The notes under the pieces are model-generated. The model worked only from the letters and a program-made list of their open reading frames with translations, searched no databases and was not told where the DNA came from. This document shows, piece after piece, positions 1 to 64,000 of a stretch of DNA of 64,000 nucleotides (position 1 is the stretch's first letter; each line of letters begins with the position of its first letter). The DNA is from Squalus acanthias. Lineage: Eukaryota. The translations under genes were made by a program, and so were the position numbers. The stretch is from assembly GCA_030390025.1 (NCBI GenBank), contig CM059432.1:14014001-14078000 (forward strand), given 5' to 3'.

Positions 1-65
1 CAACAACTCGCTGTGTAAAAAAATGTTTCCTCATGTCGCCTCTGGTTCTTTTGCCAATCACCTTG
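1..65 (-). mobile_element. CR1 LINE ORF2 3' fragment (cut by window edge)
   Basis: Reverse strand encodes KVIGKRTRGDMRK.FFTQRVV-like text, matching the CR1 copy at 2690-2755. Confidence 0.75.
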
Positions 66-372
66 TCATCTCTTCTCTGACAGCCTGCTTGCTATTATAG
101 CTCCGAAAGGATGTTTTATTGTTATGTTTTGCCTCTGCTATGTTTTATATAGGTCTCTCTTTGCCTCTCTGGTCACCTTTTTAATTTGTATTTGCGTGAT
201 CTTATAGTCATTCCAGTAAGCCCCTTCTCCTTTCTCTCTACAGGATTTGTGGATGTCTTTTTTTACTCTTTATTTCACTTTTAATTTGTTTCTTAATCCA
301 CATAAGGTTGCCCTTGTTTAGTCTGAGCTTGCTGATCTTCGGTATGTTCTCGTCTTGCATATCTAACCTTAT

Positions 373-860
373 TCCAGTTATGTCACTGGACTGGTAATCC
401 AGAGACCTGGATTAATAATCCAGAGACGTGAATTCAAATCCCACCATGGTAGCTGGGGGATTTAAATTCAATTAAATAAATCTGGAATTAAAAAGCTGGT
501 ATCAGGAATGGTGACCATGAAACCACTGGATTGTCGTTAAAAACCCATCTGGTTCACTAATGTCCTTTAGGGAAGGAAATCTGCTGTCCTTACCCGGTCT
601 GGCCTATGTGTGACTATATGTGACTCCAGACCCACAGCAATGTGGTTGACTCTGAACTGTCCTCTGAAATGGCCCAGCAAGTCACTCAGTTATACCAAAT
701 CGCTACAACAAAGTCAGCACTGTGGGAGTAACTTCACCACACGGACTGCAGCGGTTCAAGAAGGCGGCTCACCACCACCTTCTCAAGGGCAATTAGGGAT
801 GGGCAATAAATGCCGGCCTTACCAGCGACGCCCGAATCCCGTGAATGAATTAAAAAAAAT
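373..860 (+). mobile_element. tRNA-derived SINE (family S1) with 3' tail shared with LINE family B
   Basis: B-box-like ATTCAAATCCC near 431, conserved body (CTGGTTCACTAATGTCCTTTAGGGAAGG...), tail ...CAAGGGCAATTAGGGATGGGCAATAAATG...poly(A) nearly identical to the LINE B 3' end at 56750-56894. Confidence 0.8.
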
Positions 861-1668
861 TATTCCTTTAAAGGGGTTCCATTTGTTTTCCACTGAAGTC
901 TTGTTAAACATCACCCTCCAACCATTTGTTTTAAATCTTCCCTCATCTTTAGAATTCTGCCCTTTTAAAATGATAAACCTTGCTGATGGTCTTAAGTTTC
1001 ATTGGGTTCCAGTCCATGTTAAACTTGATCATTCTGTTGTCACTATCTCCCTGGAGTGCTAGGCTTTCATTTCCTGTACATTGCCTGGGTCATTTGCGAA
1101 TACCAGGTCAAGTTGAACGCTTTTCTTGCACACTGCCAGTCTTTAAATCTGAATCGATGTTGAAAACATTAAATGAAAAGCAGCATATTTGCCAGAACAC
1201 TTACTGTATAACTGTGTGTGATTATCTTACATGTGATTTAATAATGCCAAAAATTATCTTTAAAATGTATTACCAATGTCTGCTGCAAAGGGCATAACTT
1301 AATCTGTGCCATTTTTAAAATGCTTAGCTGGAGTATTTTTTAATTGAATGTTATAACTCCTTTCCTGATATATACCGTAGCACGGGCAGGGGCTTTTCAG
1401 AAGTATTTGTTAAACCTAAGTGAAATGCCAAGGCCCATTGTACGGTATGCTGCCAAAGCTGAACAGTTTCATTTATAAAATGTCGTATCATGTCTCAGAA
1501 ATATGCAAAAGTACTTCATATAAATTCCGCTGTTGCACAGTTACTGTTGTGTAGGTGAATTCAACTAAGGCCAGAAAGATCGCAATGTACATTCCTATGT
1601 TCCTGTGTTAAATAACAAAATGTTGATAAGATAAGAATGGGCTAGTTTAGTTGTGGAAACAACTCTAG

Positions 1669-2429
1669 GGGCTGGATTTTGATACTGGGGCGGGTTGGGG
1701 TCGTGTCATCCGCATTTCGTGTTATCCACCCACCTGCAATTGGATGTGGGAGATTGGTGTAATTTTCACTTAATTGGGCAATTGAGTTCCAGCATGTGGG
1801 AACCCATGAACCAATTAGTGCTTTCAGTCTGAAAGTCGCCTCTGATGATGTCATCATTGCAGGTCAGAGACTGCCTGGTCTCAGAGACTGCCTGGCCTTT
1901 GCTGTGAGAGGACCTGGATGCAAAATGAGCAGCATCTCAGAGAGAGAGAGAGAGAGAATTTTTTTTGCAACCAAGTCCTCCCAGGCAGTCTCTGAAGACA
2001 TTCAATGCAGCAGCATCAGAGGCGACTTTCAGACCTAATATTACTACTACCTTCATCACAATACTACTACTACCTTCATCACATCTCCGTTGTAATAGTG
2101 GACCTGCAGCTGATAGTCAGCTATCCACTTGTGCTCCCGCCAGGTTTCACTGGCGTGTTTCACATCAGGCGTACTTCACGTCGGAAAAGGGTTAAACTAG
2201 CTAAAATGTTTCAAAATGGCATTACAGAGCTAATTTAGGGCTTGTTAAGGGCTTTAATGGCCTCTCCCGCCTCTTGGAGGCGGGACAGAGTCGGGAACCC
2301 CACGACCGATTTTGTCAAAATTGCGTGGTGGCGGAATGGAGTCGGGATGGGGTCGGGACCCCCGAATCTGCAACTTTAACCCCCACACGCCTCCAAATCC
2401 GACTCCACGGGTCATTGAAAATCCAGCCC
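1669..2429. mobile_element. PIF/Harbinger-type MITE (family M1)
   Basis: TIR GGGCTGGATTTT...AAAATCCAGCCC, 3-bp TSD TAG at 1666-1668 and 2430-2432; paralogue inverted at 15053-16124. Confidence 0.85.
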
Positions 2430-2476
2430 TAGGACTCTAGGTTTTTTTTAAAGAAATCTTTTAATATATTTGATTC

Positions 2477-5187
2477 TAGAATCATAGGATAGTACAGCAC
2501 AGAAGGAGGCCATTCGGCCCATCAAGTCTCTGCCGGCTCTTTTGAAGCGCAATCCAGTTAGTCCCACTCCCCCACTCTTTCCCCATACCCCTGCAACTTT
2601 TTCTCCTTCAAGTATTTATCCAATTCCCCTTTGAAGGTTACTATTGAGTCTGCCTCCACCACCCTATCAGGCAGTGCATTCCAAATTGTAACCCTTTGTT
2701 GCGTAAAAAAGTTTTTCCTCATGTCGCCTCTGGTTCTTTTGCCAATCACCTTAAATCTGTGCCCTCTCATTACCGACCTTTCAGCCATTGGAAACAGTTT
2801 TTCTGTATTTACTCTATCCAAATCCTTCGTGATTTTAAACACCTCTATCAAATCTCCTCTCAACCTTCTCTACTTTAAGGAGAGCAACCCCATCTTCTCC
2901 ACTCTATTCGCGTAACTGTAATCTCTCATCCCTGAAACCATTCTCATAAATCTCTTCTGTACCCTCTCCAAAGCCTTCACGGCCTTCCTAAAGTGTGGTG
3001 CCCAGAACTGGACCCAGTATTCCAGCTGGGGCTGAACTAATGTTTTATAAAGGTTTAGCATAACTTTCTGGCTTTTGTACTCTATGGGCTGTATTTTGTG
3101 AATGGAGGCGAGTTGGAGGCGGGACTGCTGCTTGTCGTGTCAATGTCCCGCCTCCATCCTCGCCTGACCAACCAGAGGGATTTTCCCCTTGATTGAGCTT
3201 GTTCAGCCTGCCCGGCGGGCTCAGCAGGCCAATTAGGGAGGAAGTCACTGACAGATCACGTCAACGTCAGACGTGCTATCTGTCAAGACTTCTTGAAAGA
3301 AGAAATGTCAGCGTTTGACAGCTCTGTGACGCTGTCAAACACTGACATTCTCTTCAGTTTGATGAGTCCTTGTGTTGAGGACTCATCAAAGCTTTCAAAT
3401 TTGTAAATTTCACATGGCTATTGGAACGGAGGTTCCAACAGCCATTCTGTGAAATTGACAAGGAGGATGTCGGCTCTCCCGACCCACCACGGCTGAAGGC
3501 TGTATGAAGAAAACAAGGTGAGTGAACACTTTTTTAAACTTATCACTCACCTTGCATACTTACCACTCCACACTTGCACCCATCACTCACCTCTACATCT
3601 TACTTCCAGGTGCCTCCGACCGCCGCAGACCTCCTTCACGTCTCCTCCAACCCGGCGGGGTTCTCCGAGGTCGTGAAGCCTTCACCTGTGAAGGTAAAAT
3701 GGCACTAATCCTTTTTTCTGCCTGTTAACTACCTGTTAACAGGCAGTTAAAAGGATTAAATGCCTATCCCGCCTCCAGGAGACGGGATCCGAAGCTGCAC
3801 TCTTCCCGCCTCCTGGCAAAAGTGCACGGAGGCGGGATGGGGGCGGCTTTGCCATCCGCCCCCACTTTCTCCGAGTTTACCGACTGTCCCGCCTCCATGC
3901 CCGCCTCCTCGGGGCTTGGAAAATCCAGCCCTATGCCTCTATTTATAAAGCTCAGGATCCCATATGCTTTATTAACTGTTTTAACATGTCCTGCCACCTT
4001 CCAAGATTTGTGCACAAACTCCCCCAGGTCTCTCTCTTCTTGCACCCCCTTTAGAATTGCACCATTTAGTGTGTATTGTCTCTCTTCATTCTACCTACCA
4101 AAATGTATCACCTCACAGTTTTCTGCATTGAATTTCATCTGCCACGTGTCCGCCCATTCCACCAGCCTGTCTATGTCCTCTTGAAGTCTGTTACTATCTT
4201 CCTCACTGTTTACTACACTTCTAAGTTTTGTGTCATCTGCAAAATTCGAAATTGTGCCCTGTACCCCCAATCCCAGTCATTAATGTATATCAAAAACAGC
4301 AGTGTTCCTAGTACTGAACCTTGGGGAATGCCACTGTATATCTCCCTCCATTTTAAAAACCAGCCATTCACCACAACTCTCTGTTTCCTGTCACTTAGCC
4401 AATTTTGTATCCATGCTGCTACTGCCCCTTTTATCCCATGGGCTTCAATTTTGCTAACAAGCCTAGTATGTGGCACTTTATCAAATGTCTTTTGCAAGTC
4501 CAGATACACAACATCAACTACACTGCCCTCATCCACCCTCTCTGTTACCTCATCAAAAAACTCAATCAAGTTAGTCAAACACGATTTGCCCATAACAAAT
4601 CCATGCTGGCTTTCCTTTATTAGTCCATGCTTGTCCAAGTGGCTGTTAATTTTCTCCCAGATTATTGTTTCTAAAAGCTTCCCCACCACCGACGTTAAAC
4701 TGACTGGCCTGTAATTGCCAGGTTTATCCTGCTCCCCTTTTATGAACAAGGGTGTAACATTTGCAATCCTCCAGTCCTTTGGCACCACCCCTGTATCTAA
4801 GGAGGACTGGAGGATTGTGGCCAGCACCTCTGCAATTTCTCCCCTTACTTCTCTCAACAACCTAGGATGCATCCCATCTGGACTGGGTGACTTATCCACT
4901 TTAATTACCGCCAGCCTGTCTAGTACCTCCTCTTTATATATCTTTTATCTCATCCAGTATCCCAGCAACCTCCTCGTTCACCGTAGCTTTGGCAAAGTCC
5001 ACTTCCTTGGTAAACGCCGATGCAAAGTACCCATTTAGTACCTCAGCCATGCCTTCTGCCTCCACCAATAGTTCTCCATTTTGGTCCCTAATCGGTCCCA
5101 CCGCTCCTCTGACAACTCTTTTACTGTTAATATGCCTACAGAAGACCTTTGGATTCCCCTTTATGCTAATCGCCAATCTATTCTCTA
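2477..5187 (-). mobile_element. 5'-truncated CR1 LINE with degraded ORF2 RT, interrupted by a MITE
   Basis: ORF pieces KSPSPDGMHPRLL, PGNYRPVSLTSVVGKLLE, QHGF, LDLQKTFDKVPH, GIPQGSVLG, RGHRFKV..FFTQ; TAGAATCA tail at 2477. Confidence 0.95.
3086..3931. mobile_element. PIF/Harbinger-type MITE nested in CR1
   Basis: TIR GGGCTG(T/G)ATTTT...AAAATCCAGCCC, TSD TAT at 3083-3085 and 3932-3934; removing it restores the CR1 peptide FINRGIEYKS. Confidence 0.9.
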
Positions 5188-6472
5188 TTACACAGGGAAG
5201 AACTCATTACAGAGAGATGAAGAATTAAAGCAGGACTCCTGATAATTCACAAGCTGAGTGCTTGATTTCAGCTGTAAGATTATGGGATGCAGTCAGCACA
5301 GGCAAACATTTCACCATTGGGAGGAGCAGGAAAATCGAAAGGGAATTATTACAGTTATTCCTGGCATCCAGTTTCAGCACTGGAAGAGGTTTGGGTGCAG
5401 TCTGCCAGCCATGATCCCAAATGCAGGAATACCAGGAAAGAGGAAAGGATGAAAATAACTCAAAAAGATGTCTCCCATTAAAAAAAAACCATGGGCTTAC
5501 ATCTAAGCTTGGATATAATATATGACATGATGTGACGTGATGTGATATATCATAAGAACAAGGTGGAAATCCAAATTATTCAGCTATCAAACAATAATGG
5601 TGATAGTGTATATCCTTTTCTAATCATAGATTTCACACATATCCAGTTTACTGACTATTAATGCCACTGCTCTCCTTGCTGCTTTGCTCAATCTTATAGA
5701 CTTTGTTTTGCAGTTAGTAATTTTCTTTTGATACCATGTTCTAGCCATGACCTCTATTAAAGGCTTCTTCTAAATCCATAAACCCCAAGCACAATGGTTT
5801 CCTGTCATCGGCTCAGTTGTCGGTGCTATCTTTCTTGTGAGAAGTGCTTGTGCTGAAGTTCCACTGTAGCTGGTAAAGTAACATTGTTACTCCCTCTGTT
5901 AAGATGGACATAATAGACCCTGGCACTAGTCAATGAAGAGTGGTGTGATATCCGTGCAGCATCCCTCTCTCAACCAACACCATCGAAAAAACAAATTTAC
6001 TGGTCACTCAGGGCACCCATCGGCCTCATGCTCACCCCCGCTGGCCTCACACTCGCCCCCTTGCCTCTCCAGCCCCCTCAGTTAAAATCGGGGCATATGT
6101 GTTATAACAGAAATGGTTTTTCTTTGTGGAGAATTTGCTTCTGTTTTAAGAAACTCATCTTCAATAGTAGAATTTACATATGATGGGTAAGAGACCACTA
6201 CTGACAAATAACTACTGCGGATGTGAAATGGAAAGCGTGTGGCCCTTCACTCAAATCAATCTGTATTTTAAATCGTCACTAGGGGCTGTTCAACGCTGAG
6301 TGGTAGGGTTGCTTTAATTGGACAATAGCCAGTGCCTGGCTTCCAGGTTCCTGTTTGCAGATCTCTAAAACACAAATTTGTTATATTGAATTCTTGAGAT
6401 AGTCAATTTAAATGGAGTAGGGATCAGTAATACTTTTGGATGCCGTGCGCAGCAAGGTGGGAATGTAATTTG

Positions 6473-6640
6473 AGAAGTCGCACAACACCAGGTTTATTTG
6501 AAATCACAAGCTTTCGGAGCGCTGCTCCTTCGTCAGGTGAAGTGAAGAGATGCATATAGGCACAGCATATATAGTCAGAGAACACTGCCAGATGATTACA
6601 GTTAATCTTTCCAACTGCCCTTTATCACACCTCGGCAGAG
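6473..6640 (-). mobile_element. Penelope-like element pLTR fragment (family P1)
   Basis: Same sequence as the arms at 37984-38189 and 56938-57309; carries a hammerhead core. Confidence 0.7.
6504..6540 (-). ncRNA. Minimal type I hammerhead ribozyme motif, intact core (P1)
   Basis: Minus strand UCAC-CUGACGA-A-GGAGC(AGC)GCUCC-GAAA-GC-UU-GUGA: all conserved core nucleotides, 5-bp stem II, 4-bp stem I, palindromic AAGCUU stem III. Confidence 0.7.
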
Positions 6641-7339
6641 AGATATGTAATTTAGCATTTACTAAATGTACCACAGTAAACTTCTACCAGAAAGAGTAAC
6701 AGCCCCACAAAGGAGGCAAGCTTCCAAGTATTGGAAATTAGAGCCATCGGCAGATTTAATTGTTATCCAATGTGGAAAACGTATCAACAGGTGGGAGTGC
6801 TGCTGTTCCTCTCACCAGCCCCATTCCTATTTTTCATCAAGCCCTTTGGAACCAATAACCACAGGGCAGTGATTATCACAGCTTAGTACCTTAACAAGAA
6901 GGGAATGGGCCTCCTGATCCGTAGAAGAAACAAACTTTTAACAATACAGATGTGATACGTTGGAACCTTTCGAACCAGGATAGAAAAACTGATGAGAAAC
7001 ACACGCCTCACTGAGCTGGGATGAATTTGGCTGTGTGAGACATACCGTTAGGTGGGCACCCACAATGCACATTGAAGAAAGGCATCCTGGGTGGAGATCA
7101 CCAGCTGGGTCAATGGCATGTGCACATTAACCACAACAAACGAGAAGAAGAAGTTACATTTAACCTTTAACACCAAAGTGTTGCAAGGCACTTCACGGCT
7201 TGGGGTGAGGGCTAAGTAGGAAATCCTCGGGATAAATTAGAGGTGACTGTAGGAAGAGAAGCCATTGTATGAGATGTGCTGACTGCAGCATTGGCACAGG
7301 TAAGAGCAATATTTTAGACTCTCGTATTTTGATGGTAAT

Positions 7340-9657
7340 CAAATATTACAAAGCCTGGGAGAAGATGCTTGCAGATGATGAGGGAGAGAGAGAATATGAT
7401 GAAACAAAAAAAGAGAGTGCATGATGCATGCCAGGTGAATTCTTTAAGTGAGAACAAGGCCAAATACAATAAGTTGGGAGGGGAAGGGAAGAGGAAAATA
7501 AGACTGGCAAAGAGATAATATGAGAATAGAATGGCAGTTAACATAAAAGGGAACCCAAAAATCTTCTACTGGCATGTAAACAGTAAGCGGGTAGTAAGAG
7601 GCGGGGTGGGGCCTATTAGGGACAAAGAAGGTGATATATGCTTAGAGACGCAGGGCAAGGCTAGAATATTTAATGAGTACTTTGTATCGGTGTTTACTAA
7701 GGAAGAGGATGCTGACAAAATATCGGTAGAAGCGGAGTGGTAGAGGCAATGGATGGGGTGAAAATTGATAGGCAGGATGTACTGGAAAGGCTGGATATGC
7801 TTAGAGCGGATAAGTCGCCTGGTCCGGATGGCTTGCATCCCAGGTTGCCACGGGAATTGGGGGTGGAGACAGCGGAAGGGCTTGCCATAATCTTCCAATC
7901 TTCCCTAGATGCGGGGGTGGTGCCAGAGGATTGGAAAGTGGCAAAGGTTTATCCTTCTCCCCTTTTATGAACAAGGGTGTAACATTTGCAATCCTCCAGT
8001 CCTTTGGCACCACCCCTGTTCAAGAAAGGGTGTAAGGACAATCCTAGTAACTGCAGGCCGGTGGTGGGTAAGGTTTTAGAAACAATAATCATGGAAAAAA
8101 TTAACAGGCATTTGGAGAGGTTTAAGTTAATTAAGGAGAGCCAGCACAGATTTGTAAAATTTTTTGATGAAGTAACAGAGAAGGTTAATGAAGGGAATGC
8201 AGTGGATGTTGGCTATATAGATTTTAAGAAAGCGTTTGACAAAGTACTACATAAAAGGCTGGTTAACAAAATTGAGGCTCATGGAATAGGTGGGTCAGTG
8301 TCAGCTTGGATAAGAAATTGGCTTTAGGACAGAAAACAGCAAGTCGTGGTAAATGGCTGTTTTTCAGACTGGAGGATGGTAAACAGTGGTGTTCCCCAAG
8401 GGTCAGTGCTAGGACCGCTGCTTTTTTTGATATATATATATATATAAATGACTTGGATATTGGAATACAGAGTAAAATTTCAAAATTTGCCGATGACACC
8501 AAACTTGGAGGTGTGGCGAACAGTGAGGATGATACCAGTCGACTGCAACAGGACATAGATAGTCTAGCAGAATGGGCAGACAAATGGCAGATGGAATTGA
8601 ATACAGAGAAGTGTGAGGTGATGTATTTTGGCAGAAGGGATAGCGAGAGACAATATAGACTTAATGGCGCAGTTCTAAAGAGTGTGCAGGGACAGAGGGA
8701 CCTGAGGGTTCATATGCATAGATCTTTGAAGGTGGCAGGACATTTTGAGAGAGTAGTTAGCAAAGCATATGGAATCTTGGGCTTCATAAATAGAGGTATT
8801 GAGTACAAAAGCAGGGAAGTTATGCTGAACCTTTATAAAGCTCTGGTTAGGCTGCAACTAGAGTATTGCATCCAGTTCTGGTCACCACACTTTAGGAAGG
8901 ATGTAAAGGTCCTTGAGAGGGTGCAGAGGAGATTTACCAGAATGGTTCCAGGGATAAGGGATAAGGGATTTTAGCTACAAGGTTAGGTTGGAGAAGCTGG
9001 GGTTATAGTCATAGCGTCATAACGGCACAGAAGGAGGCCATTCAGCCCATCGAGTCCGTGCCGGCTCTCTGCAGAGCAATCCAGTCAGTCCGATTCCCCC
9101 GCTCTATCCCCATAGCCCTGCAAGTTTATTTCCCTCAAGTACCTATCCAGTCTCCCCTTGAAAACATTGAGTGTCTCCACTTCCACCACTTCTGTCGGCA
9201 GCGAATTCCAGGCCATCACCACTCGCTGCATAAAAAAGTTTTCCCTCACATCCCCCTTGTTCTCCTTGGAGCAAAGGAGGTTGAGGGGAAATTTGATAGA
9301 GGTGCACAGGGTTATGATGGGTTTGGATAAGGTAGACAGAGAAAGGCTGTTCCCACTAGTTGATGGTACAAGGACTAGGGGACACAGATTTAAGGTTCTG
9401 TGCAAGAGATACAGGGGGGCATGTGAGGAAAAACTTTTTTACGCAGTGAGTGGTGAGGACCTGGATGAGGGCAGTGGAAGCTGACACGATCAATGATTTC
9501 AAACGGAAATTGAATAGGCACTTGAGGGAAATAAACTTGCAGGGCTACAGGGATAGTGCGGGGGAATGGGACTGACTGGATTGCTCTACAGAGAGCTGAC
9601 ACGGACTCGATGGGCTGAATAGCCTCCTTCTGTGCCGTAATGTCTCTATGACTCTAT
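7340..9657 (+). mobile_element. 5'-truncated CR1 LINE with degraded ORF2 RT
   Basis: IKGNPKIFY, FNEYFVSVFT, KSPGPDGLHPR, DFKKAFDKV, KFADDTKLGG, WQMELNTEKC, QLEYCIQFWSPH; tail CTCTATGACTCTAT. Confidence 0.95.
9006..9256 (-). mobile_element. Antisense CR1 3' fragment nested in the 7340-9657 CR1
   Basis: Tail ATAGTCATAGCGTCATA, 3'UTR and FFMQRVVMAWNSLP on the minus strand; same subfamily as 33287-33600. Confidence 0.85.
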
Positions 9658-10516
9658 GGGGGTAAAATTCAGTCGCGCCCCGTTTGGAGCGCAAATATCG
9701 TCCGGGCGCAAAAATTAGTGCCTGGCGCTAATTATCGCCACTGACTGGAAACTTCACTTTTATCGACCCCTGAGGTGATTGGAGCGCTAAATCAGGCGCT
9801 TCACACCTGTCTTAAGGCGCAAAGGCCGAGGAGCGAGGCGCTAACTCAGAGCGCTGGCGAAGCTCATGTGATGTTAGTCAGCAATGGAACACACACTCAA
9901 TGGCACCAGCCAGTTCTTAAAGGGGATGGTTGATCTTGCTTTCCATCCACATCCTGCTCATTGCAGCCTTGAATCCCGGCCTGGAGAGACCTGCACATCA
10001 AATCTGCTGGAAAGAACAATGGAGAGTACCAGGGAAAGAGCTTAGAGTGCAGCCCCAGCAGTCTCTTCTAAATCGATTCAAGGAATGGCAAATCAAAATG
10101 AACCTGCAAAGTGCTGCTCAGTACCCAAAACTCCTTCACACAACGTTGAATCTCTCCAGATGTCTCTCTCTCTCTCTCTCAGAATGCGTAGTTCAAAAAT
10201 GGCACCAACAATAAAAGGCAGGAAGCGGTCACCTTTAAATAGCGCTCCCCCAGTCCCTTCATGACTGCAGAACGCTCCCCTCAACCTGTCGTTGCTAGCG
10301 TCAGGCGGTAAGGCAGGGGGCGCCACTCAATATCCGCTCCGGGGTGATACCGGGGCGTTGCACACTCGACTGACGTCACGATCTGCCAGCGCAGGATGTC
10401 TAGTTAAGGTCGCGAGCGGCGCAAACATCGCTGCACCCGGGCGCTAGCTGCTTTGCGCCCCATTAGCGCCCTCTTAAGGCGCTAACAGGAGGCGCAACCA
10501 ACTGAATTTTTCCCCC
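9658..10516. mobile_element. PIF/Harbinger-type MITE with GCGC-rich subterminal regions
   Basis: TIR GGGGGTAAAATTCAGT...ACTGAATTTTTCCCCC, TSD TAT at 9655-9657 and 10517-10519. Confidence 0.85.
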
Positions 10517-10759
10517 TATGTGCCATGTGCAGGACAATTGATTTCATTGCATGTAGCGCAGAGGAAGTTTTCCCCATTGTGTACACATCGTAGAAAAGTC
10601 TGGACTTCCAGAGCCCAACTACATCACACACGACACTAAGAGACACTCGGCCGACTACCACTACTGCTACAAACAACCGCACAGAGGCAGAGTCATCTGC
10701 ACCTTCACAACCTGGCGTCTCATCAATATAGGAGTATTCACAAAATACAGATTAGGTAA

Positions 10760-10999
10760 TATCTCTTAATGTCTCTCAATGTCTCTTAATCTCTCCTGCT
10801 TTCTATCCTACCTGACCTTCCCTTTTGTTCTTTCATTACCTCCCCCTTTTCCCAGCATTATACTTGCTTTAAATCTATTTCAATTCCTGCTTTTTTCCAG
10901 TTCTGACGAAAGGTCTTCGACCTGAAACGTTAACTCTGTTTCTCTCTCCACGGATGCTACCTGGCCTGCTGAGTTTTTCCCAGCGTTTTCTGTTGTTAT
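10760..10999 (+). mobile_element. Hammerhead-bearing retroposed insert (family P2, probable Penelope-like)
   Basis: Perfect 14-bp TSD TACAGATTAGGTAA at 10746-10759 and 11000-11013; body shared with the copies at 38646 and 41969. Confidence 0.8.
10899..10935 (+). ncRNA. Minimal type I hammerhead ribozyme motif, intact core (P2)
   Basis: AGUU-CUGACGA-A-AGGUC(UUC)GACCU-GAAA-CG-UU-AACU. Confidence 0.7.
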
Positions 11000-11039
11000 T
11001 ACAGATTAGGTAAAAGTGGTTTAGAGCACGACAGACATC

Positions 11040-11720
11040 AGTGAGCTCTTATCGACGAGTGTAGTGAAACTCTAGTGCAAGATATTAAAGCTAGCATGCT
11101 CACCAAAATGGACGAGAGGTTGGCCAAGATGGAGACACCCGTCTTGGAGACCTCCATGTCGGAGCTGAATATCTTCATCTCGGCGAGGAGAACCTTCACC
11201 TCTTCAATACGTACTGTGATTGAGCAATGGCTGGCTGAAGTGGAGATATTGTGAACCAGGGAGTGAGCCACATAAGGATATTGCTCCACAATGCTGCCGC
11301 TTGAGGTGAGATCCACCCAAGAAGGTGTGGAACTAGGGTGATAGAATCTTGAAGAAGGAATAACCATAAGGGAGGGTTTTGTTCATCCTATAGATGCGCA
11401 TTGTCCTTGGAGGAATGACAAGATGCCCACCATCAGTGCCTAAGGAGGGATTCACAGGTTTTGGAACATATACAAGCAGCTTGGCCTTCACGTCATACAG
11501 CCTTGACCACACTGCTTCTGGTGCCCCACCAGAAGGCAAGCGGCACTCCACGTTCCTAAACCTGATAATCCACCCTCGGGGAATGTTGCAGATTCCACCT
11601 TCATTCCCTATGACCAATGTTGAAGATCCACTGTTGGGTGAGCCACTTTGCACCAGAGTACCGCAACCAGAGGAGCAGCACCGAGGCCACCATCACCTTC
11701 TCTGTGGGGAAGTGTGAAGA
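11040..11720 (+). pseudogene. Possible highly decayed L1/Tx1-type ORF1 relic
   Basis: Plus frame reads coiled-coil-like ETLVQDIKASMLTKMDERLAKME...IEQWLAEVE, followed by RRNN-like (AGAAGGAATAAC) text resembling the ORF1 RRM start; many disablements. Confidence 0.3.
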
Positions 11721-12614
11721 AGGGCATCCCCTCAGCTTCTTCTTTTTTAACAATATGGGGACATTGCTTTCAATACACTAATCAAATGTTTTCACTTACA
11801 GTTAAGCGCTCTTGAGATGCATCCCAGTACTGGAATTGCTTTGCTGATAACAGCCTCAGATAGATCGGGTAACTTCAGTTGATAACCCCACCCACATCAT
11901 TTTTCTTTTAAACCTTTCCAATGTGTACAGAGTTATCAAGGAATGAAGACAAGCTGAAGGTCACTGATCAATAATGGCTGATCGAATAGTGTTTGATGAA
12001 GAACCTTTTCAAGAAAGGAAGTGGAAGTGCTCACTAACAGGAAACTGTGTTGAGCTCTTTGTTAACAACCTGTATAACTATAGATTAAAAACGTAGAGCT
12101 TTCTGTATTCGTTTTTGAAATTGAGGTGACTAATAATTCCAGGCAAGGAGCGAAGTTTGCTGCAGTTTCTATTAATGTGTGTTCACCTGCTCTGTTTCGG
12201 TTTCTCTCTAGTACTCAGTCTGCAGACCTCTCTGTGACACCTCAGTTGTGATAGCCTGTCACTGAAAAGTAAAATTAATTTTACTCTTGCTTTTTTTCTT
12301 GCGCTCAACAAAATGAAGGATGTACGCTGTACGAATTATGCTGTAACGAATCTTGGTACGAAATTCCTTTGCTTCTATTTTAATGGGTTAATGTCTCCGT
12401 TAAAATAGCTTCAGCATAAGTTCAAGGTCTTTAATGTCAGACAATTAGCATGAGCATCACGTAGTCCCCAGCTGTTGGTCAGGTTTCACAGAGCCTTAAC
12501 TGCAACGTCAGAATAACACCCCCTACCGAACCACAGTGAACGTTTGCATATGCCAGGCCATCTGTCCTGTGCTCTTTCTCAGTGACTTTGTCAATCTAGT
12601 ACCAATTTATGTCA

Positions 12615-13218
12615 GGCCATAATTTGCTGCAGCAGGTCATCTAATGGCTTCTGCCGTTAGTTAGACTTGCCTTTGCGTGATAAGGTTTTTAAATTTTTTG
12701 CGTGGCAAGTTGCTGAAAGTGCGAGCTGATAACATCGCAGCGAGGGAAACCGGACATCAGGGCACAGGGCAAGCAACTGTGTATCTCCTTAACCAATCAG
12801 ATTGAAAGATTGTGAAACTAACAGTGCAAGGACTGAGAAGGAAGTGTAAATTGGAGTGGGTGAATTCAATGTCAATTCAGGTACAGAACGAGAAATGAAG
12901 AGAGGGAAAGAAAGATTGGATTTAGACAGAGTGAAAAAGAGACAGAAGGGAAAAGTTTAATTTAAAAAAAATCTTCAACCGTTAAAACCTGAAGGAATGA
13001 GACTCCGCACTTGCAATAGTTAATTTTCAGTGCCAGAACGGTTGATGCCATTTTCGCGAAGCTAAGGGTGGAGCGGCACATCTCGGACAGCAACTATTGG
13101 ATTTTTGAGTTTAATCGCATATCTGCCCTTTGCCTGAAGTTGCTGCACCATTTGTACATAAATAACAGCGAGCGTCATTAGCCGCACCGTTATTTTGACA
13201 GGAATATCTGAGCTGTTA
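12615..13218. mobile_element. Probable decayed Harbinger-type MITE
   Basis: Starts GGCCATAATTTGC like the other MITE termini; right terminus degenerate; no clean TSD. Confidence 0.3.
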
Positions 13219-13414
13219 AATTGTGGACATTTTTGCATTGTGGCCAAAAGGGTGGTTAAAATGGCACAGATTGTTGGTGATATAAAGTCCATAAATTTTT
13301 TTTAAGGGAATTAGATATTAAGTACTGGCAGAAGTCCCATTGCATTGCACTCGGGAAGTCAAGACCAAGTGTAGTATTCAAATCAAGGAGGGTTAGAGTG
13401 CATTGGACCCAGAT

Positions 13415-13825
13415 GGGGAAGAGTGGAAGGATGCAGATGGAAGGGATGGAGAGGGGAGAGGTGTGAGAATAGAGAAGGGGTGAGGATGGTTTGAAGTAAC
13501 TAGGAGGGGAGAGGGAGGGGAGTGGGCAGGGCTGCGGAGGGGATGGAGAATGGAGGGGTTGGGGAGGGAGTTGGAGAAGAGGGAAGATGAATGAGATGGG
13601 GAAGAGAAGGTTTGGAGGAGAGAAGCAGCAGGGACAGGAGGGAGGAGGGGAGGAAGATGGGGAAGGGGAATATGGAGGTGGATGGGGAGGGAGATGACAC
13701 ATGAGAGGGCAACAGGGAGGATGAGGAGATAGAGAGGAGGAGGAAAGTGGAAAGGGAGGAGGTGGAGTGGTCAGTTAGGAAAAGGGAAAAGATGGAAAGG
13801 TTGGAGGGGAAGAGGAGGATGGGCA
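13415..13825 (+). repeat. Purine-rich (G/A) low-complexity tract
   Basis: About 400 bp dominated by GGA/GAG/GGG runs, with few pyrimidines. Confidence 0.85.
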
Positions 13826-13964
13826 AACAGATTAGAGGATGTTTGGATAATTAGTGGTGGGTGGACGAACAGTTACCTAAGGCCTAATTTTGATGCGTTA
13901 TGGAGGAGGGGGCGATGGTCCAGCATCAATTTCCCTCTTCCTGGATTGAGAGGGCTTAATAAAT

Positions 13965-14475
13965 CATTGGTTAGGGTCCAGCTGGAGTATTGTGCTCAAT
14001 TCTGGGCCCCAGGATGTCAAGGCCTTAGAGAGGGTGCAGAGGAGATTTACTAGAATGGTACCAGGGATGCGGGACTTCAGTTATGTGGAGACTAGTGAGG
14101 CTGGGGTTGTTTTCCTTAGAGCAGAGGAGGTTAAGGGGAGATATAATAGAGGTGTTCAACATCATGAAGGGTTTCGATAGTGTAAATAAGGAGAAACTGT
14201 TTCCAGTGGCAGAAGGGTCAGTAACTGGAGGACACAGGTTTAAGGTAATTGGCAAATTACACAGCAGGTTGTTATGATCTGGAATGCACTATCTGAAAGG
14301 GTGCTGGAAGCAGATTCAATAATAATTTTCAAAAGGGAATTGGATAAATACTTGAAAGGGAAAAGTTTGCAGGGCTATGGGGGAAGGGCGGGGACTAATT
14401 GGATTGCTCTTTCAAAGAGCCGGCACAGGCACGATTGGCCGAATGGCCTCCTTCTGTGCTGTATCATTGTATGAT
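13965..14475 (+). mobile_element. CR1 3' fragment
   Basis: LERVQRRFTRMVPG, LFSLEQRRLRGDIIEVF, 3'UTR GGCCGAATGGCCTCCTTCTGTGCTG. Confidence 0.9.
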
Positions 14476-15052
14476 AATTGAGGCCTCTTTTTCTTCCAAA
14501 TGTGCCCCAGTGCTTAACTTTGTAGCACCCTTTGCTACCTCACCACATCGAGGAACATCTATTTCTTATTTTTACTTTAAAGATCTACACTAGCCTACAG
14601 TGGTTTGCCAAAATCTTTTCAATAAAGACAATGCCCCTTTAATTAAAATCAGATCATATTGATCTCCATGGTTGAGGTGGAGATCACACAGGAAAACTAG
14701 TTTCCTGCTATCTGTAGTCTGATTATCACATTACAGCTTAGACATACAGTTCGACATCCTAGTAATGAACATGACACTTTCTGTCTCTTCATATTTGTAT
14801 TTTCTAGAGATTTCTATATAGCTATTTCAGTAATCGTTCCGTTTTTTTTTTAATCATGGTAACTAATGTAAAAATAACAAATGTACAGTTTTATCCTAAT
14901 AGAGATTATGGTGTTAACAGAAATTGTCTCAAAGACCACAATAAAAAGATTGACATTGACAGCTGGTAACGTGTCTTGAATATAAGATCCTAAAAAAAAA
15001 ATCCACAATTATTACTAACATTTCAAATGACATTGGGTTGTCTGGAGACAGA

Positions 15053-15441
15053 GGGCTGGATTTTCAATGACCCGTGGAGGCGTGTGGGGGGTTAAAGTTG
15101 CGGGGTCGGGGGTCCCGACTCCATCCCGCCTCCACGCAATTTTGACAAAATCAGTCGCGGGGTTCCCGACTCCGTCCCGCCTCCAAGAGGCGGGAGAGGC
15201 CATTAAAGCCCTTAACAAGCCCTAAATTGGCTCTGTAATGCCATTTTGAAACGTTTTAGCTAGTTTAACCCTTTTCCGACGTGAAGTACGCCTGGTGTGA
15301 AACACGCCAGTGAAACCTGGCGGGAGCACAAGTGGATAGCTGACTATCAGCTGGAGGTCCACTATTACAACGGAGATGCGATGAAGGTAGTAGTATTATT
15401 AAGTCTGAAAGTTGATGCTGATGGAAAAAAAAAATTCTCAT

Positions 15442-15473
<32 letters not shown>

Positions 15474-15663
15474 TGTCTCTCTCTCGGTCTCTCTCTCTGT
15501 GTCTCTCTCTCTGTGTCTCTCTCTCTCTGTCTCTCTGTGTCTCTCTCTCTGTCTCTCTCTCTGTGTCTCTCTCTCTCTGTCTCTCTCTCTCTGTGTCTCT
15601 CTCTCTGTCTCTCTCTCTGTGTGTCTCTCTCTCTGTCTCTCTCTCTGTGTCTCTCTCTCTGTG

Positions 15664-15697
<34 letters not shown>

Positions 15698-15721
15698 TGT
15701 GTGTCTGTCTCTCTCTGTGTG

Positions 15722-15752
<31 letters not shown>

Positions 15753-15819
15753 GTCTCTCTCTCTGTGTCTCTCTCTGTGTCTCTCTCTCTGTGTCTCTCT
15801 CTCTGTGTGTGTCTCTCTC

Positions 15820-15867
<48 letters not shown>

Positions 15868-16124
15868 TGTCCTGCTGCTGCTGCTCATTTTGCATCCAGG
15901 TCCACTCACAGCAAAGGCCAGGCAATCTCTGCAATGATGACATCATCAGAGGCGACTTTCAGACTCAAACCACTAATTGGTTCATGGGTTCCCACATGCT
16001 GGAACTCAATTGCCCAATTAAGTTAAAATTGCATCATTCATCCACATTAAACTAGAGTCGGGGGGGGGCAACATGAAATGTGGATCACACGACCCCAACC
16101 CGACCCCAAGATAAAATCCAGCCC
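15053..16124. mobile_element. Harbinger-type MITE family M1 (inverted relative to 1669-2429) with expanded microsatellite
   Basis: Same TIR GGGCTGGATTTT/AAAATCCAGCCC; body is the reverse complement of 1669-2429; flanks AGA/AAA. Confidence 0.85.
15442..15871. repeat. Compound (CT)n/(GT)n microsatellite
   Basis: About 430 bp of CT repeats interspersed with GT units. Confidence 0.98.
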
Positions 16125-16837
16125 AAACACTCCTAGGGATTTAACCCCACGTGCATGCATGCCAATCCAAACTGGATTTTTCTTTTCTCTCTCTTCCTTC
16201 CCGTTCCCTCCTCCTGAGGTACGGCTCCATGAGCAATGGTCACCCTCTGTTACCTTGTCTAAGTGGCAAGTATTCATCGGTGAGCCTTGTCCATTGATGT
16301 TGGCAGGTGAGGGGGAAGGAGAGGAGCCACAACCAAGACTCGCCCTGTCTTCATCCAATGACTGCACACGTGCACTTGCAGTATGGGCAGCTGGATATTA
16401 ATCAGAAGAGGAATCACCCCTCCCCCCCACCCCCCACACTGCAACCCAGGGGCATTTAAGGCTCCTATCGCCAATTCTGACTGAGATCTGCTACCTCAGC
16501 ACAGTCTGGGGACTGAATTCGGGATCTTTCTCGTGTATGGCTCAGCTTATCATTGAATAAACTTGCTGAGCTTTCAGGGGATGTGCCAACTGGGAAACTT
16601 AAAATGAGTGAACGCCTGGTTATTAGTCACTCAGCACACAGTCATTGGGAGGTCACCTTGATGTCTTTGGGACAGCCAGAATGGAGCAAACAACATGAAC
16701 CTGTTAGGTCCTTGATACACTTATACTGCGTTGTTTACTTTTGGTCTGTAATATCTCTTCGTGCACTAGGGTTATTCTCTAACATTTGTTTGAGGGTCAC
16801 AATCCTGAGCACAGTTCATTAGACGTCACCTTCAGGC

Positions 16838-17012
16838 ATAAGAACATAAGAATTAGGAGCAGGAGTAGGCAAACGGCCCCTCGAGCCTGCTCCGCCATTC
16901 AATGAGATCATGGCTGACCTTCGACCTTAACTCCACTTTCCCGCCCGATCCCCATATCCCTTGATTTCCCTAGAGTCCAAAAATCTATCGATCTCAGCCT
17001 TGGATATACTTG
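16838..17012 (-). mobile_element. CR1-type 3'UTR fragment with (TAAGAACA)n tail
   Basis: Near-identical to 40011-40190, which continues into CR1 ORF2. Confidence 0.8.
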
Positions 17013-17451
17013 AATGCTCCAACACACTGCACGACCGGAAGTTGGAGCGTGAATCTGTGCCGGCAATTCCCCAAAAACTAAGTTTGCAACTGCACTAACA
17101 TTTGGAGGGAATTTATTTTTGGAAAAAAAACTGCAAATGTGTTAGTACACAACGTGTAGAGACGGCATGCTGTTGCATGGATAATTTGTTTTGAGATTAA
17201 CTGCATACTTTAGAACCATGCAAAATGGAATCAGGTTGAAATGGGAACTGAAATGATTCCTTACTTTAAAGGATGGTAATATGAAAACAATGGCTATGTA
17301 CTGAATATGAATGTTGCTGTGAGCAGTGCGATTCTGGTGAGTAAAGCTATTAATTATGAATATGTCGGCACACGGTGTGTGAACTATCCCACTGAGACCT
17401 TCAGACAGCTGGATTATTGATGGGTTGACGGGTGAACAAATTTAAAAAACA

Positions 17452-18266
17452 TTTTTTTTATTCGTTTATGGGATCAGGGCGTCGCTGGCAATGCCAGCAT
17501 TTATTGCCCATCCCTAGTTGCCCTTGAGAAGGTGCTGGTGAGCAGCCTTCTTGAACCGCTGCAGTCCGTGTGGTGAAGCTACTCCCACAGTGCTGTTAGG
17601 AAGGGCGTTCCAGGATTTTGACCCAGCGACGATGAAGGATCAGCGATATACTTCCAAGTCAGGATGGTGTGTGACTTGGAGGGGAACTTGGAGGTGGTGG
17701 TGTTCCCATGCGCCTGCTGCCCTTGTCCTTCTAGGTGGAAGAGGTCGAGGGTTTGGGAGGTGCTGCCGAAGAAGCCTTGGCGAGTTGCTGCAGTGCATCT
17801 TGTAGATGGTACACACTGCAGCCACGGTACGCCGGTGGTGGAGGGAGTGAATGTTTAAGGTGGTGGATGGGGTGCCAATCAAGCGGGCTGCTTTGTCCTG
17901 GATGGTGTCGAGCTTCTTGAGTGTTGCTGGAGCTGCACTCATCCAGGCAAGTGGAGAGTATACCATCACACTCCTTACTTGTGCCTTGTAGATGGTGGAA
18001 AGGCTTTGGGGAGTCAGGAGGTGACACACTCGCCGCAGAATACCCAGCCTCTGACCTGCTCTTATTGCCACAGTATTTATGTGGCTGTTCCAGTTAAGTT
18101 TCTGGTTAATGGTGACCCCTAGGATGTTGATAGTGGGGGATTCGGCCATGGTAATGCCATTGAATGTCAAGGGAAGGTGGTTAAACTCTCGCTTGTTGGA
18201 GATAGTCATTGCCTGGCACTTCTGTGGCACGAATGTTACCTGCCACTTATCAGCCCAAGCCTGAAT
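17452..18266 (-). mobile_element. LINE family B (CR1/Jockey-group) 3' part
   Basis: QAWADKWQVTFVPQKC...ILGVTINQKLNWNSHI...IYKAQVRSVMVYSPLAW...; poly(A) end. Confidence 0.9.
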
Positions 18267-18749
18267 GATGATGATATTTGGGAATATTGAGTTGATTTCA
18301 GGCAATCTGGCACCATAGGCGTGGAAATAGCTATTGAAAGAGAGAACCTCACTGTCATAACTAAAGTATCTTACTGAGGATTAAGGTACTGAACCAGTTA
18401 ATCAAATAAATCCAGTTTGATTGTAATTCTTAATGAAAAGCTAGTGTCAACAGCTTTGCAAAATACGAGCATCTCAAGGTTAGAGGTGAATTTATGAGTC
18501 TGTAGAGTGTGAGTGTACACCACAAGGAAGCTACTCCATGCTTTCTTTTCCTTTCGAGGGTATGAAATCCCTGTCTTCCTTTTCTCTTCACACTGCTTTC
18601 CGAGCCACACTCCCCTGATTTCCACGCCTCCTCTCCCCATGGGAGATGCCAACTCCCCACTTAGCAATTCCCCCATGAAGCCATTTTGCAGTTCTCCAAC
18701 GTTGCTCTTGATGCTTTTAATGCACCACATGCTTCTCCCAGATGTTTAA

Positions 18750-19192
18750 AGAAAGACTTGCATTCATATAGCGTCTTTCACGACCTCAGGACGTCCCAAA
18801 GCGCTTTACAGCCAATGAAGTACTTTTGAAGTGCAGTCACTGTTGTAATGTCGGAAGCACGGCAGCCTATTTGCAAGGCCCCACAAACAGCACTGATAGT
18901 GACCAGATACAGATAATCTGGTTTTTTTAGTGTTGTTGGTTGAGGGATAAATATTGGCCAATACACTGGGGATTACTCTTCATCGAAATAGTGCCAGGGG
19001 ATCTTTTATGTCCACCTGATAGTGCAGGCAACGTCTCCGTTTAACGTCTTATTCCAAAAGGCAGCACCTCCGACAGTGCAGCACCCCCTCGGTACTGCAT
19101 TGGAGTATCAGCCCAGATTTTGTCTTTGCTGGGTGGGATTTGAACCCACAACCTTCTGACTAAGAGGCCAGAGTGCTAACACCAAGCCACGG
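18750..19192 (-). mobile_element. DeuSINE (SacSINE1/AmnSINE1-like)
   Basis: tRNA head (GGTTCAAATCCC on minus), Deu-like core AAAAGATCCC..GGCACT..., tail AAAGACGCTATATGAATGCAAGTCTTTC. Confidence 0.8.
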
Positions 19193-19584
19193 TTTAGTTC
19201 TGGTTATGTGCTCATTCACCTGACAAGAACTTTGGTCTGGAGCAAATACAAAAATATTCTGATTTTCGAATAGTGCGGAGGAAGTTTGCAATTTGATAAG
19301 TGGTATGTGCACTGTACAAAGAAAGCAATGTTGAGTTTGCTTATCAGGAAAGTTCAGGTGACTGGGGGAGGGGAGGCCCGACTGCACCTAAACTGTTAAA
19401 AGGAATCCAATGTTTTTGTGTTTAATGCTGCAAAGAGTTTGACATAAGAAAGGAATAAAACTTAAAACCTTTTGAGGATGTTTAAAGAAGTAATGAAAGA
19501 AAGAACCTGCATTAATATAACAACTATCATGTCCTCAGGATGTCCCAAAGTGCTTCACCGCCAATGAATTAGTTTTGAAATATA

Positions 19585-20085
19585 GGCCCCGCTTTTAGCA
19601 CCCAATGCCTGATGTGAACGGGGCGTGCAGGGGTTTAGATCATGACAGCGGCCCACTCACTGTCTTTTTGCTGACCTCATGGTATGCGCTATTGATACAG
19701 GCGCGTTTTGGTCAGCATGTGACGCCTTCACCCCAGACAGGTGAGGGCCTAATTGAGATTTAAAAGTCGGAGTCTGACGTCAATCAGACCCCAATGGTAT
19801 TTTAACTTCTTGTCGCAAAATTGACGCCTGGTGCTGGTCTCGCCAGGGAAACCTAGCGCCATGGAGCAGCAGGCTCAGCGAGGACCCAGAAGGTGAGCAT
19901 ATGTTAGTTTTCTTATGGTTTCCTTGTGGGCCAGGACGAGCAGGAGTGCTTCTGCAGGCCCCACAAGGATACCTAGGGCTTCCCCTGGTCTGGGCTTCCC
20001 TCTTGTCCCAATGTGATCGCTTATTGAGCCCCCCGATCCACTTACCTGACTGCAGGCCAGATGCTACAGACCCTCCACTGGAGGA
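19585..20085. mobile_element. Probable truncated Harbinger-type non-autonomous element
   Basis: Begins GGCCCCGCTTTT; CpG-richer interior; no second terminus found. Confidence 0.25.
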
Positions 20086-20132
20086 TCTAACTGTTTCTTA
20101 AATGATTCAAGGGTTTTTACCTCCACCACTCT

Positions 20133-21372
20133 ATCATAGAATCATAGAAATTTACAGCACAGAAGGAGACCATTCGGCCCATCTTGTCTGTGCCGGCTGA
20201 CAAAGAGCTATCCAGCCTAATCCCACTTTCCAGCACTTGGTCCGTAGCCCTGTAGGTTACGGCACTTCAAGTGCATATCCAAGTACTTTTTAAATGTGAT
20301 GAAGGTCTCTGCCTCTACCACCCTTTCAGACAGTGAGTTCCAGACCCCCACCACCCTCTGGGTGAAAACATTTCTCCTCAAATCCCCTCTAAACTTCTGA
20401 CCAATTACTTTAAATCTATGCCCCCTGGTTTTTGAACCTTCTGCTAAGGGAAATAGGTCCTTCCTATCCACTCTATCTAGGTCTCTCATAATTTTATACA
20501 CCTCAATTAGGTCTCCCCTCAGCCTCCTCTGTTCCAAAGAAAACAACCCCAGCCTATCCAATCTTTCCTCATAGCTAAAATTCCCCAGCCCAGGCAAAAT
20601 CCTCATAAATCTCCTCTGCACCCCCTCTAGTGCAATCACATCCTTCCTGTAATGTGGTGACCAGATCTGCACGCAGTATTCTAGCTGCGGCCTAACTAGT
20701 GTTTTATACAGTTCAAGCATAACCTCCCTGCTCTTATATTCTATGCCTTGGCTAATAAAGGCAAGTATCCCGTATGCCTTCTTAACCACCTTATCTACCT
20801 GTCCTGCTACCTTCAGGGATCTGTGGACATGCACTCCAAGGTCCCTCTGATCTTCTGCACTTCTCAGTGTCCTACCATTTAATGTGTATTCCCTTGTTGT
20901 TAGCCCTCCCCAAATGCATTACCTCACACTCCTCCAGAGTGAATTTCATTTGCTATTGTTCTGCCCACCTGACCAGTCCACTGATATCTTCCTGTAGTCT
21001 GCATCTTTCTTCTTCATTATCAACCACATGGCCAATTTTTGTATCATCTGCAAACTTCTTAATCATACTTCCTACATTCAAGTCCAAATCATTGATATAT
21101 ATACCACAAAAAAGCAAAGGACCTAGTACTGAGCCCTGCGGAACCCCACTGGAAACAGCCTTCCAGTCACAAAAACACCCTGCGACCATTACCCTTTGTT
21201 TCCTGCCTCTGAGCCAATTTTGGATCCAACTTGCCACTTTGCCCTAGATCCCATGGGCTTTTACTTTCGTGACCAGTCTGCCATGCGGGACCTTATCAAA
21301 AGCCTTGCTAAAATCCATATAGACTAAATCATACGCACTACCCTCATCGACCCTCCTTGTTACCTCCTCAAT
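20133..21372 (-). mobile_element. CR1 LINE 3' part, inserted in an older CR1-like relic
   Basis: [22 protein letters not shown], and a 205-aa C-terminal ORF; ATCATAGAATCATAG tail. Confidence 0.95.
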
Positions 21373-21534
21373 CCTCAATCCATTCCATATATTGATTACT
21401 CTGTGTGAAGAAGAACCTCCAGATATCAGGTGTAATTTACCTTTTGTGAGTGTGAACCCTTGTCTTACTCTTGCAATTTGATTTAAATTGGTATTCTGGA
21501 TTTACCCTACCCATGACCTTAACTACCTAAAAAA

Positions 21535-21858
21535 AAAAGACAGACTTGCATTTATATAGCACCTTACACGACCTCAGGACATCCCAAAGTGTTTTACAGC
21601 CAATTAAGTACTTTATGAAGTGCAGTCACTGTTTTAATGTAGGAAATGCGGCAGCCAATTTGTAAACTGCAAGCTCCCACAAACAGCAATATGATAATGA
21701 CCTGATCACCTGTTTTAGTGATTTGATTGAGGGATAAATATTGGCCAGGACACCGGGGAGAACTCCCCTGCTCTTTTTCGAAATAGTGCCATGGGATATT
21801 TTACATCCAGCCGAGAGAGCAGACGGGACCTCGGTTTAACGTTTCATCCGAAAGACCG
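21535..21858 (-). mobile_element. DeuSINE, 5'-truncated
   Basis: Reverse complement of the core and tail of 26150-26608. Confidence 0.8.
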
Positions 21859-21933
21859 ATATACCCTTCTGATCTTAACTACCTTATATACCTGAACGTT
21901 CAACTGTTAGCTTCTTTCCAGGTTGAAAACCAT

Positions 21934-22694
21934 GGCCCTGAAATTCGCCTCTCCGGCTTGCCGCGGGGGTAAGGATCGCGCGCGCACTTACCTACCACGC
22001 CTGCCGTTGACCTCTGGGCCCATGGGAACTTCAGCTCCTGGGCCTGCTCCAAGTGCCGGCGCGCAGTGCTTGCGTGTCCCAGGGGCGTAGTTAGTGCGAT
22101 GCGTCCCCTGGGATCACGTGGGCCATGGAGAGCCAATGGCAGCAGACCATCTTTCATTCATAGATTTGACAGGAAGACCTGTCAAATCTATGAATTGAAA
22201 TCGGCCCCAAAAGAACAGCTAAACTTAAAATAAATAAAAAAACCCATCACATTTATAAAATAACTATAAGTTAAATAAATTAACTACTTGAAACAAAAAT
22301 TTTAATTTTTGAAAAAATTAAAATACTTTTTAACAGTGCTAAAAATAAACTTACCTTTCTTTAAAGTATCTAAAAAAGATAAACCTGTTGAAATTTTTTA
22401 AATTATACTTAATTAACCACTTACCCTGTTGAAAACGGGTCCTGCGCCTCCTTTTTAAAAGCGCAGGTTCTTCAATACTTACCCTCCCGTAGAAACCTGA
22501 AAAAAACCCTAAGTTTTCTGCGTGCGCGCAGCCTCTACCGCGCACGCGGTTCACCTATGAACCGCCCCCTTCACCAGACCAGAAGTTCCGGTTTCCTGCG
22601 CACGCGCAGTGCATGCAGGAAACCGGCACTTCAGGAGGCCTTGCGGGTGAGTACACAGCGCGTACTCACCCGGGAAGGGCCGAATTTTTGGCCC
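21934..22694. mobile_element. Harbinger-type MITE (GC-rich ends, AT-rich centre)
   Basis: Imperfect TIR GGCCCTGAAATTCG...CGAATTTTTGGCCC, TSD CAT at 21931-21933 and 22695-22697; related to 48192-49000. Confidence 0.75.
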
Positions 22695-22951
22695 CATAAG
22701 TTTAAATAGAATACATGAATGAACAAAATACAGTTTTCCAGTGAGGTATATCTATTTTCTACTGCTTCTAATACCATTAAATAATAACCTACGTAACTCT
22801 GCCTCTATATTATTGGATAAAGTCACTTACAAGTTAGTTGAACTAACTGGCATCTGACTTTTGGTAACAAGCAGGACTCTGCAATAGTCAAGCCTGTGTG
22901 TATCTGACTGACCCATAGTTGGACACAGAGAGATCTTGCTCTGTAGGCAGT

Positions 22952-24617
22952 AGCCGGGATTTTCCTTACCTCGGCGGGATGGTGGCGGGCGATGCCGGTG
23001 GTGGGTCCTGACCCCGCTGCTGGCTCCATCCCGCTCTGTGAAATGAATTTCCCTTCATGGGGCTTGTTAAGCCCACCCCAGCGTGTTTCCTGGCCAATTA
23101 GAGGAAGCAGGTCTGGTGATGTCATTTGATGACGCGTCATCAGCCGATTCCTTAAAGGGACCATGGCCAAATTAATTTTGACATTTGTGCTGTCAGTGTT
23201 CTACAGCATTGAGGTGCTGAAAACACTGACAATAACTGCTCAAAGGCACAGGGCTGCACCCAGGCTCTCCCATGACTCCCTCCATAAGCTTATGGAGGGA
23301 GTCACAGCATGCAGGGAGGTTCTCTTCCCTTCTCATGGGCGGAAGAGACCTCCCCAGGAGATCAACACAGCCTGGTTGCACATTGCAGAGGAGGGCACAA
23401 GCAGGGATGTGGTCAGGAGGACCTGGGTGCAGTGCCACAAACGTTTTAATGATCTCAGTAGATCACGAAACTTTAGTACAAAGTCACACTCAACCTCATC
23501 CTGCTGTGCCTCTCATCACATCCCCATCACTCTGCCTTCCCTACCCTACTCCTGCACATCCTTACTCACACCAACTTACCTTGGACCTCTACCCATCCCT
23601 CTCTATCTATATTATCACATCCCCATCTCACGAGCCACCCCTCACACTCACCCTCATCCTAGTGCAATCATACCAACTAACAACACAATGTTCATGTAAA
23701 GTTTCTGTTAATGTGGTGTCAAACATTGAAACCTTTATTTTCAACACTTTGCGTTCTTGGACAGATTTGTGTGCACCTTTGGAAGTGGCTTAGTGAGTTG
23801 CAGTGAATGGTGAGACATAACGGAACCCCCCGCAATGGTGATGAGTGTGAAAGAAATGGCTTGGACATTGTAGGGATGCTTTATGGTGTTGGTGTGGGGT
23901 GGTGCCAACCTGGCGCATCATGTGGCAGCCAGGGTGTACATCGTCAAGTGAAGTAAATCTGGCCATGGTGAGGCCATCCCTGGCCTCCCGGGCAGCAATG
24001 TGGTCGGGTGCTGATGCCTTCTGTCCTGTGCAGCATCAGGTGTTTGCGGAGAAGGTTGGTGTTGTTGTTGGTGCTGCTGGTGTGCCTGGTGCTGCTGGTG
24101 TTGGGGCTGATCATGGTCAGAATCTGAGGACCAAGGTGAGACAGTATAAAGGGCACCCATGTTGATGGAGTAGATTGCAGTTGAAGTTGAGATGACAGAG
24201 GCAATCTGTCAATGGTGGGAGAGGTTGCTGCAATGAGGTGACAGTGGATAGAAAGTTTGCTCCAAACATTTGCAGCCTGCATAAAGCTCAATCTGTCTTC
24301 CAAAGGGAGCTAGCAACAGCCTCTGCACTTGGAAAGTGAACAGGTTTGAAGTGGGAGCTTTTATACTACATTTCAAGCTGTCACTCATCAGCTGATTCAA
24401 TGGCCACGCAACTTCCGCCTCAGATTAACAGACAGGGTCCAGGAGCAGCGTGGAAGCTGTTAAAGGTAAGGTTAAATTCACTCTTAAGGGCTTGTCAACA
24501 AGCCAATAATTGTTTAAGTTAGGTCCCCCACTGTTCCCGTCCCGCTGTCAATCAAATCAAATTTCACTGCCGACCCGCCACCGATCCCGTCCGCTGCACA
24601 CCAGCAACATTCCAGTC
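22952..24617. mobile_element. Internally deleted Harbinger element (family H1)
   Basis: Myb exon-1 remnant on + (RAAPRLSHDSLH...RTWVQCHKRFNDL) and fused N/C-terminal nuclease remnant on -; colinear with 42660-46364; degenerate TIRs. Confidence 0.85.
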
Positions 24618-25003
24618 AATGTCACTGAAGCAGATTGCGTGCCTCTCCAGCAGAGGAGAGAGGGGAAAAAACCAAAAAACTATTTTCGCATCCCTCCCTT
24701 AGCTCTGTGTGTCAAGATTATTCTGCCCAGCTGCCAATCAAAGTTATCACCTTGAACAAAAAACTGCCCGCATGTGTGGAAGCTCATGGCACCGGTATTG
24801 TTTGTTCAGCTAAACTCCCTCCCCCTCCCCCGCCAGGTGCATTGAATGAAGATCTATTCTAGGACCGGTGCTAACTGCTCTGGGATGTGCTCAGCGACTT
24901 CCCATTATTCCTAATTAATGTTCTAAATGGGTTTTTGTATTTCTTGTGAGTTAACCCTTTGTAATCTGAATCTATCTTTATAACAATATCGTAACAGTAG
25001 CAA

Positions 25004-25292
25004 AACTAGAGGCCATCAAGATAAGATAGTCACCAAGAAATCCAATAGGAATTCAGAAGGAACTTCTTTACTCAGAGAGTGGTGAGAATGTGGAACTCGC
25101 TACCACAGGGAGTGGTTGAAGTGAATAGTATTTAAGGGGAGGCTAGACAAACATATGAGGTAGAAAGGAATAGAGGGTTATGTTGACAGAGTTAGATGAG
25201 GAAAGATGGGAGGAGGCTCGAGTGGAGCATAAACGCCAGCATGGACTGGTTGGGCTGAATGGCCTGTTACTGTGCTGTATATCCTTTGTAAT
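25004..25292 (+). mobile_element. CR1 3' fragment
   Basis: TRGH..., FRRNFFTQRVVRMWNSLP, 3'UTR TGGGCTGAATGGCCTGTT. Confidence 0.8.
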
Positions 25293-26149
25293 CCCTATTT
25301 AATGAATAAGAACAAAATTCCTTTCAGGCCAAATAGGTAAAAGTCCCAAAATGTTAGATAAATCCATACTGATAGATCCATTGCAGCAGGGTTCTAATCT
25401 TTAGTCCTTGATTTGGGAGGATCTAAATTTCAAACTCTCTCTGAAGTTAAAACCAAAACAAATGCTCAAATTTACTCCATTATCAACCTGACATTGTGCC
25501 CTTGAGTGACCTCAGCTTTACATTTTACAAGGAGTAGACTTTTAGGCCTTCTGAACCCAAAGCTGAGAAAAATTGAAGGCTCGTTCTGAATAAATACAGT
25601 ACCCTGTGATCTTACTGCTGACAGTGACCTTGATTAATATCCGTGCTTTCAGCCCAGGGCTGTGCACATCAGCTATTAATCTTGTTTCGGTTTGCAAGAT
25701 TGATCCCAGTGCTGGACCAGCTTAAAAAGAAATCACAAACTGTTGGTGTTTATTCAGCACTTGCCTGCTGCCATAAGTCACTATTGTCATTATCGCATTG
25801 CCTACATGTGATTTCAGTCTCACATGAGGCAGTTGACTCTTAATGCCTGCTGGGCAAATAAGGCTGGGCAATAAAAACAAATAATGCCCGTATTTTTTTG
25901 CTGTCACCTGGGTTACAACTGCAAATCATTGTAATTATTTTATTCCCTTATTGCGATTGATAAAAATATTGGTTTCAGTAAAAATTCACTTCACTGATGT
26001 TACAGTCATCAGAATTTTCTGAGTAAGGCCTGATATTTATGAATATTGTAAAATGAAGAAAGATAAATACATGCACTCAATGTTCCATTTCTCATGATGC
26101 AGCTTTCTTATCTGCTGGAACTTATAATAATGAAATTCTAGACTGCTCC

Positions 26150-26608
26150 ATGTGTCAGCTGTGGCTCAGTGGGTAGCACCCTCGCCTCTGAGTCAGAAGG
26201 TTGTGGGTTCAAGTCTCACCCCATGGGACTTGAGCACAAAAAGCTAGGCTGACGCTCCAGTGCAGTACCGAGGGAGTGCTGCACTGTCTGAGAGGCCGTC
26301 TTTCAGATGAGATATTAAATCGAGGCCTCTCAGGTGGACATAAAAAATCCTATGGCATTATTTTGAAGAAGAGCAGGCGAGTTATCTCCGGTGTCCTGGC
26401 CAATATTTATCCCTCAATCAACATCACTAAAAAAACTGGTCATTAGCACATTGTTGTTTGTGGGAGCTTGCTGTGCGCCAATTGGCTGCCGCGTTTCCCA
26501 CATTACAACAGTGACAACACTTCAAAAAAAGTACTTCATTGGCTGTAAAACGCTGTGGGACATCCGGTGGTCGTGAAAGGCGCTATATAAATGCAAGTCT
26601 TTTTCTTT
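26150..26608 (+). mobile_element. DeuSINE (SacSINE1/AmnSINE1-like), near full length
   Basis: A box TGGCTCAGTGGG, B box GGTTCAAGTCT, Deu core CCGGTGTCCTGGCCAATATTTATCCCTC, L2-like tail AAGGCGCTATATAAATGCAAG. Confidence 0.85.
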
Positions 26609-26924
26609 AACTGTGAAGATGATGCTGAGAAGAGCCAAACAGCTGTTTCCCAGCATCAAAGGATTGCATTACAAGGAAAGACTGGAGAAACTGGGGCCCT
26701 TCAACCTTGAACGGAAGCAACTGAGAGGGGATCTTACAAAGGTTTTTCTTGTTTTTGTAACATTATTCTCAGAGACCTTATTGCCTCTTGATACACTAGC
26801 CTAGCACTAATGCTACAACCACTGGCACCCTTTCAAAGCCAAACTATGTGGGATTTTGTGTACGAGTGCGTGAGCATATATGTGCGTGCCGCATGTGAAA
26901 GCGCTGAATGCGACAGACTAAGGA

Positions 26925-27909
26925 CAGGTCTAATAGCCCAAAACTGGACATCCATGAGGCACCTGTGGTTCACCATCAGCAGCAAAATTGTTTACCACCA
27001 CAAGGCTTAGGAAATTTCTCACTCCCTCATCTCCATCAAGCCAGGAGACCAACCCTGGTTCAACATGGAGTTTAGAAAGTTGTGTGCCAGGAGCAGCACC
27101 AGGCGTACCTTCGAACGAGGCACTAATCCAGTGAAGCTACTATAATACAAGGCTACCTGCATGCTAAACACCAAAAGCAGCAGGTTATAGGCAGAGCGCA
27201 GTGGTACCACAACTAACAGATCAGAGTAAAACTCTGTAGCCCAACCACATCCAGTCAAGATTGATGGTAGACAATCAGGCAACTAACAGGAGGAGGATGT
27301 AGCTTCCCATCCTCCACTATGTTGGAGCCCAGGACATGAATGCAAGAAACAAAGATGAAGTGTTTTCGAGCAGCTTCAGCCAAAAGTACCAGGTGGTCAC
27401 TCTCACTCCACCACATCTTGAAGTTCTAACTATCAAAGGTGCCAGTATCTAGCCAATTCAAATCATTCCATGTGACATTAAGAAGCAGCTGAATGCACTG
27501 GACACAGCAAAGGCTATGGGCCTTGACAACATCCCAGCTCTAATACTGAAGGCCTAGACAAGATGCACTGCAGCAACTCGCCAAGGCTTCTTCGGCAGCA
27601 CCTCCCAAACCCGTGACTTCTACCACCTAGAAGGACAAGGGCAGCAGGCGGATGGGAACACCAGCACCTCCAAGTTCCCCTCCAAGTTACACACCATCCT
27701 GACTTGGAAGTATATCGCCGTTCCTTCATCGTCGCTGGGTCAAAATCCTGGAACTCCCTACCTAACAGCACTGTGGGAGTACCTTCACCACATGACTGCA
27801 GCGGTTCAGGAAGGCGGCTCACCACCACCTTCTCAAGGGCAATTAGGGACGGGCAATAAATGCTGGCCTTGCCAGCGACGCCCACATCCCATGAACGAAT
27901 AAAAAAAAA
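26925..27909 (+). mobile_element. LINE family B: old ORF2 relic joined to a younger 3' end
   Basis: IKPGDQPWFN and KAMGLDNIPA-like (KA.GPD.IP) motifs; 27557-27909 matches the 3' end of 55985-56894. Confidence 0.7.
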
Positions 27910-27960
27910 TCTTACAAAGTCTCCCAGTTACCTGATATAGTAATGCTGGAGACAGGAACA

Positions 27961-28467
27961 GGCCTGGGTTCTCCGTTCAATGGCTGTGTTCTGGTGGGGT
28001 GGGACTTCCACCTGCCCCATCAACACCACAGTTTCCTGGGTCAGAGGTCATTAAGGATGCAGGGCCAGGAGGGCCATAAAAGGATAGAAGTGCTGGGCCT
28101 ATTGGACCTCCGAAAACAACTGGGCATTCAGCAAGTAAGTGTCAGGGGCAGAACAGAGGGAGAGAAGGCCCCCTCCAGTTCTGGGGGGCCTCCTCGGGAC
28201 TGTTACCGCTGCTTCCTGGGACCTTTTCCCACGGCCCTGGGAAGCACAATAACGCAGGCAGACAGGAGTGAAATATGCTGGAGGGCCGAACCCCACTGCA
28301 CGCCGCTGCTATTTATCTGTGGTACGCAGGGAAGGAGAGGCCATCGGCAGTCCTGGCGGGGGAGGGAAATAGAAGTTGGGTGGTGGTAGGTCTCATCGCC
28401 AGCACTTTCCTTCAATCCGCACCATCCTCTCCAATTTCAGGTAGAATCCTGGAGGAAAATCCAGCCC
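27961..28467. mobile_element. Probable Harbinger-type MITE remnant
   Basis: Right end GAAAATCCAGCCC identical to the M1 TIR; left end uncertain. Confidence 0.35.
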
Positions 28468-30524
28468 ATGGCGTCTTGGTGCATTTGTCCCTACACCTGT
28501 CCCTATTTTAGCATCGGAGTGAATGGGATTAGGACTCATCTCCTAGTCATGGGGCAGCCCCTTACATCAGAATGGTCGTCCTAGAAGCTGAGAATGCTGG
28601 TATATCTGCACTGGGTAGGCGGCAATGCTGACCACTAGGAGGCGTAGGCTGATGCCAGCATTGCGTGGGTCTGATGCCAGCATTAGTTGGGAATGTGCTG
28701 TCAGAATGCCGAGCTTGATGCCAGCTTTCGGTTGCGTGCTAGCAGCTTGGTACCTGACTAAGAAAATGATTCGTTGCTGCAGCTGGTGCCATTGGGCGGA
28801 TGTAGCGGATACCCCGCCCACACGCCCGTCCGATTTGCACCAGAGCTGACAATCCAGGGAGGAACTCTGGGCCATGGTGTTTAGTCAAAATATGGGGCAG
28901 AGCAATGTTAAGTGAAGAGAAAAAGTAAAGAAGAAAGAGAAAGTTACTCCCACTGTCACAATGTTCATATCCTGAAATGCAGAGATGAGTAATTGAGGCA
29001 TCCTTTTTGGGCCATTTTCAGAAAGCCTTAACCTTCAGTTAGCTGTGATGAGCAGTGACACAGTGTTCGACACAGGACCAATTCTGATAGCTCATGCATA
29101 AAACTTGCTGTCCTAACTCCCTGTGAATGATGGTTGCCAGCACAGTTACACATCAATCAGTCACAGCAGTGCAGCAAGCTTAACAATCCTCAAATATAGA
29201 GCAACTCTGGAATTTGAATCACTGGGATCGTTCTTTCTTCCCCCGCCCCAAAAATTGAAAATATTTTCTCCCCTGTATAGCCCCACTTGTACTGGTGTGC
29301 AATCACTGATTGGGTCTTGCCAAGCCTTCTTTGTAACTTGGCGAGCAGGCAGATTGATGCAAGTTGGTTCGCCCTTATGAATTTCCCTAGATCTCTCTCT
29401 TCAGTATGTCCTTAGATGCCTATGACTGAGATCAGGAACCTCACTGTGTGAGGAAATTTCAACTAAGATCTATCGGTCTGTGGGTTTTAGCATTCCAGCT
29501 CACTACGGTGCACTGGTGGGGTGTGGGGTGAATAAGACTAAATGTGTGTAAAATTTCTATGTGCAATATTTTCATTACGTTGGCAAGACTTTGTTGAAAT
29601 TTTATACAAGTAGATTTTTAATGTGCTAAAATAATCATCTCTCCTGGTCTCCCTGCAGCAGACGGTTGCACAGCATCATGCCGACCACATGTACATACCA
29701 TCTCACATGCAAGCAAACTAAACAGGGATCTCATTCACGCAGCCAAAGGGACAATTCCTTAATGCAACTAGCTTTGCGATCAGTTACAAACTATGGGGTC
29801 AATTAATCAGAGTAGCCTTTCTGTTGTGACAATGACGTCCAAGGGAACTATTGAAGTGAAGCCAGTTGGATAAGCATTGTACAATTCGAGCTATGGTTGT
29901 TTCCTCACATTTGTTGTGTCTTGTCCTTTTAGTCAGAAGGAAATCGTTTTTGGCAGGGCAGCTATTGGAAGACAGATAGGAGAGTTCACATGCCCAAATT
30001 TGTAATTCCTCTTCACCCACTATCTCTGTATTCTATGTACACTATATCAGCAGAGTACATCTTTCCAAACATAGCTTTTAATCTGATTTGTTTCCCCTCT
30101 GATATTCAGTATTAGATTCACCTATGGTTGCTGTGAGGCTAGTGATTAGATTACTTAAGTGTTATTTTTCAGTCGGTTTCCCTAGTCAGCAATAGAATTT
30201 GATGGAATGCAATTATTTTCAGGCAGAAAGCACTTGTGCTGTGCAGCGCACTGTGCTCCTGGAGTGAGGTTTGTAGAGTTACTTGTCAAACCAAGCTGTC
30301 AATCTCTGACAAGCATGCTTGCTAGTGAATACTAACAGCCAGTACCGATGCGCTTATCAGAATTGCAGAAAAACTTTAACAAGTTTTTAAAAATAGTCGT
30401 CAGTTTAGGAATTACTGTTGTTGATATCAGCGGAAGAAGACTTAACGCTTTCATATGATGGGTTAAGGCAGGGGCGGAGCCAGGCGATGTTATGATGGGC
30501 TAAGACAGGTGATGTTGTTTTGTT

Positions 30525-31100
30525 TTAATTCGTCTACGGGATGTGGGCATCGCTGGCAAAGCCAGCATTTATAGCCCATCCCTAGTTACCTTCGAGAAGG
30601 TGGTGGTGAGCCGCTGATGTCCGTGTGGTGAAGATACTCCCACAGTGCTGTTATACTTCTTTTGTAGCGGTTTGGTACAACTGAGTGGCTTGCTAGGTCA
30701 TTTCAGAGGGCAGTTAAGAGTCAACTGTGGGTCTGGAGTCACATATCGGCCAGACCGGGTAAGGACGGCAGATTTCCTTCCCTAAAGGACATTAGTGAAC
30801 CAGATGGCAAGTTGTTCCAAACCGCTACAAAGAAGTGTAACAGCACTGTGGGAGTATCTTCACCATATGGACTGCAACGGCTCACCACCACCTTCTCGAG
30901 GGCAATTAGGGATGGGCAATAAATCCCGTAGTTTCATGGTCACCATTACTGACACTAGCTTTTTATTCCAGATTTATTTCATTAATTTAATTTAAATTCC
31001 CCAGCTGCCGTGGTGGGATTTACAACTCACGTCCTCCGGATCTTTAGTCCAGGCCTCTGGATCACTCGTCCAGTAACATAACCACTATGCTACCGTACCC
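30525..31100 (-). mobile_element. SINE family S1 with internal inverted duplication
   Basis: Reverse complement of 373-860; tail segment present twice in opposite orientation. Confidence 0.8.
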
Positions 31101-31101
31101 G

Positions 31102-31328
31102 ATGTGGGCTCAGGCAGGGGCAGAGATAGGTGATGTTATGGATTTGGAAGGAGGCAGTCTTTGTGATCGAGAGGAATGGGGTCGGAGCTCAGCTTGGGAT
31201 TAAATAGGACGCCGAGGCTGCAAAGTATCTCGTTCAAATTGAGACAGTGGCTGGGCAGGGGATGGAATCAGTGGCACGGGTACGAGGTTTGTAGCAGGGG
31301 TTGAAGACGATGGCTTCTGTCTTCCTAA
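31102..31328 (-). mobile_element. L2 LINE fragment
   Basis: Homologous to 60190-60460 (ITKTASFQIHNITYL-like on minus). Confidence 0.6.
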
Positions 31329-32023
31329 AGGCGGAAGAAAGGTCTGTGGTCTGCTGATGTTCCCCAGCTTGCCTCCTTTTATCTGGTACCTCCTTTGCCA
31401 TGAAATTGAGATGGTTTAAAGTCTTACCGTAAGGGGTTGAGCAAATATGGCCACTAGTGTTATTTTTCCAAAATTAAGATTTTCAATAAAAACTCAGAAA
31501 TATAGGAGCAGGTTTCTGGAAGGTGGGTGTGTGAAGCGAGCATTAACCCCCTCCGCCCGACGGCAGGAACGGGGAGCCCTGGGCTATATAACTCCCAGGC
31601 CTCTTTTACATCCCGCCGACCAGCTAATCGCCTGAAACAGGTCAATGAGACAGCTGGCCAGTTAAAATCGCGTGGCCCAGAAGCCGCCCTCTGACTGGAA
31701 GGTAAAGTGGCAGCGAGGGGGTTTCGGCACAGTCTCGCAGGTGAGAAATGGAGAGAAGCCTGGGGCAGCAGTAAATTTTCCAGCGCCCTTATCACTGGAA
31801 TGAAGATTATTCCTTCCTCCAAGCTCACATCCCCAGTATTTGTTATTCTATCTGTTATTTTTTTAAATGCTAAATATTTGTGGGGATATTATTCTGTGCC
31901 GCTCCAGTGGATGTAGAGCAGATTAGAATATATAGTGGTGATACTGTGATCTTTTGCTCCCAACAGAAATTCTATCCTGTGATTTTCATGTAAATGAATG
32001 GGCAGAATGTCATGAGCTGGGCA

Positions 32024-32400
32024 TAGCGCTGCCAAACCTCCAGGATTGCCCTGGTATCTCCAGGAATGAAAGATTAATCTCCTGGACACTGCTGCGAGTA
32101 ACCCAGGAGAAAAGTGATAGGAGCTTTAAAAGAAATGATTTTTTTCCCCATTTTCTTTGTAAACTTTCATTTCTTAGTTATTGGACATGGGGGAAAAAGG
32201 CTGTTTGACTGACAGTCAAGAATCATCCAATCAGGTAGTGAGGAGTCTGATCATGTTCCAATTGGAATGGGAAGGCGGGGCACGGTGAGGATGGACGTGT
32301 CCGACGACCAATGGCGGGAGTGTGGGGGCGGGGACGTTGGAGGCGGGCGGTCATGTGATGATATCTCCAGGAATACATCCAACCAGAGTTGGCGACCCTT
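32024..32400. mobile_element. hAT-like MITE
   Basis: Degenerate TIR TAG(GGT)TGCCAAC...GTTGGCGACCCT; 8-bp flanks GCTGGGCA and GGTGGGCA (7/8); paralogue at 46885-47507. Confidence 0.7.
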
Positions 32401-33286
32401 GGTGGGCACCCATGAGCTCCCGATATGTGCACCCTGCAAAGAGTGACAAATCATGGAATTGCCTCATCTAAGCTTCAACGAATCAAAGGTTTAAAGCAAG
32501 AAACGTATGGAAATGACATTGTGTGGTAAATTTACACAAGACTGGTTGCAGAAAATAGCAGCATTTGTAAAATCAAACCAATGTCCGTGAAAGAAAATAT
32601 AACATAGCACAAATGGGTGATCAGCGGATTACATTCAAGTGCAGCACAGATATGACAGAAAGCGAATGGTGCATTATTGTCAGGTCTAATTTGTGGTTAT
32701 GCTTTTAACGCAGTCCCTGTACAGGTCTCTTCCTTGCTTATAGTTTACGACTGCAGAAAAATTCTGCTGCAGGAAGCAAAAACTGTCAACACAAATCGAA
32801 TCTGTTAACAATGCTATGCTGTGTGAACTATTCATTCCGAACAGCCGCATTTACTTCAACATTTTTTTCCCAGTTTATTGTGCATTTGGGCTGTGAATTG
32901 AATGTTGGAAATTGTCCCTGGGTGCGCAGTGCAGCTCTGTGAGGTGGCTGTACCCTGAATTTGTTATCAATGCTTCTTGGACTGAAGTACTTAATGAAAT
33001 GTAGAACAAAATGATGGACAGGTATTTTGAGTACCTGCTAATATTTAGTGCCGTGAATGTATGATGAATTATACCCAGGTTAAAAATTCACAATGCACTA
33101 AATTACAAAACCGCAATCACCGAATTACAAGAAGGTGATCCAGCCCAGATACTGAATTTTGATCACTGGGTAACAATCAGGACTGGGACTTTACACTGAT
33201 TACATTCCCACACCCCTCCAGCCCAGGCACACTGAGGCTAGTGGTAGCACTATCGTACTGCTGTCTGACTGGGATCAGGCTAACAG

Positions 33287-33600
33287 CTCTGTTCCCACTA
33301 GTTGATGGTACAAGGACTAGGGGACACAGATTTAAGGTTTTGGGCAAGAGATACAGGGGGGATGTGAGGAAAAACTTTTTTACGCAGCGAGTGGTGAGGA
33401 CCTGGAACTCGCTGCCGACGGAAGTGGAGACACTCAATGTTTTCAAGGGGAGACTGGATAGGCACTTGAGGGAAATAAACTTGCAGGGCTACGGGGATAG
33501 AGCGGGGGAACGGGACTGACTGGGTTGCTCTACAGAGAGCCGGCACGGACTCGATGGGCCGAATGGCTTCCTTCTGTGCCGTTATGACTCTCTGACTCTT
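33287..33600 (+). mobile_element. CR1 3' fragment
   Basis: LFPLVDGTRTRGHRFKVLGKRYRGDVRKNFFTQRVVRTWNSLP; TGACTCTC tail. Confidence 0.9.
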
Positions 33601-33884
33601 TAATAAGGGGACAGTGTAATTAGAATCGCCACTAAACCCATGCAGCTGTCACTGCAGCATGTGACTGATTCACTTCAGAATGATTTTCACAGCTCAGTGT
33701 TTCATTTCAATTTAAGGAGGGGAAAAGAAAACTGCAAAAGCCGGAATTCTGAAATGAAAACAGTAAACACTGGAAACATACACCAGCATCTGCAGTGAAA
33801 AGTTGATGTTTTGAACAGAATGGAAGGAGTGTTTTTGCAAGTGTTTCTCTGACACTTGTCATCAAAGAGCCATCTCCGGAGTGT

Positions 33885-34225
33885 CAGCTGGGAGCAGTTG
33901 GTAGCACTCGCACCTCTCAATCAAGCTGTACTCTGGGACTTGCTTCATAGTTGAGGCTGACACTCCAGTGCCTGTTCAGGTGGATGTAAAAGATCCAATG
34001 GCACCAGTTGAAGAAGCGGAGGAGATGGCTTGGCACACCTGTCTTCCTTTAGTCTACCTCACCAAAAACAGACCAACGGCTCATTCATATCATTGTTGCT
34101 GCAGTGTTTGCCTACATGGCACAAGAGGATGCACTTTGAAGGAAAGTAACTGATTGTATGTGAAATGTTTTGTGTGTCTTGACAGATGTTTTAAGGTAAC
34201 ATATAAATGCGAATCCCTTCTTTCT
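33885..34225 (+). mobile_element. Degenerate DeuSINE
   Basis: tRNA-like head and CAGGTGGATGTAAAAGATCC..TGGCAC core, ATATAAATGC tail. Confidence 0.55.
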
Positions 34226-34353
34226 TAATCTTGTCATTTTATGTAGCTGACAAATTGAAATAGGGCACCAGCAGGACTGTGCTGTAAAACTAATCTCTGC
34301 TAGCTCGTCACAATTTTTCCTGTTCTGCCAGCATTTCATCACAACAACACAGT

Positions 34354-35440
34354 GGCCGGCATTTTCGGGGGTCCGTGCGGACGCGATTGGAGGCGGGTCG
34401 GGTGGGAGATTTGAAATAAGTTGCAGCGGATCGGGAACCCACCGTCATCCCGCCCCCACTCGCCTTTCCCTCGGGCGTGTTTGCCGGCGCGGCAGCGACC
34501 CGACCGGCAGAGGCGGGCGACCAAATTCAAATCATTAACAGGTAGTTGTCAGACCCTTAAGTGCCTTTTTCAGCCTACCTTTCGAATTTCCCTGGCTGCC
34601 CACGGGATTCACGCAGCTCAGGAAACACACTTGTCAGCCTGAGGCGGGAGTTGAGTGGCCATTGCTCCAGCTGATTAGTTGACAGCATCAAATGTACTAT
34701 AAAAGCTCCCACCTCACAGCTGATCACTTTCCTCAGGCAGAAGCTGTTGCTGGCTGCATTCCCAGCACACATTTAGCTTTCTACTGGCTGCAAGTGTTTC
34801 CAGCAAAGTCGCCATCCAGTCTCACCTCATTGGTACAACCTATCACACCATTGGCAGCTTGCTCCTCTGACCTCTACTTGACCTGCCATCTATACCATCA
34901 GCATGGGTGCCGTTTATACTGTCTTACCTTGGTCCTCAGAATCGAACCACGATGAGCCCCAACACCAGCAGCACCAGGCACACCCGCAGCACCAACAACA
35001 ACACCACCAACCTCTCCTCAACACCCTGATGCTGCACAGGACAGAGGGCATCAGCGCAGGGCTGCACTGTGCCGGAGGCGGTACTCCCCAGCACAGGGTA
35101 TACGGGCAGAGGATGAGCTTCCTCAACATGACTGAGCAGCAGTGCCAAAGGAGGCTCAGGCTGTCACGCCAGGTTGTTGCAGACATTTGCACATTGCTGG
35201 AGCAAGACTTGCAGCCCAGAGGAATGGGTAGACATGTCTTACCGGTGACTGTCAAAGTCACCAGCACCCTCAACTTCTTTGCCTCAGGCTCCTTCCAGGG
35301 ATCTGCAGCAAACATTTGCGGCATCTCACAGTTGGCCGCCCACAGATGCATCACACAGGTAACCGATGCCCTGTTTGACAAGTCAGCCAATTATATCAAC
35401 TTTGCCACTGATGAAGCCAGTGTTACTGTGCGGGCATCCA
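34354..35440 (+). mobile_element. Harbinger H1 nuclease-side end, truncated
   Basis: TIR GGCCGGCATTTTC; reverse complement of about 45310-46364. Confidence 0.85.
34903..35440 (+). pseudogene. HARBI1-like Harbinger transposase N-terminal fragment
   Basis: [20 protein letters not shown]...[20 protein letters not shown]....[19 protein letters not shown]......YINF; stops before the DDE core. Confidence 0.85.
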
Positions 35441-36442
35441 CCAGTTTGGATGAAAGGTCATTGACCTGAAACGTTGGCTGCGATTTTGCAAATGGATGAG
35501 GCTTGGGAGCGGGTCAGCTGGTTTCCGGGTTCCAGTCCCGCCCCCAACTGCATCCAGCCCACAGACGTGATTTTACGTCGATTGGCCTTGTTAAGCCCGC
35601 CCTGCGGGCTTGCCGGCCAATTAAGAGGAAGCTGGTGTCAGATGACGTCATTTGATGACGTGTCATCTGCCGGTTTTCTTAAAGGGACCACGCACAATTT
35701 TTCTTTGACAGCTCATTTCTCAGTGTTTGACAGCATTGAGGGGCTGCAAACACTGACAATCACTGTTCAAAGGTGAGCTCTTGCACCCAGGCTCTCCAGT
35801 GACTCCCTCCATAGGCTAGAACAGATGGCAGCTGCAGGTGAGGTTACAGAAGCGATGTGTCACTGGTGAGAGAGGTTCTCCCAATGAGGTGGGACTAGAC
35901 AGCCAATTCAAATCTGTTACCTACAGAAAAGTGTAAAAACATTAAGAATGATTTCCCCAACATTTCCTTACCTCTGAAACTCACCAGTGCACCATTGGAA
36001 CCTTCACACCACTTCTGCAGCTGTCATCAATGCAGAAACACTACAGCAGACTCACAACACGCCACACTTACCTGGCGTGGTGTCCGGACGTCGGGGAACC
36101 CGAGGCAGAAGTGGCAAAATTGAAAAAGAGCCTGTTAACAAGTATCAAGTACCTGTTAACAGCCAGGCTATAATCCTCTTCCCGCCGCTAGGTGTCGGGT
36201 CCATGCGCAAATCGGGTCCATGCGCAAATCGGGGACCCGACACTCGGGAAGATTGATTGGAAGCGGGTTGACAGCGGGTTTCCTGTCCGCTGTCAATCTT
36301 TGCGATTTTGCCGGCGGTCCCGCCTCCAATCCTGCACTCTGAGGACCGGCAAAATTCCGGCTGTTAACTCTGTTTCTCTCTCTCCACAGATGCTGCCTGA
36401 CCCGCTGAGTATTTCCAGCATTTTCTGTTTATTTTTTCAGAT
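35441..36442 (+). mobile_element. P2 hammerhead-type insert split by a Harbinger MITE
   Basis: ...GATGAAAGGTCATTGACCTGAAACGTT [MITE] GTTAACTCTGTTTCTCTCTCTCCACAGATGCTGCC... Confidence 0.75.
35476..36362. mobile_element. Harbinger H1-related MITE (about 0.89 kb)
   Basis: TIR GGCTGCGATTTTGC...GCAAAATTCCGGCT, TSD GTT at 35473-35475 and 36363-36365; paralogue at 61239-62115. Confidence 0.85.
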
Positions 36443-36715
36443 TTTGCTTTTGGTTTATCGAGCAATCTACCCTTCTAATCCCTAGTCTTGCTTAAGGCTT
36501 TTAAACGTGTGCTTGTGTTCTCTACTTTCACGCATACAGTTCAAGTTAAATAACCTGCTTACATCTTCGTTATCAATTCTTCTCTGCAATTTAAAAATCT
36601 GGATCATGTCTTCCCTCAATCTTTACTCCAACCTCTTTGTACATGTCCTGAATCCTAGAATCATCCTGGCTATTCTTTTCCAAATCCTCCGCAATGCGCC
36701 AATGTCCTTTTTGAA

Positions 36716-37032
36716 GGCAACACGGTGGCATAGTGGTTAGCACTGTTGCCTCACAGCGCCAGGGACCCGGGTTCGAATCCGGCCTCAGTTGACTGTCTGT
36801 GTGGAGTTTGCACATTCTCCCCGTGTCTGCGTGGGTTTCCTCCGGGTGCTCCGGTTTCCTCCCACAGTCCAAAGATGTGCGGGTTAGGTTGATTTGGCTA
36901 TGATAAATTGACCCTTAGTGTTGGGGGGATTAAATACGTGGGGTTACGGGGATAGGGTGGGATATGTGTCGGTGCAGGCTCGATGGGCCGAAATGGCCTC
37001 TATCTGCATTGTGGGGATTCTGTGATTCTGTG
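36716..37032 (+). mobile_element. HE1-type V-SINE
   Basis: tRNA head TGGCATAGTGG...GGTTCGAATCC, V domain GTGGAGTTTGCACATTCTCCCCGTGTCTGCGTGGGTTTCCTCCGGGTGCTCCGGTTTCCTCCCAC, CR1-like tail GATGGGCCGAAATGGCCT...GATTCTGTGATTCTGTG. Confidence 0.9.
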
Positions 37033-37983
37033 CTCCAAAACGCAACCAAGGGCACCGTTTTCCCTCCCCACCCCTTTCCCTGGATAGGTGCCGTGCGCCC
37101 TGAATTTGGTGGTTGAGGCCAGCTGAATGACCTGCTCGCGCCCTGGTGCAGACTCCCCTCCAACAGGGCCGTCCTATGCACGTAGAAACGGGGGTGAGAA
37201 TACTGGCCACCGGCTTTTGGGGCCTTCTGCTGCTGTCAGGTGACTACAGCCCAGACGTCTTCCTGGCCCAAAGATCCATGGTGAGGCTGGAAGAAGAAAA
37301 GGAGTCACGTTTTTATTTTCTGCCCTGCTGCCTGCTCCTTTGGACCCCACCCCTAAGATTGGAAGTAATGAAAAGCTTGAAGCTTTGATTTGTGCACTAC
37401 AGTGTATCTGACAGCAGATGGCGACGTCTCACTTTATAAATCAAACTGAATAGCTCAGTGCAAAAAATATTACTATATTTGTACAATGTGCTTGTTTACA
37501 CCTTGCTTCCTCATGCAACAACTCCTTAATAGGTTGGAGTGGTAAGCGGCAAAATGCTGATCTGTTCTTCAAATTACTTTACTCTTAAGTATAATCATGA
37601 CCCTTGGTTAATATTACCAGTCTGCCGAATAATCTGCACAAACCTTCAGTTCTTCAATTCTATTTACATAGTGTGACCTTATAGAATCACAGAATCTTAC
37701 AGCACAGAAGGAGGCCCTTTGGTCCATTGTGCGTCTTTGAAAGAGCTGTCTAATTTAGTCCCATGTCCCAGCATTTTCCCCATTACTCTGCAAATTAGTC
37801 CTCTTCAAGCACATATCTAATTGCCTTTTGAAAGTTCCTATGGAATCTGCTTCCACCATCTTTTCAGGTAGTGCGTTCCCGATCCTAACAACCCTCTGTG
37901 TGAAAAAATTCTCCTCCTCATTTACCCTCCAGTTCTTTTGCCAATTATTTTATATAAATGACCCCCGGTTACTAACCCACTTG

Positions 37984-38189
37984 AGAGGTCGCACAACACC
38001 AGGTTATAGTCCAACAGTTTTATTTTAAATCACAAGCTTTCGGAGTTACAACTCCTTCGTCGGGTGAAGAAGGAGTTGTAACTCCGAAAGCTTGTGATTT
38101 AAAATAAAACTGTTGGACTATAACCTGGTGTTGTGCGACCTCTCAATTTTGTCCACCCCAGTCCAACACCGGCATCTCCGCATCATGAC
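37984..38189 (+). mobile_element. Penelope-like (P1) insertion: inverted pLTR pair plus tail
   Basis: Arms about 37981-38058 and 38069-38146; 14-bp TSD TACTAACCCACTTG at 37970-37983 and 38190-38203. Confidence 0.8.
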
Positions 38190-38645
38190 TACTAACCCAC
38201 TTGCCAGAGGAAACTGTTTCTCCCTACTTTTTCTGTCAAAACCCCTCATAATTTTAAATACCTCTATTCGATCTACCCTTAACCTTCCCTGCTCTAAGGA
38301 GAACAATCCCAGCTTCTTCAATCTCTCCATATAACTAAAGTCCCTCATCTCTGGTATCATCCTGCTAAACCTTCTCTGTACCCTCTCCAAGGCCTTGACA
38401 TCCTTCCTAAAGTGTGGTGCCCAGAATTGTACACAATACTCCAGCTGATGCCTAACCAGTGATTTGTAAATGTTTAGCATGACCTCCTTGTTTTTGTATT
38501 CAATGCCCCTGTTTACAAAGCCAAGTATCCCGTACACTTTCTTAACCACCTTATCAACTTGTCCCGCCACCTTCAAAGATTTGTGAATACGCACTCCCAA
38601 GTCCCTCTGCTCTTTCACCCCCCTCAAAATAGTAGAATTTAGATT

Positions 38646-38778
38646 CTTCTGACGAAGGGTCATCGACCTGAAACGTTCACTCTGTTTCTCTCTCCACAGA
38701 TGCTGCCTGACCTGCTGAGTATTTCCAGCATTTTCTGTTTTTACTTCAGACTTCCAGCATCCGCAGTATTTTGCTTTT
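38646..38778 (+). mobile_element. P2 hammerhead-type insert
   Basis: CTGACGAAGGGTCATCGACCTGAAACGTT core; 14-bp TSD GTA(G/T)AATTTAGATT at 38632-38645 and 38779-38792. Confidence 0.8.
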
Positions 38779-39472
38779 GTATAATTTAGATTATACTGCC
38801 CCTCCATGTTGTTCCTCCCAAAGTGCATCAATTCACATTTATCGGCATTAAATTGCATCTGCCGTGTGCCTGCCCATTTCACTAGTCTGTCCATGTCCTC
38901 CTGAAGTCTGCTACTGGCCTGCTCACTATTTACTGCGTTCCCTGGTTTTATATTATCCACAAACTTTGTAATTGCACTCTCTATACCCAAGTCCAGGTCA
39001 TTTATGTGGAACAAGAAAAGCAATGCTCCATCTAATTCCTGCTCTTTCTACACTATTCTTTATTCCGTTGCTGTTTGTTAGTTTTCTATGCACTTTATCT
39101 CTCCTCGCTGCTGCTATGACCTGGTTTCCCCTCCCTCTGCCAAATTAGTTTAAACCATCCCCTTCAGTGCTAGATTTTTCTGAAAGGACTAAAGTTCAGT
39201 ATAGAACAGAGCAATCGATGTAACGTTGTGTACTTGTTCAATGAATAAAATGTTACTTAGATTGATTGAATCACAAACCACAAGCAGATAAATTCAACAG
39301 TACAAGCATGTGCTGAAGAGCAGACCAAACTGTACGACATCTACCGCGAGTGATACAAATATAAAAAATTCCATCTATTTCCCTGAATTTCCAAATAATC
39401 TGCCAACCTGAAGCAAAAATAAACAGTAAAAGACAAAATGGTAACAGACATATTAAGGAGTCCGATACGATA

Positions 39473-39524
39473 GCAAAATACTGCAGATGCTGGAAATCCG
39501 AAATAACAACAGAAAACGCTGGAG
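39473..39524 (-). mobile_element. P2 3'-end fragment
   Basis: Reverse complement of the CCAGC.TTTTCTG...TTTCCAGCATC.GCAGTATTTTGCT tail. Confidence 0.55.
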
Positions 39525-40010
39525 TCCTTTGGGCCCAGTGCTCCAGCTTTATTGAGTTACCAGCGCATCAGTTTTGTTACTTAATGTATTCTAATTATTT
39601 GTTTTATTTTATTTTGACTACCCCACACTGTCTTTCAGAAATTAGGATGGTGGTCCCTGGGAGTGGTGTAGGAGATCTGGGGTCTCCTTTGATGTCGTGG
39701 TGGCTTTAAGATGACATTTCTAGTGATCGAAGCTTCCAAATCAGCCCTCTGTGGCAGACTCTGTAATCTGATACCGGAACCAGGCAGACCCGCAGTACCC
39801 TGTTAATGATGGACTAGTCAGCCTGGTTCACCAATGGAACCGGGAGGGATGAACCTCTCAATGGGGCTTTGATTATTCTAACTTGGCTAAGGATAGCCTG
39901 CGAGTCAATACTCCAGTGGGTAGTGGTTCTAACTGAACAAGTAGTGGGAAGCCACTTTGGTAAACTGTCTATTTTAGCAGGTTAAACTTCAGCAGGACCC
40001 TGTGGGGGGT

Positions 40011-40485
40011 CATAAGAACATAAGAAATAGGAGCAGGAGTCGGCCATTCGGCCCCTCGAGCCTGCTCCGCCATTCAATAAGATCATGGCTGATCTTCTAC
40101 CTCATCTCCACTTTCCTGCACTATCCCCATATCCCTTGATTCCCTTAATAGCCAAAAATCTATCGATCTCTGTCTTGAATATACTCAATACCTCTGGGGT
40201 AGAGAATTCCAAAGATTCACCACCCTCTGAGTGAAGAAATTTCTCCTCATCTCAGTCCTAAATGGCTGACCCCTTATTCTGAGTCTGCGGCCCCTGGTTC
40301 TAGACTCCCCAGCCAGGGAAACATCCTGCCTGCATCTACCCTGTCAAGCCCTGTAAGAATTTTGTATGTTTCAATGAGATCACCTCTCACTCTTCTAAAC
40401 TCCAGAGAATATAGGCCTAGTCTACTCAATCTGTCCTCATAGGACAAACCCCCCATCCCAGGAATCAGTCTGGCGAACCTTCGTC
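40011..40485 (-). mobile_element. CR1 3' fragment with (TAAGAACA)n tail
   Basis: [31 protein letters not shown]. Confidence 0.9.
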
Positions 40486-41967
40486 CTCAACCTTAGTTCT
40501 TCCAACCTGCACCTAAAACTCTCTAGGTAAGTGGAATGTGTCATCAAATTACTCGGCGGAAAAGTTAGTAAACTGGACAACTGCAAATATAAGATGCATA
40601 GAGTACAAAGAGACATATTCCTATAAGGTGAAAAAAGGATGCTTCAAGATTCCATGCATAAGTAGAGCAATTGAAAAGGAATACATATGATTAAACTAGG
40701 TCTAACAATAGTAAAGAAAATCATGAGGAATATGGAGAGCCTGTAATTCTTCAGGATAGGTTCCCATCAGTTACACCACGATTGTGCCCAGCAGAGTTTG
40801 CAGGGTCGTAGGAACATAGGAACATAGGAACAGGAATAAGCCATTAAGCCCCTCAAGCCTGTTCCGCCATTCAATGAGATCATGGCTGATCTGCGACCTA
40901 ACTCCATATACCCGCCTTTGCCCAGATCCCTTAATACCTTTGGTTAACAAAAACTCTTATCAATCTCAGATTTAAAATTAACAATTGATCTAGCATCAAT
41001 TGCCGTTTGCGGAAGAGAGTCCCAAACTTCTACCACCCTTTGTGTGTGGAAGTGTTTCCTAATTTCACTCCTGAAAGGTCTGGCTCTAATTTTTAGACTG
41101 TGCCCCCTAGTCCGAGAATCCCCAACCAGCGGAAATAGTTTCTCTCTATCTACCCTATCAGTTCACCTTAATATCTTGAAAACTTCGATCAAATCACCCC
41201 TTAATCTTCTAAATTCTAGGGAATACAACCCTAATTTGTGTAATCTCTCCTCGTAATTTAACCCTTGGAGTTCAGGTATCAGTCTGGTAAACCTACGCTG
41301 CACTCCCTCCAAGGCCAATATATCCTTCCTAAGGTGTGGTGCCCAGAATTGCTCACAGTACTGCAGGTGTGGTCTAACCAGGGCATTGTATAGCTGTAGC
41401 ATAACTTCTACTCCCTTGTATTCTATATAAAGGCCAACATTCCATTAGCCTTTTTGATTATTTTCTGTACCTGTTCCTGACATTTAAATGATCTATGTAC
41501 TTGGACCCAAGTCTCTTTGGACCTCCACTGTTTTTAGCTTTTCACCATTTAGAAAGTAACCTGTTCAATCCTTTTTAGGTTCAAAGAGGATGACCTCTCA
41601 TTTGCTACATTGAAATCCATTTGCCACAGTTTTGCCCATTCACTTAATCTATCAATATCTCTTTGTAATTTTATGCTTTCATCTACACTGCCTACAATGC
41701 CGCCTATCTTTGTGTTATCGGCAAATTTGGATATGTGGCTTTCTATCCCATCATCTAAGTTGTTAACGAATACAGTGAATAGTTGAGGTCCCAACACAGA
41801 TCCCTACGGGACACCACTAGTCACCTCCTGCCAATTAGAGTACCTGCCCATTATCCCTACTCTCAGTCTCCTTCCACTCAGCCAATTTCCTAACCAACTC
41901 AATAATTTGCCTTCAATTCCATGGGCTTCAACCTTAGCTAACAGTCTCTTATGAGGGACTTTATCAA

Positions 41968-42004
41968 AGTTCTGACGAAGGGTCATCGACCTGAAACGTT
42001 AACT
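41968..42004 (+). ncRNA. Minimal type I hammerhead ribozyme motif, intact core (P2)
   Basis: AGUU-CUGACGA-A-GGGUC(AUC)GACCU-GAAA-CG-UU-AACU. Confidence 0.7.
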
Positions 42005-42103
42005 CTGTTTCTCTCTCTCCACAGATGCTGCCTGACCTGCTGAGTATTTCCAGCATTTTCTGTTTTTATTTCAGATTTCCAGCAGCCGCAGTGTTTTGCT
42101 TTT
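41969..42103 (+). mobile_element. P2 hammerhead-type insert
   Basis: Perfect 12-bp TSD GACTTTATCAAA at 41957-41968 and 42104-42115, within the CR1 AFDKVPH codons. Confidence 0.85.
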
Positions 42104-42937
42104 GACTTTATCAAACGTCTTCTAGAAGTCCATATAAATAACATCCATAGACATTCCCCTGTCCACTACTTTAGTCACCTCTTCAAATACCTCAATCAGG
42201 TTTGTCACGCATGACCTACCTTTCACAAATCCATGCTGGCTCTCTCTGATCAGCTGAAAATTTTCAAGGTGTTCAGTCACCCTATCCTTAATTATAGACT
42301 CTAGTAATTTCCCGACAATAGATGTTAGGCTAACTGGTCTATAATTCCCTGGTTTCCCTCTCTCATAATAGCGGAGTGACATGCGCAATTTTCCAATCCA
42401 AAGGAACGGTTCATGAATCAAGAGAACTTTGGAAGATTATAGTTAGGGCATCTGCAACATGCTCACCTACTTCCTTTAAAACCCTGGGATGGAAACCATC
42501 TGGCCCTGGGGATTTGTCACTCTTTAGTGCCATTATTTTCTTCATTACTGTTATTTTGATTATGTTAACTTTGTTGAGTCCTCGTCGTTGATTCAATATT
42601 AGTTTCCTTGGGTTTTCCGGCATGCTATCCTCTTCTCCTACTGTAAATACTGATGCAAAGGCCGGAATTTTCCCGACCTGGGCGGGTCCGGTGCGGGCGG
42701 CTGGCATGGCGGGTCGTGACCCCGTTGCTGGCTCCATCCCGCTCCACAGAACGACTTTACGTTAATGGGGCCTATTAAGCCCGTCCTGCACATTACCCAG
42801 CCCAATTAAAAGGTGCAGGTCTGGTGACATCATCGATGACGCATTTTCAGCCGGGCTATTTAAAGGAGCCATGGCCACATTGCATTTGCAGTTTCATCTA
42901 GGATAGTGCTATTCCACTGCTGCACACACCACCAGAG

Positions 42938-44850
42938 ATGACTGCACAGATGCAGAGGGCTGCACCCAGGTTCTCCGATGACTCCCTCCATATGCTTGTG
43001 GAGGGAGTCAGAGCACGCAGGGAGGTCCTCTTCCCTGCTGATGGGAGGAAGAGACCTCCCCAGGAGAGCACAGGAGCCTGGCTCCAAATAACAGAGGAGG
43101 TGAATAGCAGGGATGTCGTCAGGAGGACCTGGGTGCAGTGCCGCAAATGCTTCAACGATCTTGTTAGATCAGGAAAGGTGAGTCCAAAGCCACACTCAAC
43201 TTCCTCCTGCTGTGCCTCTCATCGTATTCCTATCACTCTGCCTTCCCAACCCTTCTCCTGCACATCCTTACACAAACATACCTTGCACCTTCACCCTTCC
43301 CTCTCTCTCTACATTATCACATCCCCATCTTACTAGCCACCCCTCACACTCACCCTCATCCTAGTGCAATCATGCCAACTAACAACATACAAGGAGGCCA
43401 CTTGGATTGCCACCCCAATCCATCATAGTCACCCTCTACAGATGTAACCCATCCTTTCCTTACACTCATTCCCTCACTCTCACTCAACCTTCTCTTCTTT
43501 CCCACCTTGCAGGAAAAGAGAGCCCACAATAGAGGGAGAGGGAGAGAACTGGCGGTGGAACGGCATCAATGGCCACCCTGACCAGCGCAGATCCTCACAC
43601 CGCGGTGGGTCCCTCGCGAGCTAGTGTCGTGTTGTCACCTGGTGTGTCACATATCGCAACTGAGCAACAGCAGATGGTGGAGACAGGCACAGCAGTGGAG
43701 AGTCCTCGTCGGAGGGCACAGGACTCTCCCAGCTCTGCTCAGCTGCATGCAGATGCTGAGCCTCGGGGGCCATCCAGAAAGAGGGCAATTCTGGAGCTTT
43801 TTTTTTATTCGTTCGTGGGATGTGGGATGTGGGTGTCGCTGGCAAGGCCAGCATTTATTGCCCATCCCTCATTGCCCTTGAGAAGGTGGTGGTGAGCCTC
43901 TGCAATCCGTGTGGTGAAGGTACTCCCACAGTGCTGCTTAATTGGGTACAACTGAGTGACTTGCTAGGCCATTTCAGAGGGCAGTTAAGAGTCAACCACA
44001 TTGCTGTGGGTCTGGAGTCACATATAGGCCACACCAGGTAAGGACATTAGTGATACCAGATGGGTTTTTACAACAATCTGGTAGTTTCATGGTCACCATT
44101 ACTGATACTAGCTTTTTTTATTCCAGATTTATTTAATTAACTGAATTTAAATTCCCCAGCTGCTGTGGTGAGATTTAACCTCACGTCTCTGGATCATTAG
44201 TCCAGGCCTCTGCATTACTAGCCCAGTGACATTACCACAATGCTACCGTACCATGCAGGAACAAGTGCAGGAGGCTATGACAGGTTTTGTGAGCATGAAT
44301 ACTGCCAGTGTTCAGAGAATGGAAGAGTCCATCTCCAACATGAGCACCACCATGTCGCAGGTGATGGCGACTGTAGGCTCTTCCATGGATAGGATGGCCA
44401 CCTGCATGGAGCAGCTAATGCGCCACTCAGAGGAGCACATGTTATCTATACAGAATAGATGGCTATCTATGGACAATAGATTGGTATCTATGGAGGATAG
44501 ATGGCAGAGGCTCATAGACGTCCTCTCTAGGAGGGATGTCAGTGTAGATGTGGGTCCTCATGGCCCCACTGATGTGCAGCAAGGTGCTCTCCAGCAGGGA
44601 AGTGCGGGTGGCCCATGAGGGGGATGATGGTGAGAGGGGACATGGAACTGGGGGCTCTTCTTAAAGCGCTCACACTTCTCCCCTGTTGCCACCCCCTCAG
44701 TCAGAGCCCCAGATACCTCCCTGGATAGCGATGGCCGAGTCTGCCCCTGCACAGTCGCAGGAGGAGCAGACTTTGGTGGGGGCCATCACAGGCTCCAAAA
44801 CCCAGAGGACGACTGCCAAAAGTGTCTAAGCAGTCGCAGCAGGGAAGTTA
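42938..44850 (+). pseudogene. Harbinger Myb/SANT-like DNA-binding protein gene (spliced, disrupted)
   Basis: Exon 1 at 42938-43177 (RAAPRFSDDSLHMLVEGV...AWLQITEEVN...RTWVQCRKCFNDL) ending AAG|GTGAGT; acceptor TTGCAG| at 43512 then EKRAHN..RERERTGGG with a frameshift; SINE inserted at 43797; coiled-coil-like C-terminal part; 3' end approximate. Confidence 0.8.
43797..44252 (-). mobile_element. SINE family S1 nested in the Harbinger Myb gene
   Basis: Reverse complement of 373-860. Confidence 0.85.
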
Positions 44851-45183
44851 GCAGGCTGCCTCTACCTCTACCTCTGCTGAAGCCACAAGTAGATGCACAA
44901 GGGTAACCACTTTGGTGTTTTCATAACTGTTTGTGTTAAGTTTCTGTTATTGTGATGTCACAGATAAAAATATTTATTTTCACCACTTTCCGGTCATGGC
45001 TAAATTTGTGTGGAACTTTGGAATTGGTTTAGTGAGTTGGAGTGAAGGGTCAGACATAACTTTACCTCCAGCAATGGTGGTGACTGTGAAAGGAATGGAT
45101 TGGTCATTGAAGGGATGCTTAATGGTGTGTCTGTTGCCAACCTGGCGAAGCATGTGGCAGCCATATGGGTGTACGATGTAAAG

Positions 45184-45829
45184 TTAAGTAAATCTGGCCA
45201 TGATGAGGCCATCCCTGGCCTCCCTGATGGCCACATGTGTGCAGTTGATGATGCCCTGCACCCGTGGGAAGCCAGCCAGAGTGGCAAAGCCAAGCGCCCG
45301 CTCATTAACACTGACTTCATCAGTGGCAAAGTTGATATAATTGGCTGACTTGTCAAAGAGGGCATCGGTGACCTGTGTGATGCATCTGTGGGTGGCTGAC
45401 TGCGAGATGCCTCAAATGTTTGCTGCAGATCCCTGGAAGGAGCCTGAGGCGAAGAAGTTGAGGGCGCTGGTGACTTTGACAGCCACTGGTAAGGTGTGTC
45501 CACCTGCTCCTCTGGGCTGCAGGACTTGCTCCAGCAATCTGCAAATGTCTGCGATGACCTGGCGCAATAACCTGAGCCTCCTTTGGCAATGCTGCTCAGT
45601 CATGTTGAGGAAGCTCATCCTCTGCCTATATACCCTGTGTTGGGGGTACCGCCTCCGGCGCGGTGCAGCCCTGCGCTGATGCCCTCTGTCATGTGGAGAA
45701 TCAAGGCATAGAGGAGAAGGTTGGGGGTGTTGTTATTGCTGCTGCTGGTGTGCCTGGTGCTGCTGGTATTGAAGCTCATCGTGGTCAGATTCTGAGGACC
45801 AAGGTGAGACAGTAGAAACGGCACCCATG
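45184..45829 (-). pseudogene. HARBI1-like transposase with stop codons and deleted DDE core
   Basis: MGAV...[18 protein letters not shown]...[11 protein letters not shown]...[16 protein letters not shown], then a jump to the C-terminal [12 protein letters not shown]. Confidence 0.88.
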
Positions 45830-46884
45830 CTGATGGAAGAGATAGCAGGTGAAGTAGAGTTGACAGAAGCAATCTGTCAATGGTGAGAGAGGTTCTTCCA
45901 ATGAGGTGACACTGGATGGAGACTTTGCTGGAAACACTTGCAGCCTGCAGAAAGCTCAATCTGTGCTGAGAATGCAGTCAGCAACAACTTCTGCCTGAGG
46001 AAAGTGATCAGTTGTCATGTGGGAGCTTTTAAACTACATTTGATGCTGTCAACTAATCAGCTGGAGCAATAGCCACTCAACTCCCACCTCAGGTTGACAG
46101 ATGTGGTTCCCGAGTTGTGTAAATCCCATGGCCATGCAGGGAAATTTGAAATGTAGGGGGAAAAAGGCTCTTAAGTGTCTGTAAACAAGTTGATAATGAT
46201 TTCAATTAGGTCGCCCACCTCTGCCAGACCGGCAAACACGCGCGAGGGAAAGGCGCGTGGGGGGGCGGGCTGACGGCGGGTTATTGACCTGCTCCCACTT
46301 AAATTCCAATTTCCCACCCGACCCACCTCCATTCCCGCCACACAGACCCCAGAAAATTCCGGCCAAAGTAATTATTCAACATGTCCTTTTTATCATTGAC
46401 AATATCACAGTTTACAGGGGCCGACATTGCTCCTGTCCACCCTCTTTTTCCTAATATAATTTTTTTTTCAATTGCGTTGATTTTGATATCCCTTTGCAAG
46501 TTTCTTTTCATACTCCCTTTTTTGTAGCTCTTACTATCTGTTTTGTCACCCTTTGCTGTTCTTTGTATCTTTCCCATTCGCCAGGATCTGTGTTATTTTT
46601 TTGCATTTGTGTATGCGGTTTGAGGTAGGTGGGGGAGGAGGGCACCTGATTTGCGCTACAGGTGCATCCCTGCTTGCCTTGGTTCCTCCTCCTGATGTGA
46701 TGTGAACCAAGAAACAGGCCTCTCGGCATCCAGCAATGTCAGCGCGCACCCTCAAGCACTCCGTCCCTTCCAAGCACCAGTCCACAGACATCCATTCCCG
46801 GGGAATGCAGCGGGTGGCACGTGGGGCATGAATGAGCAGGAGCAGCTAGTGGTGGCACAACACGAGGAGGAGGCTGCTGGCCTG

Positions 46885-47507
46885 TAGACTTGCCAACCCT
46901 CCAGGATTGCCCTGGTGTCTCCAGGAATGAAAGACTAATCTCCTGGACACTGCTGTGAGCAAACTCCGGGAGAGAAATCATCAGGGCAATAAAAAACTGT
47001 GTTTCTATATAAAAAAATTCTTTGAACAATTTGGTTATTTGTAATAGAAATATCTGAGATGGGGGAGTAAAAATGCTGTTTGACTGACAAGAAAGACTTG
47101 CATTTATATAGCGCCTTTCACAACCACCGGACGTCCCAAAGTGCGCTTTACAGCCAATGAAGTACTTTTTGAAGTGCAGCCACTGCTGTAATGTAGGAAA
47201 TGCAGCAGCCAATTTGCACACAGCAAGCTCCCACAAACAGCAATGTGATAATGACCAGATAATCTGTTTTTAGTGATGTTGATTGAGGGATAAATATTGG
47301 CCAGGACACCGGGGAGAACGCCCCCTGCAAAAATCAATCAAAAATCATCTCGTCGGGTAATGAGTCTTTCCGATTGGCCGTGGGAAGGCAGTGAGCCGCG
47401 AGGTTGGGCGTGTTGGGCGACCAATGGTGGGAGTGTGAGGGCGGGGCGGTCAGAGGGTCATATGGTGACACCTCCAGGAATATGCCCAAACAGAGTTGGC
47501 AACCCGA
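46885..47507. mobile_element. hAT-like MITE (paralogue of 32024-32400) interrupted by a DeuSINE
   Basis: TTGCCAACCCTCCAGGATTGCCCTGG... start, GTTGGCAACCC end. Confidence 0.7.
47091..47326 (-). mobile_element. DeuSINE 3' half
   Basis: Reverse complement of 26380-26605. Confidence 0.85.
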
Positions 47508-48191
47508 CAGTGGCCAGTGGATTGGGAGGTGCTGCCTCTCCGCTGAAGAACATGAGGGGAAGGGGGAACTCGCAGCTCACAGGCCCTGCATTTAAACAAA
47601 TGAGCTGACAGAGCATCAGGCACTGATGGGGCCCATAACTGACAGTGAATTCCACCAGCACCATGCCTGGCACATTGGAAAGCCATTTAACAGCACTGTA
47701 ATCCACCATGCAGTATGTGGCAGCTCCAGAGACATCTACAGAGGAAGTCTTTGTGACAGAGGCCTTTCCATGGATTCTTAGACTGCTGCAGTAGAGCTCT
47801 CGGGTACCAGGGTGGAGAGGGCTGTGTGTCTGCTTTGGATTGCCTTGGCGGCTGTTTGAATCCCTGATTTTTCTAAACACCATATCTGGAGTGGCAGCAT
47901 TTAGGACAAAAAGGACAGATTCTGGGGAAAAAACCCCAGAATAGAACACATAGGCTTGGCCTCAAACAAAAGGCAGATAAAAATGGGTTGAGTGGTTCTT
48001 GTACACGAACCTTAGCGCCATGAGGAGCTAGATGGGTTTTATTGCCACTGCGCATTGCTATGTTATAGCCTAGAAATTAATGTCAATGATATTAATGGCC
48101 AAATGTTCAGTACATTTGTATGACATTTCTCTGTCTATCATTTTAATGGTGGCATTAGCCTGCTTGTCTTAGATGCTGGCTTGCTAATATT

Positions 48192-49000
48192 GGGCCTGAA
48201 TTTGCGGTTGGAGGCTTCCTGCGGGCGAATGCCTCCGAACCGCAAGAAAAGTACGAACCCACCTGATGGGCCCGGAGGTTTGCTAGACTCGCGCTCCTAG
48301 GCCTCTACACGTAGACCTGCGTAAAGGCCCACGTATCCCGGGGGTGCGCACACGGTTCGCAAGCGTCCCTGGGATCACGTGGGCGGGCCCAACCAATGAA
48401 AAGGGGATCCCCATTATGCTTATGGGGATTTCATTTACATACGGAATCCCCATAAGCAGGAATAGGAATCTCCTAAAAAACACAATTACACACCAGTTAA
48501 ATGAAAATAAATCATTACATGTTCAAAATTTTTTTTTTCATTTATGTGATGTGGGCATCGCTGGCAAGGCCAGCATTTATTGCCCATCCCTAATTGCCCC
48601 TGAGAAGGTGGTGGTGGGCCGCCTTCTTGAACCGCTGCAGTCCGTGTGTGTACTTAATTAAAATACAATTAAATTAAACATTTAAAACAAAACTTTAATT
48701 TTTTGCAAATAGATTAAAATGTTTTAAAGGGGCTAAAAATAACCTATAACTAATTTTAAATTATGTTTAAATAACTAAAAAAAATAATTTAACATTTATT
48801 TAAACTCTTACACTAGTAAAAGAAGGCCCTACGCCTGCTTTTACCAGGCATAGGAGTTTCACGGGCATTTGCTGGGCAGGAGTAGCCCAACCCTGCACCA
48901 GCGAATGTCCATTCCCAGGGATGCAGTGGATCTGTCAAGCTGAAACTTGCGGGGCACTTAGGGCTGCGAATGTGGTCATAGGCCCCAGAAAATCCGGGCC
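48192..49000. mobile_element. Harbinger-type MITE related to 21934-22694, with nested LINE B/S1 tail (about 48528-48648)
   Basis: Termini GGGCCTGAATTT...AAATCCGGGCC; shared GCGTCCCTGGGATCACGTGGGC block and AT-rich centre. Confidence 0.7.
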
Positions 49001-49089
49001 ATAATTTCAAATTCAACCGTTCTCTACAACCAAAATACCAGAAGGTGATTCAAAATGTAATAATGCTGATCATCTATTCCATTGTATAT

Positions 49090-49419
49090 ATTTTTTTTAA
49101 TTCGCTTATGGGATGTGGCGTCGCTGGCAAGGCCAGCATTTATTGCCCATCCCTAGTTGCCCTTGAGAAGGTGGTGGTGAGCCGCCTTCTTGAACCGCTG
49201 CAGTGCGTGTGGTGAAGGTACTCCCACAGCGCTGTTAGGTAGGGAGTTCCAGGATTTTGACCCAGCGACGATGAAGGAACGGTCGATATACTTCCAAGTC
49301 AGGATGGTGTGTGACTTGGAGGGGAAAACTTGGAGGTGGTGGTGTTCCCATGCGCCTGCTGCCCTTGTCCTTCTAGGTGGAAGAGGTCACGGGTTTGGGA
49401 GGTGCTGCCGAAGAAGCCT
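49090..49419 (-). mobile_element. LINE family B 3' fragment
   Basis: Near-identical to 17452-17777. Confidence 0.9.
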
Positions 49420-51329
49420 ATTGTAAGAATTGGAGAATTGGACCCAGCGAGTTACAAGGACCAGTCTGCATAACACTCAGCAGTATATTCCTGCACACTA
49501 GAGGTCACTTCAGTTTAACATCATTGCCTGACATTTACATTTTTACTTCAGCGTATTATAGTATTTTACTATGAACTTTATATTTAATTTGCCTGACTGT
49601 AAGTAGGGTGACACTGAAAAGCACTGACACTGACTTGCCAAAACAGCCAGTAATCACAAGGTTGCAATCAATCATGCAAACAGGCTGAGAATCCAATTCT
49701 ACACCAACGATCACCCTTCAATGAAAGTCTCGGAGCTGAAGTTAAAATTAGCTCTGCCTCCCGATAGTATCATAGCCGGTCACAGTCTGGAGTGTAACAA
49801 ATTGATTTACTCCTTTTGAGATGCAAAATGCTTTTCTTTACGCAAAGGAGAATTTTTTTTCTTACAAATGAGTTTATTAAAGGGGTGCCGCCTTCATTAA
49901 AAAATTCTCTGACAAATCTTTTTTTGTGTGGTGGGGGGGGAGGGAGGAGGAAGAGACAAAACAGTCATGTGTCTTTTTTGCCACAACAACATGCACAAGC
50001 GATGCAAGCGAAGTGTTCCCAACACAGTCTATGTCATTGTGCCGTGCATCTGTAAACGGACAAAAAGAAAAGGGTTTGCCAATGCGGAGTGTGCCCTAGT
50101 AAAAGAAGATAATTAATAACGATCTTATGATGCTTTAATATCGTAACTCGCCCCTTCACGCTGCCCAATTATTCCTCCCCTGCTTGACATTTGTGTAAAA
50201 CTGAAAACTGACTTCAAAACTGGGCCGGTCCCTTTTTTAATGTGTGAAAAGGGTTATCGGTAGTTTCCCCCACATGCTCTGGACTCTGCTCCACTTGCTG
50301 CCTGTTGGTGTCAGCGGCAGCTGGTAGGTGCTATTTATGTGGGAAGGGCAAGGCGACGTTTTCTTTTCTGTTACTAGCTCGGGGTCCGCTGGGGCTCTTC
50401 GAGCTATATTCTGACGTGCGGCTGCACTCGGTGGCGAGCAGCCTGCGACAGCTGCCCCGCTGCCTGCAACAGAAGAAACTTTCATTTGCTGAACAAAAGG
50501 CAGAGAGGAGGCTGGCGCCAGTCGCAGGCGCATATGCTGCATAAATTTGCTTGAGAATCTTTCATATGTCCAAATAAGCAGAGAGTGAAATATAGAAAGC
50601 TTCAAGTATATTCCTGGTGCATGCTCGACATGTTTTCCATGGTTTTTTTGGAGGATGAATAGAGAAGAAGCAATGACTGTGGGAAGCCACAGATGGAATC
50701 CTTCATTCTCTCTTGCCTTAGTCATCCTACTCCAGCTGGCACACTTAGCACAGCTGATTTTCCTGGGTATAGCGCCCCAGGAACATCGGAGCGGGAGGTG
50801 CAGCCCAACTGGGACTATGGGCGGAGGACCGTAGTGCCGGGCCTCCGCTCCTATTGGACTACCCACAAGCTTCCTGCCCTCATTCGAAAAGGCCTTCACA
50901 GCACGGGGACAGAAGAAGGCGCAGGTATTCAAATGAATCCGTTTTCTCACGTTCACGATGTCGGGACGACCTGAGGCGCGATTTCCTGCCCCAGCACCGG
51001 TAAAAGGCCGTGTTCTACCTGTCCACATGCAAGTGGGGCGCTAGCCAGAAAATGAAGAGTTTCTTGTGTGCTTGAGGCCTGATTCAGCAAGAATTCTCTG
51101 AGGTACAGGAAGTTTAGTTACTGAGAAAACTTCATTGCTCTGTTGCCGTTCCAGATCTTAAAGGGGCAACGTCTCCCAAATATTTTTGGCTGCAGTGAAG
51201 ACAGGTGTCAAAGCAGCACGATGAAGCCCCCCCTTTGGAATCCCTCTGTATTTGTGCTATCTAAAGAGGAGGAGAATGAGCAGGAGTTTCTTTTCGGAGG
51301 CAACAACAGTAAGACCGCACCAGAGGAGG

Positions 51330-52200
51330 AGAGCATTAGTTTGGAGATACCTAACTGAATGGGTTTATAGGCCCTGCTGGAAATCCCTGGCTCATAGTGA
51401 GGAGCAATGCCTCCAAAGGCTCTGGTTTAGTAGGGAAGCTTGCAGACAGTTGTCACCTGCTGGAACAAGACCATGGTCTAGAGCTTCTACCGCAATGTCT
51501 GCAGCTAATGAAAATTTCCACTGCTCTCAATTTCCACGCCACTGCAGGGGTTCAAGAGGTCATCGGTGACATGGCTTGCATCAGCTACTCGGGAGTGCGT
51601 TGGTGCATCCACCAGGTCATGGTGGCCTTGTTTTCTAGGGCAAAGCAACACATTGTTTTCTCCATGGAGTAGCAAGTACATACCCCTGGCCTCTATCGAC
51701 TTGCTCATGGTACAGGGGGCGAGTGACAGAACTCGTGTGGGTCTGCCCCTTACATGAATTGGAAAGGCTGCTACTCCGTTTAAAATCCAGCTAGCGTGTG
51801 ATCACTGGCACAAAATTGTCCAGGAGAATGCTTTAGGTTCTCCGGCAGCTTGCACCATCCTCAAACAAGCCATCATTCCGCCTTTGTTTGACGAAGGGCA
51901 AGAATTAAAGTGCAGGCTGCTAGGAAACCTTGGCTACCCACTGTTGTCATGGTTAATCACATCTTCGTGGGCTCCATCTAATGATGTAGCGCAGAAATAT
52001 AATGAAGCTCATGATTCCACTTGAGTGATCTTTGAGGACACTATGTGCGTACTGAAGTAGAGGTTCTGATACTTAATTTGCTTCTGGGTGCCCTGCAGTA
52101 TAATCCAGGGAAGGTATCTAGGGTCATTATGACCTGCCATGTGCTCCACAACCGAACAATGCTTCTCATGACAATGTCATTCAGTACAAACCCTGCATTC
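51330..52200 (+). pseudogene. Decayed HARBI1-like transposase spanning the DDE region
   Basis: EEQCLQRLWFSR; KISTALNFHAT...IGDMACISYS.V..CIHQV..ALF; VQGASDRTRV; NWKGCYS; LLGNLGYPLLSWLIT; KYNEAHDST; LQYNPGKVSRVIMTCHVLHN. Confidence 0.85.
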
Positions 52201-53591
52201 TTGATCATCCTCTGTAATAAAAACACCCCTGAAAAATTTATCCACAGTCCCTAACAGTATGTAGCCTACTGGAAAGATCTTAATTCCCAGTAACATCAAA
52301 AGGGTTCTGCACAAAGCACAATCTGCAGCCTACACATTTATTGCACAAACATCTAGTTGTGAGTGTCAACCTAACTCTTTCCAGTACATTACCCTCTGTA
52401 ACAATGGCTGTCTTTTGTGTGTGGTTAACTGGTCTGATGCGTCATATAAGTGGTTCCCCTGAGGCAGGAACGGGGCAGGAAGAAGGCAGCTGTGTGAGGC
52501 TCCAGGACCCAAGATGGTTCAGCCGAGACCTGCCTGCTTTTAGGCTCGTGCGCAGTCAAGAGGGAGATGTTGATAACCGTGGAAGTGGAGCCTTTTGGAG
52601 GAATAGCAGCAACATTCGTAGTCTGTTACAGCCTTCCCCTTCCCTGACCACTCCGCCCATAGGTCCGAGGGCTGTCAGACACCCGTGGTAGAATTGGCCG
52701 GGCACATGACAGACACCATTTCCCACCTTGTTTGAGCTACCTCTTCTGTGAGCCTGTCATGGAGGCTGCCACAGTGCAGCAAGGGTTTGTATTGCAGTAG
52801 TCTGAGCATTCAAGAGAGAACCTAATAATAAGTGTGAGAGGCGGTGCAGCAGATGGTCTGAGAGCGAACACTTCATGGATGTCTGCATGCTTTCACTACT
52901 GTGCCTCAGCACTTCACACTTGCAGGATGTGTACTCCTCCACACTTGTCGGTATGGTGTAGAAGCTACTAGGCTCTGGTGAGCTGTGAGTCAATGACTGC
53001 AACACTTTTGCATGCTCTGAAAGCATTCTTTTTCTAAATGTAGGGCCATGGAGATCTAGATGCAGTACCTGTGCAGATGCTGGAGACGGCGCTCTCCTTT
53101 TTTCCCTTTTCCTGCTCTCCAGTGCTCAGTGTTTCCATCTCTGCATTCTCCTCATGCTCTGTCTCGGGATATAACTGGGCTTCTGCACGCCAAGTTGTGG
53201 AATTGTAACGGGGAGCTCGATAAGCTGCTTCCTGCAGGTTCATGGAGAGTCTGGCCTCTGATTGCCCTGCCGTTCCTCTGAAGGTATAAAGAGGGGCAAC
53301 AATAAAGGAATGTGTACTCATAGGCTTCATCATCACTCTCATCTGCATGGGGAAGCCCTGAAAGTTGACACTTTCAGACATATTGACCAGGATTGGGAAG
53401 GAAGGAAAGAGAACAACAAGCTCTCAGAGAAGACATGCTCACCTGTTTCATCATCTCCTGCCACCTTTCTCAACTCTCACCGCCCTTTGCTTAGACTTTC
53501 TGAACTGTAGCAGGCCCTCCTCCAGTAGCTGTGGCCTGCCTCTTGTTAAATTCTGCCTCCCCCTGCACAGACATATAAAACTTCTATGACA

Positions 53592-53898
53592 ATAACAACA
53601 ACATCTTGAATTTATATAGCGCCTTTACTGTAGTAAAATGTCTCAAGGCGTTTCACAAAATTTGACACCGAGCCACAGAAGGAGATATTAGGGCAGCTGA
53701 CCAAAAGCTTGGTCAATGAGGTAGGTTTTAAGGAGCGTCTTAAAGGAGGAAAGAGAGGTAGAGAGGTGGAGAGGTTTAGGGAGGGAATTCCAGAGCTTAG
53801 GGCTTTGGCAACTGAAGGCACAGGCCACCAATGGTGATGCGGTTAAAATTTGGGATGCTCAAGAGGCCAGAATTAGAGGAACACCGATATCTCAAGGG
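53592..53898 (-). mobile_element. L2 LINE 3' end
   Basis: WNSLP...FKTLLKTYL-like text; tail AAGGCGCTATATAAAT..(GTT)n shared with the DeuSINE. Confidence 0.75.
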
Positions 53899-54113
53899 TT
53901 ATAACTTACTCTAATACCGTATACAACATTAGAACTCCCTTTACCTTGGAATTCAAAAGGAGTTACAAACACTGCGAAGGTGGTCTAATTGATCTCTGCA
54001 TTGGATCCTTGCAGATACTTGTGTGAGTGTGATTTGTGACAAGTGAGTCAATCCTCATTGTGCATGAGCTGTACCAGCCTTACCAGCTGCTTTAGCTGGA
54101 TTATTAAATTGAG

Positions 54114-55050
54114 GTTTTTTTTATTTGTTTATGGGATGTGGGCGTCGCTGGCAAGGCCAGCATTTATTGCCCATCCCTAATTGCCCTTGAGAAGGTGGTG
54201 GTGAGCCGTCTTCTTGAACTGCTGCAGTCCGTGTGGTGAAGATGCTCCCACAGTGCTGTTAGGGAGGGAGTTCCAGGATTTTGACCCAGCGACGATGAAG
54301 GATCGGCGATATACTTCTAAGTCAGGATGGTGTGTGACTTGGAGGGGAACTTGGAGGTGGTGGTGTTCCCATGCGTCTGCTGCCCTTGTCCTTCTAGATG
54401 AAGTGTTCGTGGGTTTGGGAGGTGCTGCCGAAGAAGCCTTGGCGAGTTGCTGCAGTGCATCTTGTAGATGGTATACACTGCAGCCACGGTATGCCAGTGG
54501 TGGAGGGAGTGAATGTTGAAGGTGGTAGATGGGGTACCAATCAAGCTTCTTGAGTGTTGTTGGAGCTGCACTCATCCAGGCAAGTGGAGAGTATTCCATC
54601 ATACTCCTTACTTGTGTCTTGTAGATAGTGGAAAGGCTTTGGGGAGTCAGGCTTTGGTGAGACACTTGCTGCAGAATACCCAGCCTCTGACCTGCTCTTG
54701 TTGCCACTGTATTTATGTGGCTAGTCCAGTTAAGTTTCTGGTCAATGGTGACCCCCAGGATGTTGATGGTGGGGGATTCGGTGATGGTAATGCCGTTGAA
54801 TGTCAAGGGGAGGTGGTTAGACTCTCGCTTGTTGGCGATAGTCATTGCCTGGCACTTCTGTGGCGCGAATGTTACCTACCACTTATCAGCCCAAGCCTGA
54901 ACGTCGTCCAGGTCTTGTTGCATGCAGGCATGGACTGCTTCATTATCTGAGGAGTTGTGAATGGCACTGAGCACTGTGCAGTCATCAGCGAACATCCCCA
55001 CTTCTGACCTTATGTTGGAGGGAAGGTCATTGATGAAGCAGTTGAAGATA
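54114..55050 (-). mobile_element. LINE family B 3' part
   Basis: FINDLPSNIRSEVGMFADDCTV...QAWADKW and downstream ORF. Confidence 0.92.
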
Positions 55051-55384
55051 GTAATAGGAAACACCAGCTAGTTGCCAGTTTGCGAGCTTGTAAAACCTGG
55101 CACGGTGTTGCTGCTGTTGAGGGGCTCAGCCACCTCTTGCAATACTCTGGCCGTCATACCCCTCCTTCAATGGTAGGGAAATAGGGCATCCCTCCTCTGC
55201 TGTACTTCCTGCAGCAGCTGCTCGGTGGCCTTGTCATCAGATCACACTGTGTATCTGTGACCAGCTCTCTTCTCAGGCATGCTGACAGATTATGCACTTA
55301 TTCTTATTGTTGCCACAAAATCTTGCTCCTTTGCGCCTCCACTTTAACAATCATCTTCTCAGAAGCACACCAGAATATTTATTA

Positions 55385-55732
55385 CATAGAATTTACAACA
55401 CAGAAACAGGCCATTCAGCCCAACTGGTCTATGCCAGTGGTAACGCTCCATGAGCCTACTTCCATCCTACTTCATCCAACTTATCAGCAAAAATTTCTAG
55501 TCCTTTCTCCCTATGTATCTATGCTATTCACCTCAACTGCTCCATGTGAGTTCCACATTCTAACCACTCTCTAGGTAAAGAAGTTTCTCCTGAATTACCT
55601 ATTAGATTTATTAGTAACTATCTTATATGTATGACCCCTAGTTTTGGATTCCCCCACAAGCAGAGACATTTTCTCTACTTCTACCCTTTATAATTTTAAA
55701 GACCTCTATTTGGTTGCCCCTCAGTCTTCTCT
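55385..55732 (-). mobile_element. Old CR1 3' fragment
   Basis: CATAGAATTTACAACACAGAAACAGGCCATTCAGCCC tail; RRNFFT.RVVRMWNS on minus. Confidence 0.7.
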
Positions 55733-55984
55733 TATCCGCAAGTTGTAGGTGTCCACAGGCTCAAGTTTTCCTGTTCAGTCCAGAGGCTCTCCCACGGCCC
55801 TTTAATGCTCCAGCCCCTTTAAGCAGCAATACTTCAATTTCCTGTTCCCTCATGACTGCACCCAATAGGAGATCTTTTGCCCACATGACACCCACGAGAT
55901 GAAAATTAGCCCGGTAAGTGATGTCAGGTACAGTGCTATTCCAGTGCGTTGCCCATGCATCTCAATGGGCCCCAGCAAATTTGA

Positions 55985-56894
55985 GCACAGAAATGGGGAT
56001 GTTCGCTGATGACTGCACAATGTTCAGCGCCATTCACAACTCCTCAGATAATGAAGCTGTCCATGCCCGCATGCAACAAGAACTGGACAACGTTCAGGCT
56101 TGGGCTGATAAGTGGCAGGTAACATTCGCGCCACAGAAGTGCCAGGCAATGACTATCTCCAACAAGCGAGAGTCTAACCACCTCCCCATGACATTCAACG
56201 GCAATACCATCGCCGAATCCCCCACCATCAACATCCTGGGGGTCACCATTGACCAGAAACTTAACTGGACCAGCCACATAAATACTGTGGCCAAGAGCTA
56301 GGTATTCTGCAGCGAGTGTCTCACCTCCTGTCTCCCCAAAGCCTTTCCACCATCTACAAGGCACAAGTAAGGAGTGTGATGGAATACTCTCCACTTGCCT
56401 GGATGAATGCAGCTACAACAACACTCAAGAAGCTCGACACCATCCAGGACAAAGCAGCCCACTTGATTGGCACCCCATCCACCACCTTAAACATTCACTC
56501 CCTCCACCACCGGCGCACCGTGGCTGCAGTGTGTACCATCTACAAGATGCACTGCAGCAACTCGCCAAGGCTTCTTCGACAGCACCTCCCAAACCCACGA
56601 CCTCTTCCACCTAGAAGGACAAGGGCAGCAGGCGCATGGGAACACCACCACCTCCAAGTTCCCCTCCAAGTCACACACCAGCCTGACTTGGAAGTATATC
56701 GCCGATCCTTCATCGTTGCTGGGTCAAAATCCTGGAACTCCCTCCCTAACAGCACTGTGGGAGTTCCTTCACCACACAGACTGCAGCGGTTCAAGAAGAC
56801 GGCTCACCACCACCTTCTCAAGGGCAATTAGGGATGGGCAATAAATGCTGGCCCTGCCAGCGATGCCCAGATCCCATGAACGAATAAAAAAAAA
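55985..56894 (+). mobile_element. LINE family B 3' part
   Basis: MFADDCTM...QAWADKWQVTFAPQKC...; poly(A) end. Confidence 0.92.
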
Positions 56895-56937
56895 CATGGT
56901 TCAGCTTCCCATACTTGCTCCTGCTTTACTATTTTAA

Positions 56938-57309
56938 TCATGATGCGGAGATGCCGGTGTTGGACTGGGGTGGACAAAAGTGAGAGGTCACACAACACCA
57001 GGTTATAGTCCAACAGCTTTATTTGAAATCACAAGCTTTTGGAGCACTGCTCCTTCATCAGGTGAAGTGAAGAAATACATATGGGCACGGCATATATAGT
57101 CAGAGAACACTGCCAGACGACTACAGTTAATCTTTCTAACTGCAATTCGAAAGATTAACTGTAGTTGTCTGGCAGTGTTCTCTGACTATATATGCCGTGC
57201 CCATATGTATTTCTTCACTACACCTGACAAAGGAGCAGCACTCCGAAAGCTTGTGATTTCAAATAAAGCTGTTGGACTATAACCTGGTGTTGTGCGACCT
57301 CTTACTTTT
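56938..57309 (-). mobile_element. Penelope-like (P1) insertion: inverted pLTR pair plus tail
   Basis: Arms 56976-57136 and 57149-57309 with a 12-nt spacer; tail is the reverse complement of 38147-38189. Confidence 0.8.
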
Positions 57310-57815
57310 TTAATGATAGCAGTGCGTAATGATTTTTTATTCAAAAGAGCAAATGGTGATGGTAGTGTAGGGATAATTAACACGTTCATATGATGTTCCT
57401 CCATGCTTTATTTTAACAGATGGTGATAACACATTTACTTTGATTTATTGAAGTCCATACAACTACTTTTATTTTCATGTTTATCTTACCTGTAGCACTA
57501 CCAGGAGAAATTATTCTTGGCCTGAAAGGCAGAATTTTAGTGGGCTCCAAAATAATTTGTCAAAAATCTAAACTTTCTTGGCCACATCCCCAGATCCTCC
57601 TAGATAATAACCCTCAAACCTGCAGCACTCACAGGCCCCCTTCAGTAATTTTGAACTTTTACCATTGCGGCAAACTGCGCTTCTATGCACTTCAGCATTT
57701 GTTTCGCTACGATTAAAGGTGATCACATATTGGGTACATCGGCAGCGAAAGTCATCACCTGCCCACATCCCACTACACTTTCAGTGCAACTCTTCATCTT
57801 CCTGTGTCACAATCT

Positions 57816-57953
57816 ATAGAATCATAGAATCATACAGCACAGAAGGAGGCCATTCGACCCATCCTGCCTGTGCCGGCTCTTTGGTAGCGCTATCCAGTTA
57901 GTCCCACTCCCCCTGTTCTTTCCACGTAGACCTGCAATTTTCTCCCCTTCAAG
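57816..57953 (-). mobile_element. CR1 3' tail fragment
   Basis: TAGAATCATAGAATCATACAGCACAGAAGGAGGCCATTCG. Confidence 0.85.
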
Positions 57954-58734
57954 CCTCATTTCGAGGGTTATTTTTGAGCTGTTCGTTTTTCGAAGGCTGG
58001 GTCAGCTTTTCTAAAGCTGTTGATCAGCTCTTGCCGGTTTTTTTTAGAGTGGTTTATTTGCCCAGGTTTTAATCAACTCCTCACCCTGCAATTAGAATCT
58101 TGCGTGGCTCAAGCGCATCGATAACATGCATTATTCAAATCGCCTCCACTGGGTCAAAGGTAAAGTCCTGAATAGATGTTATGATGCAGCTGCCTGGTGG
58201 GTTTGTGAGCTGTGAGCTTTTTAATGAGCCAGTCGCTGGACAGGAAACCTTACAGTGTGGCTCCATGTTTTCTGACATGAACAGTTAAAGCCCCTTTACT
58301 CTCATCAGAGCCCCATTCATAGGTGGCCTTCAGATAATTTGTCATCTCAGTGGGCGCAGTAGCCAAGGATAATTCCATGCTGTAAAATTAAAGAGAGACT
58401 CGTTTGTGAACAAGTATAAATAAAATGAGCTGCGAATCCGTGCTGATGGCATCAACGCTGATCAGAATTAAGACTCTTCACTTGACCTCTTGAAATTTGC
58501 CCTCAGGGGGAGATATAAAACAGCAAATTGGGATTGCAGCAATCTTCACTGATGAGTATTAAGCAGGCGACAGAGTTGCTTAACTTTTCTGTTATTACAA
58601 GCTCTTTAACAGCTCTCTTAAATAATTAAAACACATTCCCTTAATTATTTGAAATTATTTCAGTGTTTTTGGAAACAAACTATTTACCATTATGCACAGA
58701 TTACTTTGTTTCTCTTTTTCTACATTTGTTTTAA

Positions 58735-59182
58735 GATGTGGGCGATGGTGGCAGTACTGCATTTATTGCCTGAGTAATAGGTGGTCGGCCTTTTCATGAA
58801 CTGCTGCAGTCCATGTCGGGATGGTGCTTCCACCTTGGTGCTAGGATTAGGGATGGGCAATAAATGCTGGCCTTGCCAGCGACGCCCAGATCCCATAAGC
58901 GAATTTAAAAAAAGGATTGCTTTTACAACTGGTTGGCTTGCTAGGCCACTTCAAAGGGTATTAAGAGTCAACAATGTGGTAGGGGATTGGATTCAAATGC
59001 AACATGACTGTATAGGGGTGGCAGGCTCTCTTCCCTGAGGAACATTGGCGAATCATGTGGTATTTTTTCTGGAGCCAGCCCACAAATTGCCAGATTTACA
59101 GAACTCAATTTCACAGCTTGCCATGGTGAGATTTAAACTCATCTGGGTTGCTAGCCCATGACCATAACCACTACACTACCAT
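58735..59182 (-). mobile_element. Degenerate SINE S1 with an antisense LINE B/S1 tail inside (58848-58913)
   Basis: Residual similarity to 43797-44252. Confidence 0.55.
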
Positions 59183-59223
59183 AACTTTTATATTGATGGA
59201 GTGTCGTCAACTGGAGTCACATG

Positions 59224-59965
59224 GGGGGACAAATTTGTTAGAGACCATTTTGGGTCGTTAACATCGCCTGGGTGCTAAATTTAGCGGCAGGCGAAAAATA
59301 GCGCCGGCGATCGCTAACTTCAGTTTTAGGGAGGTGGAGCTAATTCAAGCGCTCCACTTCCTTCTTAGAGCGCTAACCCCGAATATCGGGGCGGTGCGTT
59401 CTGCAGCGCTACGCACTGGGCCACATAGCACTGCCACATGGACGGGCTCTTCCCCTCATTAAAGGGGAGGGCCCAAGCCCACAACTCTGCGGGGCCCTAC
59501 CTGGACCACCGGGGAGCAGGGTGCCGTGCCAGCAGCCCAGCACTCAAGAGGAGTGCCGAGCTGCCAGATCGCGGTACGGACCCCGCGTTCAAAGACGCAA
59601 CATGCCGCGACAAGTAAGTCGGCTGATTTTTTATTTCCCTGCCCGCCACCAGCCTTTTAGTCAGCGCCCCGTGAGCCTCCTGCCGCTCCGTTCCTGCTCC
59701 CTGAATCGGTCACCGTCATCGCCCGGCGCAGATTCAGGGGGCGCAGGCCAATTTTGCAGGCGAGGCGAAAACGTGGCGCTGCGCACAGTGAGTACGTCGT
59801 CATCACCTGCGCAGTGGAGTGCTACCAGTTACTGCCGCCTCTAAACTCCCGTCAAATTTAACGGGAGTCGTTAGCGTTGCTGCGCCCGGGCGAAAAGTCG
59901 TTTGCGCCCCGTTAGCGCCCCCGGGGGCGTTAACGAGAGGTGCAAATGCACCAAATTTCTAGCCC
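59224..59965. mobile_element. Harbinger-type MITE, CpG/GCGC-rich
   Basis: Imperfect TIR GGGGGACAAATTTG...CAAATTTCTAGCCC, TSD ATG at 59221-59223 and 59966-59968; subterminal text like 9658-10516. Confidence 0.75.
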
Positions 59966-60049
59966 ATGGCTCTTCTGCGGTAGACATCACTCTTTAATCT
60001 AAATGTTCCAAACTCTGAGACACCCAATGGCAATAGAGCCTCCCACTTT

Positions 60050-60872
60050 GGTGCAGGACAGGACTCGGGCAGCAATGCTTTGGATGAGTTGAAGTTTATG
60101 GAAGATGGAGGACAGGAGGCCAGCCAGGAGAGCATTGGCACAGTCGAGTCTGGCAGTGACAAAGGCCTGGATGAGGATTTCAGCAGCAGATGGGCTGAGG
60201 GAGGGGCAGAGGCGGGCAACTTTTTGTAAGTGGAAGAAAGCGGTCCTTGTGATGGAGAGGATATGGGGTCGTAGGGTCAGCTCGAGGACACATTCAAAAG
60301 AGCAAATAGACCAACCGATGATGGTACTGCACGGATAATTAACACGTTGCAAACAGTTTGGCTCAGTCTCCGATAATAGCCAGGAAAGGGGATAGAATCG
60401 ATAGCAAGGGTATGGAGTTTGATGTGGACACCAAAGATGATGGCTTCAGTTTTCCCAATGATTAACTGGAGAAAATTGCAGCTCATCCAAAACTGTATGT
60501 CGGACAAGCAGTGGGACAACACAGAGGCAGTGGAAGGAGTGAGGTGGTGGAGAGGTAGAGCTGTGTGTACATGTAAAAGCTGACCCTGTGTCTGCAGATG
60601 ATATTACCAAGGGGCAGCATGCCGATTAGGAAGAGGAGGAGGTCAAAGATAGTTTCTTTGGGGAATCCAGAGGTCATGGTGTGGGGGCAGGAAGAGAAAC
60701 CATTGCTGGAGAAGCTCTGGCTATGATTGGATAGGCTAGATTGAAACCAGACAAGAGCAGTCCCACGGAGCTGGACAATGGAGGAGAGGCATTGGAGGAG
60801 GGTGTGGGCAACTGCATCAGAGGATGTAGAGAGGTCGAGAAGGATGAAGAGGGATAATGCTACACAGTCACA
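60050..60872 (-). mobile_element. L2 LINE RT relic
   Basis: ILLDLSTSSDAVAH..LQCL....GTALVWFQSSLSN.SQ; LFLI.MLPLGNII; TQLYLS; LIQAFVTARLDCANALLAGL; KLQLIQ. Confidence 0.85.
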
Positions 60873-61003
60873 GTCATGATCTTTGTTTAAGTACCCCTCC
60901 ACTGGTATCACTTTATACTATGTCAAAAGGATATAAAGCTCTTCAGGCCTGATACTGGACATGCGCCACATGATCCCTTTCTCACCCTCCCTCCCCATCA
61001 GTA

Positions 61004-63502
61004 ATAGAATCATAGAATGGTTACAGCACAGAAAGAGGCCATTTGGCCCGTCGAACCTGTACCAGCTCTCTGGAAGAGCACTTAAGCTAGTCCCACTCCC
61101 CCTGCCCTTTCCCTGTAGCCCTGCAATTTTTTTTCCTTCAGGTACTTATCCAATTCCCTTTTGAAAACCATGATTGAATCTGCCTCCACCGCCCTTTCAG
61201 GCAGTGAATTCCAGATCCTAACCACTTATAGAGTCATAGGCCGCGATTTTCTGCTTCGAGGCGGCTTGGGAGCGGGTCAGCTGCCTTCCTGGTTTTAGTC
61301 CCGCCCCCAACTACATCCGGCCCACAGACGTAATTTTACATCAATTGGTCTTGTTAAGCCCGCCCTGCGGGCTTGCTGGCCAATTAAGAGGAAACCAGTG
61401 TCAGATTATGTCATTTGATGACGCATCATCTGCCAGTTTTCTTAAAGGGACCATGGACAGTTTTTTTTGACAGTTGATTTTTCAGTGTTTGACAGCATTG
61501 AGGTGATGCAAACACTGACAATTACTGTGCAAAGGTGAACTCTTGCACCCAGGCTCCCCAGTGACTCCCTCCTTAGGCTAGAACAAATGGCAGCTGCAGT
61601 TGAGGTTACAGAAGCGATCTGTCACTGGTGAGAGAGGTTCTCCCAATGCGGTGGGACTAGACATACAATTCAAAACTTGTTACCTACAGAAAAGTCTACA
61701 TGCATTAAAAATGAATTTCCCAACATTTTCTTACCTCTGAAACTCACCAGTGCACCATTGGATCCTTCACAACACTTCTGCAGCTGTCATCAATGCAGAA
61801 ACATTACAGCAGACTCACAACACGCCACACTTACCTGGCGTGGTGTCCTGTCGTCGGGAAGCCCGCAGTAGAAGTGTCAAAATTGGAAAAAGCCTGTTAA
61901 CTGCCTGTTAATAACCTGTTAATAAGCAGTTCAGTGGCTTTAATCCTCTTCCCGCCGCTAGGTATCGGGTCCATGTGCAAATCGGGGACCCAACTCTTGG
62001 GAAGATTGATTGGAGGCGGGTTGACAGTGGGTGTCCTGCCCGCTGTCAATCTTTGTGATTTTGCCGGATGTCCCGCCTCCAAACCCGCCCCCTGAGCGCC
62101 GGCAAAATTCTGGCCTTAGAGTCATAGAGTCATTATGGCACAGAAGGAGGCCACTTGGCCCATCGAGTCCGTGCCGGCTCTCTGTAGAGCAATCCAGTCA
62201 GTCCCACTCCCCCGTTCTATCCCCGTAGCCCTGCAAGTTTATTTCCCTCAAGTTCCTCTCCAATTTCCTTTTGAAATCATTGATCGTCCCCTCTTCCACC
62301 ACCCTCGTCGGCAGCGAGTTCCAGGTCATTACCACTCGCTGCGTAAAAACGTTCTTCCTCACATCCCCCCTGTATCTCTTGCCCAAAACCTTAACTCTGT
62401 CTCCCCTAGTCCTTGCTGCGTAAAAAAAGTTTTTTCTCCTGTCACCTTTAGTTCTTCTGCCAATCACCTTAAATCTGTGTCCTCTGGTTCTCGACCCTTC
62501 TGCCAATGGGAACAGTTTCTCTTTATCTACTCTGTCTAGACCCCTCATGATATTGAACACCTCTATCAAATCTCCTCTCAACTGCCTCTGCTCTAAGGAG
62601 AACAACTCCAGCTTCTCCAGTCTATCCATGTAATTGAAGTCCCTCATCCCTGGAACCATTCTTGTAAATCTTTTCTGCACCCTCTCTAAGGCCTTCACAT
62701 CCTTCCTAAAGTGCACAGAATTGGACACAATACTCCAGTTGAGGCTGATCCAGTGTTTTATAAAGGTTCATCATACCTTCCTTGCTTTTGTACTCCGCCT
62801 CTATTTCTGAAGCCCAGGATCCCGTATCCTTTTTTAACCGCTTTCTAAACCTGCCCTGCCACCTTCAACAATTTGTGCACATATACCCCCAGGTCTCTCT
62901 GTTCATGCACCCCCTTTAGAATTGTAACCTTTGGTTTATATTGCCTCTCCTCGTTCTTCCTACCAAAATGTATCACTTTGCACTTTTCTGCGTTAAATTT
63001 CATCTGCAACGTGTCCGCCTATTCCACCAGCCTGTCTATGTCCTCTTGAAGTCTATCACGCTCCTCCTCACTGTTCACTATACTTCCAAGATTTGTGTCA
63101 TCTGCAAATTTTGAAATTGTGCCCTGTACACCCAAGTCCAAGTCATTAATATATGTCAAGAAAAGCAGTGGTCCTATTACCGACCCCTGGGGAACACCAC
63201 TGTATACCTTCCTCCAGTCCGAAAAACAACCGCTCACCACTACTCTCTGTTTCCTGTCACTTAGCCAATTTCGTATCCATGCTGCCACTGTCCCTTTTAT
63301 TCCATGGGCTTCAACTTTGCTGGCAAGCCTATTATGTGGCACTTTATCAAACGCCTTTTGGAAGTCCATGTACCACGTCACCGCATTGTCCTCATCAACC
63401 CTCTCTGTTACCTCATCAAAAAAACGCGATCAAGTTAGTTAAACACGATTTGCCTTTAACAAATCTGTGCTGGCTTTCCTTAATTAATCCACACTTATCC
63501 AG
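61004..63502 (-). mobile_element. CR1 3' part with nested CR1 fragment (about 61227-62414) and MITE
   Basis: MDFQKAFDKVPH, GVPQGSVIGPLLF, KFADDTNLG; tail at 61004 separated from the body by the nested elements. Confidence 0.92.
61239..62115. mobile_element. Harbinger H1-related MITE (paralogue of 35476-36362)
   Basis: TIR GGCCGCGATTTT...AAAATTCTGGCC; flanks ATA/TTA inside a (TAGAGTCA)n CR1 tail. Confidence 0.85.
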
Positions 63503-64000
63503 AAGATACTGGAAACACAGGTCAGACAGCATTTGAAGAGGAAAGATGGGTTAATGATGGGCCTGCTGTGCATTTCTAACATTACCTGATTTTTATTTTA
63601 CGTAGGATATACGGCACAGAAACAGGCCATTCGGCCCAACCAGTCCATTTTGATTTGTAGCATTGACCTGTCTTTAGTTTTATCCCATGTAGTGTGATCT
63701 CCTACTAAATGATAATCGCTACAATTAATTTCAAATAACATTAAAAAAAAGTATGAAATGACTGGCTACAAGGTCATTGCATGTGTTGAAATATACATTT
63801 CGTTCAATTCTCAACATATTTTAATATAAAATCTCTACAAAGCGCACTGAGAAATGTACGGACCACAAAGGCTGAATGAACGTGGTTTACATCCCCTCCT
63901 GTAATAAGCATTTTGTTCCTTTAATGGATCAGCCATTGGGGAAGCCAGTGCTGGCTCCTGCCTTTGGGAATACTGTATTTTATTCTGAGCTCCACCTGGC

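What the first reader, a model, noticed from the sequence alone, without database searches (positions are those of the whole stretch)
10899..10935. Family P2: short TSD-flanked retroinserts built around a minimal hammerhead ribozyme
Seen: AGTT-CTGACGA-A-[5-bp stem, 3-nt loop]-GAAA-CG-TT-AACT recurs at 10899, 38649 and 41968, and mutated at about 35445. Three of these inserts are non-coding, 133-240 bp long and have 12-14 bp TSDs. Stem II pairing is kept while its loop varies (UUC/AUC/AUU). Established: CUGANGA and GAAA..UH form the hammerhead core, and minimal hammerheads with a palindromic stem III that cleave as dimers occur in Penelope-like element pLTRs. Inference: a high-copy self-cleaving RNA motif spread through this genome by a PLE or as a non-autonomous retrozyme-like element. 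AACGUU would form stem III in trans, with cleavage after GUU.
Basis: partly seen in the sequence, partly recalled or inferred. Interest (0 to 1): 0.7.

Follow-up and report, generated by a model that had tools for sequence, protein, structure and literature searches.

The report
Shark Penelope-type hammerhead mini-inserts
The repeated motif is a real copy of the small "minimal hammerhead" self-cutting RNA that Penelope-like jumping genes carry at their ends, left here as short tail-end insertions in shark DNA, an ordinary new example of a class described in 2014 and probably inert at these spots.

Summary
The motif is real: 4 copies, none in 100 shuffles. Flanking duplications are 14, 12 and 10 bp exact. 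Only 10899 and 41968 keep core and both stems; 38649 has lost stem I, and 35445 has a broken core and is split by a DNA element. The architecture matches the published minimal type I hammerhead of Penelope-like elements (PLEs), GUU site included (PMC4209133). The inserts behave like PLE 3' ends: variable 5' ends, two 3' ends 27-34 nt apart (the PLE tail), very high depth in shark-like runs. The link to an RT + GIY-YIG gene was not shown: none among 234 window ORFs, and no genome is held. Two-sided covariation appears only between this family and a second one in the window. Cleavage is untested; the monomer is predicted to misfold, and the inserts keep the uncut site. Tandem retrozyme features are lacking. 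One point is worth a follow-up: many copies begin right at the 5' edge of stem I, so a 135-nt SINE-like unit is possible. The scan noted this class before, in this and other shark genomes. New member of a known kind; low interest.

The parts
10899..10935 (+). Copy A: complete minimal type I hammerhead (stem I 10899-10902/10932-10935, core 10903-10909, extra A 10910, stem II 10911-10915/10919-10923, GAAA 10924-10927, CG, UU; predicted cut after 10931)
10760..10999 (+). Copy A insert, 240 bp: about 140 nt of element sequence upstream of the hammerhead, then the short 3' end
   Evidence: (depth 5e5-1.7e6 over the upstream part against 28 in the flank)
10746..10759 (+). Left 14-bp target duplication of copy A
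11000..11013 (+). Right 14-bp target duplication of copy A; its first 8 nt match the element's own 3' sequence at 7 of 8
38646..38779 (+). Copy B insert in a CR1-like LINE remnant; core and stem II intact, stem I broken; long 3' end (tail)
41969..42103 (+). Copy C insert, 135 bp, in a CR1-like RT remnant; complete hammerhead 41968-42004; long 3' end; 12-bp duplication 41957-41968/42104-42115
35441..35475 (+). Copy D: 5' half of a split copy; core mutated; ends at the GTT triplet
36363..36450 (+). Copy E: 3' half of the same split copy (begins GTT), with an internal deletion in the tail
39465..39523 (-). Copy F: about 60-bp 5'-truncated copy without hammerhead, long 3' end, 7-bp flanking repeat
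33728..33776 (-). Copy G: diverged 3' fragment (78% identity)

Best explanation
The inserts are 5'-truncated 3' ends (pLTR plus optional tail) of an endonuclease-bearing Penelope-like retroelement in a shark genome. Inferred mechanism, by analogy with the anole element PAc: the element's RT-GIY-YIG protein nicks AT-rich DNA and starts cDNA at one of two internal sites about 95 and 125 nt downstream of stem II; it copies the uncut RNA towards its 5' end and often stops near the hammerhead's 5' edge; repair leaves a 7-14 bp duplication. The hammerhead has no stem III of its own and can only work as a dimer through the ACGU palindrome, probably with protein help, in transcripts of tandem full-length elements. 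These scattered single copies are most likely passive. Shown: sequence, duplications, end structure, high depth. Inferred: the PLE protein, the priming mechanism, cleavage.
For: Architecture equals the published consensus (core, extra nucleotide after position 9, GAAA, palindrome, UH, short stem I); 11 of the 44 alignment rows I read have the same C-G-U-U. 3' ends cluster at two points 27-34 nt apart while 5' ends range from -140 to about +85; a 30-40 bp optional tail, 5' truncation and 8-10 bp duplications are described for PLEs. In PAc, RT starts internally 111-118 nt into an ORF that begins at stem II, and uncut RNA is the main substrate. Empty-site homologues cross the junction for copy B (3) and copy C (4). 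A second hammerhead family in the window shows the inverted pair, one-sided tail and 13-14 bp duplications typical of PLEs; across the two families 7 of 9 pairs change on both sides. The 2 named proteins of 10 looked up that carry the repeat's peptide are from sharks.
Against: No RT + GIY-YIG link: 0 of 234 window ORFs of 75 aa or more hit a GIY-YIG family; the open frame through the hammerhead and tail found 14 proteins, none with an RT or GIY-YIG domain. No inverted or partial-tandem P2 copy in the window. No two-sided covariation inside P2. Stem II closes with A-U or G-U, not the usual G-C (9 of 44 published rows also have U there). No empty-site homologue for copy A. Three of 4 hammerhead-bearing copies start within 4 nt of the stem I edge, which random truncation alone does not explain. 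Rfam gave no hammerhead hit.
Confidence: 0.8

Rival explanations
1. The 135-nt unit (stem I edge to tail) is a separate non-autonomous, SINE-like family with its own transcript start at the hammerhead, mobilised in trans by the PLE protein and amplifying from short copies.
For: Copies B, C and D begin within 4 nt of the stem I edge. Loose ends with unrelated upstream letters (agreement 0.33-0.58) are listed at 10898-10904 in all 4 runs, e.g. 149 contigs in X5 and 185 + 253 in X6; depth over the hammerhead is 6-20 times the highest upstream bin. pLTR sequence alone can drive insertion in trans.
Against: Copy A differs from most contigs in its upstream part, so upstream depth is undercounted; 143 (X5) and 227 (X6) contigs at 10892 continue into shared upstream sequence; 688 loose-end rows were hidden. 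Copies with longer (A) and shorter (F) 5' ends exist. No diagnostic changes of a short subfamily were tested.
Confidence: 0.14
2. The inserts are monomers of a non-LTR retrozyme: tandem units cut by the hammerhead into circles that are reverse-transcribed and reinserted.
For: Retrozymes were reported in the 1 chondrichthyan sampled, with dispersed monomers common in some families. A few contigs show 'goes back' joints.
Against: 0 of 4 window copies are tandem; each such joint rests on 1 contig; copy ends do not sit at the cut site; the hammerhead is minimal, while the retrozymes characterised in PMC7229834 carry canonical ones.
Confidence: 0.05
3. The motif only looks like a hammerhead; it is a chance fold at the head of an unrelated repeat.
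For: No Rfam hit; the monomer's predicted best fold is not the hammerhead; no covariation inside the family.
Against: All core letters, the extra nucleotide and the palindrome sit at the published spacing, and a second family with different stems keeps the same 37-nt layout.
Confidence: 0.01

Closest known systems
Minimal hammerheads (min-HHR) in pLTRs of metazoan PLEs (Cervera and De la Pena 2014, PMC4209133; read: parts 1-2 of 4 of the text, part 2 of 3 of supplementary file 2)
   Same: Type I layout, CUGANGA plus one extra nucleotide, GAAA, palindromic CG with no loop 3, GUU site, 4-bp stem I, U-rich upstream sequence, mostly dispersed single copies.
   Different: No shark row in the part read ('shark', 'Callorhinchus', 'milii' 0 hits in file 2; file 1 not searched). 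Stem II closes with A-U/G-U. PLE ORF link not shown here.
Poseidon element PAc of Anolis carolinensis (Frangieh et al. 2024, PMC11167929; read: parts 1-2 of 4)
   Same: Hammerhead about 100-125 nt upstream of the 3' end, two 3' ends one tail apart, AT-rich targets (two of three duplications contain ATT), uncut motif in inserted copies.
   Different: PAc has a known ORF that starts at stem II; the equivalent open frame here matched no PLE protein. No sequence comparison was possible.
Non-LTR retrozymes (Cervera and De la Pena 2020, PMC7229834, passages read; Li et al. bioRxiv 10.64898/2026.07.22.740005, parts 1-3 of 5 read)
   Same: Short non-coding units with a type I hammerhead, duplications longer than 4 bp, kin to PLE pLTRs.
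   Different: Retrozymes are defined by tandem units; these copies are single, variably truncated and carry a PLE-like tail.

Membership tests
Metazoan PLE min-HHR | Core CUGANGA, GAAA and NUH | tested here: met
   Copies A, B, C; copy D has a broken core
Metazoan PLE min-HHR | [quoted passage not shown] | tested here: met
   A at 10910 and equivalents in 4 of 4 copies (feature)
Metazoan PLE min-HHR | Palindromic 15.2/16.2, no loop 3 | tested here: met
   CG in 4 of 4 copies
Metazoan PLE min-HHR | Short stem I and a stem II of 4 bp or more | tested here: met
   4-bp and 5-bp stems in A and C; stem I broken in B, cut off in D
Metazoan PLE min-HHR | G10.1-C11.1 pair (typical at the >80% consensus level, not part of the descriptor) | tested here: not met
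   A-U or G-U here; 9 of 44 published rows read also have U11.1, so it does not exclude membership
Metazoan PLE min-HHR | Compensatory changes in the stems | tested here: inconclusive
   None inside P2; 7 of 9 pairs between P1 and P2, which is one independent contrast
Metazoan PLE min-HHR | Weak self-cleavage as dimer, none as monomer | not testable with these tools
   Folding predictions only; all runs laid were contigs, which cannot show RNA ends
EN+ Penelope-like element (Penelope/Poseidon) | Single ORF with PLE-type RT and GIY-YIG endonuclease linked to the pLTR | tested here: inconclusive
   Not in the window; no genome held; peptide search negative
EN+ Penelope-like element (Penelope/Poseidon) | 5' truncation with fixed 3' ends | tested here: met
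   Copies A-G
EN+ Penelope-like element (Penelope/Poseidon) | Optional 30-40 bp tail at the 3' end | tested here: met
   A ends 27-34 nt before B, C and F (feature)
EN+ Penelope-like element (Penelope/Poseidon) | Short, variable target duplications | tested here: met
   14, 12, 10 and 7 bp; 8-10 bp reported in PMC3846280
EN+ Penelope-like element (Penelope/Poseidon) | Partial tandems and inverted 5'-truncated copies | tested here: inconclusive
   Not seen for P2 in the window; 2 opposite-strand joints of 1 contig each in X6; clear for the neighbouring P1 family
Non-LTR retrozyme | Tandem units each with a hammerhead | tested here: not met
   0 of 4 window copies; only single-contig 'goes back' joints. 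The whole genome could not be scanned.
Non-LTR retrozyme | Expressed as small circular RNA | not testable with these tools
   No raw-read RNA run was listed

The most novel reading that the evidence does not exclude
Sharks carry a hammerhead-headed, SINE-like mini-retroelement of about 135 nt, perhaps in the order of 10^5 copies, whose 5' end is set at the first pairs of stem I (a transcript start or a fixed RT stop) and whose 3' end is the PLE internal priming site. It would be the smallest unit a PLE protein can mobilise and a natural map of the cis-elements for PLE priming; its core may be held off by pairing with its own cleavage site until the PLE protein binds.
Probability: 0.2. Interest if true: 0.5.

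Novelty: new member of a known kind. Interest (0 to 1): 0.2.

Why it matters
As it most likely stands it adds sharks to the list of vertebrates whose genomes are strewn with PLE minimal hammerheads; I found no paper describing this shark family, but the class, the GUU variant and the dimer model are in print. It matters practically as a caution: single intact-looking hammerheads in shark DNA, and the short peptide that shark gene models pick up from this repeat, are repeat debris. If the 5' hot spot at stem I marks a self-standing mini-element, it would give a compact handle on an open question, namely what the hammerhead does in PLE transposition.

Tried and rejected
No genome is held, so no genome-wide scan or upstream walk. 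Rfam at E <= 5: 8 hits, no hammerhead. Pattern scans: 0 hits in viral contigs, 0 in prokaryote genomes, 0 then 2 in metagenomes; the 2 hits are 22-bp chance matches in GC-rich microbial DNA. The idea that the 43-aa open frame through copy B is the N-terminus of the PLE protein got no support: 0 hits among longer proteins; 14 hits by phmmer, 13 of them short or chimeric predictions and 1 unrelated bacterial-type protein, none with RT or GIY-YIG. Pfam on all 234 window ORFs of 75 aa or more: 7 RVT_1 and 2 Myb/SANT hits, no GIY-YIG; a recalled-motif scan of 495 ORFs of 55 aa or more gave 1 irrelevant hit. No RNA holder on record was listed; X16 and X17 are only guessed to be RNA, so expression is not claimed, and the depth rise across the cut site (1.2-1.7 fold in all 4 runs) does not separate RNA from DNA. 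Supplement searches for the motif: 0 in PMC4209133 file 2 (file 1 not searchable), 0 in PMC11167929, 0 in 12 of 24 files of PMC8455134. Lunse et al. 2017 is not held and is known to me only through the review PMC6765202. bioRxiv supplements are closed; the retrozyme tables of Li et al. might list this family. The P1 copy at 38030-38067 (38 nt) and its truncated partner were left out of alignment A1.

Full report
Setting. The window has no gene-like long ORF; it is made of LINE RT remnants and Myb/SANT (Harbinger-type, label recalled) remnants. No genome is held. The 2 named proteins, of 10 looked up, that carry the repeat's peptide come from Heterodontus francisci and Scyliorhinus torazame, so the DNA is very likely from a shark. 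Penelope elements are listed for the whale shark (PMC8455134, one passage read).

Observation. The specific motif occurs 4 times against 0 in 100 shuffles. Complete 37-nt hammerheads exist at 10899 (A) and 41968 (C). Copy B (core at 38649) pairs only 1 of 4 stem I positions; copy D (35443) has a changed core. Exact duplications are 14 bp (A), 12 bp (C) and 10 bp (B; 13-14 with 1 mismatch), against a background of 0.2-0.4% per random site. Homologues of the host LINE cross the empty site for B (3 hits) and C (4 hits), none for A. Identity over the shared part is 93/105 (A-B), 95/107 (A-C) and 102/106 (B-C). Three further pieces lack the hammerhead. D and E appear to be one copy, split by an 887-bp element with GTT on both sides and a second copy at 61239-62114.

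Copy number and ends. 21 runs hold part of 35300-42300; I laid 4 of them on 10640-11120 (contigs only). In X5 the left flank has depth 28, the upstream part of insert A 0.55-1.7 million and the hammerhead 10-12 million; the ratio, about 4e5, is an order-of-magnitude hint only, since the tool warns that summed depth is no copy number. The high depth starts and stops at the duplications, so the whole insert is repeat. Loose ends with unrelated upstream letters are listed at 10898-10904 in all 4 runs; others at 10892-10893 continue into shared upstream sequence; 688 rows were hidden, so the share of each is unknown. 3' ends fall at two points: A stops 27-34 nt before B, C and F. Variants inside the motif at 5% or more in some run are C7 to U, a G-U wobble at the base of stem II, two loop changes, G16.2 to A, and a wobble in stem I; three of these lie at CpG sites and none is a two-sided change (10 rows hidden).

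Comparison with print. PMC4209133 (parts 1-2 of 4 read; part of the supplement) defines the minimal hammerhead of PLEs with the same core, extra nucleotide, palindrome and short stem I, reports thousands of mostly single copies in coelacanth and Xenopus, no monomer activity and low dimer activity. 11 of the 44 rows read have C-G-U-U and 9 have U at 11.1, so neither the GUU site nor the non-G-C closing pair is new. PMC11167929 shows for the anole element that RT starts internally 111-118 nt into an ORF beginning at stem II, that the tail lies between the two start sites, that the hammerhead cuts only with protein present, and that uncut RNA is the main substrate. Tail, 5' truncation, inverted copies, solo pLTRs and 8-10 bp duplications are described in PMC8557442, PMC3846280 and PMC8969392 (passages read). 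A second family in the window (P1) has different stems in the same 37-nt layout and shows the inverted pair, one-sided tail and duplications. On 4 P2 and 3 P1 copies, 91.5% of cells pair and 7 of 9 pairs change on both sides, 0 of 500 shuffles reaching the paired share but 37 of 500 reaching the pair count; two families are one contrast, so this shows a shared design, not selection inside P2.

How it works. Shown: structure of the inserts. Inferred: a PLE protein primed cDNA internally downstream of the hammerhead and copied uncut RNA; if cut RNA had been the template, copies would begin after GUU, whereas A, B, C and D include the core. For catalysis two motifs must pair through ACGU. That duplex is weak (-1.7 kcal/mol against -3.5 for AACGUU and -6.2 for the longer palindrome). 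The monomer's best fold pairs the core U4-G8 with C15.2-A1.1 (probability 0.85-0.98 in A and 0.3-0.5 in C with 10-nt flanks), and the hammerhead-like dimer scores -9.7 against -22.9 kcal/mol for the best dimer. These energies ignore core contacts, so they suggest low unaided activity and prove nothing. Single copies kilobases apart, two of four damaged, are most likely passive.

What is missing. I could not tie P2 to an RT + GIY-YIG ORF, so PLE membership rests on the ribozyme type and on end structure. Retrozymes are defined by tandem units (PMC7229834 passages; bioRxiv 10.64898/2026.07.22.740005 parts 1-3), which these copies lack.

Verdict. Real, correctly recognised, and of a known kind. 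The only open point of interest is the pile-up of 5' ends at stem I, which leaves about a 1 in 5 chance of a self-standing mini-element. Interest 0.2.

Noticed in passing
window 37984-38189 and 56939-57301; single copy at 6504-6540 (-): Second hammerhead family (P1; stem I UCAC/GUGA, G-C closing pair, GAAA-GC-UU). Two head-to-head inverted pairs, each with an approximately 40-bp tail on one side only and 14-bp or 13-bp (1 mismatch) duplications, the textbook PLE insertion shape. The Rfam microRNA hits at 57000-57285 are due to this inverted repeat.
   Followed up: partly
window 35476-36362; second copy 61239-62114 (86%): 887-bp element with imperfect terminal inverted repeats and a 3-bp GTT duplication, inserted exactly at the hammerhead's cleavage triplet of copy D/E; probably a Harbinger-type non-autonomous DNA element (label recalled), position probably chance.
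   Followed up: partly
window 10885-10900 and 10930-10955: Two 3'-splice-site-like signals frame the hammerhead: a pyrimidine run plus CAG just before stem I (in Drosophila virilis the PLE intron ends at stem I), and a branch-point-like TTAAC over the cut site followed by a pyrimidine run, CAG and ATG. Use of either is untested.
   Followed up: no
window 38652-38780; proteins P0008, P0010: The peptide read from the repeat (starting MLPDLL) appears inside shark gene models, such as a PIP5K-like model of Heterodontus francisci; likely annotation artefacts or exonisation.
   Followed up: partly
run X16, record 5 (3961 nt): A long contig from a guessed-RNA run begins with 91 letters matching 10884-10974 and runs on upstream; it could hold a fuller element or a host transcript.
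   Followed up: no
window 15265-16055: About 0.7 kb of GA-rich simple repeat giving long false open frames.
   Followed up: no
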